From Candidatus Fervidifonticultor secundus (GTDB lineage: Bacteria > Sysuimicrobiota > Sysuimicrobiia > Sysuimicrobiales > Humicultoraceae), in the NCBI GenBank assembly GCA_031459385.1, contig JAVKIP010000007.1, positions 32,001-96,000 on the forward strand: a stretch of 64,000 bases of DNA, written 5' to 3'. The notes beneath the pieces are model-generated. The model did not search any database. It was not told the DNA's origin and saw nothing but the letters and a program-made list of their open reading frames with translations. The position numbers were made by a program, and so were the translations under genes. This document shows, piece after piece, positions 1-64,000 of this stretch (position 1 is the stretch's first letter; each line of letters opens with the position of its first letter).

Positions 1-1
1 C

Positions 2-1270
2 TGGCTCGCCGTGGTGGTGCAGGGGATCACCTACCGCGATGCCCTGTGGTTTCGCTACTACGTGGTGAACGTCGCGTGGCTGCAGGACGTGTTCCTGGCG
101 CTGGGAACGCTCAGTGCGGTCATCCTGCTCGTCGGTCGCGTCCGCGCCCGCCTGCCCGTGGCCGCCTGGCAGTCCCTGCCGCCCGTCAGCATCGTCATCC
201 CGGCGAAGAACGAGGTACGGGTGATCGAAGGCGTGGTGCGCGACGCGTGCGCCCAGCGCTACGCAGGCGGCATCGAGGTCGTCGTGGTCGACGACCGCTC
301 CACGGACGGGACGGGCGAACTGCTCGAGCGCCTGCAGGCCGAGTTGCCCGTCACCGTGGTGCGGACCCGGCCGGGCAGCTTCGGCAAGGCGGGAGCGCTC
401 CAGGTGGGCGTCGCGGCCAGCCGCGGGTCGGTGCTCGCGGTGTTCGACGCCGACGCCCGCATGGCGCCCGACGTGATCGCCACCATGGTACCCCTGCTGG
501 CCGCGCCGCGCGTGGCCGCCGTACAGGGCCGCCGGCTCGTCTACAACGCCGGCCGCAACTTCCTGACACGCTTCCAGGACGACGAGTACCGCGTCTTCCA
601 GACCCTGATGCAGGGGGCCCGACAGGTCCTCGGCGGCTTCGTCTGCCTGGCCGGCAACGGCCTGCTGGTCAAGCGCGAGGCGCTCGATGCCGTCGGCGGT
701 TGGAACCCCGACGCGCTGACGGAGGACATCGACCTGGCGGTGCGGCTGCACCTGGGCGGGTGGGAGATCCGCTACTGCTACGACGCGCAGATCTGGGAGG
801 AAGCCGTGGTGACGCTGCGCGACCTGCTCCGGCAGCGCGAGCGCTGGTTCGAAGGCGCCCTCCAGTGCCTCGGGGAGTACCTGCCCCGGATCCTGCGCAG
901 CCGTCTGCCGCTGGTGCGCAAAGTCGACATGCTGTTCTTCCTGTCAGGCTCGCTGATCGGCGCCCTGGCCGCCCTCACCGGCTACGCCTACGCCCTGGTG
1001 GGCGCCCTGCTGGAGGCCGTGGTCTACATCCAGCTCCCGGGGACCCTGATAGCGTGGGCCTCTGCGGCCCTGACCGTGGCCATGCTGGCCGCCGTCACGA
1101 CCGAAGTCGGGTATCACCCGCTGCGGCTGGTGGGCGTGCTCGGCCGCTGGACGCTGTTCTCGCTGCACACGCTGGTGATCGTGCCCCTGGCGATCTGGCG
1201 CTACGTGCACGGAGCCCTGACCGGGGCCCGGGACTGGCGCAAGACCTCCCACGAGGGCGGCGTGGGCTGA
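2..1270 (+). CDS. Glycosyltransferase family 2, processive membrane type; probably 5'-truncated by the window edge
   Basis: VSIVIPAKNE, DDRSTD, GKAGAL, DAD, TED and QRERW (QxxRW) motifs plus C-terminal TM helices. Frame is open from base 2. Confidence 0.9.
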   Translation, partial: WLAVVVQGITYRDALWFRYYVVNVAWLQDVFLALGTLSAVILLVGRVRARLPVAAWQSLPPVSIVIPAKNEVRVIEGVVRDACAQRYAGGIEVVVVDDRSTDGTGELLERLQAELPVTVVRTRPGSFGKAGALQVGVAASRGSVLAVFDADARMAPDVIATMVPLLAAPRVAAVQGRRLVYNAGRNFLTRFQDDEYRVFQTLMQGARQVLGGFVCLAGNGLLVKREALDAVGGWNPDALTEDIDLAVRLHLGGWEIRYCYDAQIWEEAVVTLRDLLRQRERWFEGALQCLGEYLPRILRSRLPLVRKVDMLFFLSGSLIGALAALTGYAYALVGALLEAVVYIQLPGTLIAWASAALTVAMLAAVTTEVGYHPLRLVGVLGRWTLFSLHTLVIVPLAIWRYVHGALTGARDWRKTSHEGGVG

Positions 1271-1283
1271 CCGGCGCGCGGCC

Positions 1284-2270
1284 TCAGAGCAGCCCGGCGT
1301 AGACGTCGCGCAGGCGGGCCCCCACGCGGTCCAGGGAGTGGGCGGTGGCGTACCGGCGGGCTTCGGCCGCCAGGCGCGCGCGCAGCTCGGGCTCCTCCAC
1401 GAGCCGCCGTAGCTGGACGGCGAACTCGTCGGCATTGGCCGCGAGCAGCGCGTTCTCGTTGTCCACGAACCGGCCTGCGAAGCACTCGGCATCGCGCAGC
1501 ACCAGCGGCCGGCCAGCCGCAGCCGCCTCCAGCACCGCGATGCCCTCGTTCTCCACGGCGCTGGGGAAGAAGAAGATGTCTCCGGCCGCGTAGGCCTCGG
1601 TTACGTTCTCGACGTAGCCCGGGAAGCGCACGTTGGCCGGGGCCTCGTCGATCACCCGCAGCGTCTCGGGCTTGACGCCCTTGGGAATCCGGCCGAACCA
1701 GACGAACGTGAGGTGTGGGAGCCGCCGCGCCACCTCGCAGAACAGGTCTACGCCCTTGCGCAGCAGGACCAGCCCCACGGCGAAGGCCACCATGCCCCGG
1801 AGGAAGTGCCGTCCCCGCGCCAGCCGGCGCGCCCGGTACAGCGAGTGGAACCGCCGGAGGTCGACCCCATTGCTCACGACCTCGATCGGGCGGACCACGC
1901 CGTGGCGCTCGAGGATCTGCTTGGTGTACGAGGACGGCGTGATCACCAGGTCGGCCTTGTTGTAGAAGTAGGTGAGCAGCCGGCCCAGGTACGGCGCCAG
2001 AGAGTCGCTCATGACGAACGAGTTCGCGAAGTCCTCGGCGGTGGTGTGCGCCGAGATGACCAGCGGGACCCGCCCGCTGAACTTCTCCGCCAGGTAGAGC
2101 GAGCGCGGGCCGATCTGATGGAGGTGGAGCAGGTCGAACGCCTCGCTGGGGTCGCTGGTGACAGCGACGCCGGCCGCCTGGAGGGCGCGGAGCTGGTTGT
2201 CGTAGGCCTGGCGGATCCCGCTGCTCCAGGACGACGTCTGGGCGTGCTCCAGATAGACGCAGACTTTCAC
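1284..2270 (-). CDS. Glycosyltransferase family 4 (resembles glycolipid diglucosyl-DAG synthase/CpoA type)
   Basis: VKVCVYLE start (GTG 2270), HTTAEDF, VSNGVD, RKG, FFFPSAVENEGIAVLEA (Ex7E). Confidence 0.88.
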   Translation of the reverse strand: MKVCVYLEHAQTSSWSSGIRQAYDNQLRALQAAGVAVTSDPSEAFDLLHLHQIGPRSLYLAEKFSGRVPLVISAHTTAEDFANSFVMSDSLAPYLGRLLTYFYNKADLVITPSSYTKQILERHGVVRPIEVVSNGVDLRRFHSLYRARRLARGRHFLRGMVAFAVGLVLLRKGVDLFCEVARRLPHLTFVWFGRIPKGVKPETLRVIDEAPANVRFPGYVENVTEAYAAGDIFFFPSAVENEGIAVLEAAAAGRPLVLRDAECFAGRFVDNENALLAANADEFAVQLRRLVEEPELRARLAAEARRYATAHSLDRVGARLRDVYAGLL

Positions 2271-2360
2271 GAGGTCCCCCGGCTTCGTCGGAATGCGGGT
2301 CCCGCCCGCCGGGGCGCGCGGAACCGATGTCCGGATGCGGCATGCCCGGACGATGGAGAA

Positions 2361-2388
2361 CATTCGCCGGCCCGCGAACTTCCCCTGC
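2361..2388 (-). promoter_or_regulatory. Sigma-H-like promoter for the GT4 gene
   Basis: GCAGGG-N17-GAAT on minus strand, close to the AGGA-N17/18-GAAT consensus. Confidence 0.45.
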
Positions 2389-2424
2389 TGCGCGGCGGGC
2401 CACGATCCGCCCGCAGCCGGGCGC

Positions 2425-2454
2425 TGGACGACCGCGCGCGCCGCGTGCTAGAGT
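2425..2454 (+). promoter_or_regulatory. Sigma70-type promoter of the ileS leader
   Basis: TGGACG-N18-TAGAGT with extended TG, just upstream of the T-box leader. Confidence 0.45.
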
Positions 2455-2467
2455 ACTGCCACGTTTG

Positions 2468-2705
2468 GCGATGACGGGGACGGCGCGGCCGGCTGGCCAG
2501 AGCGAGCCGGAGGCCGGTGCGAGCCCGGTGGCAGGCGGTTGCGTCCCATCACCCCGGAGCTGCGGGGCCGAGCGGGACCCCCTGCGGTCCCGGGAGGGCT
2601 CGCCGGCTGCTCCCCCGAGACGGGAGATGGAGCGCCGCCGCGAGCGTGCGGCGGAACCAGGGTGGTACCGCGGGTGCATCCCGTCCCTGTCGGGGCGGGT
2701 TTTTC
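2468..2705 (+). promoter_or_regulatory. T-box riboswitch (Ile), transcription attenuator
   Basis: Stem I motifs AGAG and GGTGCGA, candidate ATC specifier at 2548-2550, T-box AACCAGGGTGGTACCGCG at 2655-2672, then a terminator, all upstream of ileS. Confidence 0.9.
2680..2705 (+). terminator. T-box intrinsic terminator
   Basis: CCCGTCCC-tgtc-GGGGCGGG hairpin followed by TTTTT; overlaps the antiterminator. Confidence 0.85.
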
Positions 2706-2795
2706 GTTTCGGGGTGCCTGCGGGGCCGGCTCGCGCCGGGTGGGGCGCGGCGCGGTCGGAAACACTGAGGAGGGAGAAGGAGACCGAGGGAGACG

Positions 2796-5700
2796 ATGCC
2801 GCCGTTCCGTCCGGTGCCCGCGAAGCTCGATTTCCCGGCGCAGGAGCGCGAGGTGCTGCGCTGGTGGGCCGAGCGTGACATTCTGGCCAAGTACCTGCGC
2901 CGCAACGAGACGTCGCCGCGCCGCTTTGCCTTCCTCGACGGCCCCATCACCGCCAACAACCCCATGGGCATCCACCACGCCTGGGGGCGGACCTACAAGG
3001 ACCTGTTCCAGCGCTACAAGACCATGGCCGGCTACCGGCAGCGCTACCAGAACGGGTTCGACGGGCAGGGCCTGTGGGTCGAGGTGGAAGTCGAGAAGGA
3101 ACTGGGCTTCAAGAGCAAGCGAGACATCGAGGTCTACGGCATCGCGCCGTTCGTCGAGCTGTGCAAAGCCCGGGTGCGCCGCTTCGCGGATGTCATCACG
3201 CAGCAGTCGCTGCGCCTGGGCTACTGGATGCGGTGGGACGCCTCCTACCACACCATGGCCGACGAGAACAACTACATGATCTGGTACTTCCTCAAGCGGT
3301 GCTGGGAGCGCGGGCTGATCTACAAGGGACACGACTCCATGCCCTGGTGCCCGCGGTGCGGCACCGGCATCTCGGAGCACGAGATCGTCACCGAGGGGTA
3401 CCGCGAGGTGACCCACCCGGGGCTGACGGTGCGTCTGCCGCTGGTCGACGCGCCGGGCCGGTCGCTGCTCGTCTGGACCACGACTCCCTGGACGCTGACC
3501 AGCAACGTGGCGGCGGCCGTGCACCCCGCCCAGACCTACGTGCGGGTCCGGCAGGACGACGAGGAGCTCTACGTGATGGCGGCGCGGCTGGAGATGCTCA
3601 CCGGCCGCTACACTGTCCTGGAGACCCTGCCGGGCCACGCGCTGGTGGGCTGGCGCTACCGCGGGCCGTTCGACGACCTCCCGGCCCAGGAAGGCGTCGA
3701 GCACCGGGTCATCCCCTGGGAAGACGTGAGCGCCGACGAGGGCACCGGCATCGTGCACATCGCACCCGGGGCAGGGGCCGAGGACTTCGCGCTGGGGAAG
3801 CAGTTCGCCCTGCCGGTGCTGGCGCCACTGGACGAGTTCGGCGTCTTCGTCGAAGGCTTCGGCGAGTTCACCGGACGCGCGGTGGCGGAGGTGGCGGAGC
3901 CTATCGAGGCGCGACTGCGCCAGCGGGGCCTGCTCTACCGCGCCGAGCCCTACACCCACCGGTACCCGGTGTGCTGGCGCTGCGGCACCGAGCTGGTCTT
4001 CCGCGTCGTGGACGAGTGGTTCATCGCCATGGAGCCGATCCGCGCCGCAGTCATGGACGTGGCGCGGCAGGTACGGTGGATTCCCGAGTTCGGGCTCGAG
4101 CGCGAACTGGACTGGCTGCGCAACATGCGCGACTGGATGATCAGCAAGAAGCGCTACTGGGGACTGGCGCTGCCGATCTACGAATGCCAGGCGTGCGGCG
4201 CGTTCGAGGTCCTGGGCTCGCGGGAGGAGCTGCGCGCGCGGGCCGTGGAGGGGTGGGAGGTGTTCGACGGCCACTCCCCGCACCGCCCGTGGGTGGACGC
4301 CGTGAAGATCCGCTGCCGCGCCTGCGGTGCGGTGGTCGCGCGCATCCCCGACGTCGGCAACCCGTGGCTGGACGCCGGGATCGTGCCGTTCTCCACGTTG
4401 ATCGACCCGGCCACCGGCGACGTGTCGTACCTGGGAGACCGCCGGTACTGGCGCGAGTGGTTCCCGTTCGACTTCATCACCGAGGCGTTTCCGGGGCAGT
4501 ACCGGAACTGGTTCTATTCCCTGCTGGTGATGAGCACGGTGCTGGAGGGCCGGGCCCCGTTCCGCGTCTGCCTGGGGCACGCGCTGGTCCGCGACGAGCA
4601 GGGGCGCGAGATGCACAAGTCGTGGGGCAACGCCATCGAGTTCGAGGAGGCCGCCGACCGCATTGGCGCGGACGTGGTGCGGTGGGTCTTCGCCTCCCAG
4701 AACCCCGCGGTGAACACCAACTTCGGCTACGGGCCGGCCGACGAGGTGCGCCGCCGGTTCGTGCTGCCCCTGTGGAACGTCTACGCCTTCTTCGTCACCT
4801 ACGCCGCGCTGGAGCGCGACCTGGACCTGGCGGGCCTGCAGGCTGCGCCGCCGCCGCTGCGGCTGCTGGACCGGTGGATCCTCTCGCGCCTGGCCGGCCT
4901 GGTCCAGACGATGGTGGCGCGCCTCGACGACTACGAGCCGGCCGGCGCCTGCCGCGCGGTCGAGGCGTTCGTCGACGATCTCTCCACCTGGTACGTGCGG
5001 CGCAGCCGCCGCCGGTTCTGGAAGAGCGAGGACGACCAGGACAAGCGCGCGGCCTACTGCACCCTGTATACGGTGCTGGCGACGCTGACGCAGGCGCTGG
5101 CGCCCTTCATGCCGTTCTTGTCCGAGGCCATCTACCAGAACCTGGTGCGTACCGTAGACCCCCAGGCGCCGGAAAGCGTGCACCTGTGTGCCTATCCGGC
5201 CCCGGCGCCGGACCGGCGCGATCCGGCGCTGGAAGCCCTCATGGACGACGTGCGGGAACTGGTGCGTCTGGGCCGCGCGGCCCGCGGGGCCGCCCGGATC
5301 CGCGTGCGGCAGCCGCTGCCCGCCGTGCTCATCGCCACGACACAGCGGGCCATCCTGCAGGAGCCCGAGCTGGTGGAGCTCCTGGCCGACGAGCTGAACG
5401 TGAAGCAGGTGCGCGTCCTCGAAGAGGTGGCGCCCTACGTGACCTACGAGGTCAAACCGCGGTTCGATCGGCTCGGGCCGCGGTTCGGCGCGCGCGTGCA
5501 GGCCGTGGCGGGCGCCCTGCGGGCGCTGGCTCCCGCCGTAGCGGCGGCGGCCGTGCAGCGGGGCGAGGGGCTGGTCGTGACCGTCGACGGCGAGCGGCTG
5601 GAACTCGCCCCGGAGGAGCTCGAGGTGAGGCTGCGCACCGCGCCCGGCTACACCGCGGAGGGCACCGGCGCCCACCTGGTCGTGCTCGAGACCGCGATCG

Positions 5701-5969
5701 ACGAGAGCCTGGCCCGCGAGGGCTGGGCCAGGGAACTGGTGCACCACATCCAGCAGATGCGCAAGGACCAGGGCCTTGAGGTCAGCGACCGCATCGTGCT
5801 GTACGTGGACGGCGACGCGGAGCTCCAGGCGGTGCTCCAGGCGCACCGCGCCTACGTGCTGGGCGAGACGCTGTCGGTGGACGTGCGGCCCGGCGCGGCG
5901 GGGCGGCCGGGGGCACGGGAAGTCCGCCTGGACGGCATCGTCGCCACCGTGGCGGTCACCCGGCCGTGA
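2796..5969 (+). CDS. ileS: Isoleucine--tRNA ligase, type 2 (IleRS2)
   Basis: DGPITAN..GIHH, WTTTPWTL, GTGIVH editing motif, DWMISKKRYWG, EMHKS, type-2 C-terminus (REGWARELV..IQQMRK); preceded by an Ile T-box. Confidence 0.96.
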   Translation: MPPFRPVPAKLDFPAQEREVLRWWAERDILAKYLRRNETSPRRFAFLDGPITANNPMGIHHAWGRTYKDLFQRYKTMAGYRQRYQNGFDGQGLWVEVEVEKELGFKSKRDIEVYGIAPFVELCKARVRRFADVITQQSLRLGYWMRWDASYHTMADENNYMIWYFLKRCWERGLIYKGHDSMPWCPRCGTGISEHEIVTEGYREVTHPGLTVRLPLVDAPGRSLLVWTTTPWTLTSNVAAAVHPAQTYVRVRQDDEELYVMAARLEMLTGRYTVLETLPGHALVGWRYRGPFDDLPAQEGVEHRVIPWEDVSADEGTGIVHIAPGAGAEDFALGKQFALPVLAPLDEFGVFVEGFGEFTGRAVAEVAEPIEARLRQRGLLYRAEPYTHRYPVCWRCGTELVFRVVDEWFIAMEPIRAAVMDVARQVRWIPEFGLERELDWLRNMRDWMISKKRYWGLALPIYECQACGAFEVLGSREELRARAVEGWEVFDGHSPHRPWVDAVKIRCRACGAVVARIPDVGNPWLDAGIVPFSTLIDPATGDVSYLGDRRYWREWFPFDFITEAFPGQYRNWFYSLLVMSTVLEGRAPFRVCLGHALVRDEQGREMHKSWGNAIEFEEAADRIGADVVRWVFASQNPAVNTNFGYGPADEVRRRFVLPLWNVYAFFVTYAALERDLDLAGLQAAPPPLRLLDRWILSRLAGLVQTMVARLDDYEPAGACRAVEAFVDDLSTWYVRRSRRRFWKSEDDQDKRAAYCTLYTVLATLTQALAPFMPFLSEAIYQNLVRTVDPQAPESVHLCAYPAPAPDRRDPALEALMDDVRELVRLGRAARGAARIRVRQPLPAVLIATTQRAILQEPELVELLADELNVKQVRVLEEVAPYVTYEVKPRFDRLGPRFGARVQAVAGALRALAPAVAAAAVQRGEGLVVTVDGERLELAPEELEVRLRTAPGYTAEGTGAHLVVLETAIDESLAREGWARELVHHIQQMRKDQGLEVSDRIVLYVDGDAELQAVLQAHRAYVLGETLSVDVRPGAAGRPGAREVRLDGIVATVAVTRP

Positions 5970-6724
5970 GCGCGACCCGCCGCACGATCGGCGTCCTCGG
6001 CGGCATGGGGCCGTGGGCCACCCTGGACTTCTTCGCGCGCCTGCTCCGGCTGACCCCGGCGTCCCGTGACCAGGATCACCTTCGGGTGCTCATCGACAAC
6101 AACCCGGCAGTCCCCGACCGTACCGCGGTCCTGCTGGGCCACGGCGAGGATCCGACCCCGTGGCTGGTCGCCGGCGCCCGGGGGCTGGCGGCCGCCGGTG
6201 CGGACGTCCTCGCCATCCCCTGCAACACGGCGCATGCGTTCTATCCGGCCATCGCTGGCAGCGTGGCGATCCCGGTGCTCCACATGATGGAAGAAGCCGC
6301 TGCGGCCGCGGCGCAGGCGTACCCCCGGCTGCGCCGCGTCGGGCTGCTCGCCACCGCCGGGACCGTCCGCACCGGGCTGTACGCGCGCGCGTTCGGCCGG
6401 TACCACGTCGAGACGATCGTGCCCCGCGGCCAGGAGCAGGCGGCAGCGGATGCCCTGATCGCGGCCATCAAGGCCGGGCCCGGTCCCGGCCACCGGGCAG
6501 CGGCCGTCGACCTGATGCAGGCACTGGCGGCCAGGGGCGCCGAGGTGATCGTGCTCGGGTGCACGGAGCTCCCCCTCGTGCTCCAGGCCGACGCCGCACC
6601 CGTGCCAGTGCTGGACGCCACCGAGGTGCTGGCCAGGCGCGCGGTGGCCCTGGCGCGGGGTGATGCGGCCTGGCCGCCCGTGGCCGGTCCAGTCCCCCTT
6701 GCCAGTGGAGAGGCTCTTGAGTAA
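5966..6724 (+). CDS. Aspartate/glutamate racemase family amino-acid racemase
   Basis: IGVLGGMGP, PCNTAH and GCTE two-cysteine motifs; GTGA overlap with ileS. Confidence 0.92.
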   Translation: MSATRRTIGVLGGMGPWATLDFFARLLRLTPASRDQDHLRVLIDNNPAVPDRTAVLLGHGEDPTPWLVAGARGLAAAGADVLAIPCNTAHAFYPAIAGSVAIPVLHMMEEAAAAAAQAYPRLRRVGLLATAGTVRTGLYARAFGRYHVETIVPRGQEQAAADALIAAIKAGPGPGHRAAAVDLMQALAARGAEVIVLGCTELPLVLQADAAPVPVLDATEVLARRAVALARGDAAWPPVAGPVPLASGEALE

Positions 6725-6727
6725 GAT
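6699..6727 (+). promoter_or_regulatory. Sigma70-type promoter for the dksA-like-lspA-lgt operon
   Basis: TTGCCA-N17-TAAGAT. Confidence 0.6.
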
Positions 6728-6770
6728 AGGCGGGGTCTTAAGCCCCCAGGGCGGGTGAGGGAGGGCGATC

Positions 6771-7343
6771 ATGCCGAACAAGGCCGCGCGGGCGCGATCC
6801 ACGCGGGGCCGGACGACCACAGCGGCCACGTCCACCGGAAAGGGGCAGCCCAGGGCGTCTGGCCGGGCCCGGTCCACGCGCGCCAGCGCCTCGCGGGTGC
6901 CTGTGCGGGCTGTCCGTGCAACCAAGCCGGTGCGATCCGCGCCCCGGGTGGCCGCGGCGACGCGGCCGCTGACCAAGCGCGAGATCGAGGAGTTCCGCCG
7001 GCAGCTGGAGGAGGAGCGCGACCGGCTGGCCCGGGAGCTGGAGGCGATCGAGGAGCACCTGCCCGAGGTCGAGCAGATCAGCGTCGACTCCAGCGGCTAC
7101 GACGAGGACATCGCGGACGTCGCGGCCGACACGTTCGAGCGTGAGAAGGGCTTTGCCATCGAGAACAGCGTGCAGACCCTGCTCACCCAGGTGGAGGAGG
7201 CGTTGAGCCGTATCGACGACGGCACCTACGGCATCTGCGAGCTGTGCGGTCAGCCGATCCACATCGAGCGCCTCCGCGCCATCCCGTACGCCCGCCTGTG
7301 CATCCAATGCAAGGCGCGCGAAGAGCAGGCGAACTCCCGCTAA
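6771..7343 (+). CDS. TraR/DksA C4-type zinc-finger protein
   Basis: Coiled coil with DIADVA, YGICELCG..ERLRAIP..LCIQC; basic N-terminal tail; GGAGG RBS. Confidence 0.92.
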   Translation: MPNKAARARSTRGRTTTAATSTGKGQPRASGRARSTRASASRVPVRAVRATKPVRSAPRVAAATRPLTKREIEEFRRQLEEERDRLARELEAIEEHLPEVEQISVDSSGYDEDIADVAADTFEREKGFAIENSVQTLLTQVEEALSRIDDGTYGICELCGQPIHIERLRAIPYARLCIQCKAREEQANSR

Positions 7344-7351
7344 CGCCGTCC

Positions 7352-7876
7352 GTGACGCACGCGCCCCCGGCCCGACGCGCGGTCTGGCCGGGGGCGCTGT
7401 TCCCTGCCGGCCTGGTCGCACTGGCGGACCAGGCGATCAAGGCGGCCGTCGTGACGGCCCTGCCGGTGGGCGCTGCAGTGCCGCTGTTGCCGGGCCTGCT
7501 GACCCTGACGCACGTGCAGAACCGCGGTGTGGCCTTCGGGCTGCTGCCGGGTGTGCCTCCGGTGGTGATCGGGCTGGCCGCGGGCCTCCTGGTGGCGTGG
7601 CTGGTGTGGACGGGCGGGCGGCCGCGCGGTGCGCGCGGAGCGTCTGCAGGCGGCGCCCTCATGCTGGGCGGGACCGCGGGCAACCTGGTGGACCGCCTGC
7701 GCTGGGGGTATGTCGTCGACTACGTGGACCTGCACGTCTGGCCCGTCTTCAACCTGGCTGACGCGGCCATCGCCGTCGGGGGTGCCCTCCTCGTCCTGGG
7801 GCTGGCACGTGGAGCGGGAGAGGCCGGTGCGACGCGCCAGACAGCTCCCCGCAGCCGGCGTCGGCGCTGGAGGTGA
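7352..7876 (+). CDS. lspA: Lipoprotein signal peptidase II
   Basis: DQAIK, NRGVAFG, GNLVDR, VVDY, FNLAD motifs; start estimated. Confidence 0.93.
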   Translation: MTHAPPARRAVWPGALFPAGLVALADQAIKAAVVTALPVGAAVPLLPGLLTLTHVQNRGVAFGLLPGVPPVVIGLAAGLLVAWLVWTGGRPRGARGASAGGALMLGGTAGNLVDRLRWGYVVDYVDLHVWPVFNLADAAIAVGGALLVLGLARGAGEAGATRQTAPRSRRRRWR

Positions 7877-7879
7877 CCG

Positions 7880-8650
7880 GTGCAGCAGATCCTGTACGAC
7901 GTCTGGGGCGTACCGATCTCGGCGTTCGGCCTGTTCCTGCTGCTGGCCTTCTTCGCGGGGATCGTCGTGGCGCGTCGCGTGGCCCATGCGCGCCTGGGGA
8001 TCGAGCCCACCCAGACGCTGGACCTGGCCCTCTACGCCATCGTGGCGGGCATCGTCGGCGGCCGGATCGGGTTCGTGCTGGCCAACCTCGAGGCGTTCGC
8101 CGGCGAGCCGCGGCGGATCCTGACGATCTGGCGGGACGGCGGTCTCGTGTACTACGGGGCGCTGGCGGCGGGCCTGCTGCTCGCGCGCCTGTACACCCGC
8201 AGGTGGCCGGCGTCGTTCGGTGCCCTGCTGGATGCCTACGCGCCGGCGCTGGTCCTGGGCTACGGCGTGGCCATGATCGGCGCGCTGCTGCACGGCCTGT
8301 TTCCCGGCAAGCCCACCGGTGTGCCCTGGGCGATCGAGCTGTTCCTCGAACGGCGACACCCCACCCAGATCTACCTGGCCGTGGCCGCAGCCGCGATCCT
8401 GGTCATCCTGCGCGGGCAGCGCGACCAGGCGCTGGCTGACGGCACGCTCTTCGTGCTGGCGGTGTTCCTGCAGGCGGTGGCGCGGTTCTTCGTGGACGTC
8501 TTCGTCGAGGCCCCAGCGGTCGCCGGACCGTTGACGCTCGGCCAGCTCGCCAGCGGCACCGTGGCGCTGGCCAGTGGCCTGCTCCTCCTCTGGCTGCAGC
8601 GCCGCGCGCCGGCGCTCGGCGCGGAGCCGACGCCCCAGTCGTCGGTGTAG
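7880..8650 (+). CDS. lgt: Prolipoprotein diacylglyceryl transferase
   Basis: IVGGRIGFV, WRDGGLVYYG, HPTQIY; multi-TM; adjacent to lspA. Confidence 0.85.
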   Translation: MQQILYDVWGVPISAFGLFLLLAFFAGIVVARRVAHARLGIEPTQTLDLALYAIVAGIVGGRIGFVLANLEAFAGEPRRILTIWRDGGLVYYGALAAGLLLARLYTRRWPASFGALLDAYAPALVLGYGVAMIGALLHGLFPGKPTGVPWAIELFLERRHPTQIYLAVAAAAILVILRGQRDQALADGTLFVLAVFLQAVARFFVDVFVEAPAVAGPLTLGQLASGTVALASGLLLLWLQRRAPALGAEPTPQSSV

Positions 8651-8651
8651 C

Positions 8652-9635
8652 GTGCCCGAGGGCAGCACCGACGAGACGCACACGTTCGTGGTCGATGCGG
8701 CCGCTGCGGGGCGGCGCCTCGACGCCTACCTGGCGGCGCAGGCGCCCGGGCTCTCCCGCGCCAGGATCCAGGCGCTCATCGAGGCCGGCTGTGTCAGCCT
8801 CCCGCGGCTCGCCGGCCAGCGCGTGCGGCCGGCGGTGCGCTTGCGGGCCGGGGACGTCGTCGTCTTGGCCGTTCCGCCGCCCGCGCCCACTGCCCTGCAG
8901 CCCGAACCCCTTCCCCTCGACATCGTGTACGAAGACACCGACCTGCTGGTGATCAACAAGCCCCCGGGGCTCGCAGTGCACCCCGGGGCAGGCAGGGCCG
9001 CGGGCACGCTGGTGCACGCCGTGCTCGCGCACTGCCCGGACCTGCCCGGCGTCGGCGGCACGCACCGGCCCGGGATCGTGCACCGCCTGGACAAAGACAC
9101 CTCAGGCGTGCTGGTCGTGGCCAAAACCGAGACGGCGCTGCGCCACCTCCACGCGGAGATCGCGGCCCGACGGGCCAGCCGCGACTACCTCGCGCTGGTC
9201 TGGGGCGTGCCCGACCGCGCGGCGGGGACGATCGCGGCACCCATCGGGCGCGACCCGCGCCAGCGCACCCGCATGGCGGTGCGGCCCGACGGACGCCCCG
9301 CCGCGACGCAGTACCGTGTGATCGAAGCCTTTCCGGCGGTGGCGCTGCTGGAGGTCCGGCTGCTGACCGGGCGCACGCACCAGATCCGGGTGCACTGCGC
9401 GCACATCGGGCACCCCGTCGTCGGCGACCCGGTCTACGGTCGCCGCCGCAACCCGTGGGGCCTGACCCGCCAGGCGTTGCACGCATATCGGCTGGCGTTC
9501 ACGCATCCGCGGGACGGCCGGGCGATGCACTTCGAGGTGCCGCTGCCGGACGACCTGGCGGCAGTCCTGCGGGCGCTGCGTGCGGGCAGCGGACGGTCTC
9601 CGGAGGCGGCGCCCTCCGCGGGGCACACGCTATGA
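8652..9635 (+). CDS. rluD: RluA/RluD family 23S rRNA pseudouridine synthase
   Basis: S4 domain (RLDAYL), [30 protein letters not shown]. Confidence 0.93.
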
Positions 9636-10228
9636 CCGTCAGGCGGGAGAAGGCGCGGGTAATGGACGCGTCCGACATGCAGCGGGCGCTGGCGCGCATG
9701 GCCCACGAGATCCTGGAGCGGCACCGGACTGCCGAGCAGCTCGTGCTGGTGGGCATCCGTACGCGCGGCGTGCACCTCGCGGCGCGGCTGGCGGCCGCGA
9801 TCGAGCGCATCGAGCACGTGCAACCGCCCGTCGGCGTCCTGGACGTCACCCGCTATCGCGACGACCGTCCGCAGGGCGGACCGGCGGGCGGGACGCGGGC
9901 GGCGGAAGTGCCGCGGGCGTCCGCGAGCGGCCAGACCTCCGGTGCGCTCAAGCCGCCGGGGTTTCCGGTGGACGCCCGGCACGTGGTGCTGGTGGACGAC
10001 GTGCTCTACACCGGGCGCACCGCGCGCGCCGCGCTGGACGCGCTGGTGGATCGGGGCCGTCCGGCCACGGTTCAGCTGGCGGTCCTCATCGACCGTGGGC
10101 ACCGAGAGCTGCCTATCCGGGCCGACTACGTGGGCAAGAACGTACCTACCAGCCGCCGGGAGCACGTGGCGGTGCGGCTGGTGGAGGAGGACGGGCGCGA
10201 CGAGGTCGTGATCCAGGAGCTGGGGTAG
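9632..10228 (+). CDS. pyrR: Pyrimidine operon attenuation protein/uracil phosphoribosyltransferase
   Basis: [45 protein letters not shown]. Confidence 0.95.
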
Positions 10229-10334
10229 ACCTCGCTCGCCCGGGCTTGCGCCTGAGCCACCCCGGGGTGCAACGCACGCCCGCGGCCCCATCACGGTGCG
10301 GGCGCGACCGCGGCCGGAGCAGCCACGAGCGCCC

Positions 10335-10362
10335 TTGACACCGGCCAGCCTGGCGCTATACT
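10335..10362 (+). promoter_or_regulatory. Near-consensus sigma70 promoter
   Basis: TTGACA-N16-TATACT. Confidence 0.65.
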
Positions 10363-10451
10363 GCGGGTAAGTTCACATCTGGCGCGGGCCGCGACGCCCC
10401 ACCTCACATCGAGGTGCGGGCGTCGTTGTGCTTCGCGCCCCGGGGGATGCG

Positions 10452-10628
10452 ATGGCCGAGCAACGCGACGACCCGATGCGCCTGTGGGTGGGAACGTGGC
10501 AGCCCGAGCCGGTCGGTGGCCGGGGACAGGGCCAGCCCCGCGACCGCGCCGCGCCTCACGAACGCGGCGACGCCGACACCTCGCCGGCAAGCGTGGGGGA
10601 GACCAGCACCGTCCGTTCGCTGCTGTAG
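10452..10628 (+). CDS. Possible small protein (58 aa) or non-coding transcript downstream of the promoter and hairpin
   Basis: GGGGGA RBS-like sequence then ATG; the 3' end overlaps rqcH on the opposite strand, so it is doubtful. Confidence 0.25.
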   Translation: MAEQRDDPMRLWVGTWQPEPVGGRGQGQPRDRAAPHERGDADTSPASVGETSTVRSLL

Positions 10629-12277
10629 GTCACCTGCCCGGGATGCCCGCCACGCATCCGCCGCACGTGACGGCGGCGCGTTACGACCACCGGCACGCGG
10701 CTGGCGCCGCGGCCGCGGCTGTAATAGGCGGCTAGGCGTGCGGCGGCCTCCACGATGCCCTCGGGAGGGTCGGCCGGGCCCTGGACGATCACGTGCGCCC
10801 CGGGCAGGTCCCGGGCGTGCAGCCACAGGTCGTCAGGCCGGGCCACGCGGAACGTGATCCGATCGTTGTCGCGCGCGCTGCGGCCCACCAGCGCGCGAAA
10901 CCCGTCGCCGAGGGCGTAGACACGGTACGAGGGCGCGGCCTTCGGCACGGCCGCCCGACCCGGGCGGCGCAATCCCGCTTCCCGCAGGTCCTGGTCGAGT
11001 TCCCAGAGGTCGTCCTCGCCCTCCGCCTGCGCGATTGCCGTGGCCACGGCGTCGAGCCAGTTCCGCTCGGCCTCCAGCTGCGCGCGCCGCGCGGGCAGGC
11101 GGCGGAGCATCGCTTGCGCCTTCGCGTACCGCCGGAAGTACTGCTGCGCGTTCTCGACGGCCGAGCGCGCCGGGTCGAGCGGGATGACGGTGGGCGCGCC
11201 GTCGAAGTGCGGAACCTCGACCGATGCTGCACCGCGCGGCACACGGGCCTGATAGGCGAGGAGCAGCTCGCCCCACTGGCGCAGGCGCGCGCCCTCGGCC
11301 GCCGCGCGTGCCTCGCGGGCCACGGCGGCGAGCGCGCGATCCACCCGTGCCGTGGCCTGCGCGACCACGGTGGCCAGCGTCCGGCGCGCGGCCTCCAGGC
11401 GGTCGGCCGCCTCGGCGCGAGCGGTCACGGCCTCCACGGCCGCGCTCATGGTGGTGGGCTGCGCGACGAGCGCCTGGTAGATGCGGAAGGGGAAGGGCGC
11501 GTAGGCCACGGGCGCGGCTGCGTCGCGGTAGAGCACGGGGGCAAACCTCGCCGCCGCCACGTCCGCCGCCAGCGCCGAGAGCGCGTCGGTCACAGCGTGT
11601 GCCCGGGCAGGGTCGAGCGGGGCGTCGGGCTCCACTCCGGCCCGGGCGCAGAGTTCGTGCGCCAGCGCTGGCCCGATGCCCGCGGTGACGTCCAGCAGCG
11701 TGCGCCATGCCGGCGCGCCGGCGCGCTGTGCTGCCGCGGTCGCCAGCCCGGCCGCGGCCAGCGTTGCGGGCGTCGGCCGCGTCTGCACCGGTGGGGCATA
11801 GGGCCGGCGCGGCCGCACCTCGCGGCCCGGGCCGTCCACGGTACGCAGCGCCCCCACGATCAGCCCCTCCTGCACCAGCACGAGATTGGGGTGCCGCCCG
11901 GCGAGCTCGGCGTGGAGGGACGCCGGGCCTTCCAGCGTGTCCACGGCCACTGTGGCCAGACGCTCGAACGGCGCGGCGATCACGGCGCGGACGATTGCGC
12001 CGGTCAGGCGGCTGCGCACCAGGCCTGCGAACGCGTCCGCCCCGCCAGGCGGCGGCGCAGGGACCTCCACGAACCTGGCCCAGCCCGGCCGGGCGCACGC
12101 CAGCACCAGGCGGGTACGCCCGCCGCCGCGCAGGACCAGCACCACGGCAGCCGGGCCGGCGCCGAGCACGCGCATGATGCGCGCGCCGGCCAGGTCCTGC
12201 AGTTCGGCTACGACGGCGGCCAGCACGACGCTATCGAACGACGAGGGCCAAGAGGCGTTTCCGACCGGTGCCCGCAT
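10556..12277 (-). CDS. rqcH: NFACT/Rqc2 family ribosome quality-control protein (FbpA-like)
   Basis: FDSVVL N-terminus, ELAGRHPNLVL, ENAQQYFRRYAK, VGRSARDND, WLHARDLPGAHV (NFACT-R). Confidence 0.9.
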   Translation of the reverse strand: MRAPVGNASWPSSFDSVVLAAVVAELQDLAGARIMRVLGAGPAAVVLVLRGGGRTRLVLACARPGWARFVEVPAPPPGGADAFAGLVRSRLTGAIVRAVIAAPFERLATVAVDTLEGPASLHAELAGRHPNLVLVQEGLIVGALRTVDGPGREVRPRRPYAPPVQTRPTPATLAAAGLATAAAQRAGAPAWRTLLDVTAGIGPALAHELCARAGVEPDAPLDPARAHAVTDALSALAADVAAARFAPVLYRDAAAPVAYAPFPFRIYQALVAQPTTMSAAVEAVTARAEAADRLEAARRTLATVVAQATARVDRALAAVAREARAAAEGARLRQWGELLLAYQARVPRGAASVEVPHFDGAPTVIPLDPARSAVENAQQYFRRYAKAQAMLRRLPARRAQLEAERNWLDAVATAIAQAEGEDDLWELDQDLREAGLRRPGRAAVPKAAPSYRVYALGDGFRALVGRSARDNDRITFRVARPDDLWLHARDLPGAHVIVQGPADPPEGIVEAAARLAAYYSRGRGASRVPVVVTRRRHVRRMRGGHPGQVTYSSERTVLVSPTLAGEVSASPRS

Positions 12278-12364
12278 GCCGTCTTGCACGATACGGCTTC
12301 CGGCCCCGCAGCGCAACCGCCGGCACGGCGCACCGTGAGCGCAGCGCCCTGTTGCGGTGCCCGG

Positions 12365-12394
12365 GCAGGAGGCGTCTTCCGGTGGGCCGAAGTG
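12365..12394 (+). promoter_or_regulatory. Sigma-H-like promoter for yicC-remA
   Basis: GCAGGA-N18-GAAG immediately before the GTG start. Confidence 0.4.
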
Positions 12395-12401
12395 TGACCG
12401 C

Positions 12402-13283
12402 GTGATCCGCAGCATGACCGGTTTTGGCGCCGCCGCCGTGTCCCTGCCTGGAGGGCGGCTGGCGGTGGAGATGCGCTCGGTCAACCACCGGTTCAGCGAG
12501 ATCCAGATCCGGCTGCCGCGGGATCTGGCCGGGCTGGAAGATCGGGTCCGCGCGGTGGTGCAGGGGCGGGTCCTGCGCGGCCGAGTGGAAGTCAGCGTGA
12601 CCCGCGAGGACAGCGGCCGGCGGGCAAGGGTCGTGCGGGCCGACACCGATCTCGCCGCGGCGTATGCGCAGGCGCTCCGGACCCTCGCCCGCGCGGTCGG
12701 CGCCGCCGGCGACGTGACGATCGACCACCTGGCGGCGTTGCCCGACGTGGTCGGGGTCGAGGAGGATCGCCCTGAGCTCGACGCCGTCTGGCCCCCGCTG
12801 GAAGAGGCGGTGCGGTCCGCCGCCGACGCCCTGGTGGCGATGCGGGCGGCGGAGGGGCGACGGCTCGCCCAGGACGTCCTGGCGCGGCTGGACGCACTCG
12901 GGCAGGCCGCAGAGGTCATCGCCGCGCGCAGCCGGCTGGTGGTGCAGGCCTACCGCGACCGCCTCCGGGCGCGCCTGGCCGAACTGTTGGGCGACGTGCC
13001 GGTGGACGAGGCGCGCATCGCCACGGAGCTGGCCGTCGTCGCCGAGCGCAGCGACATCACCGAAGAGCTGGTGCGGTTTCGCAGCCACCTCGCACAGTTC
13101 CGCGACACGGTGCTGGGCGAGGACGGCGCGGTGGGGCGCAAGCTGGAGTTCATCCTCCAGGAGATGGGGCGCGAGGTCAACACCGTCGGCGCCAAGGCCA
13201 ACGACCTGGAGATCACCCGGCAGGTCATCGCCATGAAGGCCGAACTGGAGAGCCTGCGGGAACAGGTGCAGAACGTCGAGTGA
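12402..13283 (+). CDS. yicC: YicC/YloC family endoribonuclease
   Basis: [47 protein letters not shown]. Confidence 0.95.
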
Positions 13284-13299
13284 GGAGCAGCCGGGACGC

Positions 13300-13566
13300 A
13301 TGGAGCCGCGCCTCATCAACATCGGATTCGGCAATATCCTCGCGGCGAACCGCATCGTGGCCATCATCAGCCCCGACTCCGCGCCCGTCAAACGCATCAT
13401 TCAGGAGGCCCGCGAGCGCGGCACGCTGATCGATGCGACCTACGGCCGCCGGACCCGGGCGGTCGTCATCACCGACAGCGGGCACGTGGTGCTCGCCGCG
13501 GTCCAGCCCGAGACCGTTGCCCACCGCTACACCGCGCGCGACGACGGCGGGGACACGGCGGAGTGA
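13300..13566 (+). CDS. remA: DUF370/RemA family regulator
   Basis: [29 protein letters not shown]; follows yicC as usual. Confidence 0.93.
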
Positions 13567-14114
13567 AGGTGCCGGCGGTCACCGTCGCCGTCGGTGGCCC
13601 CATCGGCGTCGGCAAGACGACCGTGGCGCGTCTGCTCGCCGATCGGCTCGGCGTGCCCCTGATCTCGGCCGGGAGCGTCTTCCGCGAAGTGGCGCGGCGG
13701 CGCGGCGTCTCGGTCGTCGACCTGAACCGGCTCGCCGAGACCGACACGTCCATCGACCGCGACCTGGATCGCCTGCAGGGCGAGCTGGCCCGCGCAGGTC
13801 CGTGCGTCGTCGAGTCGCGCCTGTCGGGCTGGATGGTGCAGGCAGACCTCAAGGTCTGGCTCGACGCGCCGCTGGCGGTGCGTGCGGCTCGCGTGGCGGC
13901 CCGCGAGGGCCAGCCCCCGGCGCACGCACGTCAGGCGCTGCTCGAGCGCGAGAGCAGCGAGTGGTCGCGCTACAAGACGTTGTACGGTATCGAGTTCAGC
14001 GATCGCACGCCCTACCACGTGGTCATCGACACGAGCCGGTGGGACCCTGAGGTGATCGTCGACGTGCTCGAGCGCCTGGCGCGCGCGCTACGCCCGGCGG
14101 CGCACGCGCGGTAG
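13563..14114 (+). CDS. cmk: Cytidylate kinase, archaeal type (CmkB-like)
   Basis: [10 protein letters not shown]-loop, [33 protein letters not shown]. Confidence 0.85.
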
Positions 14115-14130
14115 CCCCGGCCGCCGGGCG

Positions 14131-16248
14131 ATGTCCCCGTCCGCGCCCGCCGATTCCGCCGCGGACGCGCTCCTGGTGGCGCTCGACGTTCCGCTGCGCG
14201 CCGGCGACCTGGCGTTCACCTACAGCGCGGGGCCGGCCGCGGGCGCGCGCGCCGGCGACGGCGTGATCGTCCCGTTCGGCGCGCGCCTGCTCCCGGGCAT
14301 CGTGCTGGGCCCCGGCACCCCGCGGCCAGGCCTGCGCCCGGTCCTCGCGCGCGTGGAGGAAGGGCCGCTCGTCCCGCCCGCGGTGCTGGCGCTCGCCGCG
14401 TGGACGGCACACGAGTATCTCTCCACGGTGGGCGAGGCCCTGGCCGTGGCGACGCCGTGGGATGCGCTATGGCACACGGTGCGGCTGGAACTGCCGCCCG
14501 ACGCCCGGGGGCTGTCCCGCGCGCGGAGGGGCACGACCGGTCCTCGTCTCGTCTCGCTGGCGGGCGCGATGCAGGCCCTGCGGCGCACCCCGGAGCTGCT
14601 GGATCGCCTGGTGGAACGCGGAAGCGTTCGCGTGCACCTGCCGGCCGCGAGGGCATTGACCGGCGAGTATGACGCCCTCACGGTGCTGCCTGCCGCGGCC
14701 GCGGCGCTGGCCGGCGCCGATGCGGCCACCCCGCACGACCGGGCCGGCGCGCAGCGCTGGCCACCGCTGGAACGGCCGCTGCGCGAGGCGCTGGAGGCAA
14801 GGCTGCCAGGCGTCGTGCTGGCCGGATGGCGGCGTGCGCCCGCCTATCTAACCGCCATCGACGTCGCGCGCGCCGCGGGCCTGACGTGCATAGCGGCGTT
14901 CCCCTCGATCGAGGCCGCCGAGACGTTCGCGGGGCTCGCGGCGCGCGCGGGCCTGGCGCCCGTCCTGCTGCACGCGGGTCTGCCGCCGGCCCGGCGCCTG
15001 GCCGCCTGGCAGGCGGCGGCAGCCGCGCAGCTGGTGGTGGGCACGCGGGCGGCTGTGTTCGCGCCGGTGCGCGACCCCGCGCTGGTCATCGTCGATGAAG
15101 AGGACGCCGCCGGGCACAAGGAGGAACGGGCCCCGCGCTACGTGACCGCGGCCGTGGCACGCTGCAGGGCGGCCGCGGGCGGGCTCGTGTTGCTGGGCAG
15201 CACCACACCCACCGTGGCCACGTACGCCGCCGTGCGCGACGGGCGCTACCGTCTCGTGGCCTTGCCGGGCCGGCCGCGCTTGGGCGTGGTCGACCTGCGC
15301 CGGCGGCCGCCCGATGCCGCGCCGGTCAGCACGCCGGTGCTGACTGCGATCCGGCGGGCGGCGCGCACGCGCGGCCGGGCCGTGGTCATCGTCGACCGCA
15401 GGGGATTCGCCGGCGGCCTGCAGTGCGGCGAGTGCGGCACCGTGGCGCGTTGCGCCGCGTGCGGCGTGGCGCTGCGGTACGAGCGGGCGCGGCGGCGGCT
15501 GCGGTGCCAGCTGTGCGGCCGGGCGGCGGGGGTGCCCGCGACGTGCGGCCGGTGCGGCGGCACGCGGCTGCGGGCCGTGGGGGGCGGGACCGAGCGCGTG
15601 GCGGCGGCGTTGCGGCGGGAGGCGGTGCGGGTGTGGCGGCTCGATCGCGACGTGGCGCCGCGCGGCGTCGCAGCCGGCGCGGTCCTGGCACCGTTCGTCC
15701 GCGCAGGCGGGGTGCTGGTGGCCACCCCCCTGGTCCTGCCCTGGCTGGAGACGCTGCGGCCGCAGGTCGTCGCATTCGTGGACGCCGACCGGCTGCTGCA
15801 CCGGCCGGAGTACCGCGCGACGGAGCGCGCCCTGGCACTGATCCGCGCGGTGGGGCTCGCCTCGGGCACCCTGGTGCTCGTGGAGACGTCGGATCCCGAG
15901 CACCCTGCCCTGCGCGCCGCCGTCGCGCCCACGCTGCGCGGCTTCTACGCCGAGGAGCTCGCGCAGCGTGCGGCGCTGGGCTATCCGCCGGCACGCTCCC
16001 TCATCCTGTTGACGATCACTGGCACCGCCGCTGCGGTGGAGGCGGTGATGGCGCGCCTGCAGGCCGGGGCGCCGCCCGGTGTCGAGGTCCTGGGCCCGAC
16101 GCCGGCGCCAGGGCCGCGGCCCCGGCACCAGGTGGTGCTCAAGGCCGCAGATCGCGACGCGGCGCGGGCGCTGGTGCTGCCGCTGCTGGCAGGTGGCGCG
16201 CCACGCACCGCGCAGATCGCGGCCGACGTGGACCCCCACGAGCTGTAG
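14131..16248 (+). CDS. priA: Primosomal protein N' with degenerate helicase motifs
   Basis: N-terminal FTY..VPFG, VGTRAAVFAP, DEE..K..RAPRY, four CxxC zinc knuckles, GTER, DVDP C-terminus; upstream of def-fmt. Confidence 0.88.
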   Translation: MSPSAPADSAADALLVALDVPLRAGDLAFTYSAGPAAGARAGDGVIVPFGARLLPGIVLGPGTPRPGLRPVLARVEEGPLVPPAVLALAAWTAHEYLSTVGEALAVATPWDALWHTVRLELPPDARGLSRARRGTTGPRLVSLAGAMQALRRTPELLDRLVERGSVRVHLPAARALTGEYDALTVLPAAAAALAGADAATPHDRAGAQRWPPLERPLREALEARLPGVVLAGWRRAPAYLTAIDVARAAGLTCIAAFPSIEAAETFAGLAARAGLAPVLLHAGLPPARRLAAWQAAAAAQLVVGTRAAVFAPVRDPALVIVDEEDAAGHKEERAPRYVTAAVARCRAAAGGLVLLGSTTPTVATYAAVRDGRYRLVALPGRPRLGVVDLRRRPPDAAPVSTPVLTAIRRAARTRGRAVVIVDRRGFAGGLQCGECGTVARCAACGVALRYERARRRLRCQLCGRAAGVPATCGRCGGTRLRAVGGGTERVAAALRREAVRVWRLDRDVAPRGVAAGAVLAPFVRAGGVLVATPLVLPWLETLRPQVVAFVDADRLLHRPEYRATERALALIRAVGLASGTLVLVETSDPEHPALRAAVAPTLRGFYAEELAQRAALGYPPARSLILLTITGTAAAVEAVMARLQAGAPPGVEVLGPTPAPGPRPRHQVVLKAADRDAARALVLPLLAGGAPRTAQIAADVDPHEL

Positions 16249-16286
16249 ACAGTCTGCCCCCTGCGCGTGGTATGGTGGGGGACGAG

Positions 16287-16844
16287 ATGCCGACGGCAAC
16301 ACGTCTGGAGATCATCACCGTCGCCAGCCCCCGGGCCGCCGTGTTGCGCCGGAAGGCCCGGCCCGTGGGCCGGGTCACGCGCGAGGTGGCGCAGTTGATC
16401 GACGCGATGCTCGCCACCATGGAGGCGGCGGGCGGGCTCGGCCTGGCCGCACCGCAGGTCGGCGAGAGCGTGCGCGTCTTCGTCGCGAGGGTCGAGGACC
16501 GCACGCTCGCGCTGGTGGATCCCGAGATCGTGCGCGCCGAGGGAGAGATCACCGACACCGAGGGCTGCCTGTCCATTCCCGGGGTGATCGGCGAGGTCCC
16601 GCGCGCGGCGGCCGTCACGGTCCGCGGGAAGACCCGGCGTGGGCGGCGCGTGACGATCCCGGCCGAGGGGTTGCTGGCACGGGTGATCCAGCACGAGATC
16701 GACCACCTGGACGGCGTGCTCTTCCTCGATCGCGTGCGGGACCCGGCGACGATCCGTCAGCTGTCGGTCGCCGCGGGGACCGATGCCGCGGCGCCCCAGG
16801 CGGCCACGACCAGGGCCGGCGACGCGCACCCCGCCATCGGATGA
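16287..16844 (+). CDS. def: Peptide deformylase
   Basis: GLGLAAPQVG, EGCLS, QHEIDHLDG. Confidence 0.96.
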   Translation: MPTATRLEIITVASPRAAVLRRKARPVGRVTREVAQLIDAMLATMEAAGGLGLAAPQVGESVRVFVARVEDRTLALVDPEIVRAEGEITDTEGCLSIPGVIGEVPRAAAVTVRGKTRRGRRVTIPAEGLLARVIQHEIDHLDGVLFLDRVRDPATIRQLSVAAGTDAAAPQAATTRAGDAHPAIG

Positions 16845-17821
16845 CCGGGGCGGACCCCACGCCGCTCCGGGTGCTCTTCTTTGGCACTCCCGAGTTCGCC
16901 TTGCCATCGCTCGAGGCCCTGGTCCGGATCGCCACGGTGGTCGCCGTGGTGAGCCAGCCCGACCGGCCTGCGGGTCGGGGGCGCCGGCTCACGCCCCCGC
17001 CGGTGGCCGCGGCCGCTCGCCGCATGGGCCTGCCGTTGCTGCAGCCAGCGCGGCTGCGGGACCCGGTCGTCCTCGACGCCCTGCGGGCGCTTGCGCCGGA
17101 GCTCGGCGTCACGGTGGCCTACGGCCGCCTCCTCCCGCCAGCTGTGCTGGCCCTGCCGCCGCTGGGATGCATCAACCTGCACCCGTCGCTGTTGCCGCGC
17201 TATCGCGGTGCGTCGCCGATCCAGGCGGCGATTGCCGATGGCGCGGCCGTCACCGGGGTAACGGTGCTCTACATGACCGACGAGCTCGACGCCGGGGACA
17301 TCATCCTCCAGCAGGAGGTCCCGATTCATCCCGAGGAGACGGCCGGGGAACTGGAGGCGCGGCTCGCGCACGCGGGCGCTGCGCTGCTCGCCGAGGCGGT
17401 GCGCCTGCTGGCGGCGGGCGCGGCGCCCCGGCGCCCCCAGGACCACGCGCAGGCCACGTACACCGGCCGGCTGTCGAAGGCTGACGGGCTGCTCGACTGG
17501 ACCCGGCCCGCTGTGGCCATCGTCAATCAGATCCGCGCGCTGACGCCCTGGCCGTCGGCCTACACCTACTGGCGGGGGATGCCGCTCAAGATCTGGCGGG
17601 CGCGTGCGGTCGCGGCTGCAGCCGACGGCCAGCCCGGCGAGGTCGTCGCGGTGAGCGCGGACGGCATCACCGTGGCGGCCGGCGCCGGCACCGTGCTGCT
17701 GCTGGAGGTCCAGCCGCCCGGCGGGGTGCGCATGCCCGCCGGGGCGTTTGCCCGCGGCCACCCGATCCGGCCGGGCGACCTGCTGGGCGGTGCCCCCGTG
17801 CCGGGGAAGATGCTAGAATGA
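16841..17821 (+). CDS. fmt: Methionyl-tRNA formyltransferase
   Basis: FFGTPEFA, SQPDRPAGRG, NLHPSLLPRYRGASPIQ, LDAGDI. Confidence 0.96.
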   Translation: MTGADPTPLRVLFFGTPEFALPSLEALVRIATVVAVVSQPDRPAGRGRRLTPPPVAAAARRMGLPLLQPARLRDPVVLDALRALAPELGVTVAYGRLLPPAVLALPPLGCINLHPSLLPRYRGASPIQAAIADGAAVTGVTVLYMTDELDAGDIILQQEVPIHPEETAGELEARLAHAGAALLAEAVRLLAAGAAPRRPQDHAQATYTGRLSKADGLLDWTRPAVAIVNQIRALTPWPSAYTYWRGMPLKIWRARAVAAAADGQPGEVVAVSADGITVAAGAGTVLLLEVQPPGGVRMPAGAFARGHPIRPGDLLGGAPVPGKMLE

Positions 17822-17848
17822 GACAGTCACCACGGAGGAGGAGAGGCG

Positions 17849-18532
17849 ATGTTCTTCGACAGCTCGTACGTCATCGTGCTGCCGGGCATCCTCCTGGCGC
17901 TCTACGCGCAGTGGAAGGTCCACAGTACGTTCCAGCGGTTCAGCCAGGTTCCCACCATGGCCGGGCGGACCGGAGCGGAGATCGCCGCCGAGCTGCTGCG
18001 TCGGCGCGGCGTGCGCGGCGTGACGGTCGAGCCCGTCCAGGGCCTGCTCGCCGACCACTACGACCCGCGCACCAAGACGCTGCGGCTCTCGCCCGCCGTC
18101 TACGGCAGCGCCTCGGTGGCCGCCGTGGGCGTGGCTGCCCATGAGTGCGGGCATGCGCTGCAGCACCACGAGGGCTACGCGCCGCTGGCGCTGCGCAGTG
18201 CCATCGTGCCGGTCGCCACGCTGGGCACGAACGCCGCCATCATCCTGTTCATGATCGGGCTGTTCGCCAGCCTGCGGCCGCTCATGGACCTGGGCATCCT
18301 GCTCTTCCTGGGCTACATCGCGTTCTCGCTCATCACGCTGCCGGTGGAGTTCGACGCGAGCCGGCGGGCGGTGGCCGCCCTGCAGCGCGAAGGCCTAGTG
18401 ACCTCGGGCGAGGCCGACGGCACGCGGCAGGTCCTGAACGCCGCCGCGCTGACCTACGTGGCGGCTGCGGCCATGGCGGTGCTGCAGCTGGTGCGCCTGG
18501 TGGCCCTGCGCAATATGCGTGACAACGAGTAG
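17849..18532 (+). CDS. Zinc metallopeptidase, YugP family
   Basis: DHYDP, AAHECGHALQH, TLPVEFDAS, AAALTYVA. Confidence 0.93.
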   Translation: MFFDSSYVIVLPGILLALYAQWKVHSTFQRFSQVPTMAGRTGAEIAAELLRRRGVRGVTVEPVQGLLADHYDPRTKTLRLSPAVYGSASVAAVGVAAHECGHALQHHEGYAPLALRSAIVPVATLGTNAAIILFMIGLFASLRPLMDLGILLFLGYIAFSLITLPVEFDASRRAVAALQREGLVTSGEADGTRQVLNAAALTYVAAAAMAVLQLVRLVALRNMRDNE

Positions 18533-19892
18533 CCGCGCCGTCACGGCGCCGGCGCCTGCCCGGGAAGCCGCGTTCACCGTCCTGCTGCGCACGGAGGCGG
18601 CCGGGGCGTTTGCCACGGTCCTGCTGTTCCGCACGCTGCAGCGCTCGCGGCTGGCAGCAGCCGACCGGGCCCTGGCGACGACGCTCGTGCTGGGGGTGTT
18701 GCGGCACCGCGGGCGCCTGGACTGGGCGCTGGCGGCGTTCCTGCGCCGGCCGCTCCACGACCTGCCCCCGGCGATCCGCACCATCCTGCGCCTGGGCGCG
18801 TATCAGGTGCTGGACCTGACACGCATTCCCGCGGCGGTCGCGGTGGACGAGGCCGTGGCTCTGGCCCGGCGCCACGGGCATCCCGGTACCGCCGGCCTCG
18901 TCAACGCTGTGTTGCGGCGGCTCAGCGCCGACGGGTCGCCGCCTCCACCCGACCCGGCCGCCGACCCGGCCGGCCACCTGGCCGTGGTCCACTCGCAGCC
19001 GCGCTGGCTGGTCGAGCGCTGGCTGGCCCGGTGGGATGCCGCGGACGTTACTGCGCTGGCCGCGGCCTGCACGCGCCCGGCACCCTCGGTCGTGCGCGCC
19101 AACACGCTGGTCGCCACCCCGGAGGAAGTGCGTCTGGCGCTGGCCGCGCGCGGCGTGCCCGTCGCCGCCGGGCTGCTGCCCGAAGCCCTGCGGGTGCGGG
19201 GCGCGCTCACCGCCCGCCTGCCGCTGTACGCCCGTGGCCTGTTCGCCATGCAGGACGAGGGCGCGATGGTGGTGGCCCGCGCCCTGGCGCCGACGGCGGG
19301 CAGCGTCGTCATCGACGCCTGTGCGGCGCCCGGCGGGAAGACCAGTCACCTGGCCGCGCTGATGCGCAACACCGGGCGGCTCGTCGCGTGCGACGTGCAC
19401 CCCGGCAAGCTCGCCGCGCTGGCGCACCGCTGCGCCACCATGGGCGCCTCGAACGTCGAGGCCCATCACCTGGACGCGCGGAGTCTGGGGAGGGCGTTTC
19501 CCCGACAGGCCGATGCCGTGCTCGTGGATGCACCGTGCACGGGGCTAGGGGTGGTGCGGCGCCGGCCCGACGTGAAGTGGCGCGTCGCCGCCGGCGACCT
19601 GGCGCGGTGCGCCGCGCTGCAGCGCGAGATCCTGGCCGGGGCTGCTGGCGCGGTCCGGTCCGGCGGCGTGCTGGTCTACAGCGTCTGCAGCCTGGAGCCC
19701 GAGGAGGGGCCGGACGTCGTCCGCGCCTTCCTGGGCCGCCACCCGGAGTTTCGCTTCGACTCGCTGCCCGCGACCGTCCCCCGGACGGTGAACGGCTGGC
19801 CCCTGGAGGGTGCGGAGGCAGGAGAGGTACTCCTGCTGCCGCACCGGCACGACACGGATGGCTTCTACGTGGCCCGGCTGGCGCGACGGTGA
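18519..19892 (+). CDS. rsmB: 16S rRNA m5C967 methyltransferase (Sun)
   Basis: NusB-like N-domain, QDEG, DACAAPGGK, DAPCTGLG, YSVCS, TDGFY. Confidence 0.94.
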   Translation: MTTSSRAVTAPAPAREAAFTVLLRTEAAGAFATVLLFRTLQRSRLAAADRALATTLVLGVLRHRGRLDWALAAFLRRPLHDLPPAIRTILRLGAYQVLDLTRIPAAVAVDEAVALARRHGHPGTAGLVNAVLRRLSADGSPPPPDPAADPAGHLAVVHSQPRWLVERWLARWDAADVTALAAACTRPAPSVVRANTLVATPEEVRLALAARGVPVAAGLLPEALRVRGALTARLPLYARGLFAMQDEGAMVVARALAPTAGSVVIDACAAPGGKTSHLAALMRNTGRLVACDVHPGKLAALAHRCATMGASNVEAHHLDARSLGRAFPRQADAVLVDAPCTGLGVVRRRPDVKWRVAAGDLARCAALQREILAGAAGAVRSGGVLVYSVCSLEPEEGPDVVRAFLGRHPEFRFDSLPATVPRTVNGWPLEGAEAGEVLLLPHRHDTDGFYVARLARR

Positions 19893-19966
19893 TCCACGCC
19901 GCCCGCGGCTCGAGGGCCTATAATCAGACGCGTCGGGAGCCCCGCGTGCCCGGGGGATGCCTGTCC

Positions 19967-21049
19967 ATGCCGACCGGTCCGACCGAACCCACCGATCTGC
20001 CGGGCCTGACGCTCGACGAGCTCGAGGCGTTCGCGCGGGCGCTCGGCGAGCCGGCGTACCGCGGCCGCCAGCTGGCCCGGTGGATCTACCAGCGCCGGGC
20101 GGCTAGCTTCGAGGGCGCAACCGACCTGCCGGCGTCGTTGCGGGCACGCCTGGCCGCCGTCGCGCGCCTCCCGCGCCTAGCGGTCCTGGAACGGCGGGAC
20201 GCGGCCAGCGGCTCGACCACGAAGTTCCTGTGCGGGCTGCCTGACGGGCAGGCGGTCGAGACCGTGTTGATGCGCTACGACGACGGACGCCGCACGGCGT
20301 GCGTCTCCACGCAGGTGGGCTGCGGCATGGGGTGCGCCTTCTGCGCCACCGGCCTGGCCGGCCTGCAGCGCAACCTGACCGCCGGGGAGATCGTGGATCA
20401 GGTGCAGCTCATCGCGCAGGAGACCGCCGAGCGGCCTACCCACGTGGTCTTCATGGGCATGGGCGAGCCCCTGGCCAACTACGAGGCGACGGTGCGCGCA
20501 GTGCGGCTCCTGAACGCGCCGTGGGGGCTCGGGATCGGCATGCGCCACCTGACGATTTCGACCGTGGGGCTGGTCCCGCAGATTCGCCGGCTGGCCGCCG
20601 AGCGCTTCCAGCTCACCCTGGCGATCTCGCTGCACGCGCCCGACGACGCCCTGCGGGACCGGCTGGTTCCGGTCAACCGACGGTGGCCCATCGCCGACCT
20701 GCTGGCCGCGGCGCGCGAGTACGCAGCCGCCACCGGGCGCCGCGTGACGTTCGAGTACGTGCTGATGGCAGGCACCAACGACACCGACGCGCACGCCCGC
20801 GCCCTGGGCCGCCTGCTGGCCGGAGAGCGGGCCCACCTCAACGTGATCCCGTGGAACCCGGTCTACGGGCTGCAGTACCGGCGGCCGCCGGAGGAGGCGG
20901 TACGGCGCTTCGCGCGGATCGTGCGGGCCGCCGGCGTGCCGGTCACGGTGCGCATCGAGCGCGGGGTGGAGATCGATGCCGCCTGCGGGCAGCTGCGTCG
21001 TACGCAGCCGGTCCCGACCCCGGTGGCCCATGCAGGGAGCCCTGGATGA
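19967..21049 (+). CDS. rlmN: 23S rRNA/tRNA m2A radical-SAM methyltransferase
   Basis: CVSTQVGCGMGCAFC, FMGMGEP, ISTVG, SLHAP, AACGQL; TATAAT at 19918 upstream. Confidence 0.96.
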   Translation: MPTGPTEPTDLPGLTLDELEAFARALGEPAYRGRQLARWIYQRRAASFEGATDLPASLRARLAAVARLPRLAVLERRDAASGSTTKFLCGLPDGQAVETVLMRYDDGRRTACVSTQVGCGMGCAFCATGLAGLQRNLTAGEIVDQVQLIAQETAERPTHVVFMGMGEPLANYEATVRAVRLLNAPWGLGIGMRHLTISTVGLVPQIRRLAAERFQLTLAISLHAPDDALRDRLVPVNRRWPIADLLAAAREYAAATGRRVTFEYVLMAGTNDTDAHARALGRLLAGERAHLNVIPWNPVYGLQYRRPPEEAVRRFARIVRAAGVPVTVRIERGVEIDAACGQLRRTQPVPTPVAHAGSPG

Positions 21050-23028
21050 GCGTCGAGGTTGGCACGCGCATCGCCGGCCGGTACGAAGTCACCGCCCGCA
21101 TCGCCGAGGGCGGGTGGTCCAGTGTCTACCGTGCCCGCACCCCCGAGGGCGAGACGATCGCCGTGAAGATCCTCCGCCAGGAGTACGCGGCGGATCGGGA
21201 GTTCGTCGAGCGCTTCGTCCGCGAGGCGCGCGCCGCCGAGACGCTGGAGCACCCCCACGTGGTGCGCGTGCTCGAGAGCGGCCGCGACGGCGAGATCTAC
21301 TTCATCGCCATGGAGTTCGTGGACGGTGAGGACCTGAAGCGGTACCTGCGGCGCACAGGTCCGCTGGACCCGGTCGATGCCGAGCGCATCGCGCTGGCGG
21401 TCTGCGAGGCCCTGGACTACGCGCACGGCCTGGGCATCGTCCACCGGGACGTCAAACCGCAGAACATCCTCCTGGCGCGCGACGGCACCGTGAAGGTGGC
21501 GGACTTCGGGATCGCACGGGCGCAGGCCGCGGTCACCATCACCCACACGGGGACGGTGCTCGGTACCGTCCACTACCTGTCCCCCGAGCAGGCGCGGGGC
21601 GCGCCCGTGGACCGGGCCTCCGATCTCTACGCGCTGGGCGTCGTGCTCTTCGAGATGCTGACCGGCCGGCTACCCTTCGAAGGCGACAGCCCCATCGCCA
21701 TCGCGCTCAAGCACCTGCACGAGCCGCCGCCCTCGGCGCGCGCGGTCAACCCCAGGGTCCCGCGTCGCCTGGAGGGCATCATCCTCAAGGCCATGGCCAA
21801 GCGCCCCGAAGATCGCTATCAGACCGCCCGCGAGATGGCCGCAGACCTCCGCGGCGAGACTGCCCGGTGGGAGGAGGTGCTCGCCGACGACGAGGGGATC
21901 ACGCGGATGTTCGCGCCGCAGGGCGCGCGCCCGCGCCGCGGGCTCGCGCGGGCGGCGCCGCTGGCGGCGGCGCTGTTGGTGGCCGCGATCGGCGGGTTGT
22001 GGGCTGGCTGGCAGGCCGTGAACGCGTACTTGAACGTGCCCGAGGTCGAGGTCCCCGACGTGGTGGGCCGGTCGCTGCTGCAGGCCGAGCAGATCGCGCG
22101 GCAGCGCGGTGTGACCCTGGAGGTGGCAGAGCGTGCCTACAGCGCCACCGCGCCACAAGACGTCGTCCTGGCTCAGGACGAGCCGCCGGGCAAGCGGGTC
22201 AAGCAGGGACGCCGGATCGGCGTGGTGGTGAGCCTCGGGCCGCAGCTGGTAACCGTCCCCGATGTCGTCCGGCAGCCGGTCGGGGCCGCGCAGCTGGCGC
22301 TGGAGACGGCCCGTCTGCGGCTCGGAGCGCTGCAGGAGGGCTACGATGACGTCGTCAAGGCGGGGTTCGTGATCCGGCAGGATCCCCCGGCGGGGTCGCG
22401 GGTGCAGGTCGACTCGCCCGTGACGCTGGTGATCAGCCGCGGTCCGGCGCAGGTGGAGGTGCCCGGGCTCCTCGGCCGCACGCTGTCCGAGGCTCGCCGG
22501 CTGCTGGAGGACCGCGGCCTGGTCATCGCGCACGTGCGCACGGTGCCGGTGGCCGATGCTGCGCCGGGCCTGATCGTGGAGCAGTCGCCGGCCGCGGGCG
22601 CGCTGGTGCGTCCGGGCCAGACCGCGATCACCGTCGCGGTGAGCGCGCGCCCAGGCGAGGAGAGCGCGCCGCCGCAGGCCCCGGTGGTGACGGCCGAGCC
22701 CCAGCCCGTACCATCGCCCAGCCCGCCGCCGGTCCGACTCACGCCGGCGGTCCGCCCCTCCCCGGCCGGGACGCCCGCGGCGCCTGCCACGCCCGCGGCC
22801 GTGCCGTCGCCGGGCCTGGCGCGCCGCACGCGCGTGCAGGTGGTGGTGCCGGAGGGGCCCGCCGTGCAGGAGGTGAAGATCGTCGTGATCGACGAGAAGG
22901 GTGTGCGCACGGTCTACCAGGCGCCGCATGGTCCCGGCGATCGCGTCGAGCAGTTCGTCAGCACGCAGGGCTACACGATCATCCAGGTCTACATCGACAA
23001 CCGCCTCGTGCAGGAAGTCCGGCCGTGA
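21046..23028 (+). CDS. pknB: PASTA-domain Ser/Thr protein kinase (PrkC/PknB/Stk1)
   Basis: AVK, HRDVKPQN, DFG, YLSPEQ, a TM helix, three PASTA repeats, Pro-rich linker and C-terminal beta domain. Confidence 0.94.
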   Translation: MSVEVGTRIAGRYEVTARIAEGGWSSVYRARTPEGETIAVKILRQEYAADREFVERFVREARAAETLEHPHVVRVLESGRDGEIYFIAMEFVDGEDLKRYLRRTGPLDPVDAERIALAVCEALDYAHGLGIVHRDVKPQNILLARDGTVKVADFGIARAQAAVTITHTGTVLGTVHYLSPEQARGAPVDRASDLYALGVVLFEMLTGRLPFEGDSPIAIALKHLHEPPPSARAVNPRVPRRLEGIILKAMAKRPEDRYQTAREMAADLRGETARWEEVLADDEGITRMFAPQGARPRRGLARAAPLAAALLVAAIGGLWAGWQAVNAYLNVPEVEVPDVVGRSLLQAEQIARQRGVTLEVAERAYSATAPQDVVLAQDEPPGKRVKQGRRIGVVVSLGPQLVTVPDVVRQPVGAAQLALETARLRLGALQEGYDDVVKAGFVIRQDPPAGSRVQVDSPVTLVISRGPAQVEVPGLLGRTLSEARRLLEDRGLVIAHVRTVPVADAAPGLIVEQSPAAGALVRPGQTAITVAVSARPGEESAPPQAPVVTAEPQPVPSPSPPPVRLTPAVRPSPAGTPAAPATPAAVPSPGLARRTRVQVVVPEGPAVQEVKIVVIDEKGVRTVYQAPHGPGDRVEQFVSTQGYTIIQVYIDNRLVQEVRP

Positions 23029-23690
23029 CGCGCGGCCGCGTGCGTCTCGCCGCCAGCATCCTGGCCGCCGACTTCGCACACCTGGGCGCCGCCGTACAGG
23101 CGGCGGAGCGCGGCGGCGTCGACCTGCTGCACATCGACGTCATGGACGGCCAGTTCGTCCCGCCGATCACCGTGGGCACGGTGGTGGTGGAGGCGGTACG
23201 CCGCGCCTCGCGCCTCCCGCTGGACGTACACTTGATGGTCCGGGAGCCCGAGCGGCAGGTCGAGGCGTTCGCCCGCGCCGGCGCCGCCAGCATCGCGGTG
23301 CACCTGGAAGCCGCGGCGCATCCCCATCGGCTCCTCGGTCTGATCCGGAGCCTGGGCGCGCAGGCCGGGATCGCGCTCAACCCCGGCACCCCACCCGATG
23401 CGTGCGCCTGGCTGGCGGACGTGCTCGACTTCGTGCTGGTCATGACCGTGAATCCCGGCTACGCCGGCCAAGTGTTCCTGCCGGAGGTGCTGCCGAAGGT
23501 CGGGCGCGTCAGGCAACTCGTCGGCGATCGATGCTGGATCGCGGTCGACGGCGGGGTGTCCCCGCAGACCGCGCCGCAGGCGGTGGCGGCGGGCGCCGAT
23601 GTCCTGGTGGCGGCGTCAGCGATCTTCGGCGCGCCCGACGGGGTGGAGGCAGCCGCAGCCCGGCTGCGGGCGGCGGCCGTGGGCGGGTGA
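23025..23690 (+). CDS. rpe: Ribulose-phosphate 3-epimerase
   Basis: ASILAADF, HIDVMDG, DVHLM, MTVNPG, VDGG. Confidence 0.96.
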   Translation: MTRGRVRLAASILAADFAHLGAAVQAAERGGVDLLHIDVMDGQFVPPITVGTVVVEAVRRASRLPLDVHLMVREPERQVEAFARAGAASIAVHLEAAAHPHRLLGLIRSLGAQAGIALNPGTPPDACAWLADVLDFVLVMTVNPGYAGQVFLPEVLPKVGRVRQLVGDRCWIAVDGGVSPQTAPQAVAAGADVLVAASAIFGAPDGVEAAAARLRAAAVGG

Positions 23691-24760
23691 GCACGCTCTT
23701 CGTCACCCATCCGGCCTGCGAGCACCACACGACCGGTGCGGGCCACCCCGAGCGGCCCCAGCGCCTCCAGGCGGTGCGCCGGGCCGTGGAGTCCTGCGGT
23801 CTGGAAGGCGCGCTGCAGTGGGATGAGCAGCCCCCGGAGGTCGACGCCGAGCTCCTCGAGCGCGTCCACCGTCGTGCCTACGTCGACGTCGTGGAGGGGC
23901 TGGCGCGCGCCGGCGGGGGCTGGCTCGACGCCGATACACCGGTGGGGCCCCAGTCAGCCCGCGCCGCCCGTCTCGCGGCGGGTGCGGCCCAGCGCGCCGT
24001 GGAGGTCCTGCTGGCCGGGCTCGCGCGGCGCGCCTTCGTGGCGGTACGGCCGCCGGGCCACCACGCCGGGCCCGACCGCGGCATGGGCTTCTGCCTGTTC
24101 AACAACGCGGCCGTGGCCGCTGCCGCGGCACGGCGCGCGGGCCGCGAACGCGTGCTGGTCGTGGACTGGGACGTGCACCACGGCAACGGCACGCAGGCGG
24201 TGTTCTGGCGGGATCCGTCGGTGCTGGTCGTCTCGCTGCACCAGGAGTACTGGTACCCCGGTACGGGGGCCATGGAGGAGCTGGGGGAGGGACCAGGGGA
24301 AGGCGCCACCGTCAACCTGCCCCTGCCTGCACAGACTGGCGACGGCGGCTACACCGACGCGATGACCGAGCTGGTCCTCCCGCTGGCTGCAGCCTTCCGG
24401 CCGGAGTTTGTGATCGTCTCGGCAGGCTACGACGCCCACTTCGCCGACCCGCTGGGCGGCATGGTCGTCACCACAGCCGGGTTCGGGCGGCTGGCACGCC
24501 TCGCGGACGAGGCGGCGCGGGCGGCCGACGCGCCGCTGCTCGCGATCCTCGAGGGCGGCTACCATCTGGATGCGCTGGCGGCGTCCGTGGTCGCGACCCT
24601 CGAAGCCCTGACCGGCCGGCCGGCGGATCCGGCGGCATGGCGCGAGCCGGCGCCCGCGGACCTGGGAGCCAGACGTCCCGGGCGCGAGGTGCCGGCGTCC
24701 GCGATCGGCGCGCGCCTGCGGGCCATACGGCGACTGTTGCTCAACTACTGGCGGCTCTAG
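23687..24760 (+). CDS. Histone deacetylase family (Zn-dependent) protein
   Basis: HPERP, RPPGHHA, GFCLFNN, DWDVHHGNGT, SAGYDAH..DPL, LEGGY. Confidence 0.94.
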   Translation: MSTLFVTHPACEHHTTGAGHPERPQRLQAVRRAVESCGLEGALQWDEQPPEVDAELLERVHRRAYVDVVEGLARAGGGWLDADTPVGPQSARAARLAAGAAQRAVEVLLAGLARRAFVAVRPPGHHAGPDRGMGFCLFNNAAVAAAAARRAGRERVLVVDWDVHHGNGTQAVFWRDPSVLVVSLHQEYWYPGTGAMEELGEGPGEGATVNLPLPAQTGDGGYTDAMTELVLPLAAAFRPEFVIVSAGYDAHFADPLGGMVVTTAGFGRLARLADEAARAADAPLLAILEGGYHLDALAASVVATLEALTGRPADPAAWREPAPADLGARRPGREVPASAIGARLRAIRRLLLNYWRL

Positions 24761-24807
24761 GCCCAGCCGGAGCCCAAGCGGCGCGCCGCCGCCGCCGGGG
24801 GCAAGGG

Positions 24808-24836
24808 GGAGGAAACCCCAGGCGGGCGGCGAAGTG
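24808..24836 (+). promoter_or_regulatory. Sigma-H-like promoter upstream of rpsA
   Basis: GGAGGA-N17-GAAG with GGCGAA core. Confidence 0.4.
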
Positions 24837-24955
24837 CGCACCGCTGGCCGGAGCAGCATCCAGGATCACCGACCACACGGTGAGGAGCGCGTGCGCAGGG
24901 ACCGAGACAGCGCGCCGGCGGCGTCTCGGGGTACGGCAAGGGGGCGACGGGCCAC

Positions 24956-26212
24956 ATGTCGGCAGGGCAGGCAGAGGCGGACGACCAGGCGCCAAAGACC
25001 GAAGCGGTGGACCTCTCGGAGTCGGTGCCCCGGCTCCAGGAGCGACAGATCGTGCGGGGCACCGTGGTACGGGTGGACACCGAGGGGATCCTGGTCGACG
25101 TCGGGGCCAAGTCCGAGGGGATCATTCCTCCCAAGGAACTGTCGCGGCGGGGCGATCAGCCTGAGGCGGTGCAGGTCGGGGACCGCATCGATGTGATGGT
25201 GATGCGCGTGGACGGCGAGGAGGGGAACATCATCCTCAGCAAGAAGCGCGCGGACTTCGTGCGCGCCTGGGAGCGCGTGATCGAGGCGCACCAGGGGGGT
25301 CGTATTCTCCACGCCATGGTGGTGGACAAGGTCAAAGGCGGCCTGGTGGTGGACCTGGGGCTGCGCGGCTTCGTGCCCGGGTCGCACGTCGACCTGACCC
25401 AGGCCAAGGGGCGGCGGTTCGAGTGGTTCGTCGGCCAGTCCATCCCCCTCAAGGTCATCGAGGTCGACCGGGGCAAGGGACGCGTCATCCTCTCGCACAA
25501 GCTGGCGGTGGAGGAGGAGCGGAAGGGGCGCCGGGCGCAGGTGCTGGCCACGCTGGAGGAGGGCGCCGTCGTCGAAGGGGTCGTCAAACGCATCACCGAC
25601 TTCGGCGCGTTCGTAGACCTGGGCGGCGTCGATGGCCTGCTGCCCATCAGCGAGATGGCCTGGACCTACATCCGACACCCATCGGAAGTCGTGCGACGCA
25701 ACCAGCACCTGCGGTTGCAGGTGCTGAAGGTCGACCGCGAGGCTGGCAAGATCTCGCTGGGCCTGAAGCAGATCCTGGAGGATCCCTGGGCGGCCGTCGG
25801 CGACCGCTACAAGGCAGGCGACGTGATCCGCGGCAAGGTCGTGCGCATCGTGGCCTCGGGAGCGTTTGTGCGGCTGCGGGACCTCGATGCCTTCCTCCCC
25901 ATCAGTGAGCTCGCCGAGAAGCGGGTGGCCAAAGTCGAGGATGTCGTGCAGGTCGGGCAGACCATCGAAGCAATGGTCGTGGAGGTCCGGCCGGACGAGC
26001 GCCGCATGATCGTCAGCCTCCGCCGGCTGGCCCGCGAGGCGGAGCGCAAGCGAGTGAAGGAGTACCTGCGGGAGCAGCAGGACGAAGGGCGAGTCACGAT
26101 CGGCGACGCGGTGGGCGAACTGCTGCGGCAGGTCGTCGAGGTACGCCCCGAGGTGCCGGAGCCGGCGGCTGCGACGCCCCACGAACCAGAGAGCGAGCCC
26201 AGGACGCCCTGA
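24956..26212 (+). CDS. rpsA: 30S ribosomal protein S1 (four S1 domains)
   Basis: DVGAKSEG, VKGGLVVD..GFVPGS, ITDFGAFVDLGGVDGL, SGAFV repeats. Confidence 0.92.
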   Translation: MSAGQAEADDQAPKTEAVDLSESVPRLQERQIVRGTVVRVDTEGILVDVGAKSEGIIPPKELSRRGDQPEAVQVGDRIDVMVMRVDGEEGNIILSKKRADFVRAWERVIEAHQGGRILHAMVVDKVKGGLVVDLGLRGFVPGSHVDLTQAKGRRFEWFVGQSIPLKVIEVDRGKGRVILSHKLAVEEERKGRRAQVLATLEEGAVVEGVVKRITDFGAFVDLGGVDGLLPISEMAWTYIRHPSEVVRRNQHLRLQVLKVDREAGKISLGLKQILEDPWAAVGDRYKAGDVIRGKVVRIVASGAFVRLRDLDAFLPISELAEKRVAKVEDVVQVGQTIEAMVVEVRPDERRMIVSLRRLAREAERKRVKEYLREQQDEGRVTIGDAVGELLRQVVEVRPEVPEPAAATPHEPESEPRTP

Positions 26213-26217
26213 TGCGC

Positions 26218-26246
26218 TTGTCGCTCCCCGTCGGGGCGGCTACAAT
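26218..26246 (+). promoter_or_regulatory. Sigma70 promoter of tRNA-Pro
   Basis: TTGTCG-N17-TACAAT, 11 nt before the tRNA. Confidence 0.6.
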
Positions 26247-26257
26247 GGGTGTGACCT

Positions 26258-26336
26258 CGGGGAGTAGCGCAGCTTGGTGTAGCGCGCAGCGTTCGGGACG
26301 CTGAGGTCGGGGGTTCAAATCCCCCCTCCCCGACCA
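26258..26336 (+). tRNA. tRNA-Pro(CGG)
   Basis: Acceptor stem CGGGGAG/CTCCCCG, D arm GCGC/GCGC, anticodon arm CAGCG-TTCGGGA-CGCTG, GGTTCAAATC T-loop, encoded CCA. Confidence 0.97.
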
Positions 26337-26615
26337 TTCAGGACGGGACGCGGTGGGTCTCGTGGCGCGTCGTGCGACACTGCGGTGGGCACGGTGGCGG
26401 CCGCTTGCCACCCCGCCGCCGGGACGATAGACTAGGCTGGACGCCGGTGCCCGCGAGGCTGCCCGGCGGCTAAAGACGCAGAGAGCAGGAGAACGCGCGG
26501 GGCGGCGCGGCATGCGTCGCTTTTGTTTTTTCAGCCGGAGGAGTTGCCGGTGCTGACACGAACCTCAGGCTACCATGCGGCGCACGCGGCACGAAAGGCG
26601 CGGTTCCTGACGGAC

Positions 26616-27803
26616 GTGGAGGTGGCTGCGGCGCCCGTCCGGGTGGGAGTGTTCACCGACTCCTACCTGCCCCGCATCAGCGGCGTGGTCCGGTCGATCG
26701 AGGCGTTCGTCTCCGAACTGCGACGCCAGGGCCACCACGTCTCGATCTTCGCGCCCGGTTACCGCGGGTTCGTGGACGCCGACCCGGACGTCGTACGCTT
26801 CCCCTCGGTGCGGCCGCCCGGCCATCCTGACTTTCCCCTGGCGATTCCCGTCGACCGTCGGTTCCTGGCCAAGCTGGCGGCGCGGCGCCCGAGCGTGATC
26901 CACACGCACTCGCCGTTCCTGATGGGTGCGGCCGGGCGCTACGCGGCGCGGCGCCTGGGGCTGCCGCTGGTCTTCACCCACCACACGATGTACGCGGAGT
27001 ACGTGCACTACGTGCCGTTGTTCCCGCCGCGGTTGTCGCGCCAGGTGGTGACCCGCTACACCGCGCGCTACTGCAACCGCTGCACCGCGGTGATCGCGCC
27101 CTCCCGGGCCGTCCGGGCGTGGCTGCGGTCCATTGGCGTCGTCACGCCCATCGAGGTCCTGCCCACGGCGGGCTTCGAGCTCGCGCGGTTCGACCGGCTC
27201 GACCCCTCGTGGGTCCGGCCGCGCTATGGGGTGCCGTCCGGGGCGCCGCTCGTGATCACGGTGGGGCGCCTGGCGTCCGAGAAGCGCTTCGACATCCTGC
27301 TGGCGGCGTTTGCCGACGCGGCCCGCGGCGGGCCAGCCCACCTGCTCGTGGTGGGTGGCGGCCCGGAGGCGCCGGTGCTCCGCCACCTGGCCGGCCAGCT
27401 CGGCGTGGGCAGCCAGGTGATCTTCACGGGTCCCCTGGACCACGACCGCGTCCTGGACTGTTACGCCGCCGCCGACGTGTTCGCGTTCGCGTCGCCGACC
27501 GAGACGCAGGGGCTGGTGGTGATCGAGGCCATGGCCGCGGGCTTGCCGGTGGCGGCCGTGCGGGCCGGCGGGGTCGCCGAAGCCGTGGGCGACGGCGAGA
27601 CCGGCCTGCTGGTCGATCCGGATCCCGCGGCGCTGGCCGCCGCGATCCGCCGCCTGCTCCACGACGAGCCCCTGCGGCGCCGCCTCAGCGCCGGGGGCAG
27701 GGAGGTCGCCCGGGCCTATGCCATCGACGTGCTGACGCGCCGGCTGGTCGATCTCTACCGGAACCTGATGACCGATGGACCCCTCGCCGCCACACCCGAC
27801 TAA
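26616..27803 (+). CDS. Glycosyltransferase family 4 (1,2-diacylglycerol 3-alpha-glucosyltransferase-like); start uncertain
   Basis: FTDSYLPRISGV, HTHSPF, HTMYAEYVHY, GRLASEK, SPTETQGLVVIEA. Confidence 0.88.
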   Translation: MEVAAAPVRVGVFTDSYLPRISGVVRSIEAFVSELRRQGHHVSIFAPGYRGFVDADPDVVRFPSVRPPGHPDFPLAIPVDRRFLAKLAARRPSVIHTHSPFLMGAAGRYAARRLGLPLVFTHHTMYAEYVHYVPLFPPRLSRQVVTRYTARYCNRCTAVIAPSRAVRAWLRSIGVVTPIEVLPTAGFELARFDRLDPSWVRPRYGVPSGAPLVITVGRLASEKRFDILLAAFADAARGGPAHLLVVGGGPEAPVLRHLAGQLGVGSQVIFTGPLDHDRVLDCYAAADVFAFASPTETQGLVVIEAMAAGLPVAAVRAGGVAEAVGDGETGLLVDPDPAALAAAIRRLLHDEPLRRRLSAGGREVARAYAIDVLTRRLVDLYRNLMTDGPLAATPD

Positions 27804-27878
27804 CCCCAGGCCGCTTCGCGCGGCGATCACGCCACGGGCGGGCCGCCCCCGCGGTCCGAAACGAGGAGGAGACCCAGC

Positions 27879-30800
27879 GTGCAACTCCGGCGCCTCGAGC
27901 TGATAGGGTTCAAGACGTTCGTCACCCGCACGGAGCTCGAGTTCCATCCGGGTGTCACGGCCATCGTCGGCCCCAACGGCAGCGGGAAGAGCAACATCTT
28001 CGATGCGATCCGCTGGGCGCTGGGCGAGACCAACGCGCGGCTGCTGCGCGGCGGCCGTATGGACGACCTGATCTTCTCCGGGAGCGCCGGCCGCAAGCCG
28101 CACGGGATCGCCCAGGTGTCGCTGACACTGGACAACGGTGCCGGCTTGTTGCCGCTGGAGTTCAGCGAGATCACCGTGACCCGCGCGGTCACCCGCGGCG
28201 GGGAGGGACGCTGCGCCATCAACGGCGTCGACTGTCGGCTGCGGGACGTGCAGATGCTCTTCCTCGGGACGGGCCTGGGCGGCCGGTCGTACGCGCTGAT
28301 CGGGCAGGGCGAGGTCGACGCCGTGCTGCGCGCCACGCCGGTGGAGCGCCGGCAGTGGCTCGAGGAGGCGGCCGGGCTCGCCCGGCACAAGCGCCAGCGC
28401 GTGGAAGCCGAGCGGCGCCTGGCCCATGCCCAGGCGCACCTGGAGCGGCTCACGGACGTCGCCGCAGAGCTGGATGCGCAGCAGCAGGCGCTGGCGGCGC
28501 AGGCCGCGGCCGCCGCGCGCCACGCGAGCCTCACGGAGGAGGTACGGGACCTCGAGCTGGCGCTGTTCGCCGACGAGGCCCGGCGGCTGCTGGCCGCGGT
28601 CCGCCGGCTCGGCGCCCAGGTCGCTGCCGAACGCGACGCGCAGGCGGCCGCCGCTCGGCGGCAGGCCGCCGCGGCCGCCGCAGTCGCCCAGGCTGAGACC
28701 GCCCTGGCAGAGGCGACGGCGGCGTTCGAGCGCGGGCAGGCGACGCTGCTGGAGGGCGCCGAGCAGGTGACCCGACTGGCCATGGACGCGCAGGCCCTGG
28801 CCGCGCGGGCCGACGCGCTGCGCGCCGGGCACGACCACCTGGCCGACGAGGGGGCGCGGCTTGGGGCGGCGCTGGAACGCCTGCACGCAGAGACCGCGGC
28901 CCTCGAGCAGGAGGCCGCGGCCGGTCAGGACGAGCGCCAGCAGCTGACGGCGGTGGTGGCGGCGGCCGAGGCCGCCCTGGCCGCCGCGCACGATGCCGTA
29001 GCGCAGAGCCAGACGAGGCTCGGTGCCGTCCGCGACGAGGTCGCAGAGGTGGTGCGCTCGCTGGCACAGGCCCGGCGCGACCTGGCCGCGGCGAAGGCGC
29101 GGGCGGCCGTGCTGGACCAGTCGGCGGAGGCTGCGGCCGAGAAGGCGCGCGCCGTGCGGGAGGCGGCCCGGCGCGCAGAGGAGGACCGCGACGCGGCGCA
29201 GGACGCCGTGGTCCGGGCCCGGGCGGCGGCCGCGGCGGCCGCCGACCAGGTGACGGCCGCGGCAGCGGTCCTGGAGGCCCGGCGCGCGGAGTGGGCGGCG
29301 CTCATCGAGCAGGTGCACGAGGTCGAGCTGGAGGAGCACCGGCTGCGGGCACGCCTCGCATCCATCGAGGAGGCACACCGGGAGCTCGTCGGGCTCGACG
29401 AGGGCGCGCGTGCGATCCTGCTCGCGGCTCGCGACCACCCCGGCCGGTTTCCCGGCCTGCGTGGCGCGGTGGCCGAACTGGTGGACGCGCCCGAGGACCT
29501 GCGGCCGGCGATCACCGCAGCGTTGGGCCGCCGTCTGCACTGTCTGGTCGTTGAGCGCCGCGACCAGATCCAGGCCGTGCTCGACTTCCTGTCCGCCGAC
29601 GGCCCGCGCGCCGCGACGATCGTGGCCCTCGAGGATCTGCGGCCCGTGCCGGGCCGGGCCCGGGGCACGAACGGACCGTACGAGGGCCTGCACGCAGCCG
29701 CCGCCGTCCGGCCCGCAGACGGCCACGAGGAGCTGGCCCGGCGGCTGGCAGAGGCGCTGCTGGGCGACGTGGTCGTCGTGGACGACCTGGAAGCCGCGTG
29801 GCGGCTCGTCGCCGGGGGCTTCGAGGGCCGTGCGGCGACTCGAGACGGCCTGCTGGTGGAGCCCGACGGCGTCCTCTCCCTGGGCGGCTGGCCCGCGGGC
29901 GAGCTGGCCCCGCTCGGCCGCGGCCAGGCCATTGCGATGCTGCGGCAGACGCTGGCGGAGATCGAGCGCACGCGGCTCGAGCTCGTCGTACGCCGGGCGG
30001 CGGCAGCCGAGCGCGTCCGCGAGGCCGATGAGGGGCTGGAGCGGGCGCGCGCCGCGGTCGAGCGCGCCCAGGCGGCAGCCTTCGAGCGCACGCAGCAGCT
30101 CGAGCGTCTCGCGACAGCGGCGAGCCGCTTGCAGGCCGAGGCGCAGGTCCTCGAGGACGAGCGCGGTTCGCGCGACGACGAACGCAGGCGCCTGGCGGCC
30201 CAGGTGCAGGGGCTGGAAGCAGACGCCACGCGGCTCGAGGACGAAGCGCGCCGGCTGGAGGCGCTGCAGGCCGCCCTGGAGGCGGACGGCGCGCGGGCGG
30301 CTGCCGCGTACGAGATGGCGGCGGCAGACCTCCAGGCCGCGCGCTTGCGGATGGCCGAGGCCGAGGGACGCGTGCAGGCGCTGCGCGCGCGCGTGGCCGA
30401 CCGGCGGGCGAGCGCCGTAGAGATCGAGCGCCGCCTCCAGGAGATCGAGACGGCGCAGCAGGAAGCCGCGCAGGCCGTGGCCGAGGTCGAGCAGCGCCGG
30501 CGGGCGGCCGCAGCCGCGCACGACGCGCTGCTGGCGAGCCAGGCTGCCGCCAAGGCCGACCTCGAGCGCCTCCAGGCCGAGCGTGGCGCGCTGCGCGAGG
30601 CGTTGCGCGAGCTCGGGCCGGTGAACCTGCGCGCGGCCGACGAACACGCCGCGGTGACCGCGCGCCTGGACGCTCTGCGGGCCCAGATCGACGACCTGCG
30701 CGAGGCGTCGGCGCTGCTGCGGGACGTCATCGGCCAGATCAACGCCGCACTGCGCGTGCGCTTCCGCCAGACCTTCGAGGACGTGAACGCCGAGTTCGGC

Positions 30801-31280
30801 CGCCTGTTCCAGCGCCTGTTCCAGGGTGGGGGCGGGCAGCTGGAGCTCGTGGAGAGCGACGACGGCGGCGAACCGGGCCTGGAGGTGATCGCCCAGCTGC
30901 CAGGCAAGATGCGCCGGCCGCTGGTGGCGCTCTCGGGCGGCGAACGGGTGCTGGTGGCGCTGGCGCTGATCTTCGCCATGCTGCGCGTCCACCCCAGCCC
31001 CTTCTGCATCTTCGACGAGGTCGAGGCGGCGCTCGACGACGTCAACACTGGGCGGTTCGTGACGCTGTTGCGGGACCTGGCCGAGCGGACCCAGGTCCTG
31101 ATCATCACGCACAACAAGGGGACGATGGCCTGCGCCGACGTCCTCTACGGGGTGACGATGCAGGAGCCGGGCATCTCGTCGCTGGTCTCGGTGCGGCTCG
31201 TGCCGCCGCCCAACGGCCAGTCGGCCCCGGAGTACCCGCAGGAGCCGGCCCGCGAGCCGGTGGCGGCCCCGGGCGACTGA
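27879..31280 (+). CDS. smc: Chromosome segregation protein SMC
   Basis: GFKTF, GPNGSGKSN, Q-loop IGQG, coiled coils, hinge, LSGGE, FDEVEAALD, ITH. Confidence 0.96.
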   Translation: MQLRRLELIGFKTFVTRTELEFHPGVTAIVGPNGSGKSNIFDAIRWALGETNARLLRGGRMDDLIFSGSAGRKPHGIAQVSLTLDNGAGLLPLEFSEITVTRAVTRGGEGRCAINGVDCRLRDVQMLFLGTGLGGRSYALIGQGEVDAVLRATPVERRQWLEEAAGLARHKRQRVEAERRLAHAQAHLERLTDVAAELDAQQQALAAQAAAAARHASLTEEVRDLELALFADEARRLLAAVRRLGAQVAAERDAQAAAARRQAAAAAAVAQAETALAEATAAFERGQATLLEGAEQVTRLAMDAQALAARADALRAGHDHLADEGARLGAALERLHAETAALEQEAAAGQDERQQLTAVVAAAEAALAAAHDAVAQSQTRLGAVRDEVAEVVRSLAQARRDLAAAKARAAVLDQSAEAAAEKARAVREAARRAEEDRDAAQDAVVRARAAAAAAADQVTAAAAVLEARRAEWAALIEQVHEVELEEHRLRARLASIEEAHRELVGLDEGARAILLAARDHPGRFPGLRGAVAELVDAPEDLRPAITAALGRRLHCLVVERRDQIQAVLDFLSADGPRAATIVALEDLRPVPGRARGTNGPYEGLHAAAAVRPADGHEELARRLAEALLGDVVVVDDLEAAWRLVAGGFEGRAATRDGLLVEPDGVLSLGGWPAGELAPLGRGQAIAMLRQTLAEIERTRLELVVRRAAAAERVREADEGLERARAAVERAQAAAFERTQQLERLATAASRLQAEAQVLEDERGSRDDERRRLAAQVQGLEADATRLEDEARRLEALQAALEADGARAAAAYEMAAADLQAARLRMAEAEGRVQALRARVADRRASAVEIERRLQEIETAQQEAAQAVAEVEQRRRAAAAAHDALLASQAAAKADLERLQAERGALREALRELGPVNLRAADEHAAVTARLDALRAQIDDLREASALLRDVIGQINAALRVRFRQTFEDVNAEFGRLFQRLFQGGGGQLELVESDDGGEPGLEVIAQLPGKMRRPLVALSGGERVLVALALIFAMLRVHPSPFCIFDEVEAALDDVNTGRFVTLLRDLAERTQVLIITHNKGTMACADVLYGVTMQEPGISSLVSVRLVPPPNGQSAPEYPQEPAREPVAAPGD

Positions 31281-31297
31281 CGGAGCGGGGCGGGCAC

Positions 31298-32260
31298 GTG
31301 CAGGACCGCCCGGGCTGGTTCGGCCGGCTGCGGCAGACCCTGGCGCGGACCCGGGAGGTGCTCGGCGCACGCGTCGAGGCCCTGCTGGCCGGCCCGCTCG
31401 ACCCCGCGTTCTACGACGAGCTGGAAGAACTCCTCGTCCAGGCGGATCTCGGCGTGCCCCTGGCCCGCGTCGTCGTCGACGATCTGCGCGCGCGGACGGC
31501 CGGGGCGGCGCCGCAGGCGATCAGGGCAGCGCTGGCCGACATCCTGCGGGACCGGCTCGGGCCGCCCGGGCGGCTGCAGCTCGAGCCTACCCCCGCCGTG
31601 GTACTCGTGCTAGGCGTGAACGGGTCGGGGAAGACTACGACGATCGGCAAACTGGCGCACCGGCTGGAGCGAGAGGGCCGCCGCGTGCTGCTGGCTGCGG
31701 CCGACACGTTCCGCGCTGCGGCCATCGACCAGCTGGAGGCCTGGGCGGCCCGGGTCGGTGTGCCTGTGATCCGCCACCGAGAGGGCGCCGACCCGGCCGC
31801 GGTGGTCTTCGATGCCGCGCAGGCCGCGCAGGCCCGCCACGTCGACGTGCTGATCGTCGACACCGCCGGCCGGCTGCACACCAAGGTCAACCTCATGGAG
31901 GAGCTCAAGAAGATCGACCGGGTCGTGGCGCGGGCGCTGCCCGGCTCACCCGTGGAGCGCCTGCTCGTCCTGGACGCGACCACGGGCCAGAACGGGCTGG
32001 CGCAGGCACGCGCCTTTCACCAGGCCGTGCGCCTCACCGGCATCGTCATCACCAAGCTGGATGGGACGGCCAAAGGCGGCATCGCCGTGGCGATCGCGCA
32101 GACGCTGCAGGTGCCCATCGTCTTCATCGGAACCGGCGAGGGCCCCGACGATCTGGCGCCCTTCGATCCGGCGGCCTTCGCCCTGGCCCTGCTGGCCGAC
32201 GACGGCGGGGGCGTGGAGCGGCCCGGCATTGACGGCAGGGCCTCGCCCGCGGTACCGTAG
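31298..32260 (+). CDS. ftsY: SRP receptor FtsY (NG domain only)
   Basis: [32 protein letters not shown]. Confidence 0.96.
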
Positions 32261-32295
32261 GGAGGATCTCATCCGTCAAGGGAATCCACTTTACG
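32229..32295 (+). promoter_or_regulatory. Promoter and inverted repeat upstream of ylxM-ffh
   Basis: TTGACG-N18-TACCGT, then CGTCAAG-N8-CTTTACG imperfect palindrome at 32274-32295. Confidence 0.5.
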
Positions 32296-32308
32296 TAGTG
32301 AGGACCCG

Positions 32309-33169
32309 ATGGATCGCGCACTCGCGGGGCGTGACCGTGCCAACCGTCTGCTGGATCGCTACGGCCGCCTGCTGACCACCCGGCAGCGGGAGTTCCTGGT
32401 GCGGTACTACCAGGACGACCTCTCGCTGGGTGAGATCGCGACGCAGCTGCACATCTCGCGGCAGGCGGTGCACGACGGCCTGCGGCGGGCCCTGGGCATG
32501 CTGGAGCGGTTCGAGGCCGCCCTGGGGCTCGTGGCCGGCGCGCAGCGCGCCGGCACGGAGCACTACTTCTCGCGGACCCCGCGGTCGGCCGCGCAGCCCC
32601 GGACCGTGCGCGCGACGCTCCGCGGGCGCCCGTGGGCGTTCCAGGTGGCCCGGGGCGTGTTCGCGCGCCGGGGCGTGGATGCGGGCACCCGCCTGGTGAT
32701 CGAGACGATGCAGATCGACCCCACCGACCGGGTGCTCGACCTGGGCTGTGGTTACGGCGCCATTGGCTTGGTGGCCGCAGCGCTAGCGCCCCGGGGCAGC
32801 GCGTGGCTGATCGACGCCAACGCGCGTGCCGCGGCGCTGGCCCGCGCCAACGCCGCAGCCAACCACCTGGCCAACGTGGCGGTGCTCGTCGGCGACCGCG
32901 CCGCGGCCATCCGGAACGCCTCGATGGACGTCGTGGTCACCAACCCGCCGATCCGCGCGGGCCGGCGCGTGGTGACGGCCTTCATCGATGACGCCCACCG
33001 TGTGCTCCGGCCGGGCGGGCGCTTCTACCTGGTGGCGCGCACCGCGCAGGGCGCCAGGACCCTGGCGCGGCTGATCGAGGCGCGGTTCGGCAGCGTGCGG
33101 CAGGCGGCGCTGCGCGCCGGCTACCGCGTCTACGAGGCAAGGCGCGGCCCGGAGCCCGCGGGTGTTTGA
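32309..33169 (+). CDS. ylxM: YlxM (UPF0122 HTH) fused to an RsmC/YbxB-like class I SAM methyltransferase
   Basis: N-term YGRLLTTRQ..YYQDDLSLGEIA..SRQAVHD; C-term HYFS..GVF..VDAGT, DLGCGYG, TNPPIRAG; one open frame between ftsY and ffh. Confidence 0.88.
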   Translation: MDRALAGRDRANRLLDRYGRLLTTRQREFLVRYYQDDLSLGEIATQLHISRQAVHDGLRRALGMLERFEAALGLVAGAQRAGTEHYFSRTPRSAAQPRTVRATLRGRPWAFQVARGVFARRGVDAGTRLVIETMQIDPTDRVLDLGCGYGAIGLVAAALAPRGSAWLIDANARAAALARANAAANHLANVAVLVGDRAAAIRNASMDVVVTNPPIRAGRRVVTAFIDDAHRVLRPGGRFYLVARTAQGARTLARLIEARFGSVRQAALRAGYRVYEARRGPEPAGV

Positions 33170-34490
33170 GGGGCTGCAGCAGCGTCTGGGCGAGATCGTC
33201 CGCAGGCTGACGGGCCGCGGTGTGCTCTCGGCCGAGGACGTCGACGCCGCACTGCGCGAGGTGCGCCTGGCGCTCCTGGAGGCCGACGTCCACTTCAAGG
33301 TCGTGCGCGACTTCACCGCCCGTCTGCGCGAGGCAGCGGTGGGGCAGGAGGTCTGGAAGCACCTCAACCCCGGCCAGCAGGTCGTCAAGCTCGTCCACGC
33401 CGAGCTCACCCGTCTGCTGGGCGGCGGCGCCCGCGAGCTCCGCTTCGCGCCCGCGCCGCCGTCCGTGGTGCTGCTGGTGGGGCTGAACGGCGTCGGCAAG
33501 ACCACCTCGGCGGCCAAGCTCGCCCGGTGGCTGCGGCGGCGGGGCAAGATGCCCCTGCTGGTGGCCACCGACCTCAAGCGCCCCGCGGCGATCGAGCAGC
33601 TGCGCGTGGTCGGCGCGGCGGTGGGCGTGCCGGTCTTCGCGCAGGACGACGCGCTCGACCCCCTCGCCGTAGCCCGCGCCGCCGTGGCGCACGCCCGCGA
33701 GGCGGGGAGCGACGTCGTGGTGGTGGACTCCGCCGGGCGCCAGCACGCCGACGAGGAGCTCATGGCCGAACTGAGCGCAATGCACGCAGCCCTGCGCCCG
33801 CAGGAGACCCTGCTGGTCCTGGACGCCATGGCCGGGCAGGACGCCGTGACGATGGCCGAGCGCTTCGCGTCGCGCCTGCCCATCGACGGGCTGATCCTCA
33901 CCAAGCTCGACGGCGACGCCCGCGGCGGTGCCGCGCTGTCGGTGGTGGCGACCCTGGGGCGGCCGATCCTGTTCGTCGGGGCCGGCGAGAAGCTCGATGC
34001 CCTGGAGCCCTTCCACCCCGACCGCATGGCGGGACGCATTCTGGGCATGGGTGACGTCCTCACGCTCATCGAGAAGGCTGAGGCCACGGTCTCGGCGGAG
34101 CGTGCCGCCGAGCTCGAGCGCAGGCTGCGCCGCGCGCGGTTCACGTTCGAGGACTTCCTTGAGCAGCTGAAGCAGGTGCGCCAGATGGGCCCGCTCGACC
34201 AGTTGCTGGAGATGATCCCGGGCTTTGCCCGCGCGCGGGCGGTGGGGCTCTCGGTGGACGAGCGTCAGCTCCGGCGCGTCGAGGCCATGATCCAATCCAT
34301 GACGCCCGCCGAGCGCGCGGACCCGGCTCTGATCGACGGCAGCCGGCGCCGGCGGATCGCGCGGGGCAGCGGGACCACGGTCCAGGACGTGAACCGGCTC
34401 TTGAAGCAGTTCGAGGAGACCCGGCGCCTGCTGCGTCACGTGGACGAGCGGGGCCGCAGCGGTCGCGGGTTGCCGTTCCCGCCCCGCTGA
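33162..34490 (+). CDS. ffh: Signal recognition particle protein
   Basis: ALLEADV, GLNGVGKTT, DSAGR, TKLDGDARGG, RILGMGD, M domain SMT..ER, RIARGSG. Confidence 0.97.
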   Translation: MFEGLQQRLGEIVRRLTGRGVLSAEDVDAALREVRLALLEADVHFKVVRDFTARLREAAVGQEVWKHLNPGQQVVKLVHAELTRLLGGGARELRFAPAPPSVVLLVGLNGVGKTTSAAKLARWLRRRGKMPLLVATDLKRPAAIEQLRVVGAAVGVPVFAQDDALDPLAVARAAVAHAREAGSDVVVVDSAGRQHADEELMAELSAMHAALRPQETLLVLDAMAGQDAVTMAERFASRLPIDGLILTKLDGDARGGAALSVVATLGRPILFVGAGEKLDALEPFHPDRMAGRILGMGDVLTLIEKAEATVSAERAAELERRLRRARFTFEDFLEQLKQVRQMGPLDQLLEMIPGFARARAVGLSVDERQLRRVEAMIQSMTPAERADPALIDGSRRRRIARGSGTTVQDVNRLLKQFEETRRLLRHVDERGRSGRGLPFPPR

Positions 34491-34580
34491 CCGCACGGGG
34501 AGTTCGGGCCGCCGCGCTGGCTCAGGCTCGCGGTATCCCCGGAGCGCACGCGCAGAGCGCATGCTGCGAGGAGGCAGACG

Positions 34581-34856
34581 ATGGCCGTCAAGATCCGCCT
34601 GATGCGCATGGGAGCCAAGCACCAGCCTGTCTACCGGGTGGTGGTGGCCGACTCCCGGACGCCCCGTGGGGGCAAGTACCTCGAGGCGCTGGGCTACTAC
34701 AACCCGCGCACCGAGCCCTCCACGATCCGGCTCGACGAGGACCGGGTGCGCCGGTGGTTGGACCGGGGCGCTCGCCCCTCCCAGGCCGCGCGGGTGCTGC
34801 TGGAGAAGACCGGCATCCTGCGGCGCTGGGAGGCGGGCCGCTCGCAGCCCGCGTAG
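34581..34856 (+). CDS. rpsP: 30S ribosomal protein S16
   Basis: [25 protein letters not shown]. Confidence 0.97.
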
Positions 34857-34866
34857 GGGCCGGGAC

Positions 34867-35169
34867 GTGGCCGCGGCGGACGTGCGGGCGCTCGTCGAGT
34901 ACGTCGTCCGCGGGCTCGTGAGCCAGCCCGCGGCCGTGCGCGTTGAGGCCACTGCGCGCGAGCGTGTGCTGGTCGTGGAGGTGCGGGTCGCGCCGGAGGA
35001 CGTCGGCAAGGTGATCGGGCGCCGCGGCCGGGTGATCGGCGCGCTGCGCACGGTGGCCCGGACCGCGGCGGCGCGGGCCGGCCGCCGCGTGCACGTGGAG
35101 ATCGTCCCGTACCCCCCCATCCAAGGAGGAGCGCATGAGCATTACCCTCGTCCGGCCGGTGGTCGTTAA
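34867..35169 (+). CDS. khpA: KH-domain RNA-binding protein (YlqC/KhpA)
   Basis: EDVGKVIGRRGR GxxG loop, between rpsP and ylqD. Confidence 0.9.
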   Translation: MAAADVRALVEYVVRGLVSQPAAVRVEATARERVLVVEVRVAPEDVGKVIGRRGRVIGALRTVARTAAARAGRRVHVEIVPYPPIQGGAHEHYPRPAGGR

Positions 35170-35539
35170 GGCCATCGTCACCGAGTCGTTCAAGCGCCAG
35201 TATCTCAGCGAGCTCGAGGACATGATCCGGCGCCTCGACGCCGTGATCGGGCAGATCGACACCCAGATCCGGCGCGCGGAGCTCGAGCGGCAGATCACGC
35301 CGCAGTCGCGGGCGATCCGCCAGCAGCTGGAGCTGGAGCGGTCGCGCCAGGAAGCGGCGCGCGCCGAGCTGAGCGCGCGGGTGCGCGAGGCCGAGGCGCT
35401 GGAGCTCCACTCGGAGTTCTCCCAGGGCACGGTGGAGAGCCTGGTCGAGGTGAACATCGGCGACAACTTCTTCTCGCGGCTTGCGCGCACCGAGATCGTC
35501 ATCAAGGATGGGATCGTCATCGAGATCCGCGAGGGGTAG
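35135..35539 (+). CDS. ylqD: YlqD family protein
   Basis: RPVVVKAIVTE..QGTVESLVEVNIGD..EIVIKDG..EIR; strong AAGGAGG RBS. Confidence 0.9.
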   Translation: MSITLVRPVVVKAIVTESFKRQYLSELEDMIRRLDAVIGQIDTQIRRAELERQITPQSRAIRQQLELERSRQEAARAELSARVREAEALELHSEFSQGTVESLVEVNIGDNFFSRLARTEIVIKDGIVIEIREG

Positions 35540-36068
35540 GCCCGCGGGCGCGCCGCCCGCGCCGCCGGCATGGATCGTCGTTGGCAGGATCGTCCGGCCA
35601 CACGGGGTGCGGGGCGAGGTGCGGGTGCGGCCCGAGACGGACTTCCCTGAGCGCCTGGCCGGCCGCCGCCGGGTGCACCTGCGTCGGGAGGGCGCCCTCA
35701 GCCCCGTGGAGATTACCGGGGTGCGCCCGCACGGCGCGGCGCTGCTGGTGACGCTGCGGGGGGTGGACAGTCTCGAGGCTGCCGAGCGCCTGCGGGGGGC
35801 GGAGCTCGTCGTCGCGCGGCGCACGCTGCCGCGGCTGGGGCCGAACGAGTTCTACCTGTTCGAGATCATCGGCCTGCGGGCGCGGACCGAGGACGGGCGG
35901 CTGCTCGGCGTGGTGGCCGAAGTGGTGCGGGGGCCCGCGCACGACGTCTACGTCGTGCGCGGCGAGGCCGGCGAGGTGCTGGTGCCGGCGCTCCGCGAGG
36001 TCGTGCGGCGGGTCGACCGTGCCGCCGGCGAACTGGTCGTCCGCCTGCCCGCTGGCTTGGAGGCGTAG
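35508..36068 (+). CDS. rimM: Ribosome maturation factor RimM (start approximate)
   Basis: [30 protein letters not shown] barrel. Confidence 0.93.
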
Positions 36069-36069
36069 G

Positions 36070-36816
36070 GTGCGGATCGACATCGTCACGATCTTCCCCG
36101 AGGCCATTCGGCCCGCGCTGGAGGTGTCGCTGTTGGGGCGGGCGCGGCAGCGAGGCCTGCTGGCCATCGCTGTCCACGATCTGCGCGACTACACCACCGA
36201 CCGACACCGTCAGGTCGACGACGTCCCCTACGGCGGCGGGCCCGGGATGGTGATGAAGCCCGAACCGTTCTTCGCGGCGGTCGAGGCCCTGACCCCGCCG
36301 GCGGGGCCGCGGCCGCGCGTGCTGCTGACCTCGCCCCAGGGCCGGCGTTTCGACCAGCGGATGGCCGAGGAGCTGAGCCGCGCAGAGCACCTGATCATCC
36401 TGTGCGGCCGCTACGAAGGCGTGGACGAGCGGGTGGTCACCGGGCTGCCCGCCGAGGAGATCTCGATCGGCGACTACGTGCTCGCCGGCGGCGAGCTGGC
36501 GGCGCTGGTCATCGTGGACGCCACCGTGCGACTGCTCCCCGGTGTGGTGGGGGACGCGCAGTCGGTCGCTGCCGACTCCTTCACCGGCGGGCTGCTGGAC
36601 TACCCGCACTACACGCGACCTGCGGAGTTCCGGGGACTGCGCGTGCCCGAGGTCCTGCTCCGCGGCCACCATGCCGAGATCCGCCGCTGGCGTCGCCGCG
36701 AGCAGCTGCGCCGCACCCTGCAGCGCCGGCCCGACCTGCTGGCGCAGGCGGTGCTCAGTGACGAGGACCGGGCGCTGCTGGCCGAGGTCCAGGCCGAGGA
36801 GGCGCGCGGTCGGTAG
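36070..36816 (+). CDS. trmD: tRNA (guanine-N1)-methyltransferase
   Basis: [41 protein letters not shown]. Confidence 0.97.
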
Positions 36817-36961
36817 CCCGGCGGTGCTTCCGCCGCTGGCGCGGTGGTGCGTGTCCTGCGGCCGGCTGCCGCCGCCCGCGCTTGGCCCGGGGCCGCGGGC
36901 TGTGCTAGAATGCACAATCGTGACCGGCGCCGCCTTGCGGCCGGACGAGGAGACCACAGCC

Positions 36962-37303
36962 ATGGACAGGGTGAAGGCCGTCGAGGCCGCGTTCCTCAAG
37001 AAGCAGGTCCCCGACTTCCGCCCCGGCGACACCGTCCGGGTGCACGTCAAGGTCACCGAAGGCGGCCGCGAGCGGCTGCAGATGTTCGAGGGCACCGTCA
37101 TCGCCCGCCGCGGCGGCGGCACCGGGGCCACGTTCACCGTGCGGCGCATCAGCCACGGCATAGGGGTCGAGCGCATCTTCCCGCTGCACTCGCCGCGCGT
37201 GGAGAAGATCGACGTCGTCCGCCGTGGTCGCGTCCGGCGGGCCAAGCTGCACTATCTTCGGGGCAAGGTGGGGAAGGAGACCCGCATCAAGGAGCAGCGG
37301 TAG
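36962..37303 (+). CDS. rplS: 50S ribosomal protein L19
   Basis: [37 protein letters not shown]; TGnTAGAAT extended -10 upstream. Confidence 0.97.
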
Positions 37304-37321
37304 GACGCTGCCCCATCGCGC

Positions 37322-37975
37322 ATGACTCGCGACATCCTGACGGTCGTCGAGCGACTGCCGTTCGGTATCCCAACCTTCATCGTGCTGCTCGCAGCCGGCC
37401 TGCTGGTGCTGCGCACGGTGGTCCGGCGGAGTTACCGCTTGCCGCCGGCGGTGCGCCTCTCCATCGTCGAAACGCTGGACGCCACGATCTTCGCGGCCTT
37501 GCTGTCGCTGGTCATCATCGTCTTCGTCGTCCAGGCGTTCTTCATCCCGTCGGGGTCCATGGAGCCCACGCTGCGGGTGGGCGACCGGATCCTCGTCGGC
37601 AAGTTCGCCTACCGCTTCTGGGACGTCCAGCGTGGCGATATCATCGTCTTCCGGTACCCGCTCAATCCCAACAAAGACTTCGTCAAGCGTGTCGTCGGGC
37701 TGCCCGGCGAGCGCATCGAGATGAAGGAGGGCCTGGTGCGAATCAACGGCCGGACGCTGTCGGAAGTCTACCCGACGGCGCTACCGGGCGGCGACCGGGC
37801 GTGTGCCAGCACCTACGGCCCCGAGGTCGTCCCGCCCGGGCACGTCTTCGTACTGGGCGATAACCGCTGTAACAGCGAGGACAGTCGCTTCTTCGGCTTC
37901 GTGCCCGTGAAGAACATCGTGGGCCGGGCGCTGGTGGTCTACTGGCCGCCCGACCGGATCGGGCTCGTCCGGTGA
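37322..37975 (+). CDS. lepB: Signal peptidase I
   Basis: IPSGSMEPTL, FVKRVVGLPG, GDNR..SEDSR. Confidence 0.95.
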   Translation: MTRDILTVVERLPFGIPTFIVLLAAGLLVLRTVVRRSYRLPPAVRLSIVETLDATIFAALLSLVIIVFVVQAFFIPSGSMEPTLRVGDRILVGKFAYRFWDVQRGDIIVFRYPLNPNKDFVKRVVGLPGERIEMKEGLVRINGRTLSEVYPTALPGGDRACASTYGPEVVPPGHVFVLGDNRCNSEDSRFFGFVPVKNIVGRALVVYWPPDRIGLVR

Positions 37976-37981
37976 GGCGCC

Positions 37982-38818
37982 ATGGCCCGGCGGGCCGCTG
38001 ACCGGCCGCCCGACCACGGTTCCCGGCCGACGCTCGCGGCGCTCGCCGCAGCCCTGCAGGCGGGTGTCTTGTCGGTGGCCGACCTCGCCCGCGACCCGCG
38101 GGCGGGCGCGCGGCAGCTGGCCGCGCAGTGGGCGCGGCGCCAGGTCCGCGCCCAAGCCGAGCGGGCGCGGCTGCGGGCGCTGTTCGCGCACGAGCGGGCA
38201 GCCTGGGCGGCGGGGCTCGCACCGGTCGCGGGCCTGGACGAGGCCGGCCGCGGCCCACTGGCCGGCCCGGTGGTGGCCGCCGCCGTCGTGTTCTCCGAGG
38301 AAGTGGCCGTCCCCGGGTTGCGCGACTCCAAGCGTCTGCCGCCAGAGGGCCGTCTGGCGGTCTACGAGCGGCTGCTACGCTGCGGTGCCGCGGTCGGAAT
38401 CGGGGTGGCCGGGGTAGACGAGATCGACCGGCTGAACATCCTGGGCGCCACGGCCCTGGCCTGGACCCGCGCGCTGGCCGGACTGCCCGCGACACCGGCT
38501 CTGGTGCTCATCGACGGACACCTGCGGGCGCCAGTGACGATTGCGCAGCGGCCGATCGTGAAGGGCGACGCGCAGTGCGCGTCGATCGCGGCCGCGTCGA
38601 TCGTGGCCAAGGTAACGCGCGACCGGCTGATGCGCGACCTGGACCAGCGCTTCCCGCAGTACGGGTTCGCCCGCCATAAAGGGTACGCGACCGCCGCGCA
38701 CCTGGCGGCCCTGCGCCGCCACGGCCCCTGCCCGGCACACCGCCGGGCGTTCCTGCCCGCTGACCTGCAGCAGGAGGCGCTATGGCCGGCGCCCCGGGCG
38801 CGGGAGGGCGCGCGGTGA
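37982..38818 (+). CDS. rnhB: Ribonuclease HII
   Basis: GLDEAGRGPLAGPV, DSK, IDG, KGD..SIAAASIVAKVTRD, HKGY. Confidence 0.96.
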   Translation: MARRAADRPPDHGSRPTLAALAAALQAGVLSVADLARDPRAGARQLAAQWARRQVRAQAERARLRALFAHERAAWAAGLAPVAGLDEAGRGPLAGPVVAAAVVFSEEVAVPGLRDSKRLPPEGRLAVYERLLRCGAAVGIGVAGVDEIDRLNILGATALAWTRALAGLPATPALVLIDGHLRAPVTIAQRPIVKGDAQCASIAAASIVAKVTRDRLMRDLDQRFPQYGFARHKGYATAAHLAALRRHGPCPAHRRAFLPADLQQEALWPAPRAREGAR

Positions 38819-38851
38819 GCCCGCGGTGCCACGATCTTGCGGCGCTGGCTG

Positions 38852-38994
38852 TTACGCGGGCGTGAGGTCCAGGGCCTCGACGACCCGCACGAACGGAATC
38901 TGGGCCGCCCGGTTGACCTCCTCGACCGGCGAGGGTCGGGCGCCTCGAACAGACACATGACGTGCGCCTCACCGCGCACGAAGGTGTTCTCGAG
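38852..38994 (-). pseudogene. C-terminal relic of a DUF4242-like small protein (5'-truncated, frameshifted)
   Basis: Manual minus-strand translation gives LENTFVRGEAHVMCLFEAPDP, then a shifted frame VEEVNRAAQIPFVRVVEALDLTPA*; an in-frame TGA precedes it. Confidence 0.6.
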
Positions 38995-39011
38995 TCAGGA
39001 CACGAGTAGGC

Positions 39012-39914
39012 TCACGCGCGCCGGCCGCGCAGCCGGGGATCCAGCAGGTCGCGCAGCGCGTCGCCCACGAACATGAAAGCCGCCACCGTTGCGCCGATGG
39101 CCAGGCCCGGCGCGATGGGCACCCACCAGGCCGTCAGCAGGAACTGGCGGCCCTGGGCCACCATGAACCCCCACTCGGGCAGCGGTGGCTTCGCGCCCAG
39201 ACCTACGAAGCTCAGGCTGGCGGTGATCAGGATGGCGTTGCCGGCATCGGTGGCCAGCTGCACCAGCAGGGGCGCCAGGCAGTTGGGCAGCAGGTGGCGG
39301 CCCAGCACCCGGGCCTCGCCCGCCCCCAGCGCTCGCGCCGCCTCGACGTAGGGGAGGTGCGCCAGGGCCAGCACCTGGCCCCGCATCAGCCGCGCGTACC
39401 GCGGCCACCAGGCGATCCCCACGGCCAGGACCGCGTTGGCCAGGCTGGCGCCCAGCGCCGCCACGATGGCCATGGCCAGCAGGAACGACGGGAACGCCAG
39501 GAAGATGTCGGCGGTGCGCATGATGGCCTCGTCGAGGAGGCCACCGCGATAGCCGGCCACGATCCCCAGCGGCACGCCCAGGGCGCACGCCACGGCCAGC
39601 ACGAACCCCGCCACGGCCAGGGAGACCCGCGCTCCCACCATCACGCGGCTCAGCACGTCGCGGCCAAGGTCGTCGGTGCCGAACGGGTGCGCTGCGCCGG
39701 GAGGCTGGAAGCGCTGCTCGACGGCGATGGCGTAGGGGTCGCGCGGCAGGTAGACGGTGCTGAGCAGCGCCACCGCGCCGATGGCGCCCAGCAGCAGCAG
39801 GCCGGCCACCGCGCCGGCGTTGGCCCGCAGGCGCCGCCACAGGCCCGCACGCCGGCGGGCCGTTGCGGGCCAGGCGGCCGGCAGGGCGAGGGCGGAAGCA
39901 GACAGGCGGCGCAC
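39012..39914 (-). CDS. Peptide/nickel ABC transporter permease (DppC-like)
   Basis: HPFGTDDLGRD, YVEAARALGA EAA loop, HLLPN, LSFVGLG..PEWG, GDALRDLLDPR. Confidence 0.95.
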   Translation of the reverse strand: MRRLSASALALPAAWPATARRRAGLWRRLRANAGAVAGLLLLGAIGAVALLSTVYLPRDPYAIAVEQRFQPPGAAHPFGTDDLGRDVLSRVMVGARVSLAVAGFVLAVACALGVPLGIVAGYRGGLLDEAIMRTADIFLAFPSFLLAMAIVAALGASLANAVLAVGIAWWPRYARLMRGQVLALAHLPYVEAARALGAGEARVLGRHLLPNCLAPLLVQLATDAGNAILITASLSFVGLGAKPPLPEWGFMVAQGRQFLLTAWWVPIAPGLAIGATVAAFMFVGDALRDLLDPRLRGRRA

Positions 39915-39921
39915 GGCGCGG

Positions 39922-40929
39922 TCAGTACTGGATGCGGGGATCGAGGGCCAGGTAGGCCAGGTCCACCAGGAAGTTCACCACGACGTAGACCAGCGAGAAC
40001 AGCAGCGTGATCCCCATGATCGGCTGGAAGTCGAGGCCCAGGATCGCGCGGACCGCGTACGAGCCGATGCCCGGCCACGAGAAGATGTACTCCACCAGGA
40101 ACACGTAGGCGATGAGCGCGGCGGTCTGCAGCCCGACCACCGTCACCACCGGGATCATGGCGTTCCGCAGGGCGTGGTGGACCAGCACCCGGCCCGCGCC
40201 GAGCCCCTTGGCGCGCGCGGTGCGGACGTAGTCGGCGGTCAGCACCTCGAGCATGCTGCTGCGGGTCATGCGCGTGATGACCGCCAGATTGGCCACGGCC
40301 AGGGTCGCCGCCGGCAGGGCCAGGTGGTGCAGGGCCGAGGCGAAGGCGGGCCAGTTGCCAGCCAGCACGCTGTCTACCAGCAGGAGCCCGGTCACCACCG
40401 CAGGCCGCGCCACGGCGTCGCTCAGCCGGCCTCCCGAGGGGAACCACCGCAGCTCTTTGTAGAACACCAGCTGGAAGAGCAGGGCCACGATGAAGACCGG
40501 CATCGAGACGCCCAGGATGGCGAACGCGCGGGTCGCGGCGTCGGCCAGGCGGCCCGCGCGCACGGCGGTGAACACGCCCAGCGCGATGCCCAGCGGTACG
40601 CACAACGCCAGCGAGACCAGGGCCAGCTCGATGCTGGCCGGCAGGAACGCGGCGATGTCGTCGCGCACCGGCCGCTGGTTCAGGATCGACCGGCCCAGGT
40701 CGCCGCGCAGCACGATGCCGGTCACGTAGCGCAGGTACTGCTCGGGCAGCGGCCGGTCCAGGCCCAGGTCGCGGCGGTACTGTGCGATCTGCTCGGCGGT
40801 GGCGTTGAAGCCGGCGGCGGCCGCGGCGGGGTCGGCCGGGATGATGTGCGAGATGGTGAACGTCAGCAACGACATGCCCCACAGCACGAACGCCAGGCTG
40901 ACCAGCCGCCGGACGAGGTAGGGAAGCAC
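39922..40929 (-). CDS. Peptide/nickel ABC transporter permease (DppB-like)
   Basis: YLVRRL, GLDRPL..QY, GDLGRS, DYVRTARAKGL, HALRNA, FSWPGIG, LDPRI. Confidence 0.95.
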   Translation of the reverse strand: MLPYLVRRLVSLAFVLWGMSLLTFTISHIIPADPAAAAAGFNATAEQIAQYRRDLGLDRPLPEQYLRYVTGIVLRGDLGRSILNQRPVRDDIAAFLPASIELALVSLALCVPLGIALGVFTAVRAGRLADAATRAFAILGVSMPVFIVALLFQLVFYKELRWFPSGGRLSDAVARPAVVTGLLLVDSVLAGNWPAFASALHHLALPAATLAVANLAVITRMTRSSMLEVLTADYVRTARAKGLGAGRVLVHHALRNAMIPVVTVVGLQTAALIAYVFLVEYIFSWPGIGSYAVRAILGLDFQPIMGITLLFSLVYVVVNFLVDLAYLALDPRIQY

Positions 40930-40940
40930 GGCCGTCGGGG

Positions 40941-42091
40941 CTAGGCGCGGTCCATGGGCGCGGCGTCGGCGGGCACGTAGGGGATGTCGAACCCGAAGTG
41001 GGTCGGCCCCAGCGCTGCCAGGCCCGCGGGCGTCCGGAAGGCCGGCGCCGCCGCCGCCACCAGCACCCCCACCGCGGCGCCGATGGGAAGGTCGGTGTTG
41101 GTATAGGGCTCGCCCGAGGCGGCGTCGGCCACCATGATCAGGTCCGGGCTGGTGGCGCACGGCCGGTCGTCGAGCCAGGCGATGTGGTTCTCGTTCTTGT
41201 ACCAGATGCGCAGCCGGCCCCCGCGGTGGGCCCCCGTGCCGTCCAGGTGCGTCTCGCCGATCATGTATCCGTCGCGGCTCTCCCACGGGCGCGCGGTCAC
41301 CACGCCGGTGAACAGCACCCGCCCCTCAAGCGCCGCCGCGGCCGCCGCCAGCGGGTCGCGCCCGGCTTCCCGCGCTTCGCGGATCGCCCGCCCCACGGCC
41401 AGCGCGCGGGTCAGCGTCCCTCCCACGGCCACCCGGCGCAGGTCGGCACCTCGCATCAGGTAACCGGCGTGCGCGCAGGTGAGACGCGGATCGGGCAGGC
41501 GGGTGGCCAGGCTGATCATCTTGCCAATCCGCTCGGCCACCGCCAGCTGTGGGCCGCCCGCAGCACCAGGCGGTTGCCCCACGAGTCGCAGATCGCCACG
41601 GGGCAGAGGGGCACGCCGGCCAGCGCCGCGGTAGTCTGCGTCAGTTCCGGCACCGCGCGGCCGGCCAGGTCGGCGTCCACGGCCAGCAGGCCCAGGCGCG
41701 CCGCGGCGTCGAGCGGGCCCGCGGTGTTGCCGGCGCCCAGCTCGAACGGGACGATGGCGGCGATCGCCTGGCCGGTGGCCGCGGCCAGGTCGGACACCGC
41801 CTCAGCTAGCGGCCGGTCAACGGTGACTTCTCCGTAGCCCAGCGCGGCGCGCTCCTGCGCCGACAGCACCGGGGTCGGGGCGATGGAGCCCATGCCGAAG
41901 GTGGTGCACACCCACGCGTCGTCGGCCACCTCGCTCGGGTCGACCCACCCGATCCCAGGCCCCTCCGTCACGTGGGGCAGCAGGTATTCCCGGCCCTTGT
42001 CGGGACGGCCGCCGCCCCCGGTGCCTAGCAGGGTCAGGCCCCGAAGGAGGTCGTTCGCTTCGACGGCCGTCTGGATCCGGTGACGGGGCAT
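40941..42091 (-). pseudogene. DUF917 family protein split by a 1-nt frameshift near 41547
   Basis: N half (42091-41516): LGTGGGG, ELGAGN, DADLAGRAVPEL. C half (to 40941): WYKNEN, TSPDLI, LGPTHFGFD. One extra C in CACAG(C)CTG would join them. Confidence 0.8.
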
Positions 42092-42095
42092 GCCG

Positions 42096-43757
42096 CTACG
42101 CCTCCACCCACAGCGCGTAGAAGTCGGGCGGCAGGTTGAAGAGGAACGGGTGCCACTCGAAGCCGTGCAGCTTCTTCGACCGTCCGAAGATCTGGAAGAA
42201 CTGGGCGCAGAAGATCGCCGGACCGTCGTCGCGCAGCAGCCGCTGCACCTGGGTGTAGTGGGGCCGCCGGCGCTCGCGGTCGGGCACGGCCACGCCCCGG
42301 TCGATCAGCTCGTCGACCTGCGGGTTCCGGTAGAACGTGAAGTTCTGCGCCGTCGGCGGCGTCGCCGTGGAGTGGTAGGTCCGGAACAGGATGTCGTGCG
42401 GGTCGTCGTAGGCGGGGTTGATGGCCCACCCGTACATGTCCGGCCCGCGGTCCAGGGTGGTCAGCGCGCCGAGAAACCCCGCCGCATCGGGCTTGTCGTC
42501 GATGGTGAGGCTGAGGCCCACCTCGGCCAGGTTCTGCTGGAAGATCTGGGCCAGCTGCGGGTAGTAGGGGAAGAACGGCGAGATCGTCTGCAGCACGAAC
42601 GTCTTCTGGGCAGGACCCACCTCCTGGATCAGCTGCTTGGCGCGAGTCAGGTCCCGCCGGAACTGGGGCAGGGACGGGTCGTGGGCCCAGATGCCGCGGG
42701 CGATGGGGCCGTTGGGGATGCGGCCCTTGTTGAGCAGCACACCGCCCACGAAGCTGCTGTAGCCGAAGACCGCGCGCATCGCCTGCCGGAAGCGCGGGTC
42801 GGTGAACGGGCCGCGCATGCGCATCATGATGTGGATCTGCGCGGGCGTGTCGTGCTCCTCGATGGCCACCGCCGGGTGCTTCTTGAGGGCGTCGGCGTCG
42901 GTGATGACGATGCCGTCGGCCAGGTCGGCCTCGCCCGTCTCGAGCATCAGGCGCTGGGTCGCCGACTCACGCACCAGCCGCACGACGATGCGCTCGGCAT
43001 GCGGGCCCTGCCAGCCGCGCCAGTAGGTGGGGTTGCGCACAAACGTGACCTGCTGGCCTCGCACCCAGCTCTCCAGCAAGTAGGGCCCGGTGCCCACGGC
43101 GTTGTCGTTGAGCCAGCGCTGGGCCAGGTCGCCGGCCTGCGCCCGGACCTGCGTCGCGGGGCTGATCATGTAGGGGGCTTTGGCCAGTGCCTCGATGAAC
43201 GGCGCAAACGGCGTCTTGAGGGTGACGCGCACCGTCAGGCGGTCGAGCACGTCGACCCGGTCGATAGCCGGCAGACGCGCCGCCGGCCCCTTGTTCACGG
43301 CCTTGAGGCGCTCGAAGTTCCACCTGGCGGCGTCCGCGTCGAAGGGCGTCCCGTCGGAGAACCGCACGTTGGGCCGCAGGCGGAAGGTGTACACGCGCGC
43401 ATCGGGGGAGGCGCGCCATTCGGTGGCCAGCACCGGTGCGATCCTGGCGCCGCCCTTTCCATCGGGCACGTAGTCGACCAGGGGCTCGTAGACCGGCCGC
43501 TGCGCGTTCTGCGAGTAGATGAAGTCGTTCTGGTGCGGGTCCAGCGTCAGGGTCTCGGTGCGTACCACGAACACCAGCGGCCGCGCCGCCACGCGGGCCG
43601 GGGCCGCCGTCACCGCCAGCGGCTTGAGGAGTCCGGCCAAACCGCTGGTCGCGCCGGCGCCCGCGGCTGCCCCGGCGCCCGCGGCCAGGCCTGCGGCGGC
43701 GGCCGAGCGGGCCAGGAACTGACGTCGGGTCAGCGTGCTGGGGCACCCTACGTTCAC
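42096..43757 (-). CDS. ABC transporter substrate-binding protein, family 5, Tat signal (paralog 1)
   Basis: TRRQFL twin-arginine motif, TLDP, YTFRLRPNVRFSDG, GTGPY; GGAGG RBS before GTG 43757 (alternative ATG 43835). Confidence 0.93.
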   Translation of the reverse strand: MNVGCPSTLTRRQFLARSAAAAGLAAGAGAAAGAGATSGLAGLLKPLAVTAAPARVAARPLVFVVRTETLTLDPHQNDFIYSQNAQRPVYEPLVDYVPDGKGGARIAPVLATEWRASPDARVYTFRLRPNVRFSDGTPFDADAARWNFERLKAVNKGPAARLPAIDRVDVLDRLTVRVTLKTPFAPFIEALAKAPYMISPATQVRAQAGDLAQRWLNDNAVGTGPYLLESWVRGQQVTFVRNPTYWRGWQGPHAERIVVRLVRESATQRLMLETGEADLADGIVITDADALKKHPAVAIEEHDTPAQIHIMMRMRGPFTDPRFRQAMRAVFGYSSFVGGVLLNKGRIPNGPIARGIWAHDPSLPQFRRDLTRAKQLIQEVGPAQKTFVLQTISPFFPYYPQLAQIFQQNLAEVGLSLTIDDKPDAAGFLGALTTLDRGPDMYGWAINPAYDDPHDILFRTYHSTATPPTAQNFTFYRNPQVDELIDRGVAVPDRERRRPHYTQVQRLLRDDGPAIFCAQFFQIFGRSKKLHGFEWHPFLFNLPPDFYALWVEA

Positions 43758-43831
43758 GTTCTCCACCTCCCCGGTATACCCATGGGCGCGACGTCTGCGC
43801 ACGCGTCGCCCCCGTGGGTGGCTGATCTCAC

Positions 43832-44620
43832 TCATGGCTCGCTTGCTGCAGACAGTCCGAGCTTTGGAAAGACGGGAATCGATCGCCCGCCGTCCATCAC
43901 GATGGCGCGTCCGGTCACGACGTCGAAAGCCGGGGAGCAGAGGAGGACCACCATCGTGGCGATTTCAGGCTCGGTCACCAGGCGACCGAGCGGCGTGGCG
44001 GCGATCGCCGCCGCTTTGTACTCCGGGAGCCGATCGGTGCGCGGGCTGGCGATCTGGCTCGGGACCACTGCGTTCACCGTAATGGCGGGCGCCAGCTCCA
44101 GGGCCAGGCTTTCCGTCAGGTGGAGGAGGGCGGCTTTCGCGAGACCGTAGACGGCGTGTGAGCGCACGAACGCGGACGTGGCCCCGAGGTTGATGATCCG
44201 TCCCCACCCCTGCTGGTCCATGCCGGGGGCGACCAGCTGCGCTGCCAGGTAGACTGCCTTGAGATTGGTCGCCATGATGTAGTCCCAGTCGGCTTCCGGG
44301 AGGGCGCGAAACGGCGTGTCGCTGAACGGGCCGGCGTTGTTCACCAGAATGCTGATGGCGCCCACGTCGGCCGTGACGGCGCCGATCAGCGACCGCACCT
44401 CGGCGCTGTGCGCCAAGTCGGCGCGAAACGCCCTAGCCTCGCCGCCTTCGGCCTTGATGGAGGCTACGACGCTCGTGGCGTGCGAGGCAGCGGTGCGGTA
44501 GTGGACGGCGACGCACGCACCGTGCCGCGCCAGGGCCCGGGCGATCGCTGCGCCCGTGCCCCGGGAGGCGCCGGTGACCAGGGCGATCTTGCCTGCGAGG
44601 AACCGGCCCTGCGGCATCAT
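43832..44620 (-). CDS. Short-chain dehydrogenase/reductase (FabG-like)
   Basis: TGASRGTG, LVNNAG, catalytic YGLAK, TG..IVMDGG. Confidence 0.93.
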   Translation of the reverse strand: MMPQGRFLAGKIALVTGASRGTGAAIARALARHGACVAVHYRTAASHATSVVASIKAEGGEARAFRADLAHSAEVRSLIGAVTADVGAISILVNNAGPFSDTPFRALPEADWDYIMATNLKAVYLAAQLVAPGMDQQGWGRIINLGATSAFVRSHAVYGLAKAALLHLTESLALELAPAITVNAVVPSQIASPRTDRLPEYKAAAIAATPLGRLVTEPEIATMVVLLCSPAFDVVTGRAIVMDGGRSIPVFPKLGLSAASEP

Positions 44621-44705
44621 CCGCGTCCCGCCACCGTGGAGGCCGCGAGTCCCGCACCTGCCGGCGAGCTGGAGTCCCCACCCGCCGTGATCGCCCCCGG
44701 TGCCG

Positions 44706-46346
44706 TCATGCTTCGACCCAGAGGGTCCAGTAGTCCACGGGCTGAGCCACCAGGAGGGGATGCGCCTGGAACCCCTGGAGCTTCCGGGAGCGCCCGAGCA
44801 CCAGGAAGAACTGCGCGCAGAACACCGCCGGACCGTCCTCGCGAAGCAGCCGCTGGGCCTCGGCGTAGATCGCGCGGCGCTTCTCCTGGTCGACGATCGT
44901 CGCACCCTGGTCGATCAGCGCATCGACCCGCGGGTTCTTGTAGAAGGTGTAGTTCTGCAGGGTCCCGGCGACAGACGAGTGGTACACGGGGAACAGGAAC
45001 TCGTGAGGATCGTCGAAGGCCGGGTTGACGACCCAGCCGTACATGTCGGGGCCGCGGTCCAGCGTGCGGATGTTTCCGATGAACGTGGCGGCATCGATGA
45101 GGTCGTCGACGCTCAGGGTGAGGCCCAACTCGGCCAGATTCTGCTGGAAGATCTGCGCGAGCTGGGGATAGTACGGGAAGAAGGGAGAAATCGTCTGCAG
45201 CGTGAAGGTACGCTGGCTCGGCGCGACCTCGGCGAGGAGCCGCCGGGCCCTGGTCAGGTCCCGTCGGAACGCCGGGAGCGCGGGGTCGTAGGCCCAGGCG
45301 CCTTTGGGAATCGGCCCGTTGGGTACGCGCCCCTTGTTGAGCAGCGCGCCCGCCACGAAGCTGGTGTAGCCGAAGGCCGCTCGCATGGCCTGGCGGAATC
45401 GCGGGTCGGCGAGGGGACCGCGCATGCGCATCATGATGTGGACCAGCGATGGCGCCTCGACCTCCTCCACCACGACCGCGGGCTGCCGCTTCAGCGGGTC
45501 GACGTCGACCAGCGAGATGCCGTCGGCGAGGTCGGCCTCGCCGGTCTCCAGCAGCAGCCGCTGCGTGGCGGGCTCCCGCACCAGGCGCAGGACGATGCGG
45601 TCGGCATGCTGCCCGCTCCACCCGCGCCAGTAGGTGGGGTTGCGGCTGTAGGAGATCTGCTGGCCGCGGACCCACTGCTCCAGCAGATACGGCCCGGTGC
45701 CTGTGGCGTGGTCGTTGAGCCAGCGCTGGGCGAAGTCCCCCGCCTCCGCGCGGTCCTGCGCCGACGGGCTGATCATGTAGGGGACCTTCGTCAAGGTGGG
45801 AAGGAGCGCGGCAAAGGGCGCCTTGAGCACGAGGCGCACGGTTTGCCGGTCCACCACCTCGACCCGGTCGAGGACGGTCAGGCGCGCTGCAGGTCCCTTG
45901 TTGACAGCCCTCACGCGGTCGAAGTTCCACTTGACGGCGTCGGCGTCGAACGGCGCGCCGTCGCTGAACCGCACGCCGGACCGTAGCCGGAAGGTGTAGA
46001 CACGTCCGCCGTCCGAGACCCGCCACTCCGTCGCGAGCAGCGGCTCGATCCGTGCTCCTCCCTTGCCATCGGCGACGTAGTGCACCAGGGGTTCGTAGAC
46101 CGGGCGCTGCGCCCGCTGGGTGTAGCTGAAGTCGTTCTGCGCGGGATCCAGGGTGATGGTTTCGGTCCGGGTGGCGTAGACCAGCGGCCGCGCCGCCACG
46201 CGGGCCGGGGCCGCCGCCACCGCGAACGGCTTGAGGAGCCCGGCCAAACCGCTGGCCGCGCCGGCCCCCGCTGCCGCGCCGGCGGCGACGGCCGAGCGCG
46301 TCAGGAACTCCCGTCGTGTCAGGGCATCGTGCCGATCGTCCGTCAT
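44706..46346 (-). CDS. ABC transporter substrate-binding protein, family 5, Tat signal (paralog 2)
   Basis: TRREFL, TLDP, YTFRLRSGVRFSDG, GTGPY; highly similar to paralog 1. Confidence 0.93.
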   Translation of the reverse strand: MTDDRHDALTRREFLTRSAVAAGAAAGAGAASGLAGLLKPFAVAAAPARVAARPLVYATRTETITLDPAQNDFSYTQRAQRPVYEPLVHYVADGKGGARIEPLLATEWRVSDGGRVYTFRLRSGVRFSDGAPFDADAVKWNFDRVRAVNKGPAARLTVLDRVEVVDRQTVRLVLKAPFAALLPTLTKVPYMISPSAQDRAEAGDFAQRWLNDHATGTGPYLLEQWVRGQQISYSRNPTYWRGWSGQHADRIVLRLVREPATQRLLLETGEADLADGISLVDVDPLKRQPAVVVEEVEAPSLVHIMMRMRGPLADPRFRQAMRAAFGYTSFVAGALLNKGRVPNGPIPKGAWAYDPALPAFRRDLTRARRLLAEVAPSQRTFTLQTISPFFPYYPQLAQIFQQNLAELGLTLSVDDLIDAATFIGNIRTLDRGPDMYGWVVNPAFDDPHEFLFPVYHSSVAGTLQNYTFYKNPRVDALIDQGATIVDQEKRRAIYAEAQRLLREDGPAVFCAQFFLVLGRSRKLQGFQAHPLLVAQPVDYWTLWVEA

Positions 46347-47026
46347 CTTCCTGCACCTCCTGCCTCGTCCGATCCGCCGGCGAGCACTTCGAGGTAGACG
46401 GCAGGCTCGGCGCCGATCGCCTCGCCCGTGTGCGGGACGTTGGCCGGGATCAGGGCGGCGTCGCCGGGCACGAGCACGTGGGCGTCGTCGCCGACCTGCA
46501 GGCGGAGCCGGCCGCTCAGCATGTGCACCAGCTGCTCCTCGGGGTGCCGCTGCGGGGTGATGGTGACACCGGGGGTCAGGCGCACCAGGATCACGGTCAT
46601 CGCCCGGCCCCGGCGCCGGCGCAGGGCGATCCCGGGGCGCGCGGCGTCCTCGGGCACGTCCTCCCATCGAACGACCACCCCCGGCGGCGCCGGCCCGCCT
46701 GCCAGCGGCGCCGGCGTCACCACCTCCGCCCAGAAGTCCAGCGTGCGCTCGACGAACGCCGGATTCCGCTGGCGGAACCGCTGGAAGCCCGGGGAGGCGT
46801 CCAGGTCCTTCCCGTAGGCCTCGCGATCGGTGACCACGATCTGCTCGATGTAGTCGAAGGGCAGCTGGCTGCGGTCCAGACCGTCGGGCAGGATCCGGTG
46901 CGTCCGGTAGTGGACGATGGTCCGCAACTCTGGCAGGACCGGGTAGTCGTACTCCCGGATGAACCGCTCGTAGGCTGCCGCCGTCACCTCCGGCCGCAGG
47001 CCCACCAGTACGAACCGTGTCGGCAT
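46343..47026 (-). CDS. HapK/REDY-like (EthD-type barrel) domain fused to a cupin domain
   Basis: N-term LRPEV..AAYERFIREYDYP..FDYIE; C-term cupin HPEEQ..GRL..PGD..IPANVPH. Confidence 0.7.
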   Translation of the reverse strand: MPTRFVLVGLRPEVTAAAYERFIREYDYPVLPELRTIVHYRTHRILPDGLDRSQLPFDYIEQIVVTDREAYGKDLDASPGFQRFRQRNPAFVERTLDFWAEVVTPAPLAGGPAPPGVVVRWEDVPEDAARPGIALRRRRGRAMTVILVRLTPGVTITPQRHPEEQLVHMLSGRLRLQVGDDAHVLVPGDAALIPANVPHTGEAIGAEPAVYLEVLAGGSDEAGGAGR

Positions 47027-47045
47027 CGCATCCCTCCGCAGCGCC

Positions 47046-48089
47046 TCAGCCGGCCGGCGAGGCGGTCATCTGCGCCGCCAGGGGCAGCACTTCGCCCGCG
47101 AACCGCTCGATGGTTCGCTCGATGCGGCGGTCGGGGGCCATGGGGTAGAGCATGAACTGCGTGATGCCGGCCCGCTGCATGCGGGCGACGCCGGCGGCTA
47201 TCGTCTCCACCGGCCCGGCGAGGGTCAGGGCGTCGACGAAGGCGTCGGGCACCAGGGGCGCCACCTGCGCCGCCGCGCCACTGAGGTAGCCGTACGCGAA
47301 CCCCGCCACCGCCTGGCGGATCTGCGCCGGCACCTCCAGCCCCGCGGCCACGAACCCGGGAAAGGTCGGCTGCTGGGCGATCAGGCTCACCGCCACCGAC
47401 CGCCGCATCAGGTCCCGCGCCACCGCCGGGTCGTCGTGGATGCAGACGTTGATGCGCGCCACCAGGTCCACGGCGGCCGGGTCGCGCCGCGCGCTGGCGG
47501 CGCCGCGGGCCACGTGCTCTCGGAAGTACGCCAGGGCCGCGTCGGCAACGCAGCCCTGCATGATCGCGCCGTCGGCGACGCGGCCGGCCGTCTCCAGTCC
47601 CCTGGGGGCGTTGCTGGCGACGTAGATGGGGATCTCGGTGCGCGGGGGCGCAAAGTTCAGCTTCGCGCCGTCGGCTGAGACCAGCGCGCCGCGGTACGTG
47701 ACCGTCTCGCCGCGCAGCAGCCCGCGGATCACGTAGATCGCCTCGCGGATGGCGGTCGCAGGCCGCGTGCGCGCGATCCCCAGCTCGCGAAACCCCGACA
47801 CGCCGGCGCCGATGCCGAGCACGGCCCGGCCGCCGCTGAGCTCGTCCAGGGTCGCGATGGCCATGGCGGTGAGCGCCGGATGCCGCGAGTAGGGATCGGT
47901 CACGCACGGGCCCAGGCGCAGGCGGGTCGTGTGCCGCGCGCACAGGGTCAGGCTGGCGTAGACCTCCCGGTAGAACCGCTCGTCAGCATACCAGAGGTAG
48001 TCGAACCCCAGCGCCTCGGCCTGCCCGGCCAGGTCGAGCAGGCGGCCCGGTGGGTGCTCGCCGAGCAGCAGGAGCCCGGTGCGCAGCAT
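47046..48089 (-). CDS. LLM-class flavin/F420-dependent oxidoreductase (Mer-like)
   Basis: AEALGFDYLWYADE, LGPCVTDPYSRHPA, LDELSGGRAVLGIGAG, IPIYVA, ADG. Confidence 0.9.
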   Translation of the reverse strand: MLRTGLLLLGEHPPGRLLDLAGQAEALGFDYLWYADERFYREVYASLTLCARHTTRLRLGPCVTDPYSRHPALTAMAIATLDELSGGRAVLGIGAGVSGFRELGIARTRPATAIREAIYVIRGLLRGETVTYRGALVSADGAKLNFAPPRTEIPIYVASNAPRGLETAGRVADGAIMQGCVADAALAYFREHVARGAASARRDPAAVDLVARINVCIHDDPAVARDLMRRSVAVSLIAQQPTFPGFVAAGLEVPAQIRQAVAGFAYGYLSGAAAQVAPLVPDAFVDALTLAGPVETIAAGVARMQRAGITQFMLYPMAPDRRIERTIERFAGEVLPLAAQMTASPAG

Positions 48090-48397
48090 CACTCGATCGC
48101 CTCCCCCACGAAGTTGTCGGAAGGCTCGATGAACTCCGCGAGCTGCTGGCGCAGGGTCTGCAGCTCGGGGCGGGCGAGATCCTGGCGGTAGGCCTCCAGG
48201 TCGGTGATGTGGATCACCTCGAGGTAGTCGTACCGGACATCGGCCTTCCGCAGGGGCCCCGCCAGACGGTAGTTGGTGTACGAGACGATGCTCGGCAGCC
48301 GTCGCGCCGTGGGGTAGTCGACCTCCCGCACCCACCGCTCGTAGGCCGCCGGCTCGACGCCGGGCCGCAGGCGAGCCAGGAACACGACGACAGGCAT
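48089..48397 (-). CDS. REDY-like/HapK small alpha-beta barrel protein (102 aa)
   Basis: MPVVVFLARLRPGVEPAAYERWVREVDYP..YDYLEVIHITDLEAY; GGAGGA RBS; start and stop overlap both neighbours; hidden at the 3' end of ORF 48089..50569. Confidence 0.8.
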   Translation of the reverse strand: MPVVVFLARLRPGVEPAAYERWVREVDYPTARRLPSIVSYTNYRLAGPLRKADVRYDYLEVIHITDLEAYRQDLARPELQTLRQQLAEFIEPSDNFVGEAIE

Positions 48398-50667
48398 CAG
48401 ACCGTCCTCCTTGTCCCGCGCAGGGCCGCGTGCACCCTGGGTGCGGTGATCGGCAGGCTGGTGACCCGCGCGCCCGCCGCCGCGTCCAGGGCGTTGGCCA
48501 CCGCTGCCGGCGGCTCGATGATCGGCGGCTCTCCCACGCCCTTGGCGCCGTAAGGGCCCACCTCGCTCGGCCAGGCGACCGTGACCACCTCGATGGGAGG
48601 AACGTCCGTGACCCGCGGGACGGCGTAGTCGCTCAGGTTGTGAACGAGGGGCTGGCCGTCCTGGTAGCGCAGCTCTTCCCAGAGCGCCTGCCCGAGCCCC
48701 TGGACCACGCCCCCCTCGATCTGACCCTCGATGAGCTGCGGGTTGATGGCGAAGCCCACGTCCTGTACGGCGACGTAGCGCAGCACGCGCACCTCCCCGG
48801 TCTCCGGGTCGACCGCGACCTCGGCGGCGTGCGCGTGGAAACTCGGCGAGTGGAACGCCGGGTAGACGTGCCCGCGGACGCACGAGGCGTCGTAGGGTGT
48901 GGGCGGCGCGGCGAATGCGCCGGCAGCGATCAGGCCGCCGCGCTGCAGACCCAGCCGGGCCACCTCCGCGAGCGACAGCCGTCGCGCCGGCGCCCCGGCC
49001 ACCGCCACGTGGCCGTCCCGCAGCACCAGGTCGCGAGGGTGCGCTTCCAGCGCGCCGGCCGCCACGTCGAGAATCTGCCGCCGGAGCTCGGCCGCGGCCT
49101 GGCGCGCGGCGTTGCCCACGCCGAAGGCCGTGCGGCTGCCCTGCGCCCCGTGATCGTACGGCGTGGCGAACGTGTCCGCGCTCACGACGCTGATCCGGTC
49201 CACCTCCAGGCCGAGTTCCGCCGCCAGCACCTGGACGGCGCCGGTCAGGGCGCCGGTGCCGATCTCGGCGCAGCCGGTCAGGAGTGTCGCGGAGCCATCC
49301 GGCTGCAGCTTGACGTAGACGCCCGAGGGCCCGCCGGTGGTCGTCCACCAGCCGCAGGCCAGACCCTTCCCCCGGTAGGGGCCCGACGGCTGTCCCCAGC
49401 CGATGGCCTCGGCTGCCCTGCGCAGCACCGCCTCCATGCTGCTCCGGCCGAACACCTGGCCGGTCGGCCCGGCGTCGCCGTCGCGCACGATGTTCCGCAG
49501 CCGGAACTCCAGAGGATCGAGCCCCAGGCGCCGGGCGATCATGTCCATCTGCGATTCGACCGCGAAGGCACACTGGGGGCCCATGGGCGCCCGATACGAG
49601 CCGAAGTTCTGCTTGTGGGTGTAGACCGCCCTGGCGACCAGGCGCAGGTGGGGAATGCGGTAGGGCCCCGCCAGGACCAGGGTGGCGACCGAGGGGAGGC
49701 CGGGGCTCGAGCCGCTGTAGGCGCCAGCGTCCAGCAGGGCCGTGGCCTCCTTGCCGACGATCGTGCCGTCCCGCCGCACCGCGGTGCGCAGACGGATCCG
49801 CATCCCGTGCCGCGGGTAGGCCGCCACGAACTCCTCGTCCATCGTCAGGGCCACCTTCACCGGACGGCGGGCGCGCTGCGCCAGCAGGGCGGCGATGTGC
49901 TCGACGCCGACCCGCAGCTTGCCGCCGAAGGCGCCACCGATGCCGGTGACGACCACGCGGATCTGCCCCGGCGACAGGCCGAAGGCATCGGCCAGGGTCT
50001 GCTGGATCTCGAAGGGCAGCTGGGTGTTCGAATAGACGACGAGCCGGTCGGGCGTCTCCCAGACTGCGAGCGCGGCCCGGGGCTCCAGGTACGCCTGGTG
50101 CACCGGTGCGGTGGTGAACGTGTCCTCGTAGACAGCGTCGGCCTCGCCGAGCGCACGGTCCCAGTCGCCCTTCACGATCCATGCCTCGCCGCAGACGTTG
50201 CCGGACCGGATCACCTGTGGGTGCGCGGCGTAGGACTCCCAGGCCTCGTGGACGAGCGCGGCATCCTCGGCCGCCGCGCGGTCGGGATCGGTGATCGCCG
50301 GCAACACCTCGTAGTCCACGGCCAGACGGTCGACCGCGTCGTCGGCCGCTTCGCGGCTCGTGGCCGCGACCGCCGCGACGGGCTGGCCGACGTAGCGGGC
50401 CACGTCGACGGCGAAGATCGTCTCGTCCTTCACCAGGCCACCGAAGCGGCGCGCCGGCGCGTCGCGGGCGGTGACCACCGCCACCACCCCCGGCACCTGC
50501 AGGGCGACGGACGGGTCGATGCCGCGGATGCGGGCGTGCGCGTGCGGGCTGCGGGCGATGCGCCCCCACAGCATGCCGGGCAGCGCGATGTCCATGGCGT
50601 ACGCGTACTGGCCCAGCACCTTGGCGCGGCCGTCGAGGCGCAAGACGGACCGGCCGACGGCGCTCAC
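48397..50667 (-). CDS. Xanthine dehydrogenase family molybdopterin-binding subunit
   Basis: RSPHAHA, AYLEP, IGGAFGGK, SYRAPM, GSR, GQIEGG..QGLG, AKGVGEPP catalytic Glu. Confidence 0.94.
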   Translation of the reverse strand: MSAVGRSVLRLDGRAKVLGQYAYAMDIALPGMLWGRIARSPHAHARIRGIDPSVALQVPGVVAVVTARDAPARRFGGLVKDETIFAVDVARYVGQPVAAVAATSREAADDAVDRLAVDYEVLPAITDPDRAAAEDAALVHEAWESYAAHPQVIRSGNVCGEAWIVKGDWDRALGEADAVYEDTFTTAPVHQAYLEPRAALAVWETPDRLVVYSNTQLPFEIQQTLADAFGLSPGQIRVVVTGIGGAFGGKLRVGVEHIAALLAQRARRPVKVALTMDEEFVAAYPRHGMRIRLRTAVRRDGTIVGKEATALLDAGAYSGSSPGLPSVATLVLAGPYRIPHLRLVARAVYTHKQNFGSYRAPMGPQCAFAVESQMDMIARRLGLDPLEFRLRNIVRDGDAGPTGQVFGRSSMEAVLRRAAEAIGWGQPSGPYRGKGLACGWWTTTGGPSGVYVKLQPDGSATLLTGCAEIGTGALTGAVQVLAAELGLEVDRISVVSADTFATPYDHGAQGSRTAFGVGNAARQAAAELRRQILDVAAGALEAHPRDLVLRDGHVAVAGAPARRLSLAEVARLGLQRGGLIAAGAFAAPPTPYDASCVRGHVYPAFHSPSFHAHAAEVAVDPETGEVRVLRYVAVQDVGFAINPQLIEGQIEGGVVQGLGQALWEELRYQDGQPLVHNLSDYAVPRVTDVPPIEVVTVAWPSEVGPYGAKGVGEPPIIEPPAAVANALDAAAGARVTSLPITAPRVHAALRGTRRTV

Positions 50668-51179
50668 GGGCGCACCGTCGCTGCGCGCGCGGCCAGCCGC
50701 CGCGCGGCGACCTGCACGGCCTGGACGATCTTCGCGTAACCGGTGCAGCGGCACAGGTTCCCGGACAATGCGCGCCGGATCTGGTCCGCGGTCGGTTCGG
50801 GGGCCTCGGCCAGCAGCGCGACGGCCGAGAGGACCACCCCCGGTGTGCAGTACCCGCACTGTACGCCGCCGCACTCGACGAGCGCCTCCTGCACCGGGTG
50901 CAGCGCGCCCTCGCTGGCGACCCCCTCGATGGTCACCACCGATCGGCCGTCGGCCGAGGCTGCGAGCACCAGGCAGGCGGTCGCCGGCCGGCCGTCCAGG
51001 AGCACGGTGCAGGCGCCGCAGGCGCCTTCCCGGCACGACTCCTTGGTGCCGGTGAGTCCCAGGTCATCGCGCAGCAGGTCGAGCAGCGTGCGGTGAACGG
51101 GAGTCTGCACGACGTGCGGCGTGCCGTTGACGCGCAGGGCCACCGGCAGGGTCCGGGGCAGACCGGGCTGCGAGCTCAT
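50664..51179 (-). CDS. (2Fe-2S)-binding small subunit (CoxS/XdhC-like)
   Basis: GTKESCREGACGACTV, QCGYCTPG, GNLCRCTGY. Confidence 0.95.
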   Translation of the reverse strand: MSSQPGLPRTLPVALRVNGTPHVVQTPVHRTLLDLLRDDLGLTGTKESCREGACGACTVLLDGRPATACLVLAASADGRSVVTIEGVASEGALHPVQEALVECGGVQCGYCTPGVVLSAVALLAEAPEPTADQIRRALSGNLCRCTGYAKIVQAVQVAARRLAARAATVRP

Positions 51180-51961
51180 GGCGTCTGTTCCACGGCCGCC
51201 GGCGCGGGCAGACGGGCCTGGAGTGGCCAGATCTCGGCCAGGCGCGCCGCGGTCGCCACCACCCGCGGCGCGAGTTCGTGCTTGCGCGCCACCGGCAGCC
51301 GGAACGTCGGCCCCGAGAGCGACACGGTCCCCACGACGCGGTTGGCCGCGCGCGGCAGCCTGACGGCTGCGGCCACAGCGCCGGCGCCCTCGAACAGCTC
51401 CTCCTCGACGACGGCGTAGCCGAGCCGGCGGACGCGTCGCAGTTCCCGGCGCAGGGCCACCGGCGAGGTCACGGTCCGCCGCGTGAACGCCCGCAAGCGC
51501 TCCCGGCGCGCGATGGCCAGCGCCTCCGCCTCCGGCAGGCTGGCCAGGAAGACCTTGCCGGCCGCCGTCGCGTGGAGGGGCGCGAACTGCCCGAGCATGG
51601 ACACCATCCGGATGCGCTGGTCGCGGCCTTCGGCCTTGGCCACGAACAGCAGGCGCTGGCCGTCGACGACCCCCAGCTGCACCAGCTCGCCGGTCTCGTC
51701 GGCCAGATCCTGGAGGACCGGGAGGCAGACGCCCGGGAAGCCCAGGCGATCGGCGTAGCGCAGCCCCAGCGCCAGGATGCTCAGGCCCAGGTGGATTCGC
51801 CGGGTGGCAGGCGAGGGAACCACGTAGCCCCGGGCCGCCAGGTGCCGGAGAGTCCGCGACACGACGCCCTTGTGCACGCGGAGCTGGCGAGCCAGCTCGC
51901 TCACGGTCAGGCCGTCCTGCGCCGACGAGAGCGCCTCGACGATGGCCAACCCCACGCTCAT
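51176..51961 (-). CDS. IclR family transcriptional regulator
   Basis: HTH LTVSELAR..KGVVSR, LADETGE, PLHATAAGK, GYAV..EE, SLSGP; start approximate. Confidence 0.93.
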   Translation of the reverse strand: MSVGLAIVEALSSAQDGLTVSELARQLRVHKGVVSRTLRHLAARGYVVPSPATRRIHLGLSILALGLRYADRLGFPGVCLPVLQDLADETGELVQLGVVDGQRLLFVAKAEGRDQRIRMVSMLGQFAPLHATAAGKVFLASLPEAEALAIARRERLRAFTRRTVTSPVALRRELRRVRRLGYAVVEEELFEGAGAVAAAVRLPRAANRVVGTVSLSGPTFRLPVARKHELAPRVVATAARLAEIWPLQARLPAPAAVEQTP

Positions 51962-52009
51962 GGCTGGTGGGCCCTCACGGTCCCGACGTCCCGGCAGCTC
52001 CGGCGTCGG

Positions 52010-52066
52010 GTTGTGACAACTTTGTTGCTTCACCGAAGGTTTCGCCGTCTGCAGCGCCATTCCTGG
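52010..52066 (-). promoter_or_regulatory. Sigma-H-like promoter with adjacent palindromic operator candidate
   Basis: CCAGGA-N17-GAAA (52066-52040); overlapping palindromes GTTGTGACAAC and CAACTTTGTTG at 52010-52027. Confidence 0.5.
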
Positions 52067-52148
52067 TGGACGCGGCTGTTCCGTGTGTCCGGGCCCTCCC
52101 CCGTACGCAGCCTCCGCCCGCGCCGATGGGAGCTCAGGGGGAGCAGCG

Positions 52149-52514
52149 ATGCCACGACGCACCGGCGCCATCGGCGAGGACGCGGCAGCGGCCTGGTTTG
52201 AGGCCCAGGGGTACCAGGTGCTGGCCCGCAACGTGCGGTGGCGCAGCGGAGAGATCGATCTCGTCGTGCGCCGTGGCGCGGTCGTGGTCGTCGTCGAGGT
52301 CAAGAGCCGGACCGGCGACGGGTTCGGACACCCGGCCGACGCGGTCACGCCGCGCAAGCGCCGCCGTCTCACGCGGCTGGCTGCGCGCTATCTGGCCCTG
52401 GCCGGCCTCGACGACGCCGTGGTGCGCTTTGACGCCGTGGCCGTGCACCTGACGCCTGAGGGTCAGGTCCGGTCCGTCGAGCATCTGCCCGACGCGTTCA
52501 GCGCATCGAGGTGA
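52149..52514 (+). CDS. yraN: YraN family (UPF0102) nuclease-like protein
   Basis: GAIGEDAA, RN.R..GEIDLV, VEVKSR, RFDAV. Confidence 0.93.
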   Translation: MPRRTGAIGEDAAAAWFEAQGYQVLARNVRWRSGEIDLVVRRGAVVVVVEVKSRTGDGFGHPADAVTPRKRRRLTRLAARYLALAGLDDAVVRFDAVAVHLTPEGQVRSVEHLPDAFSASR

Positions 52515-54000
52515 AGGCGGTGTACCCTGCGGCCCCTGGGCGCAGGGCGATCTGGGCCAGCACCTGCGCCGCGGCCTCCTGGCCCTGGCGGATGCAGTCG
52601 GGAACCCCGACGCCCCGGTAGCCAGCGCCCGCCAGCGCCAGGTGCGGCAGGCCGGCCAGGACCGTCTCGGCGGCGGCCAGACGGTCGAGGTGGCCGGGCG
52701 TGTACTGCGGCATGGCATGTGGCCACCGGGCGACGTGCGCGATCCGTGGGGTGGCGTCGAGACCCATCACCAGGCGCAGGTCGCGGCGTGCCGTCTCGAC
52801 CAGCGTGGCGTCGTCGGCCGCCACGATGGCGTCGGCCCCGGCGCGGCCGAAGTAGCAGCGCACCAGCGCGATGCCCGGCGGCGCCCGGCCAGGCCACTTC
52901 GACGAGACCCAACTGCACGCGGTGATCTGCACGGGTTCGCCCCGCGCCACCACGAACCCGTGGCCGTCGAGGGGATGAGCCACCTCGGCGCGGCGATAGG
53001 CCAGCGTGACGGCCGCGGTGGACGCGTACGGGATGTCGCGCAGCACCGCGGCCGCGGCCGGGGCGAATCCGGCAAGCAGGTCTGCGGCGACGAAGGCGGG
53101 CGTGGCGAGCACCAGCGCCTGTGCGCGCAGGATGCGGCCGTCGCCCAGGTAGAGGGCGTACGCGGCCTCGCGGGGATCCGGCCGCACGATCCGCACCACA
53201 GGGGTGCCCGTGAGCAGCGCTGCGCGGTGCTGCAGCGCCGCGCGGAGGGCGTCCACGAGCTCGGCCATGCCGCCGGCCAGGCTCAGGAACACGGGAGCGC
53301 CCGGCGGCGTGTTGGCGCCATCGCCCTGGCGGTGCTCATCCGCAGCACGCCCCGTCCGGCGCTGCGCCAGCCCGGCCAGGATCAGGCTGCGGTGGCGGCG
53401 CTCCCACTGGCGCAGCTGCGGGAACGTGGCCTGCACGCTGAGCGCATCGGCGTCGCCGGCGTAGATGCCAGCCAGCAGCGGTGCGGCCAGGCGATCCACG
53501 ACGGCCGCGCCCAGCCGGCGCCGGAGCAACCGGCCCACAGGCTCGTCTGCGGCCTCGCGGGCCCGTGGCAGGAGCAGGTCGGCTGCGGCGCGCAGCGCGT
53601 CTGCAGGCGACAGCAGGCCCGCGCGGACCAGCAGGTCCGGCCGCGTCGGGATCCCCAGCACCAGGCCGTCGGGCAGCGGCCGCAGCCGGCCGCGGTACGC
53701 GACGTAGACCCCGCGCCCGGGCCGCGTGGCGATGAGCCGGTCCGCCAGCCCCAGCGCGGCGCACAGGTCGCGCGCCCAGGGCTTGGCTGCCAGGAATGCA
53801 TCGGGGCCGCACTCGACGATGCAGCCGTCGACGACCTCGGTGTGGAGCTTCCCGCCGAGGCGGGGGTCGGCCTCGACGACCGTACAGGTCACCCCGGCGT
53901 CCCGCGCGCGCGCGTCGCTGACCAGGCGATGGGCTGCGGCGAGCCCGGCGATGCCGCCGCCAATCACCACGACGTGGTGACCCGGGCCGTCGCGCGCCAT
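52498..54000 (-). CDS. hemY: Coproporphyrinogen/protoporphyrinogen oxidase (HemY/CgoX)
   Basis: IGGGIAGLAAA, LGGK, GPDAF, GIYAGD, SSKWP, MPQY..GH, GVGVPDCI. Confidence 0.94.
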   Translation of the reverse strand: MARDGPGHHVVVIGGGIAGLAAAHRLVSDARARDAGVTCTVVEADPRLGGKLHTEVVDGCIVECGPDAFLAAKPWARDLCAALGLADRLIATRPGRGVYVAYRGRLRPLPDGLVLGIPTRPDLLVRAGLLSPADALRAAADLLLPRAREAADEPVGRLLRRRLGAAVVDRLAAPLLAGIYAGDADALSVQATFPQLRQWERRHRSLILAGLAQRRTGRAADEHRQGDGANTPPGAPVFLSLAGGMAELVDALRAALQHRAALLTGTPVVRIVRPDPREAAYALYLGDGRILRAQALVLATPAFVAADLLAGFAPAAAAVLRDIPYASTAAVTLAYRRAEVAHPLDGHGFVVARGEPVQITACSWVSSKWPGRAPPGIALVRCYFGRAGADAIVAADDATLVETARRDLRLVMGLDATPRIAHVARWPHAMPQYTPGHLDRLAAAETVLAGLPHLALAGAGYRGVGVPDCIRQGQEAAAQVLAQIALRPGAAGYTAFTSMR

Positions 54001-54004
54001 GCGG

Positions 54005-55039
54005 TCAGCTCGCCGGCGCCGCGGCCGCCGTGGTCTCGTGCACCAGCGCCACGAGCCGCGCCAGGTGTTCGGGCGGCGTTTGGGGCAGGACGCCGTGTCC
54101 CAGGTTGAAGATGTGACCGGGCCGGCCTGCAGCCTCGTCGAGGATCTCGCGGGCCGCCGCCTCCACCACGGGGAACGGCGCCAGCAGCACGGCCGGATCC
54201 AGGTTCCCCTGGATGGCTCGCGGGCCGATCTGCGCCCAGGCCTCGCCCAGGCGGACGCGCCAGTCGACACCGATCACGTCGCCGCCCGCCTGCGCCATGA
54301 GCGACAGCAGGCCCGCGGTCCCGGTGCCGAAGTGGATCGCGGGCACGTCCAGCGTCGCCAGCCCGGCGAACAGGCGCCGCATGTGGGGAAGGACACCGGC
54401 CGCGTAGTCGCGCGGCGCCAGCGCGCCCACCCACGAGTCGAACACCTGGACCGCCTGCGCGCCGGCCGCGACCTGCGCCCGCAGGTAGGCCAGGGTCGCG
54501 TCGGTCAGACGCGCCAGCAGCGCGTGCCAGGTCACCGGATCGCCGTGCAGCAGCCGCTTGGTGCGCAACAGGTCGCGCGCGCCCCGACCTTCCACCAGGT
54601 ACGACGCCAGGGTGAAGGGCGCGCCGGCAAACCCGATGAGCGGCACCGGGCAGTCCCGCCGGACGAGGCTGATCGCCTCGAGGACGAACGGCAGGTCGCG
54701 TTCGGGCTCCAGCGGCCGCAGCCGGTCCACGTCGCCGGGCGACCGCAGCGGCTCGGAGATCACCGGTCCCACGCCGTCGACGAGATCGACGGCGACCCCC
54801 ATGCCGACCAGCGGGAGCGTGATGTCGGCGAAGAGGATCGCGGCGTCCACGCCCAGGCGCTGGACCGGCAGCACGGTCATCTGCGCGGCCAGCGCCGGCG
54901 TGCGGCAGAGGTCGAGCAGGGTGTAGCGCTCGCGCAGCGCCCGGTACTCGGGCAGCGCCCGCCCGGCCTGACGCATGAACCAGACCGGCGTGCGGTCCGT
55001 GGGCGCGCACCGGCACGCCCGCAGGAACCGATCAGTCAT
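54005..55039 (-). CDS. hemE: Uroporphyrinogen decarboxylase
   Basis: PVWFMRQAGR, DAAILFADI, GAPFTLASY, QGNLDP, FNLGHG. Confidence 0.97.
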   Translation of the reverse strand: MTDRFLRACRCAPTDRTPVWFMRQAGRALPEYRALRERYTLLDLCRTPALAAQMTVLPVQRLGVDAAILFADITLPLVGMGVAVDLVDGVGPVISEPLRSPGDVDRLRPLEPERDLPFVLEAISLVRRDCPVPLIGFAGAPFTLASYLVEGRGARDLLRTKRLLHGDPVTWHALLARLTDATLAYLRAQVAAGAQAVQVFDSWVGALAPRDYAAGVLPHMRRLFAGLATLDVPAIHFGTGTAGLLSLMAQAGGDVIGVDWRVRLGEAWAQIGPRAIQGNLDPAVLLAPFPVVEAAAREILDEAAGRPGHIFNLGHGVLPQTPPEHLARLVALVHETTAAAAPAS

Positions 55040-55063
55040 CGCCCGGCCCGCTGCGGCCGCCGC

Positions 55064-55768
55064 TCATGGCCGCACGGCCGCGCCGGCGGGCGCACCCAGC
55101 AGCGCGGTGATCTCCGTCAATGGCCGGTGCACGCCGAGGAGCAACGGGGTGTCGCGCACCGTGTACTTGCGGCCCTCGGTCGCTCGCAACGCCTGCACCA
55201 GGTCCTGGAACGCCTGCAGGTCGTTCGTCTCGTACGCCACGATGAACTCCTGGTCGTCCAGGCCGAACGAGTAGGCCAGCAGCTGGCGTACCATCGGGAA
55301 CTGGTGGCCGACGCGCATGTGCTCGTTCATCATGCGCTGGCGATCCTCGCGGGGGGTCAGGTACCACTCGGCGGACTTTACGAACGGGTAGACGATCAGG
55401 TACGCATCCCGCGTGCCGGCGAACATCGCCTGCTCCTGTAGGGTCGGCTTCCTCACGTAGACCGACGGTCGCACGAGGCCCACCATGGCGTGCGCCACGG
55501 TCAGGAAGCGGCCCAGGCCTGCCTGCAGCAGGCTGGCCGCAGTCTCCTCCGCCGCCTCGACCGAGGGCGCCAGGCGCCAGAGCAGCACGTCGGCATCCGC
55601 TCGCAGGCCGATCATCGAATACGTGAACGTGTGCACCCGCCGGGCCGCCGCCTCGGCGGCGGCCAGGAAGGCTTCGGCGTCCTGCCGGCGCGCCTGATCG
55701 GGCAGGCGCCGCCACGCCGGGTCCAGTCGCAGCGCCAGCACGTGCACCGTCATCCAGGTCGCGTCCAC
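55064..55768 (-). CDS. chdC: Coproheme decarboxylase (HemQ/ChdC; chlorite dismutase family)
   Basis: YSMIGLRADAD, YPFVKS..WY, MMNEH, YSFGLDDQEF; inside the heme operon. Confidence 0.85.
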   Translation of the reverse strand: MDATWMTVHVLALRLDPAWRRLPDQARRQDAEAFLAAAEAAARRVHTFTYSMIGLRADADVLLWRLAPSVEAAEETAASLLQAGLGRFLTVAHAMVGLVRPSVYVRKPTLQEQAMFAGTRDAYLIVYPFVKSAEWYLTPREDRQRMMNEHMRVGHQFPMVRQLLAYSFGLDDQEFIVAYETNDLQAFQDLVQALRATEGRKYTVRDTPLLLGVHRPLTEITALLGAPAGAAVRP

Positions 55769-55773
55769 CGCCC

Positions 55774-56772
55774 CTAGGCCTCCTCGCGCAGCCAGCGGAG
55801 CGCGTCCGCGGCCGCGTACGTGATGATGATGTCGGCGCCCGCCCGGCGGATGGCCGTCAGCACCTCCAGGACGGCGTGGCGCTCGTCGAGCCAGCCGGCG
55901 GCCGCTGCCGCTTTGACCATGGCGTACTCGCCGCTGACCCAGTAGGCGGCGAGCGGCGCCGTGACGGCCTCGCGGGCCGCGCGGATCACGTCGAGGTAGC
56001 AGAGCGCCGGCTTCACCATGACGATATCGGCGCCCTCGGCGAGATCCAGCGCGATCTCCCGCAGCGCCTCGCGCGCGTTGGGCGGGTCCATCTGGTAGCC
56101 CCGGCGGTCGCCGAACTGCGGCGCCGAGCCCTGCGCGTCCCGGAACGGGCCGTAGAAGACCGACGCGTACTTCGCCGAGTAGCCCATGATGGCCACGTCG
56201 GGGAAGCCCGCATCGTCCAGCGCGGCGCGGATGGCTCCGACCTGACCGTCCATCATGGCGCTGGGGGCGACGACGTCCGCGCCGGCCGCGGCGTGCGAGG
56301 TGGCGGTCCGCGCCAGCAGGTCCAGCGTGTCGTCGTTGTCCACGGCGCCGTCGCGCACCACCCCGCAGTGCCCGTGGTCGGTGTAGGCGCACAGGCACAC
56401 GTCGGTGATCAGCACCAGCCCGGGGTGGCGGGCCCGCAGGCGCCGCAGCGCAGTCTGCACGATGCCGTCGTCGGCATAGGCCTCCCGGGCCGCCGCGTCC
56501 TTCGCGCCGGGAACACCGAAGAGCAGGACCGCGCCCAGGCCCAGGGCCACCAGGCGGTCGACTTCACGGTCCAGCGCATCCGGCGACAGCCGGTACTGGC
56601 CCGGCAGCGACGCGATCGGCTCCCGGATGTTAGCGCCGGGCCGCACGAAAAGCGGGGCCACGAGCCCGCCGGCATCCCAGCGCGTCTGGCGGGTGAGCGC
56701 GCGCAGGCCAGCGGTGCGGCGCAGGCGCCGCGGGCGCTGCGTCAGGTTAGTCTGCACTGCGGTCCGTGCCAT
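55774..56772 (-). CDS. hemB: Porphobilinogen synthase (ALA dehydratase)
   Basis: RPRRLR, DVCLCAYTDHGHCG Zn site, PSAMMDG, YGPFRDA, MVKPA, VSGEY. Confidence 0.97.
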   Translation of the reverse strand: MARTAVQTNLTQRPRRLRRTAGLRALTRQTRWDAGGLVAPLFVRPGANIREPIASLPGQYRLSPDALDREVDRLVALGLGAVLLFGVPGAKDAAAREAYADDGIVQTALRRLRARHPGLVLITDVCLCAYTDHGHCGVVRDGAVDNDDTLDLLARTATSHAAAGADVVAPSAMMDGQVGAIRAALDDAGFPDVAIMGYSAKYASVFYGPFRDAQGSAPQFGDRRGYQMDPPNAREALREIALDLAEGADIVMVKPALCYLDVIRAAREAVTAPLAAYWVSGEYAMVKAAAAAGWLDERHAVLEVLTAIRRAGADIIITYAAADALRWLREEA

Positions 56773-57559
56773 CTCGAACTCCTTTCCTCTGGATGTCGGT
56801 CACCAGCGCGGCCACCAGGCCGGCGACCGTATGGGAGCGGGCGACGACATGCGGCTGCAGGCCCGCGCGGCGCGCGGCCGCCGCCGTGACCGGGCCGATG
56901 CAGGCGAGGCGGCACCCGGCCAGGCTGGCCCGGCCGGCCAGGCGCACCAGCCCGCGCACCGTCGAGGCGCTGGTGCACACGATGGCATCGACCCTGCCGG
57001 CCGCGAGCGCCCGCCGCAGCGACGCCGCCGATGCCCGCGGGGCCACGCGTGTGCGGTACGCCACCACGGTGTCGACGCGGGCGCCGCGCGCCGCCAGGCG
57101 GCGGGCGAGGCCGGGCGAGGCCAGGTCGGCACGCGCCAGCAGCACGCGCCGGCCGGCGACGTCGGGGAGTTCGCTGCCCAGCGTATCGGTCAGGTAGCGC
57201 GATGGGATCTTGGCCACGCGCACGCCGGCGGCGCGCAGCACCGCAGCCGTCGCCGGACCGACGGCGGCCCACCGCGGTCCGCGCAGCCGGCGCAGGTCCA
57301 GGCCGAGCACCTCCGCGCGCGCGATGAGCGCGCGCGCGCCGTTGGCGCTGGTCACCACGATCCAGTCGTAGGCCGCGAGCCGGCGCACCGCGCGGTCGAG
57401 ACGACCAGGAGGCGCCGGGACGATCTCGATGGTGGGGACCGCCACGACCGTGGCGCCCAGCAGGCGCAGCCGCGCACACAGGTCCCGGGCCTGCGCGCGG
57501 GGGCGCGTGACCAGGATGCGCCGGCCGGCGAGCGGTCGCCCGGCGCGCGCGGGCCTCAC
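56747..57559 (-). CDS. hemD: Uroporphyrinogen-III synthase
   Basis: RILVTRP, WIVVTSANG, VGPATA, AYRT, TSASTV, IGPVT. Confidence 0.93.
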   Translation of the reverse strand: MRPARAGRPLAGRRILVTRPRAQARDLCARLRLLGATVVAVPTIEIVPAPPGRLDRAVRRLAAYDWIVVTSANGARALIARAEVLGLDLRRLRGPRWAAVGPATAAVLRAAGVRVAKIPSRYLTDTLGSELPDVAGRRVLLARADLASPGLARRLAARGARVDTVVAYRTRVAPRASAASLRRALAAGRVDAIVCTSASTVRGLVRLAGRASLAGCRLACIGPVTAAAARRAGLQPHVVARSHTVAGLVAALVTDIQRKGVRDGTDRSAD

Positions 57560-58476
57560 GGCGCGACCTCCACCATGAGCGCCCGCGCGCCGCGCGCGAG
57601 CAGGCGCCGGCCGAGCGTCTCGCCCAGGGCCGCGGCGTCGGCAGCGCCGCCCGCCACCTGGTCCCGCAGCATGGCGCGTCCATCCGGGGCGAGCACCGCG
57701 CCGTCCAGGGTCAGGCGCCCCTCGCGGCAGACGCCCAGGGCCGCGATCGCCGTCTGGCACGTGCCGCCCAGCGCCGTCACAAACGCGCGCTCGGCGTCCA
57801 CCGCCCGGCGCGTCGCCGCGTCGTCGAGGGCCGCCACCTGCACCGCCAGCGGATCACCGGCGCGCGCCTGGATCGCCACTACGCCCTGGCCCACCGCCGG
57901 CAGCATCACGCGCGGATCCAGCGTCTCCGTGATCCGGCGCGCCAGGCCCAGGCGGGCCAGACCCGCCGCCGCCAGCACCAGCGCGTCGACTTCGCCCGCG
58001 TCGAGCTTGCGCAGCCGCGTGTCGACGTTGCCGCGGATGCCGCGCACGTCCAGGTCGGGCCGGGCGGTCAGCAGGAAGGCGCGGCGGCGCGGGCTGTCGG
58101 TGCCGATGCGACTGCCGGACGGGAGGGCGTGCAGCGGCAGACCGGCGCGCGCGACCAGCGCGTCGCGCGGGTCGTCGCGCGGGAGGAACGCGGCGACGAC
58201 GAGCCCCGGCGTCGTCTGGCTGTGGAGGTCCTTGGCGCTGTGCACCGCCAGGTCGATGCGGCCGTCGGCGAGCGCGTCCTCGAGTTCCTTGACGAACGCG
58301 CCCGGACCGAGGACGCGCGTCGGGCGGTCGGGGTGGGCGTCGCCCCGCGTGCGGATGACGACCGGCTCGCCGTCCAGTCCGAGCGCCGACAGGGCCGCGG
58401 TCACCTGCGCGGTCATTACCAGGGCCAGGGCGCTGCCGCGCGTGCCCACGCGCACCGGCTGCCGCCGCGCCACCAT
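57556..58476 (-). CDS. hemC: Hydroxymethylbilane synthase
   Basis: VGTRGSALA, TRGD, FVKELE, VHSAKD, IRGNVDTRL, PAVGQG, LGGTC cofactor Cys. Confidence 0.96.
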   Translation of the reverse strand: MVARRQPVRVGTRGSALALVMTAQVTAALSALGLDGEPVVIRTRGDAHPDRPTRVLGPGAFVKELEDALADGRIDLAVHSAKDLHSQTTPGLVVAAFLPRDDPRDALVARAGLPLHALPSGSRIGTDSPRRRAFLLTARPDLDVRGIRGNVDTRLRKLDAGEVDALVLAAAGLARLGLARRITETLDPRVMLPAVGQGVVAIQARAGDPLAVQVAALDDAATRRAVDAERAFVTALGGTCQTAIAALGVCREGRLTLDGAVLAPDGRAMLRDQVAGGAADAAALGETLGRRLLARGARALMVEVAP

Positions 58477-59171
58477 CAGTGCCGCTCGGGAGGAGGGGCC
58501 GTGGCGCCCCGCTGGTCGGCGCGGCGGCCGGGATGGCCGGGTGCCGCGTCCTGCGCCCGCAGCATGGCGGTGAAGACGGCATCGAGGAGGTCGCTGGTCT
58601 CGAGCAGCGTGCGCACCTGTGCCTCGTCCAGCAGGCCGCCGCGGCCGCGCGGGTCGGTCACCATCTTGAGCACCACGTGCCGGAAGTAGGCGAACGCTTC
58701 CGCGGCCTCGGCGGGCCCCACGCCCGCCCGGCGGAGGTCGCTGCCGTAGCGCGCCGCGCGTTCCAGCAGCTGCTGGCGGAGCGTGCGGCGCACCTCGGGG
58801 TGGGCCATGAACTGCACGACCGCAGCGAAGAGGTGGCGGCCGTGCTCGCGCGCCCGCGCGCGCAGCGCGGGATCCAGTGCCGAGAACCACGGCCGGCGCT
58901 GGAGCGGCCGGGCCGGCGCGCCGGCCAGGACGCGGGCGCTGCGCCGGCGCAGGAGGTGCCCGAGATCCTCGACCTTCGGCGCCTCGCGCTGCAGGAGCGC
59001 GTGCAGGTCGTCCTCGCGGAAGCGCCGGTGCCCGCCCGGCGTGCGGAACGTGCGCACGCGGCCCATGTCCGCCCAGTGCCGCAGGGTCGCCTCGTCGACG
59101 CCGAGGAGCGCGGCGGCCTGGCCGAGCGGTAGCCAGCGGCCTTCGCGGGGGCGATCGGTGCGCGCGGACAT
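58476..59171 (-). CDS. Xis/MerR-type HTH protein with C-terminal all-helical (possibly globin/RsbRD-like) domain; putative heme operon regulator
   Basis: WLPLGQAAALLGV..TLRHWADMGRV..RTPGGHRRF; first gene of the hem operon, stop overlaps the hemC start. Confidence 0.8.
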   Translation of the reverse strand: MSARTDRPREGRWLPLGQAAALLGVDEATLRHWADMGRVRTFRTPGGHRRFREDDLHALLQREAPKVEDLGHLLRRRSARVLAGAPARPLQRRPWFSALDPALRARAREHGRHLFAAVVQFMAHPEVRRTLRQQLLERAARYGSDLRRAGVGPAEAAEAFAYFRHVVLKMVTDPRGRGGLLDEAQVRTLLETSDLLDAVFTAMLRAQDAAPGHPGRRADQRGATAPPPERH

Positions 59172-59177
59172 CGGCCC

Positions 59178-59222
59178 TTAGATTCTATAGAAGTCTGTGT
59201 AATCCTTCGTGAATCGTGCCAA
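59178..59222 (-). promoter_or_regulatory. AT-rich promoter/operator of the hem operon
   Basis: TAGAAT -10 at 59187-59182, TTCTATAGAA palindrome, ~10-11 bp phased repeats. Confidence 0.5.
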
Positions 59223-59291
59223 GACACACCGGCCCGCCGCACAGCCGCGCCCGGGCGGCCGATGACACCGGTGGGGAGATCGTCCGAGGCG

Positions 59292-60806
59292 ATGCTGGCA
59301 GTCGTCGCGAGCGCCACGCTCGCTGGCCTGGACGCCGTGCCCGTGTCCGTGGAGGTCGATGTCGGGCCGGGGCTGCCGACGTTCGCCATCGTGGGCCTGC
59401 CGGACGCCGCCGTGCAGGAAGCGCGGGAGCGCGTGCGCACGGCGATCAGGAACTCCGGGTACGAGATGCCGCCGCGGCGGATCGTGGTGAACCTGGCGCC
59501 CGCGGACCGCCGGAAAGAGGGGCCAGGGCTCGACCTGCCGATTGCGCTGGGGGTGTTGATCGCCACCGGCCAGCTGCGCGCCGACGCCGTGCGGGGCTAC
59601 CTGGCACTGGGTGAGCTGGCGCTGGACGGCGCGCTCCGTCCGGTCCCCGGCGTGCTCTCGGCGGCCGAGACCGCGCGGCGCATCGGCGCCCGTGGCCTGC
59701 TGGTGCCCGCAGCCAGCGCCGGCGAAGCCGCCATCGTCGAGGAGGTGCGCGTCTATGCGCTCGCCAGCCTGCGTGCAGCCGTCGACCACCTCAGCGGCGT
59801 GCGCGCCGCGTCGCCGGCGGTCGTGCCGGTGCCGGCGCAGACGCCCCACCCGCCACCGCTGGACCTGGCCGACGTGCGCGGGCAGCCGGCCGCGTGCCGG
59901 GCGCTGGAGGTCGCGGCGGCGGGCGCGCTCAACCTGCTGCTGGTCGGGCCGCCCGGGGTCGGCAAGACGATGCTGGCCCGGCGGCTGCCCTCCATCCTGC
60001 CACCGCTGCGCCGCGACGAGGCCGTCGACGTAACCCGGGTCTACAGCGTGGCCGGCCGCCTGCCGCCGGGGACGGGCCTGCTGTGGGAGCGCCCGTTCCG
60101 TGCGCCGCATCACAGCGCCAGCGCGTCGTCCCTGGCCGGCGGCGGCACCATCCCCCGGCCGGGCGAGATCTCCCTGGCCCACCACGGCGTGCTCTTCCTC
60201 GACGAGTTGCCCGAGTTCAGGCACGACGCGCTGGAGGTGCTGCGCCAGCCGCTGGAGGACGGCGTGGTCACGGTAGCGCGCGTCCACGGCGTGGTGCGTT
60301 TCCCCGCGCGGTTTGTGCTGGTCGCCGCGATGAACCCCTGCCCCTGCGGGTTCCGCGGCGATCCGCAGCGCCCGTGCGCGTGCACGCCGGCGCAGGTCCA
60401 GCGGTACCTCGCCCGGCTGTCCGGTCCGCTGCTCGACCGCATCGACCTGCACGTCGAGGTGCCCCGGCCGCCCACCGAGGCGGTCCTGACCGGGCCGCCG
60501 GGCGAGCGCTCCGCGGCGGTGCGCGCGCGGGTGACCGCGGCGCGCGAGCGCGCCAGGGCGCGCGCAGCGCGTGCGGTCGGAGGCGACGGCGCCGGTGCGG
60601 AGAGCGGACCGATCGCTCCCGAGGCGCTGGCGTTCGTACACCGGTGTGCCGACCGTCTGCTGCTGGGCGCGCGGGCGACGCGCCGCCTGCTGCGCGTCGC
60701 CCGCGCGATCGCCGACCTCGAGGGCGCGGAGGCTGTGCACGTGGAGCACGCGGCCGAGGCCGCGCGCTACCGGCTGCTCGACCGGCACGCGCCGGCAGCC
60801 GTGTGA
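59292..60806 (+). CDS. comM: YifB/ComM family Mg-chelatase-like AAA+ ATPase
   Basis: VGLPD..EARERV, NLAPAD, GPPGVGKTM, RAPHHS, GEISLAHHGVLFLDE, AMNPCPCG, SGPLLDRID. Confidence 0.95.
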   Translation: MLAVVASATLAGLDAVPVSVEVDVGPGLPTFAIVGLPDAAVQEARERVRTAIRNSGYEMPPRRIVVNLAPADRRKEGPGLDLPIALGVLIATGQLRADAVRGYLALGELALDGALRPVPGVLSAAETARRIGARGLLVPAASAGEAAIVEEVRVYALASLRAAVDHLSGVRAASPAVVPVPAQTPHPPPLDLADVRGQPAACRALEVAAAGALNLLLVGPPGVGKTMLARRLPSILPPLRRDEAVDVTRVYSVAGRLPPGTGLLWERPFRAPHHSASASSLAGGGTIPRPGEISLAHHGVLFLDELPEFRHDALEVLRQPLEDGVVTVARVHGVVRFPARFVLVAAMNPCPCGFRGDPQRPCACTPAQVQRYLARLSGPLLDRIDLHVEVPRPPTEAVLTGPPGERSAAVRARVTAARERARARAARAVGGDGAGAESGPIAPEALAFVHRCADRLLLGARATRRLLRVARAIADLEGAEAVHVEHAAEAARYRLLDRHAPAAV

Positions 60807-60821
60807 GCGGAGGGACCGACG

Positions 60822-61973
60822 ATGGCCTCCGCGTGGCCGCCGCCGTACCACCGGCCGCTGGAGGGCGAAGCGCTCGAGGCCGAGGTCGAGGCGTACGTCG
60901 GGCTGAGCCTGCTCCCCGGGATAGGGCCGCGCACGATCAAACAGTGGGTCGAGCAGGTAGGGCGGGCCCGTGCGGTGTGGGACCGCCTGCCGCAGATGGT
61001 CCGAACCCGGGCCGGCCGCGATGACCTCATCATCGCCTGGCGCGCGGCACACCCCGGCCGGGTGGTGGCCCGGGCACGGCGGTGCAGACAGCAGGTCGTG
61101 GTGCCAGGACACCCGGCGTATCCGGAGCGCCTGTGGCAACTCGCCGACCCGCCGCCCGTGCTGTTCGTGCGCGGCGCCCTCGATGCGCGGCCGGCCGTGG
61201 CCGTGGTGGGGGCGCGGCGGGCGTCGCCGTACGGGCTCCAGGCGGCCGCACGCCTGGCCCGCGACCTGGCGGCAGCCGGCGTCGCCGTGGTGAGCGGGCT
61301 GGCACGCGGCATCGACGGCGCCGCGCACCGCGGGGCGCTCGACGGCGGAGGGCGCACGGTGGCGGTCCTGGGGTCGGCCGTGGACGTAATCTACCCGCCC
61401 GAGCACGTGCCGCTGGCCGAGGCGATCGCAGCGCGCGGCGCGCTCGTCTCCGAGTTCCCGCCGGGCACCCCGCCCCAGCCCGGCCACTTCCCCCGGCGCA
61501 ACCGGCTGATCAGCGGGCTCTGTCTGGCGGTCGTGATCGTCGAGGGCGCGGAGGACAGCGGGGCGCTGGTGACCGTGGACTACGCGCTGGCCCAAGGACG
61601 CGACGTCTTCGCCGTGCCGGGGAGCATCTTCAGTCCGGTCAGCCGGGCGCCGCTGGCGCTGCTCCGCGACGGTGCGAAGATGGCGACCTCTGCAGACGAC
61701 ATCCTGCAGGAGTTGCAGGTGCCGGCAGTGCCACCTGTCGATGCTGCGCCTGGCGGTGCGGCCGGATCCTCCGATGGCGGTCGCCCGACCGACCGGCTGC
61801 TGGCGGCCCTGGCGGGAGGACCGGCCACACTGGACGCCCTGGTGGCGTCGACGGGCCTCACGGCGGCGGAGGTCGCGGCGGCGATCACGCTGCTGGAGGT
61901 GCAGGGCAGGGTCGTGCTGCATCCTGGCCAGCTGGTGGCCGCGCGGGCGATGCCGGATCGCCGGGAGCCTTGA
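60822..61973 (+). CDS. dprA: DNA-processing protein DprA
   Basis: YPERL..DPPPVL, VGAR..YG, VSGLARGID, FPRRNRLISG, SGALVT, AVPG; C-terminal winged helix. Confidence 0.95.
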   Translation: MASAWPPPYHRPLEGEALEAEVEAYVGLSLLPGIGPRTIKQWVEQVGRARAVWDRLPQMVRTRAGRDDLIIAWRAAHPGRVVARARRCRQQVVVPGHPAYPERLWQLADPPPVLFVRGALDARPAVAVVGARRASPYGLQAAARLARDLAAAGVAVVSGLARGIDGAAHRGALDGGGRTVAVLGSAVDVIYPPEHVPLAEAIAARGALVSEFPPGTPPQPGHFPRRNRLISGLCLAVVIVEGAEDSGALVTVDYALAQGRDVFAVPGSIFSPVSRAPLALLRDGAKMATSADDILQELQVPAVPPVDAAPGGAAGSSDGGRPTDRLLAALAGGPATLDALVASTGLTAAEVAAAITLLEVQGRVVLHPGQLVAARAMPDRREP

Positions 61974-62148
61974 CAGCCCGTGCTACCGTATAGGATGAAC
62001 TTTGCGCCCCCTGGCCCCCCGACGGGCGTGGTGGCGCTTCCGGGCGCTCGATGTCTGGGGACGATGGGGGCCGGGTACTGGGGTACTGACGATGCAGGTG
62101 CCTCACGGTGCGGGCCGGCGGCCTGCGTGACGCTGAGGGAGGTGGGTG

Positions 62149-64000
62149 GTGGCGGCGCAAAAGGCGCTGGTCGTCGTCGAGTCACCGACGAAGGCTCGCA
62201 CCCTGTCCAAGCTGCTGAAGCGGCCCTACGAGGTCAAGGCGTCGATGGGCCACGTGAAGGACTTGCCCCGAAGCCAGTTGGGCGTGAACGTGGAGGAGAA
62301 CTTCACCCCCAAGTACATCGTCATCAAGGGCAAGGGCCCCATCATCAAAGACTTGAAGGACGCCGCCAAGAAGGCGTCCGCGGTCTACATGGCCACCGAT
62401 CCTGACCGGGAGGGCGAGGCGATCTCCTGGCACCTGGCCGAACTCCTGGGCCAGGTCAACCCCGAGATCCGGCGCATCGAGTTCCACGAGATCACCAAGG
62501 AAGCGGTCCAGCGGGCGCTCAGGCACCCGCGGGCCATCGACCAGAACCTGGTGAACGCGCAGCAGGCGCGCCGGGTGCTGGACCGCCTGGTGGGCTACAA
62601 GCTGAGCCCGCTGCTGTGGCGCAAGCTCCGCGGCGGCCTGTCCGCCGGCCGCGTGCAGTCGGTGGCGCTGCGCCTGGTGGTCGACCGCGAGCGCGAGATC
62701 GAGGCGTTCACCCCGCAGGAGTACTGGTCCGTCACCGGCACGTTTCGGACTGCGGGCGGCGAGGAGTTCGAGGCGCGGCTTTTCGCCCGGGAGGGCGCGC
62801 GCTACGGGTCGCCCGCAGACGAGGGCGCGACGGTCATCCGCACCGAGGCCGAGGCGCAGGCCCTGGTGGCGGCGTTGCGCGGCGTACAGTACGCGGTCAG
62901 CGAGGTCCGGCAGCGCGATCAGCTGCGCCACCCCGCCCCGCCGTTCACCACCAGTACGATGCAGCAGGAGGCCAACCGGCGCTTGGGCTACTCCGCCGCG
63001 CGGACGATGGCGGTCGCCCAGCAGCTCTACGAGGGCCTCGACGTGGGCGACGAGGGCACGGTGGGGCTGATCACGTACATGCGCACCGACTCGGTCAGGG
63101 TGGCCGCCGCGGCGCAGGCCGAGGCCCGCGACTTCGTCGCCAACGCCTTCGGCGACGCCTACCTGCCGGAGCGGCCGCGCCAGTACCGATCGCGGCGCGA
63201 CGCGCAGGGGGCCCACGAGGCGATCCGGCCCACGAGCATCGCCCGCACGCCCGAGCGCGTCAAACCCTTCCTCCGGTCGGACCAGTACCGCCTCTACCGG
63301 CTGATCTGGGAGCGCTTCCTCGCCAGCCAGATGGCCGCGGCGGTGCTCGACACGCTGTCGGTGGACGTCACCGGGGGCCCGTTCCTGTTCCGCGCCACGG
63401 GCAGCCGCGTGAAGTTCCCCGGCTACCTGATTCTCTACCGCGAGGCCGCCGACAACGGCGCCCCCGAGCAGGAGAGCTGGCTGCCGCCGCTCGCGGCGGG
63501 TGAGCCGCTGGCGCTGGCGGCCGTGACGCCCGCCCAGCACTTCACGCAGCCGCCGCCCCGCTATACGGAGGCGGCGCTGGTGCGCGCCCTGGAGGAGAAG
63601 GGCATCGGCCGGCCGAGCACCTATGCGCCGACGATCGAGACGATCAAGAAGCGCGGCTACGTCACCAGCCGCGACCGCCGCCTGGTGCCCACGGACCTGG
63701 GGCGCATGGTCACCGACCTGCTGGTCGAACACTTCCCGGAAGTCGTGGACGTCGACTTCACGGCCAGCATGGAGGAGGATCTGGACCGCGTGGAAGAAGG
63801 GCGGGCGGACTGGCGGCAGATCGTGCGCGACTTCTACGAGCCGTTCGCGCAGACGCTGCAGCGCGCCGAGGCGAAGATCCCCGTGACGGAGCTTCCCGAA
63901 GTCGCGATCGGAGAGCCCTGCCCCCAGTGCGGGCGACCGCTCGTGCGCAAGCACGGCCGGTTCGGCGAGTTCATCGCCTGCTCGGGCTTCCCCGCGTGCC
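62149..64000 (+). CDS. topA: DNA topoisomerase I (3'-truncated by the window edge)
   Basis: Manual translation (absent from the ORF track): LVVVESPTKA, ASMGHVKDLP, ATDPDREGEAI, SAGRVQS, ITYMRTDS, AHEAIRPT, GIGRPSTY, start of a zinc ribbon (CPQCG). Confidence 0.96.
   Translation, partial: MAAQKALVVVESPTKARTLSKLLKRPYEVKASMGHVKDLPRSQLGVNVEENFTPKYIVIKGKGPIIKDLKDAAKKASAVYMATDPDREGEAISWHLAELLGQVNPEIRRIEFHEITKEAVQRALRHPRAIDQNLVNAQQARRVLDRLVGYKLSPLLWRKLRGGLSAGRVQSVALRLVVDREREIEAFTPQEYWSVTGTFRTAGGEEFEARLFAREGARYGSPADEGATVIRTEAEAQALVAALRGVQYAVSEVRQRDQLRHPAPPFTTSTMQQEANRRLGYSAARTMAVAQQLYEGLDVGDEGTVGLITYMRTDSVRVAAAAQAEARDFVANAFGDAYLPERPRQYRSRRDAQGAHEAIRPTSIARTPERVKPFLRSDQYRLYRLIWERFLASQMAAAVLDTLSVDVTGGPFLFRATGSRVKFPGYLILYREAADNGAPEQESWLPPLAAGEPLALAAVTPAQHFTQPPPRYTEAALVRALEEKGIGRPSTYAPTIETIKKRGYVTSRDRRLVPTDLGRMVTDLLVEHFPEVVDVDFTASMEEDLDRVEEGRADWRQIVRDFYEPFAQTLQRAEAKIPVTELPEVAIGEPCPQCGRPLVRKHGRFGEFIACSGFPAC

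Follow-up and report, generated by a model that had tools for sequence, protein, structure and literature searches.

The locus described here lies in the window, by which the whole analysed DNA stretch of 64,000 nucleotides is meant. Positions 32309..33169 (+) form a single open reading frame of 286 aa, a ylxM::methyltransferase fusion gene, which opens at its first in-frame start codon (ATG, according to the ORF listing). A Shine-Dalgarno-like GAGGA was read from the sequence at 32300..32304 (+), 4 nt 5' of this ATG. The gene for the SRP receptor, ftsY (31298..32260, +; Pfam SRP54 with 262.6 bits, and SRP54_N), ends 48 nt before the fusion gene, and the SRP54 homologue ffh (33162..34490, +; Pfam SRP54, SRP_SPB and SRP54_N) follows it. 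The overlap with the start of ffh that had been marked in the first-pass annotation has a length of 8 nt: the octamer GTGTTTGA (33162..33169, +) holds both the ffh start codon, a GTG at 33162, and the stop codon TGA of the fusion gene at 33167-33169, which falls within the first codons of ffh, an arrangement of translational coupling. The gene order is ftsY, fusion gene, ffh, with the methyltransferase domain separating the YlxM domain from ffh. The remainder of the operon 3' of ffh (34581..36816, +), the genes of which were identified by Pfam, comprises rpsP (34581-34856, +; Ribosomal_S16), khpA (KH domain at ~34888-35103, +; KH_KhpA-B), ylqD (35135-35539, +; YlqD), rimM (35481-36068, +; RimM) and trmD (36019-36816, +; tRNA_m1G_MT).

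The N-terminal part of the protein is a YlxM/UPF0122 helix-turn-helix domain (aa 8-79; 32330..32545, +), which was matched by Pfam PF04297 with an E-value of 2.1e-20 and 73.3 bits (cut-off 22.7) over profile positions 4-75 of 101. The YlxM equivalog of NCBIfam, NF045758, yielded 80.1 bits, barely over its cut-off of 80. A sequence search of the PDB returned the YlxM structures 1xsv and 1s7o; aa 10-76 of the fusion correspond to residues 14-80 of 1xsv, a chain of 113 aa, and since the match stops at residue 80, the ~30 C-terminal residues of canonical YlxM are absent. The fused domain is without the C-terminal third of the crystallised YlxM proteins and has the linker and the methyltransferase in its place; its helices in the AlphaFold2 model span aa 2-21, 24-35, 40-47 and 51-79. 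That YlxM is normally a stand-alone protein of ~110 aa encoded before ffh, as stated in the first-pass annotation, agrees with PMC8546722 and with the 113-aa 1xsv. The helix-turn-helix core and the place in the SRP operon before ffh are the same in S. mutans YlxM, 1XSV and 1S7O as in the fusion, but the fused domain differs from YlxM/UPF0122 proteins in that it ends after ~80 residues, has lost the C-terminal helix and is joined covalently to a methyltransferase. It also occurs outside the Firmicutes, whereas YlxM is described in the literature as Firmicute-specific or Gram-positive-specific.

The junction and a flexible linker (aa 77-84; 32537..32560, +) were delimited by low pLDDT, the linker alignment and the junction DNA. 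In the AlphaFold2 model (mean pLDDT 90) both domains are predicted with confidence and the segment between them is not; pLDDT falls below 50 at aa 77-83, and aa 80 to 97 are without secondary structure. Among the fused relatives the linker alignment gave lengths from ~6 to 28 residues. The MJ0882/YbxB-type class I SAM methyltransferase domain (aa ~85-278; 32561..33142, +) starts at the HYF motif. PF05175 (MTS) was matched at aa 111-276 with 138.9 bits (cut-off 23) over profile positions 4-170 of 170, and in the PDB sequence search aa 87-278 aligned to residues 1-192 of 194 of MJ0882 (1dus_A; E-value 1e-35); because this alignment runs from end to end, the methyltransferase domain is complete. 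The SAM-binding motif I is VLDLGCGYG (aa 142-150; 32732..32758, +), in which D144, G146, G148 and G150 are invariant in the alignment. The catalytic motif IV, NPPI (aa 212-215; 32942..32953, +), is aligned to NPPIRAG of MJ0882, with N212 and P214 invariant and P213 near-invariant in the same alignment; at the N-terminal HYF motif Y86 is invariant and H85 near-invariant. The columns of the HYF, SAM and NPP motifs are also invariant across 32 stand-alone homologues. The top Foldseek match of the methyltransferase domain was 1dus (TM 0.90 over target, rmsd 1.9 Å); next in rank were T. thermophilus RsmC, RlmG and E. coli RsmC. The Pfam matches and the MJ0882 alignment bear out the earlier reading that a ~80-aa YlxM domain and a complete small methyltransferase beginning at HYFS are joined in one frame, and the 286-aa ORF is confirmed as a genuine two-domain protein.

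Both by sequence and by fold, the best match of the methyltransferase domain was MJ0882 from Methanocaldococcus jannaschii (PDB 1DUS; 192 of 194 residues, 35% identity), an archaeal stand-alone protein which, unlike the fusion, is without a YlxM domain. The catalytic fold and the NPP motif of the fusion are also found in RsmC (E. coli 2PJD; T. thermophilus 3DMF/2ZUL) and RlmG (4DCM), but these enzymes consist of two domains, have a length of ~340-380 aa and carry at the N-terminus a methyltransferase-like domain (MTS_N) that the fusion lacks. The corresponding Pfam model PF08468 was not found in the fusion protein, and the RsmC model of NCBIfam, NF007023, reached 67.8 bits against a cut-off of 295, covering the C-terminal domain only. 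B. subtilis YbxB and its orthologues in the Bacilli likewise have a ~200-aa PF05175 methyltransferase domain with HYF, DLGCGYG and NPPIRAG. The gene between rplL and rpoB of Geobacillus thermodenitrificans (L099:3974-4603) encodes a protein with 38-39% identity to the fused domain over the full length, the only match of which in the window's genome is the fused methyltransferase domain. The first-pass annotation was right in placing ybxB normally near rplL and rpoB: in the Bacilli it is a stand-alone gene between the two (46 of 80 loci), whereas the fused enzyme is encoded between ftsY and ffh. The identity of the fused domain to YbxB is 33-44%, no higher than that to archaeal MJ0882-like proteins (34-40%); we know of no substrate that has been assigned to MJ0882. 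In the methyltransferase tree, a quick search that gave compositional-bias warnings, the enzymes of the phylum are placed outside the Bacilli YbxB clade, near the base of the single-domain family, and because of this placement orthology of the fused methyltransferase with YbxB is only plausible as judged from the sequences.

The window's genome is 97.6% complete. It contains no second ylxM, the fusion being its only PF04297 match, and no other full-length MTS gene, the fusion being its only full-length PF05175 match. A separate ybxB, for which a check had been proposed earlier, was not found in this genome: no methyltransferase gene lies between rplL, which ends near C26:9366 (genome G000), and rpoB, the homology to which begins near C26:9784, the two being ~400 nt apart. 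As in Bacillus, a large Alu-type SRP RNA is present; it was found in full length at C9:4383-4648 of genome G000 (RF01854, 181.9 bits, 266 nt).

An uninterrupted fusion frame was found in 23 of 94 species genomes of the phylum, with an identity of 64-86% and zero internal stops. All 23 belong to one family (f1), in which they represent eight genera (g1, g4, g5, g6, g7, g8, g10 and g11); the case that the fusion is unique to this assembly, named in the first-pass annotation as one that would refute its reading, has thereby fallen away. Because the same uninterrupted frame recurs in these genomes, the junction is no assembly artefact. A full-length fusion frame free of stops was present in 17 of 41 relatives, one more fused copy was found in a public MAG record (L054), and both Pfam domains occurred in 87 of the 120 90%-identity clusters listed. 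The read support at the junction, which had also been recommended for inspection, was positive: Logan contigs from each of four runs cross it, covering 32100-33052 or beyond with 0 differences and 0 gaps, a support that is not independent because the runs come from one study, possibly the source of the assembly. Two apparent 'joints' in Logan contigs were disregarded as side matches of 22-23 nt to long contigs of other organisms. Two genomes were considered as carriers of broken fusions (G027, with one TAG, and G031) and rejected, since the junction DNA shows ordinary split genes.

Purifying selection acts on both fused domains. Among 12 fused genes the median pairwise dN/dS was 0.218 for the YlxM part (aa 1-76; 65 of 66 pairs usable) and 0.240 for the methyltransferase (aa 84-280; 66 of 66 pairs). 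The YlxM core motifs LLT..Q, SL.EI and RQAVHD are invariant, and the core is conserved to the same degree as in the split relatives. Of 1.84 billion cluster representatives, the best 150 included a single one, P0080, that spans both domains; the YlxM domain is absent from the seven longer, N-terminally extended representatives (P0157, P0180, P0225, P0207, P0230, P0163 and P0134). Another fusion partner of YlxM was not found with a YlxM-only query, which gave 79 longer proteins, all of them YlxM plus MTS, in a word-based search that reaches close relatives only. A description of the YlxM-methyltransferase architecture was not found in print.

At least 60 of the 66 non-fused genomes of the phylum (counted by eye from a table) have ylxM and the methyltransferase gene side by side. 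In each of the 20 split loci retrieved, the genes follow one another as ylxM-MT-ffh, and ftsY, wherever it was found, lies upstream of them. The ylxM stop and the methyltransferase start overlap by 4 nt in 14 of these 20, and in 25 of 30 evaluable related loci the stop codon of the methyltransferase gene falls within the start of ffh, in the 8-nt overlap RTGTTTGA. Tight translational coupling on either side throughout the phylum, and then fusion, goes beyond simple membership in one operon. YlxM has 106-138 aa and a helical tail in families f2-f7, and only 84-92 aa in the split f1 genomes (G004, G014, G013 and G018). In an Ffh tree built from 30 loci, a branch with an SH-aLRT support of 99 separates the 11 fused rows from the rest, so that one change is needed, and in the methyltransferase tree, with the reservations given above, 13 fused copies group as a single clade (support 99). 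By the evidence of these gene trees, the fusion arose once, within one family of an uncultivated phylum. In the proposed ancestral state, ylxM and a gene for a YbxB/MJ0882-type methyltransferase would have been coupled neighbours between ftsY and ffh phylum-wide. YlxM would first have shed its C-terminal helical tail of roughly 40 residues; both frames would then have been merged by a small indel where stop and start overlap in the 4-nt RTGA, which placed the helix-turn-helix core, through a short and flexible linker, in front of the initial methyltransferase residues, EHYF.

RsmC is the enzyme for m2G1207 in helix 34 of 16S rRNA, and RlmG that for m2G1835. By analogy with characterised relatives, the nearest of which are all producers of m2G in rRNA, the fused enzyme most likely makes m2G in helix 34 of 16S rRNA: its C-terminal domain would use SAM to form N2-methylguanosine at the G1207-equivalent position. 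For B. subtilis YbxB, a preprint (bioRxiv 10.64898/2026.05.25.727669) reports the addition of ~1 m2G per 16S rRNA, placed on helix 34, describes cold-sensitive and streptomycin phenotypes of the ΔybxB strain and states that a second, 23S-related effect could not be excluded. For the N-terminal domain the expected partners would be Ffh, the large Alu-type SRP RNA or both, in line with S. mutans YlxM, which is reported in PMC8546722 to bind Ffh and SRP RNA. The fusion would set a 1:1 ratio of YlxM and methyltransferase, with both translationally coupled to ffh. The best explanation as a whole, with a probability of roughly 0.55, is a selected fusion by frame merge in which each domain keeps its parental job, 16S rRNA methylation and SRP binding, respectively. 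Since the operon also contains the ribosome-maturation and RNA-modification genes rpsP, khpA, rimM and trmD, a 16S rRNA enzyme at this place requires no SRP-specific explanation. Coupling and fusion would fit a real joint function of the two domains too, which the best explanation does not need.

Unlikely, in our estimate, is a change of role in which the chief task of the tail-less YlxM core has become to bind RNA or recognise the substrate on behalf of the methyltransferase, a task comparable to that of the extra N-terminal domain of two-domain RsmC, with its SRP role reduced or lost. Such a change would be consistent with the loss of the tail in f1, in short split as well as in fused forms, with the shortness of the linker and with the absence of another ylxM from the window's genome; furthermore, the single-domain YbxB/MJ0882 enzymes do not possess the N-terminal domain of RsmC and RlmG. 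However, the core is conserved like that of the split relatives, its three motifs being invariant at a dN/dS of 0.22, the fusion gene is still translationally coupled to ffh, and the structure model predicts no confident interdomain contact and a disordered segment between the domains.

The first-pass annotation had seen in the fusion a Rosetta-stone link, with SRP RNA, or ribosomes targeted via YlxM, as the methylated substrate. The conservation of the fusion in eight genera and the phylum-wide adjacency of the two genes support a link of some kind, in function or in expression. Its specific form, in which the YlxM domain would dock the enzyme on Ffh/SRP RNA and the target would be SRP RNA or SRP-engaged ribosomes only, is quite unlikely. 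Both parental genes would then already cooperate in the split genomes; no likelier is the phylum-wide version, according to which YlxM, free or fused, delivers the methyltransferase to the SRP, for methylation of the large SRP RNA or, coupled to the SRP, of the 30S subunit. The gene adjacency and the overlaps on both sides of the methyltransferase gene in the split loci argue for it, as do the retention of the fusion across the divergence of eight genera with both domains constrained, the 266-nt Alu-type SRP RNA in the genome and the binding of SRP RNA and Ffh by S. mutans YlxM. On the other hand, rRNA is the target of all characterised structural relatives, and methylation of a bacterial SRP RNA has, to our knowledge, not been reported. 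B. subtilis YbxB, too, acts on 16S rRNA according to the preprint cited above. The Bacilli keep the same methyltransferase family at rplL-rpoB, far from ylxM-ffh, so that no such partnership is visible in their gene order. No other candidate enzyme for the m2G of helix 34 was found in the window's genome, for which reason the fused enzyme probably still serves the ribosome.

It is very improbable that YlxM is a DNA-binding regulator and the methyltransferase fold a SAM-sensing or otherwise non-catalytic module controlling the operon. The YlxM domain is also matched by the sigma-70 region 4 profile of Pfam (31.6 bits), and the NCBI family name is 'YlxM family DNA-binding protein', but the catalytic NPPI and the SAM-binding motifs are invariant, as would be expected of an active enzyme, and the experimental data on YlxM in the literature consulted concern the SRP and not transcription. 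That the joint frame stems from a frameshift in assembly or sequencing or from a recent pseudogenising read-through, or belongs to a decaying gene, as the derivation of the window from a metagenome-assembled genome and the common study of the four junction-confirming runs might suggest, is effectively refuted by the conservation of the frame in 23 genomes and the constraint on both domains, with every catalytic motif intact.

YlxM is an SRP accessory protein that is essential in a minimal cell. YbxB has been assigned to the m2G of 16S rRNA only in a 2026 preprint (bioRxiv 10.64898/2026.05.25.727669). With this locus, the known range of YlxM and of the Bacillus-type SRP operon grows by a phylum that does not carry the Firmicutes label in public records. 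A selected fusion together with the phylum-wide coupling poses the question of whether YlxM brings the methyltransferase to the SRP or to the ribosome. Delivery to the SRP, if true, would connect the SRP machinery with RNA methylation for the first time and would provide a concrete adaptor function for YlxM; if YlxM does not deliver the enzyme, the locus would still be a clean stepwise case of overlapping stop and start codons turning operon neighbours into one protein. The fusion, known from uncultivated hot-spring bacteria, hints at a link between protein targeting and RNA methylation.

The open reading frame at window positions 32309 to 33169 (+ strand), between ftsY and ffh, encodes a fused protein of 286 aa; its ATG is the first in-frame start codon and is preceded 4 nt upstream by GAGGA, as read from the sequence. 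Pfam assigned aa 8-79 to PF04297 (UPF0122/YlxM; 73.3 bits, cut-off 22.7) and aa 111-276 to PF05175 (MTS; 138.9 bits, profile positions 4-170 of 170). In PDB sequence searches MJ0882 (1dus_A, residues 1-192 of 194) was aligned end to end with aa 87-278 (E 1e-35), so that no part of the methyltransferase is missing, beginning with its EHYFS motif. In the YlxM structure 1xsv (113 aa), residues 14-80 were paired with fusion residues 10-76, and the YlxM part therefore lacks about the last 30 residues of canonical YlxM. The first-pass annotation had described a YlxM domain of ~80 aa joined in one frame to a complete small methyltransferase that starts at HYFS and overlaps the ffh start. The Pfam and PDB alignments agree with this description, and the TGA stop (33167-33169, + strand) falls within the opening codons of ffh, beyond its GTG at 33162. 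In an alignment of 120 sequences, as in 32 stand-alone homologues, the columns holding VLDLGCGYG (SAM motif, aa 142-150) and NPPI (motif IV, aa 212-215) vary hardly or not at all. Under the NCBIfam equivalogs the N-terminus scored barely above the YlxM cut-off (80.1 vs 80).

An AlphaFold2 model built from the 120-sequence alignment (mean pLDDT 90, pTM 0.71) comprised an N-terminal domain of four helices (2-21, 24-35, 40-47 and 51-79) and a Rossmann-type domain from residue 98 onward, joined by an unconfident stretch (pLDDT <50 at aa 77-83; aa 80-97 without secondary structure). The top Foldseek match in the PDB was MJ0882 (TM 0.90, normalised to the target; rmsd 1.9 Å), followed by Thermus thermophilus RsmC (16S m2G1207), Escherichia coli RlmG (23S m2G1835) and E. 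coli RsmC. Pairwise Nei-Gojobori comparison of 12 fused genes gave a median dN/dS of 0.218 for the YlxM part (residues 1-76; 65 of 66 pairs usable) and 0.240 for the methyltransferase (residues 84-280; all 66 pairs usable), i.e., similar purifying selection on both halves. Both domains are thus intact and constrained.

A full-length, stop-free frame was found in 17 genomes among 41 relatives and, in a phylum sample of 94 species genomes (one order, seven families), in 23 genomes at 64-86% identity, which makes an assembly artefact scarcely credible. All 23 belong to eight genera of one family, f1 (g1, g4, g5, g6, g7, g8, g10 and g11), and the fusion is not unique to this assembly; uniqueness was what the first-pass annotation had named as refuting it. 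Leaving out G019, which is flagged as unpublished, lowers the count from 23 to 22 of 93, with genus g11 still covered by another genome (G012). A further g4 genome (G049) holds the methyltransferase part alone, at a contig end, and at E 1e-10 nothing matched in two genomes (G043 and the unpublished G010). Another fused copy, stop-free when translated through, is present in a named public MAG record (locus L054). As for read support at the junction, Logan contigs of four runs each span 32100-33052 or more with 0 differences and 0 gaps; these runs come from one study, possibly the source of the assembly, and are not independent support. Of 120 clusters (90% identity) listed from the protein database, 87 had both Pfam domains (P0001-P0086 and P0101), and the protein-space searches returned the fusion solely from this lineage among the matches listed. 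Two shorter YlxM + MTS proteins whose source is marked 'src', P0101 (231 aa, MTS match beginning only at profile position 15) and P0270 (164 aa), may derive from the fusion by truncation or deletion.

The order ylxM, methyltransferase, ffh was conserved in 12/12 fused and 20/20 split loci fetched (split meaning separate adjacent genes), with ftsY upstream in most. Among 66 genomes with a separate methyltransferase match, at least 60 had a ylxM match just upstream on the same contig (table counted by eye); in the remaining six, ylxM may lie at contig ends or among 36 further matches. The parents of the fusion are therefore neighbouring genes across the phylum. YlxM of families f2-f7 is 106-138 aa long and has a helical tail of ~40 residues; this tail is C-terminal with the pattern ARRR..RLDALE..I..L (loci L026-L028 and L033-L043). 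In 14/20 split loci, 4 nt (RTGA) are shared between the end of ylxM and a methyltransferase start. In split f1 genera (G004, G014, G013 and G018) YlxM is just 84-92 aa long, with the tail gone and a GTGA overlap kept, for example with ylxM read as CTG CGG TGA and the methyltransferase as GTG AGC GTC CAC TAC TTT (M-S-V-H-Y-F); the short comparison loci are L024, L029, L030 and L032, and the tail is also absent from the fused forms. Fused junctions read GLV, then 6-28 variable residues, then EHYF, which together with the tailless, overlapping f1 pairs points to a merging of frames at the stop/start overlap once the tail had been lost. One split genome (G003, locus L025) is exceptional, with a 156-aa YlxM, a Pro/Ala-rich tail and a spacer of ~100 nt. 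In an Ffh tree of 30 loci (L007 and L034 left out for short Ffh matches) 11 fused rows were set apart from the rest by a branch of SH-aLRT 99, one change being needed, and in the methyltransferase tree the fused copies formed one clade of 13 (support 99); both trees fit a single origin.

At the other end of the gene, the ffh start holds the methyltransferase stop nested as RTGTTTGA in 25/30 evaluable loci, fused and split alike (window 33162-33169, RTG TTT GA, Ffh beginning M-F-E/D), and the Ffh N-terminus therefore fixes where the upstream gene stops throughout the phylum. With the RTGA overlap, this nesting couples ylxM, methyltransferase and ffh translationally in the majority of the loci studied, and does so in each family sampled.

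The gene order of the window operon is smc, ftsY, fusion, ffh, rpsP, khpA, ylqD, rimM and trmD, the Bacillus subtilis arrangement with the methyltransferase added. Neither a second PF04297 match nor a second full-length PF05175 match was found in the genome (97.6% complete; next best PF05175 match partial, 45.6 bits), and rplL and rpoB, ~400 nt apart, have no methyltransferase between them, so that a search for a separate ybxB, advised by the first-pass annotation, yielded none. The SRP RNA is of the full-length large Alu type (RF01854, 181.9 bits; contig C9:4383-4648, - strand, outside the window); together with YlxM, KhpA and YlqD, this RNA gives the SRP/ribosome operon a Bacillus-like character, in a phylum whose records bear no Firmicutes label. 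Antisense ORFs opposite smc, up to 1601 aa long (e.g., window 26565-31370 and 28925-31117, both - strand), look like Arg/Ala/Pro/Gly-rich, stop-poor frames of GC-rich DNA and not genes.

Species genomes scanned with the alignment of the 32 stand-alone homologues gave 80 loci. The gene adjoined rpoB in 46 (rplJ-rplL-methyltransferase-rpoB where the flank was present; Geobacillus verified by Pfam), nearly all from Bacilli and relatives, which bears out the earlier remark that ybxB usually lies near rplL-rpoB; 29 loci (17 bacterial, 12 archaeal) had neither context, and five had the order ftsY-ylxM-methyltransferase-ffh. Two of these five match already fetched phylum loci identically in the methyltransferase part; the other three group with the phylum enzymes on the tree, their Ffh being 65-76% identical to that of the window. 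The Geobacillus YbxB orthologue is 38-39% identical to the window domain, its sole match in the genome. On the methyltransferase tree the single-domain enzymes part from RsmC-like C-terminal domains (support 97), and those of the phylum fall outside the Bacilli clade (quick search, with amino-acid composition warnings). RsmC proper was rejected, as an N-terminal domain is absent and the equivalog score is well under the cut-off (67.8 vs 295). B. subtilis YbxB is reported to place roughly one m2G in each 16S rRNA, on helix 34, and ΔybxB to grow poorly at 25 °C and to be streptomycin resistant (10.64898/2026.05.25.727669). Taken with the MJ0882 and Geobacillus similarity and the tree, this assigns the domain to the MJ0882/YbxB single-domain family and makes the helix 34 guanine of 16S rRNA its most likely substrate. 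Three proteins of ~405-424 aa (P0121, P0123 and P0087, one labelled Chloroflexi) carry two tandem MTS domains, each 41-43% identical to the small methyltransferase, and look like an independent tandem duplication with an RsmC-like two-domain layout. The methyltransferase of L058, a record labelled Candidatus Sulfotelmatobacter (Acidobacteriota), falls within a Bathyarchaeota clade (support 99); horizontal transfer or mis-binning may account for this.

According to two reports (PMC8546722; bioRxiv 10.64898/2026.05.13.724699), Streptococcus mutans YlxM binds Ffh and SRP RNA, not FtsY, and modulates GTP hydrolysis; its partners include YidC1/2, and YneF in B. subtilis. There YlxM is termed Firmicute-specific or Gram-positive-specific, whereas here it is found in a phylum that public records call 'Armatimonadota bacterium', 'Bacillati bacterium ANGP1' or 'bacterium'. 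Public databases already contain fused proteins, named automatically ('16S rRNA (guanine1207-N2)-methyltransferase', 'methyltransferase', 'YlxM family DNA-binding protein'). The architecture itself is apparently undescribed in print, and the first-pass annotation too knew of no description: none was found in the YlxM and YbxB literature, judged largely from listings. No paper combined UPF0122 with methyltransferase and 'signal recognition particle', and those mentioning both YlxM and methyltransferase had neither term in title or abstract.

The fusion is real, of single origin and kept by selection. By analogy with its relatives the enzyme would make 16S m2G, and the shortened YlxM domain would still bind SRP components. 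That the YlxM domain has been re-purposed as an RNA-binding module is a tentative alternative. Somewhat more doubtful is YlxM-directed methylation of SRP RNA or of targeted ribosomes, as first proposed: translational coupling on both sides, and then a fusion that persisted, is expected of proteins acting together, but the operon already joins SRP genes with genes of 30S maturation and RNA modification (rpsP, khpA, rimM and trmD), and a 16S enzyme there would therefore need no SRP-specific rationale. A DNA-binding regulator with a SAM-sensing module is very improbable. The reading preferred here, at a probability of roughly 0.55, is that each parental function has simply been kept, and that this lineage would carry both in one chain.
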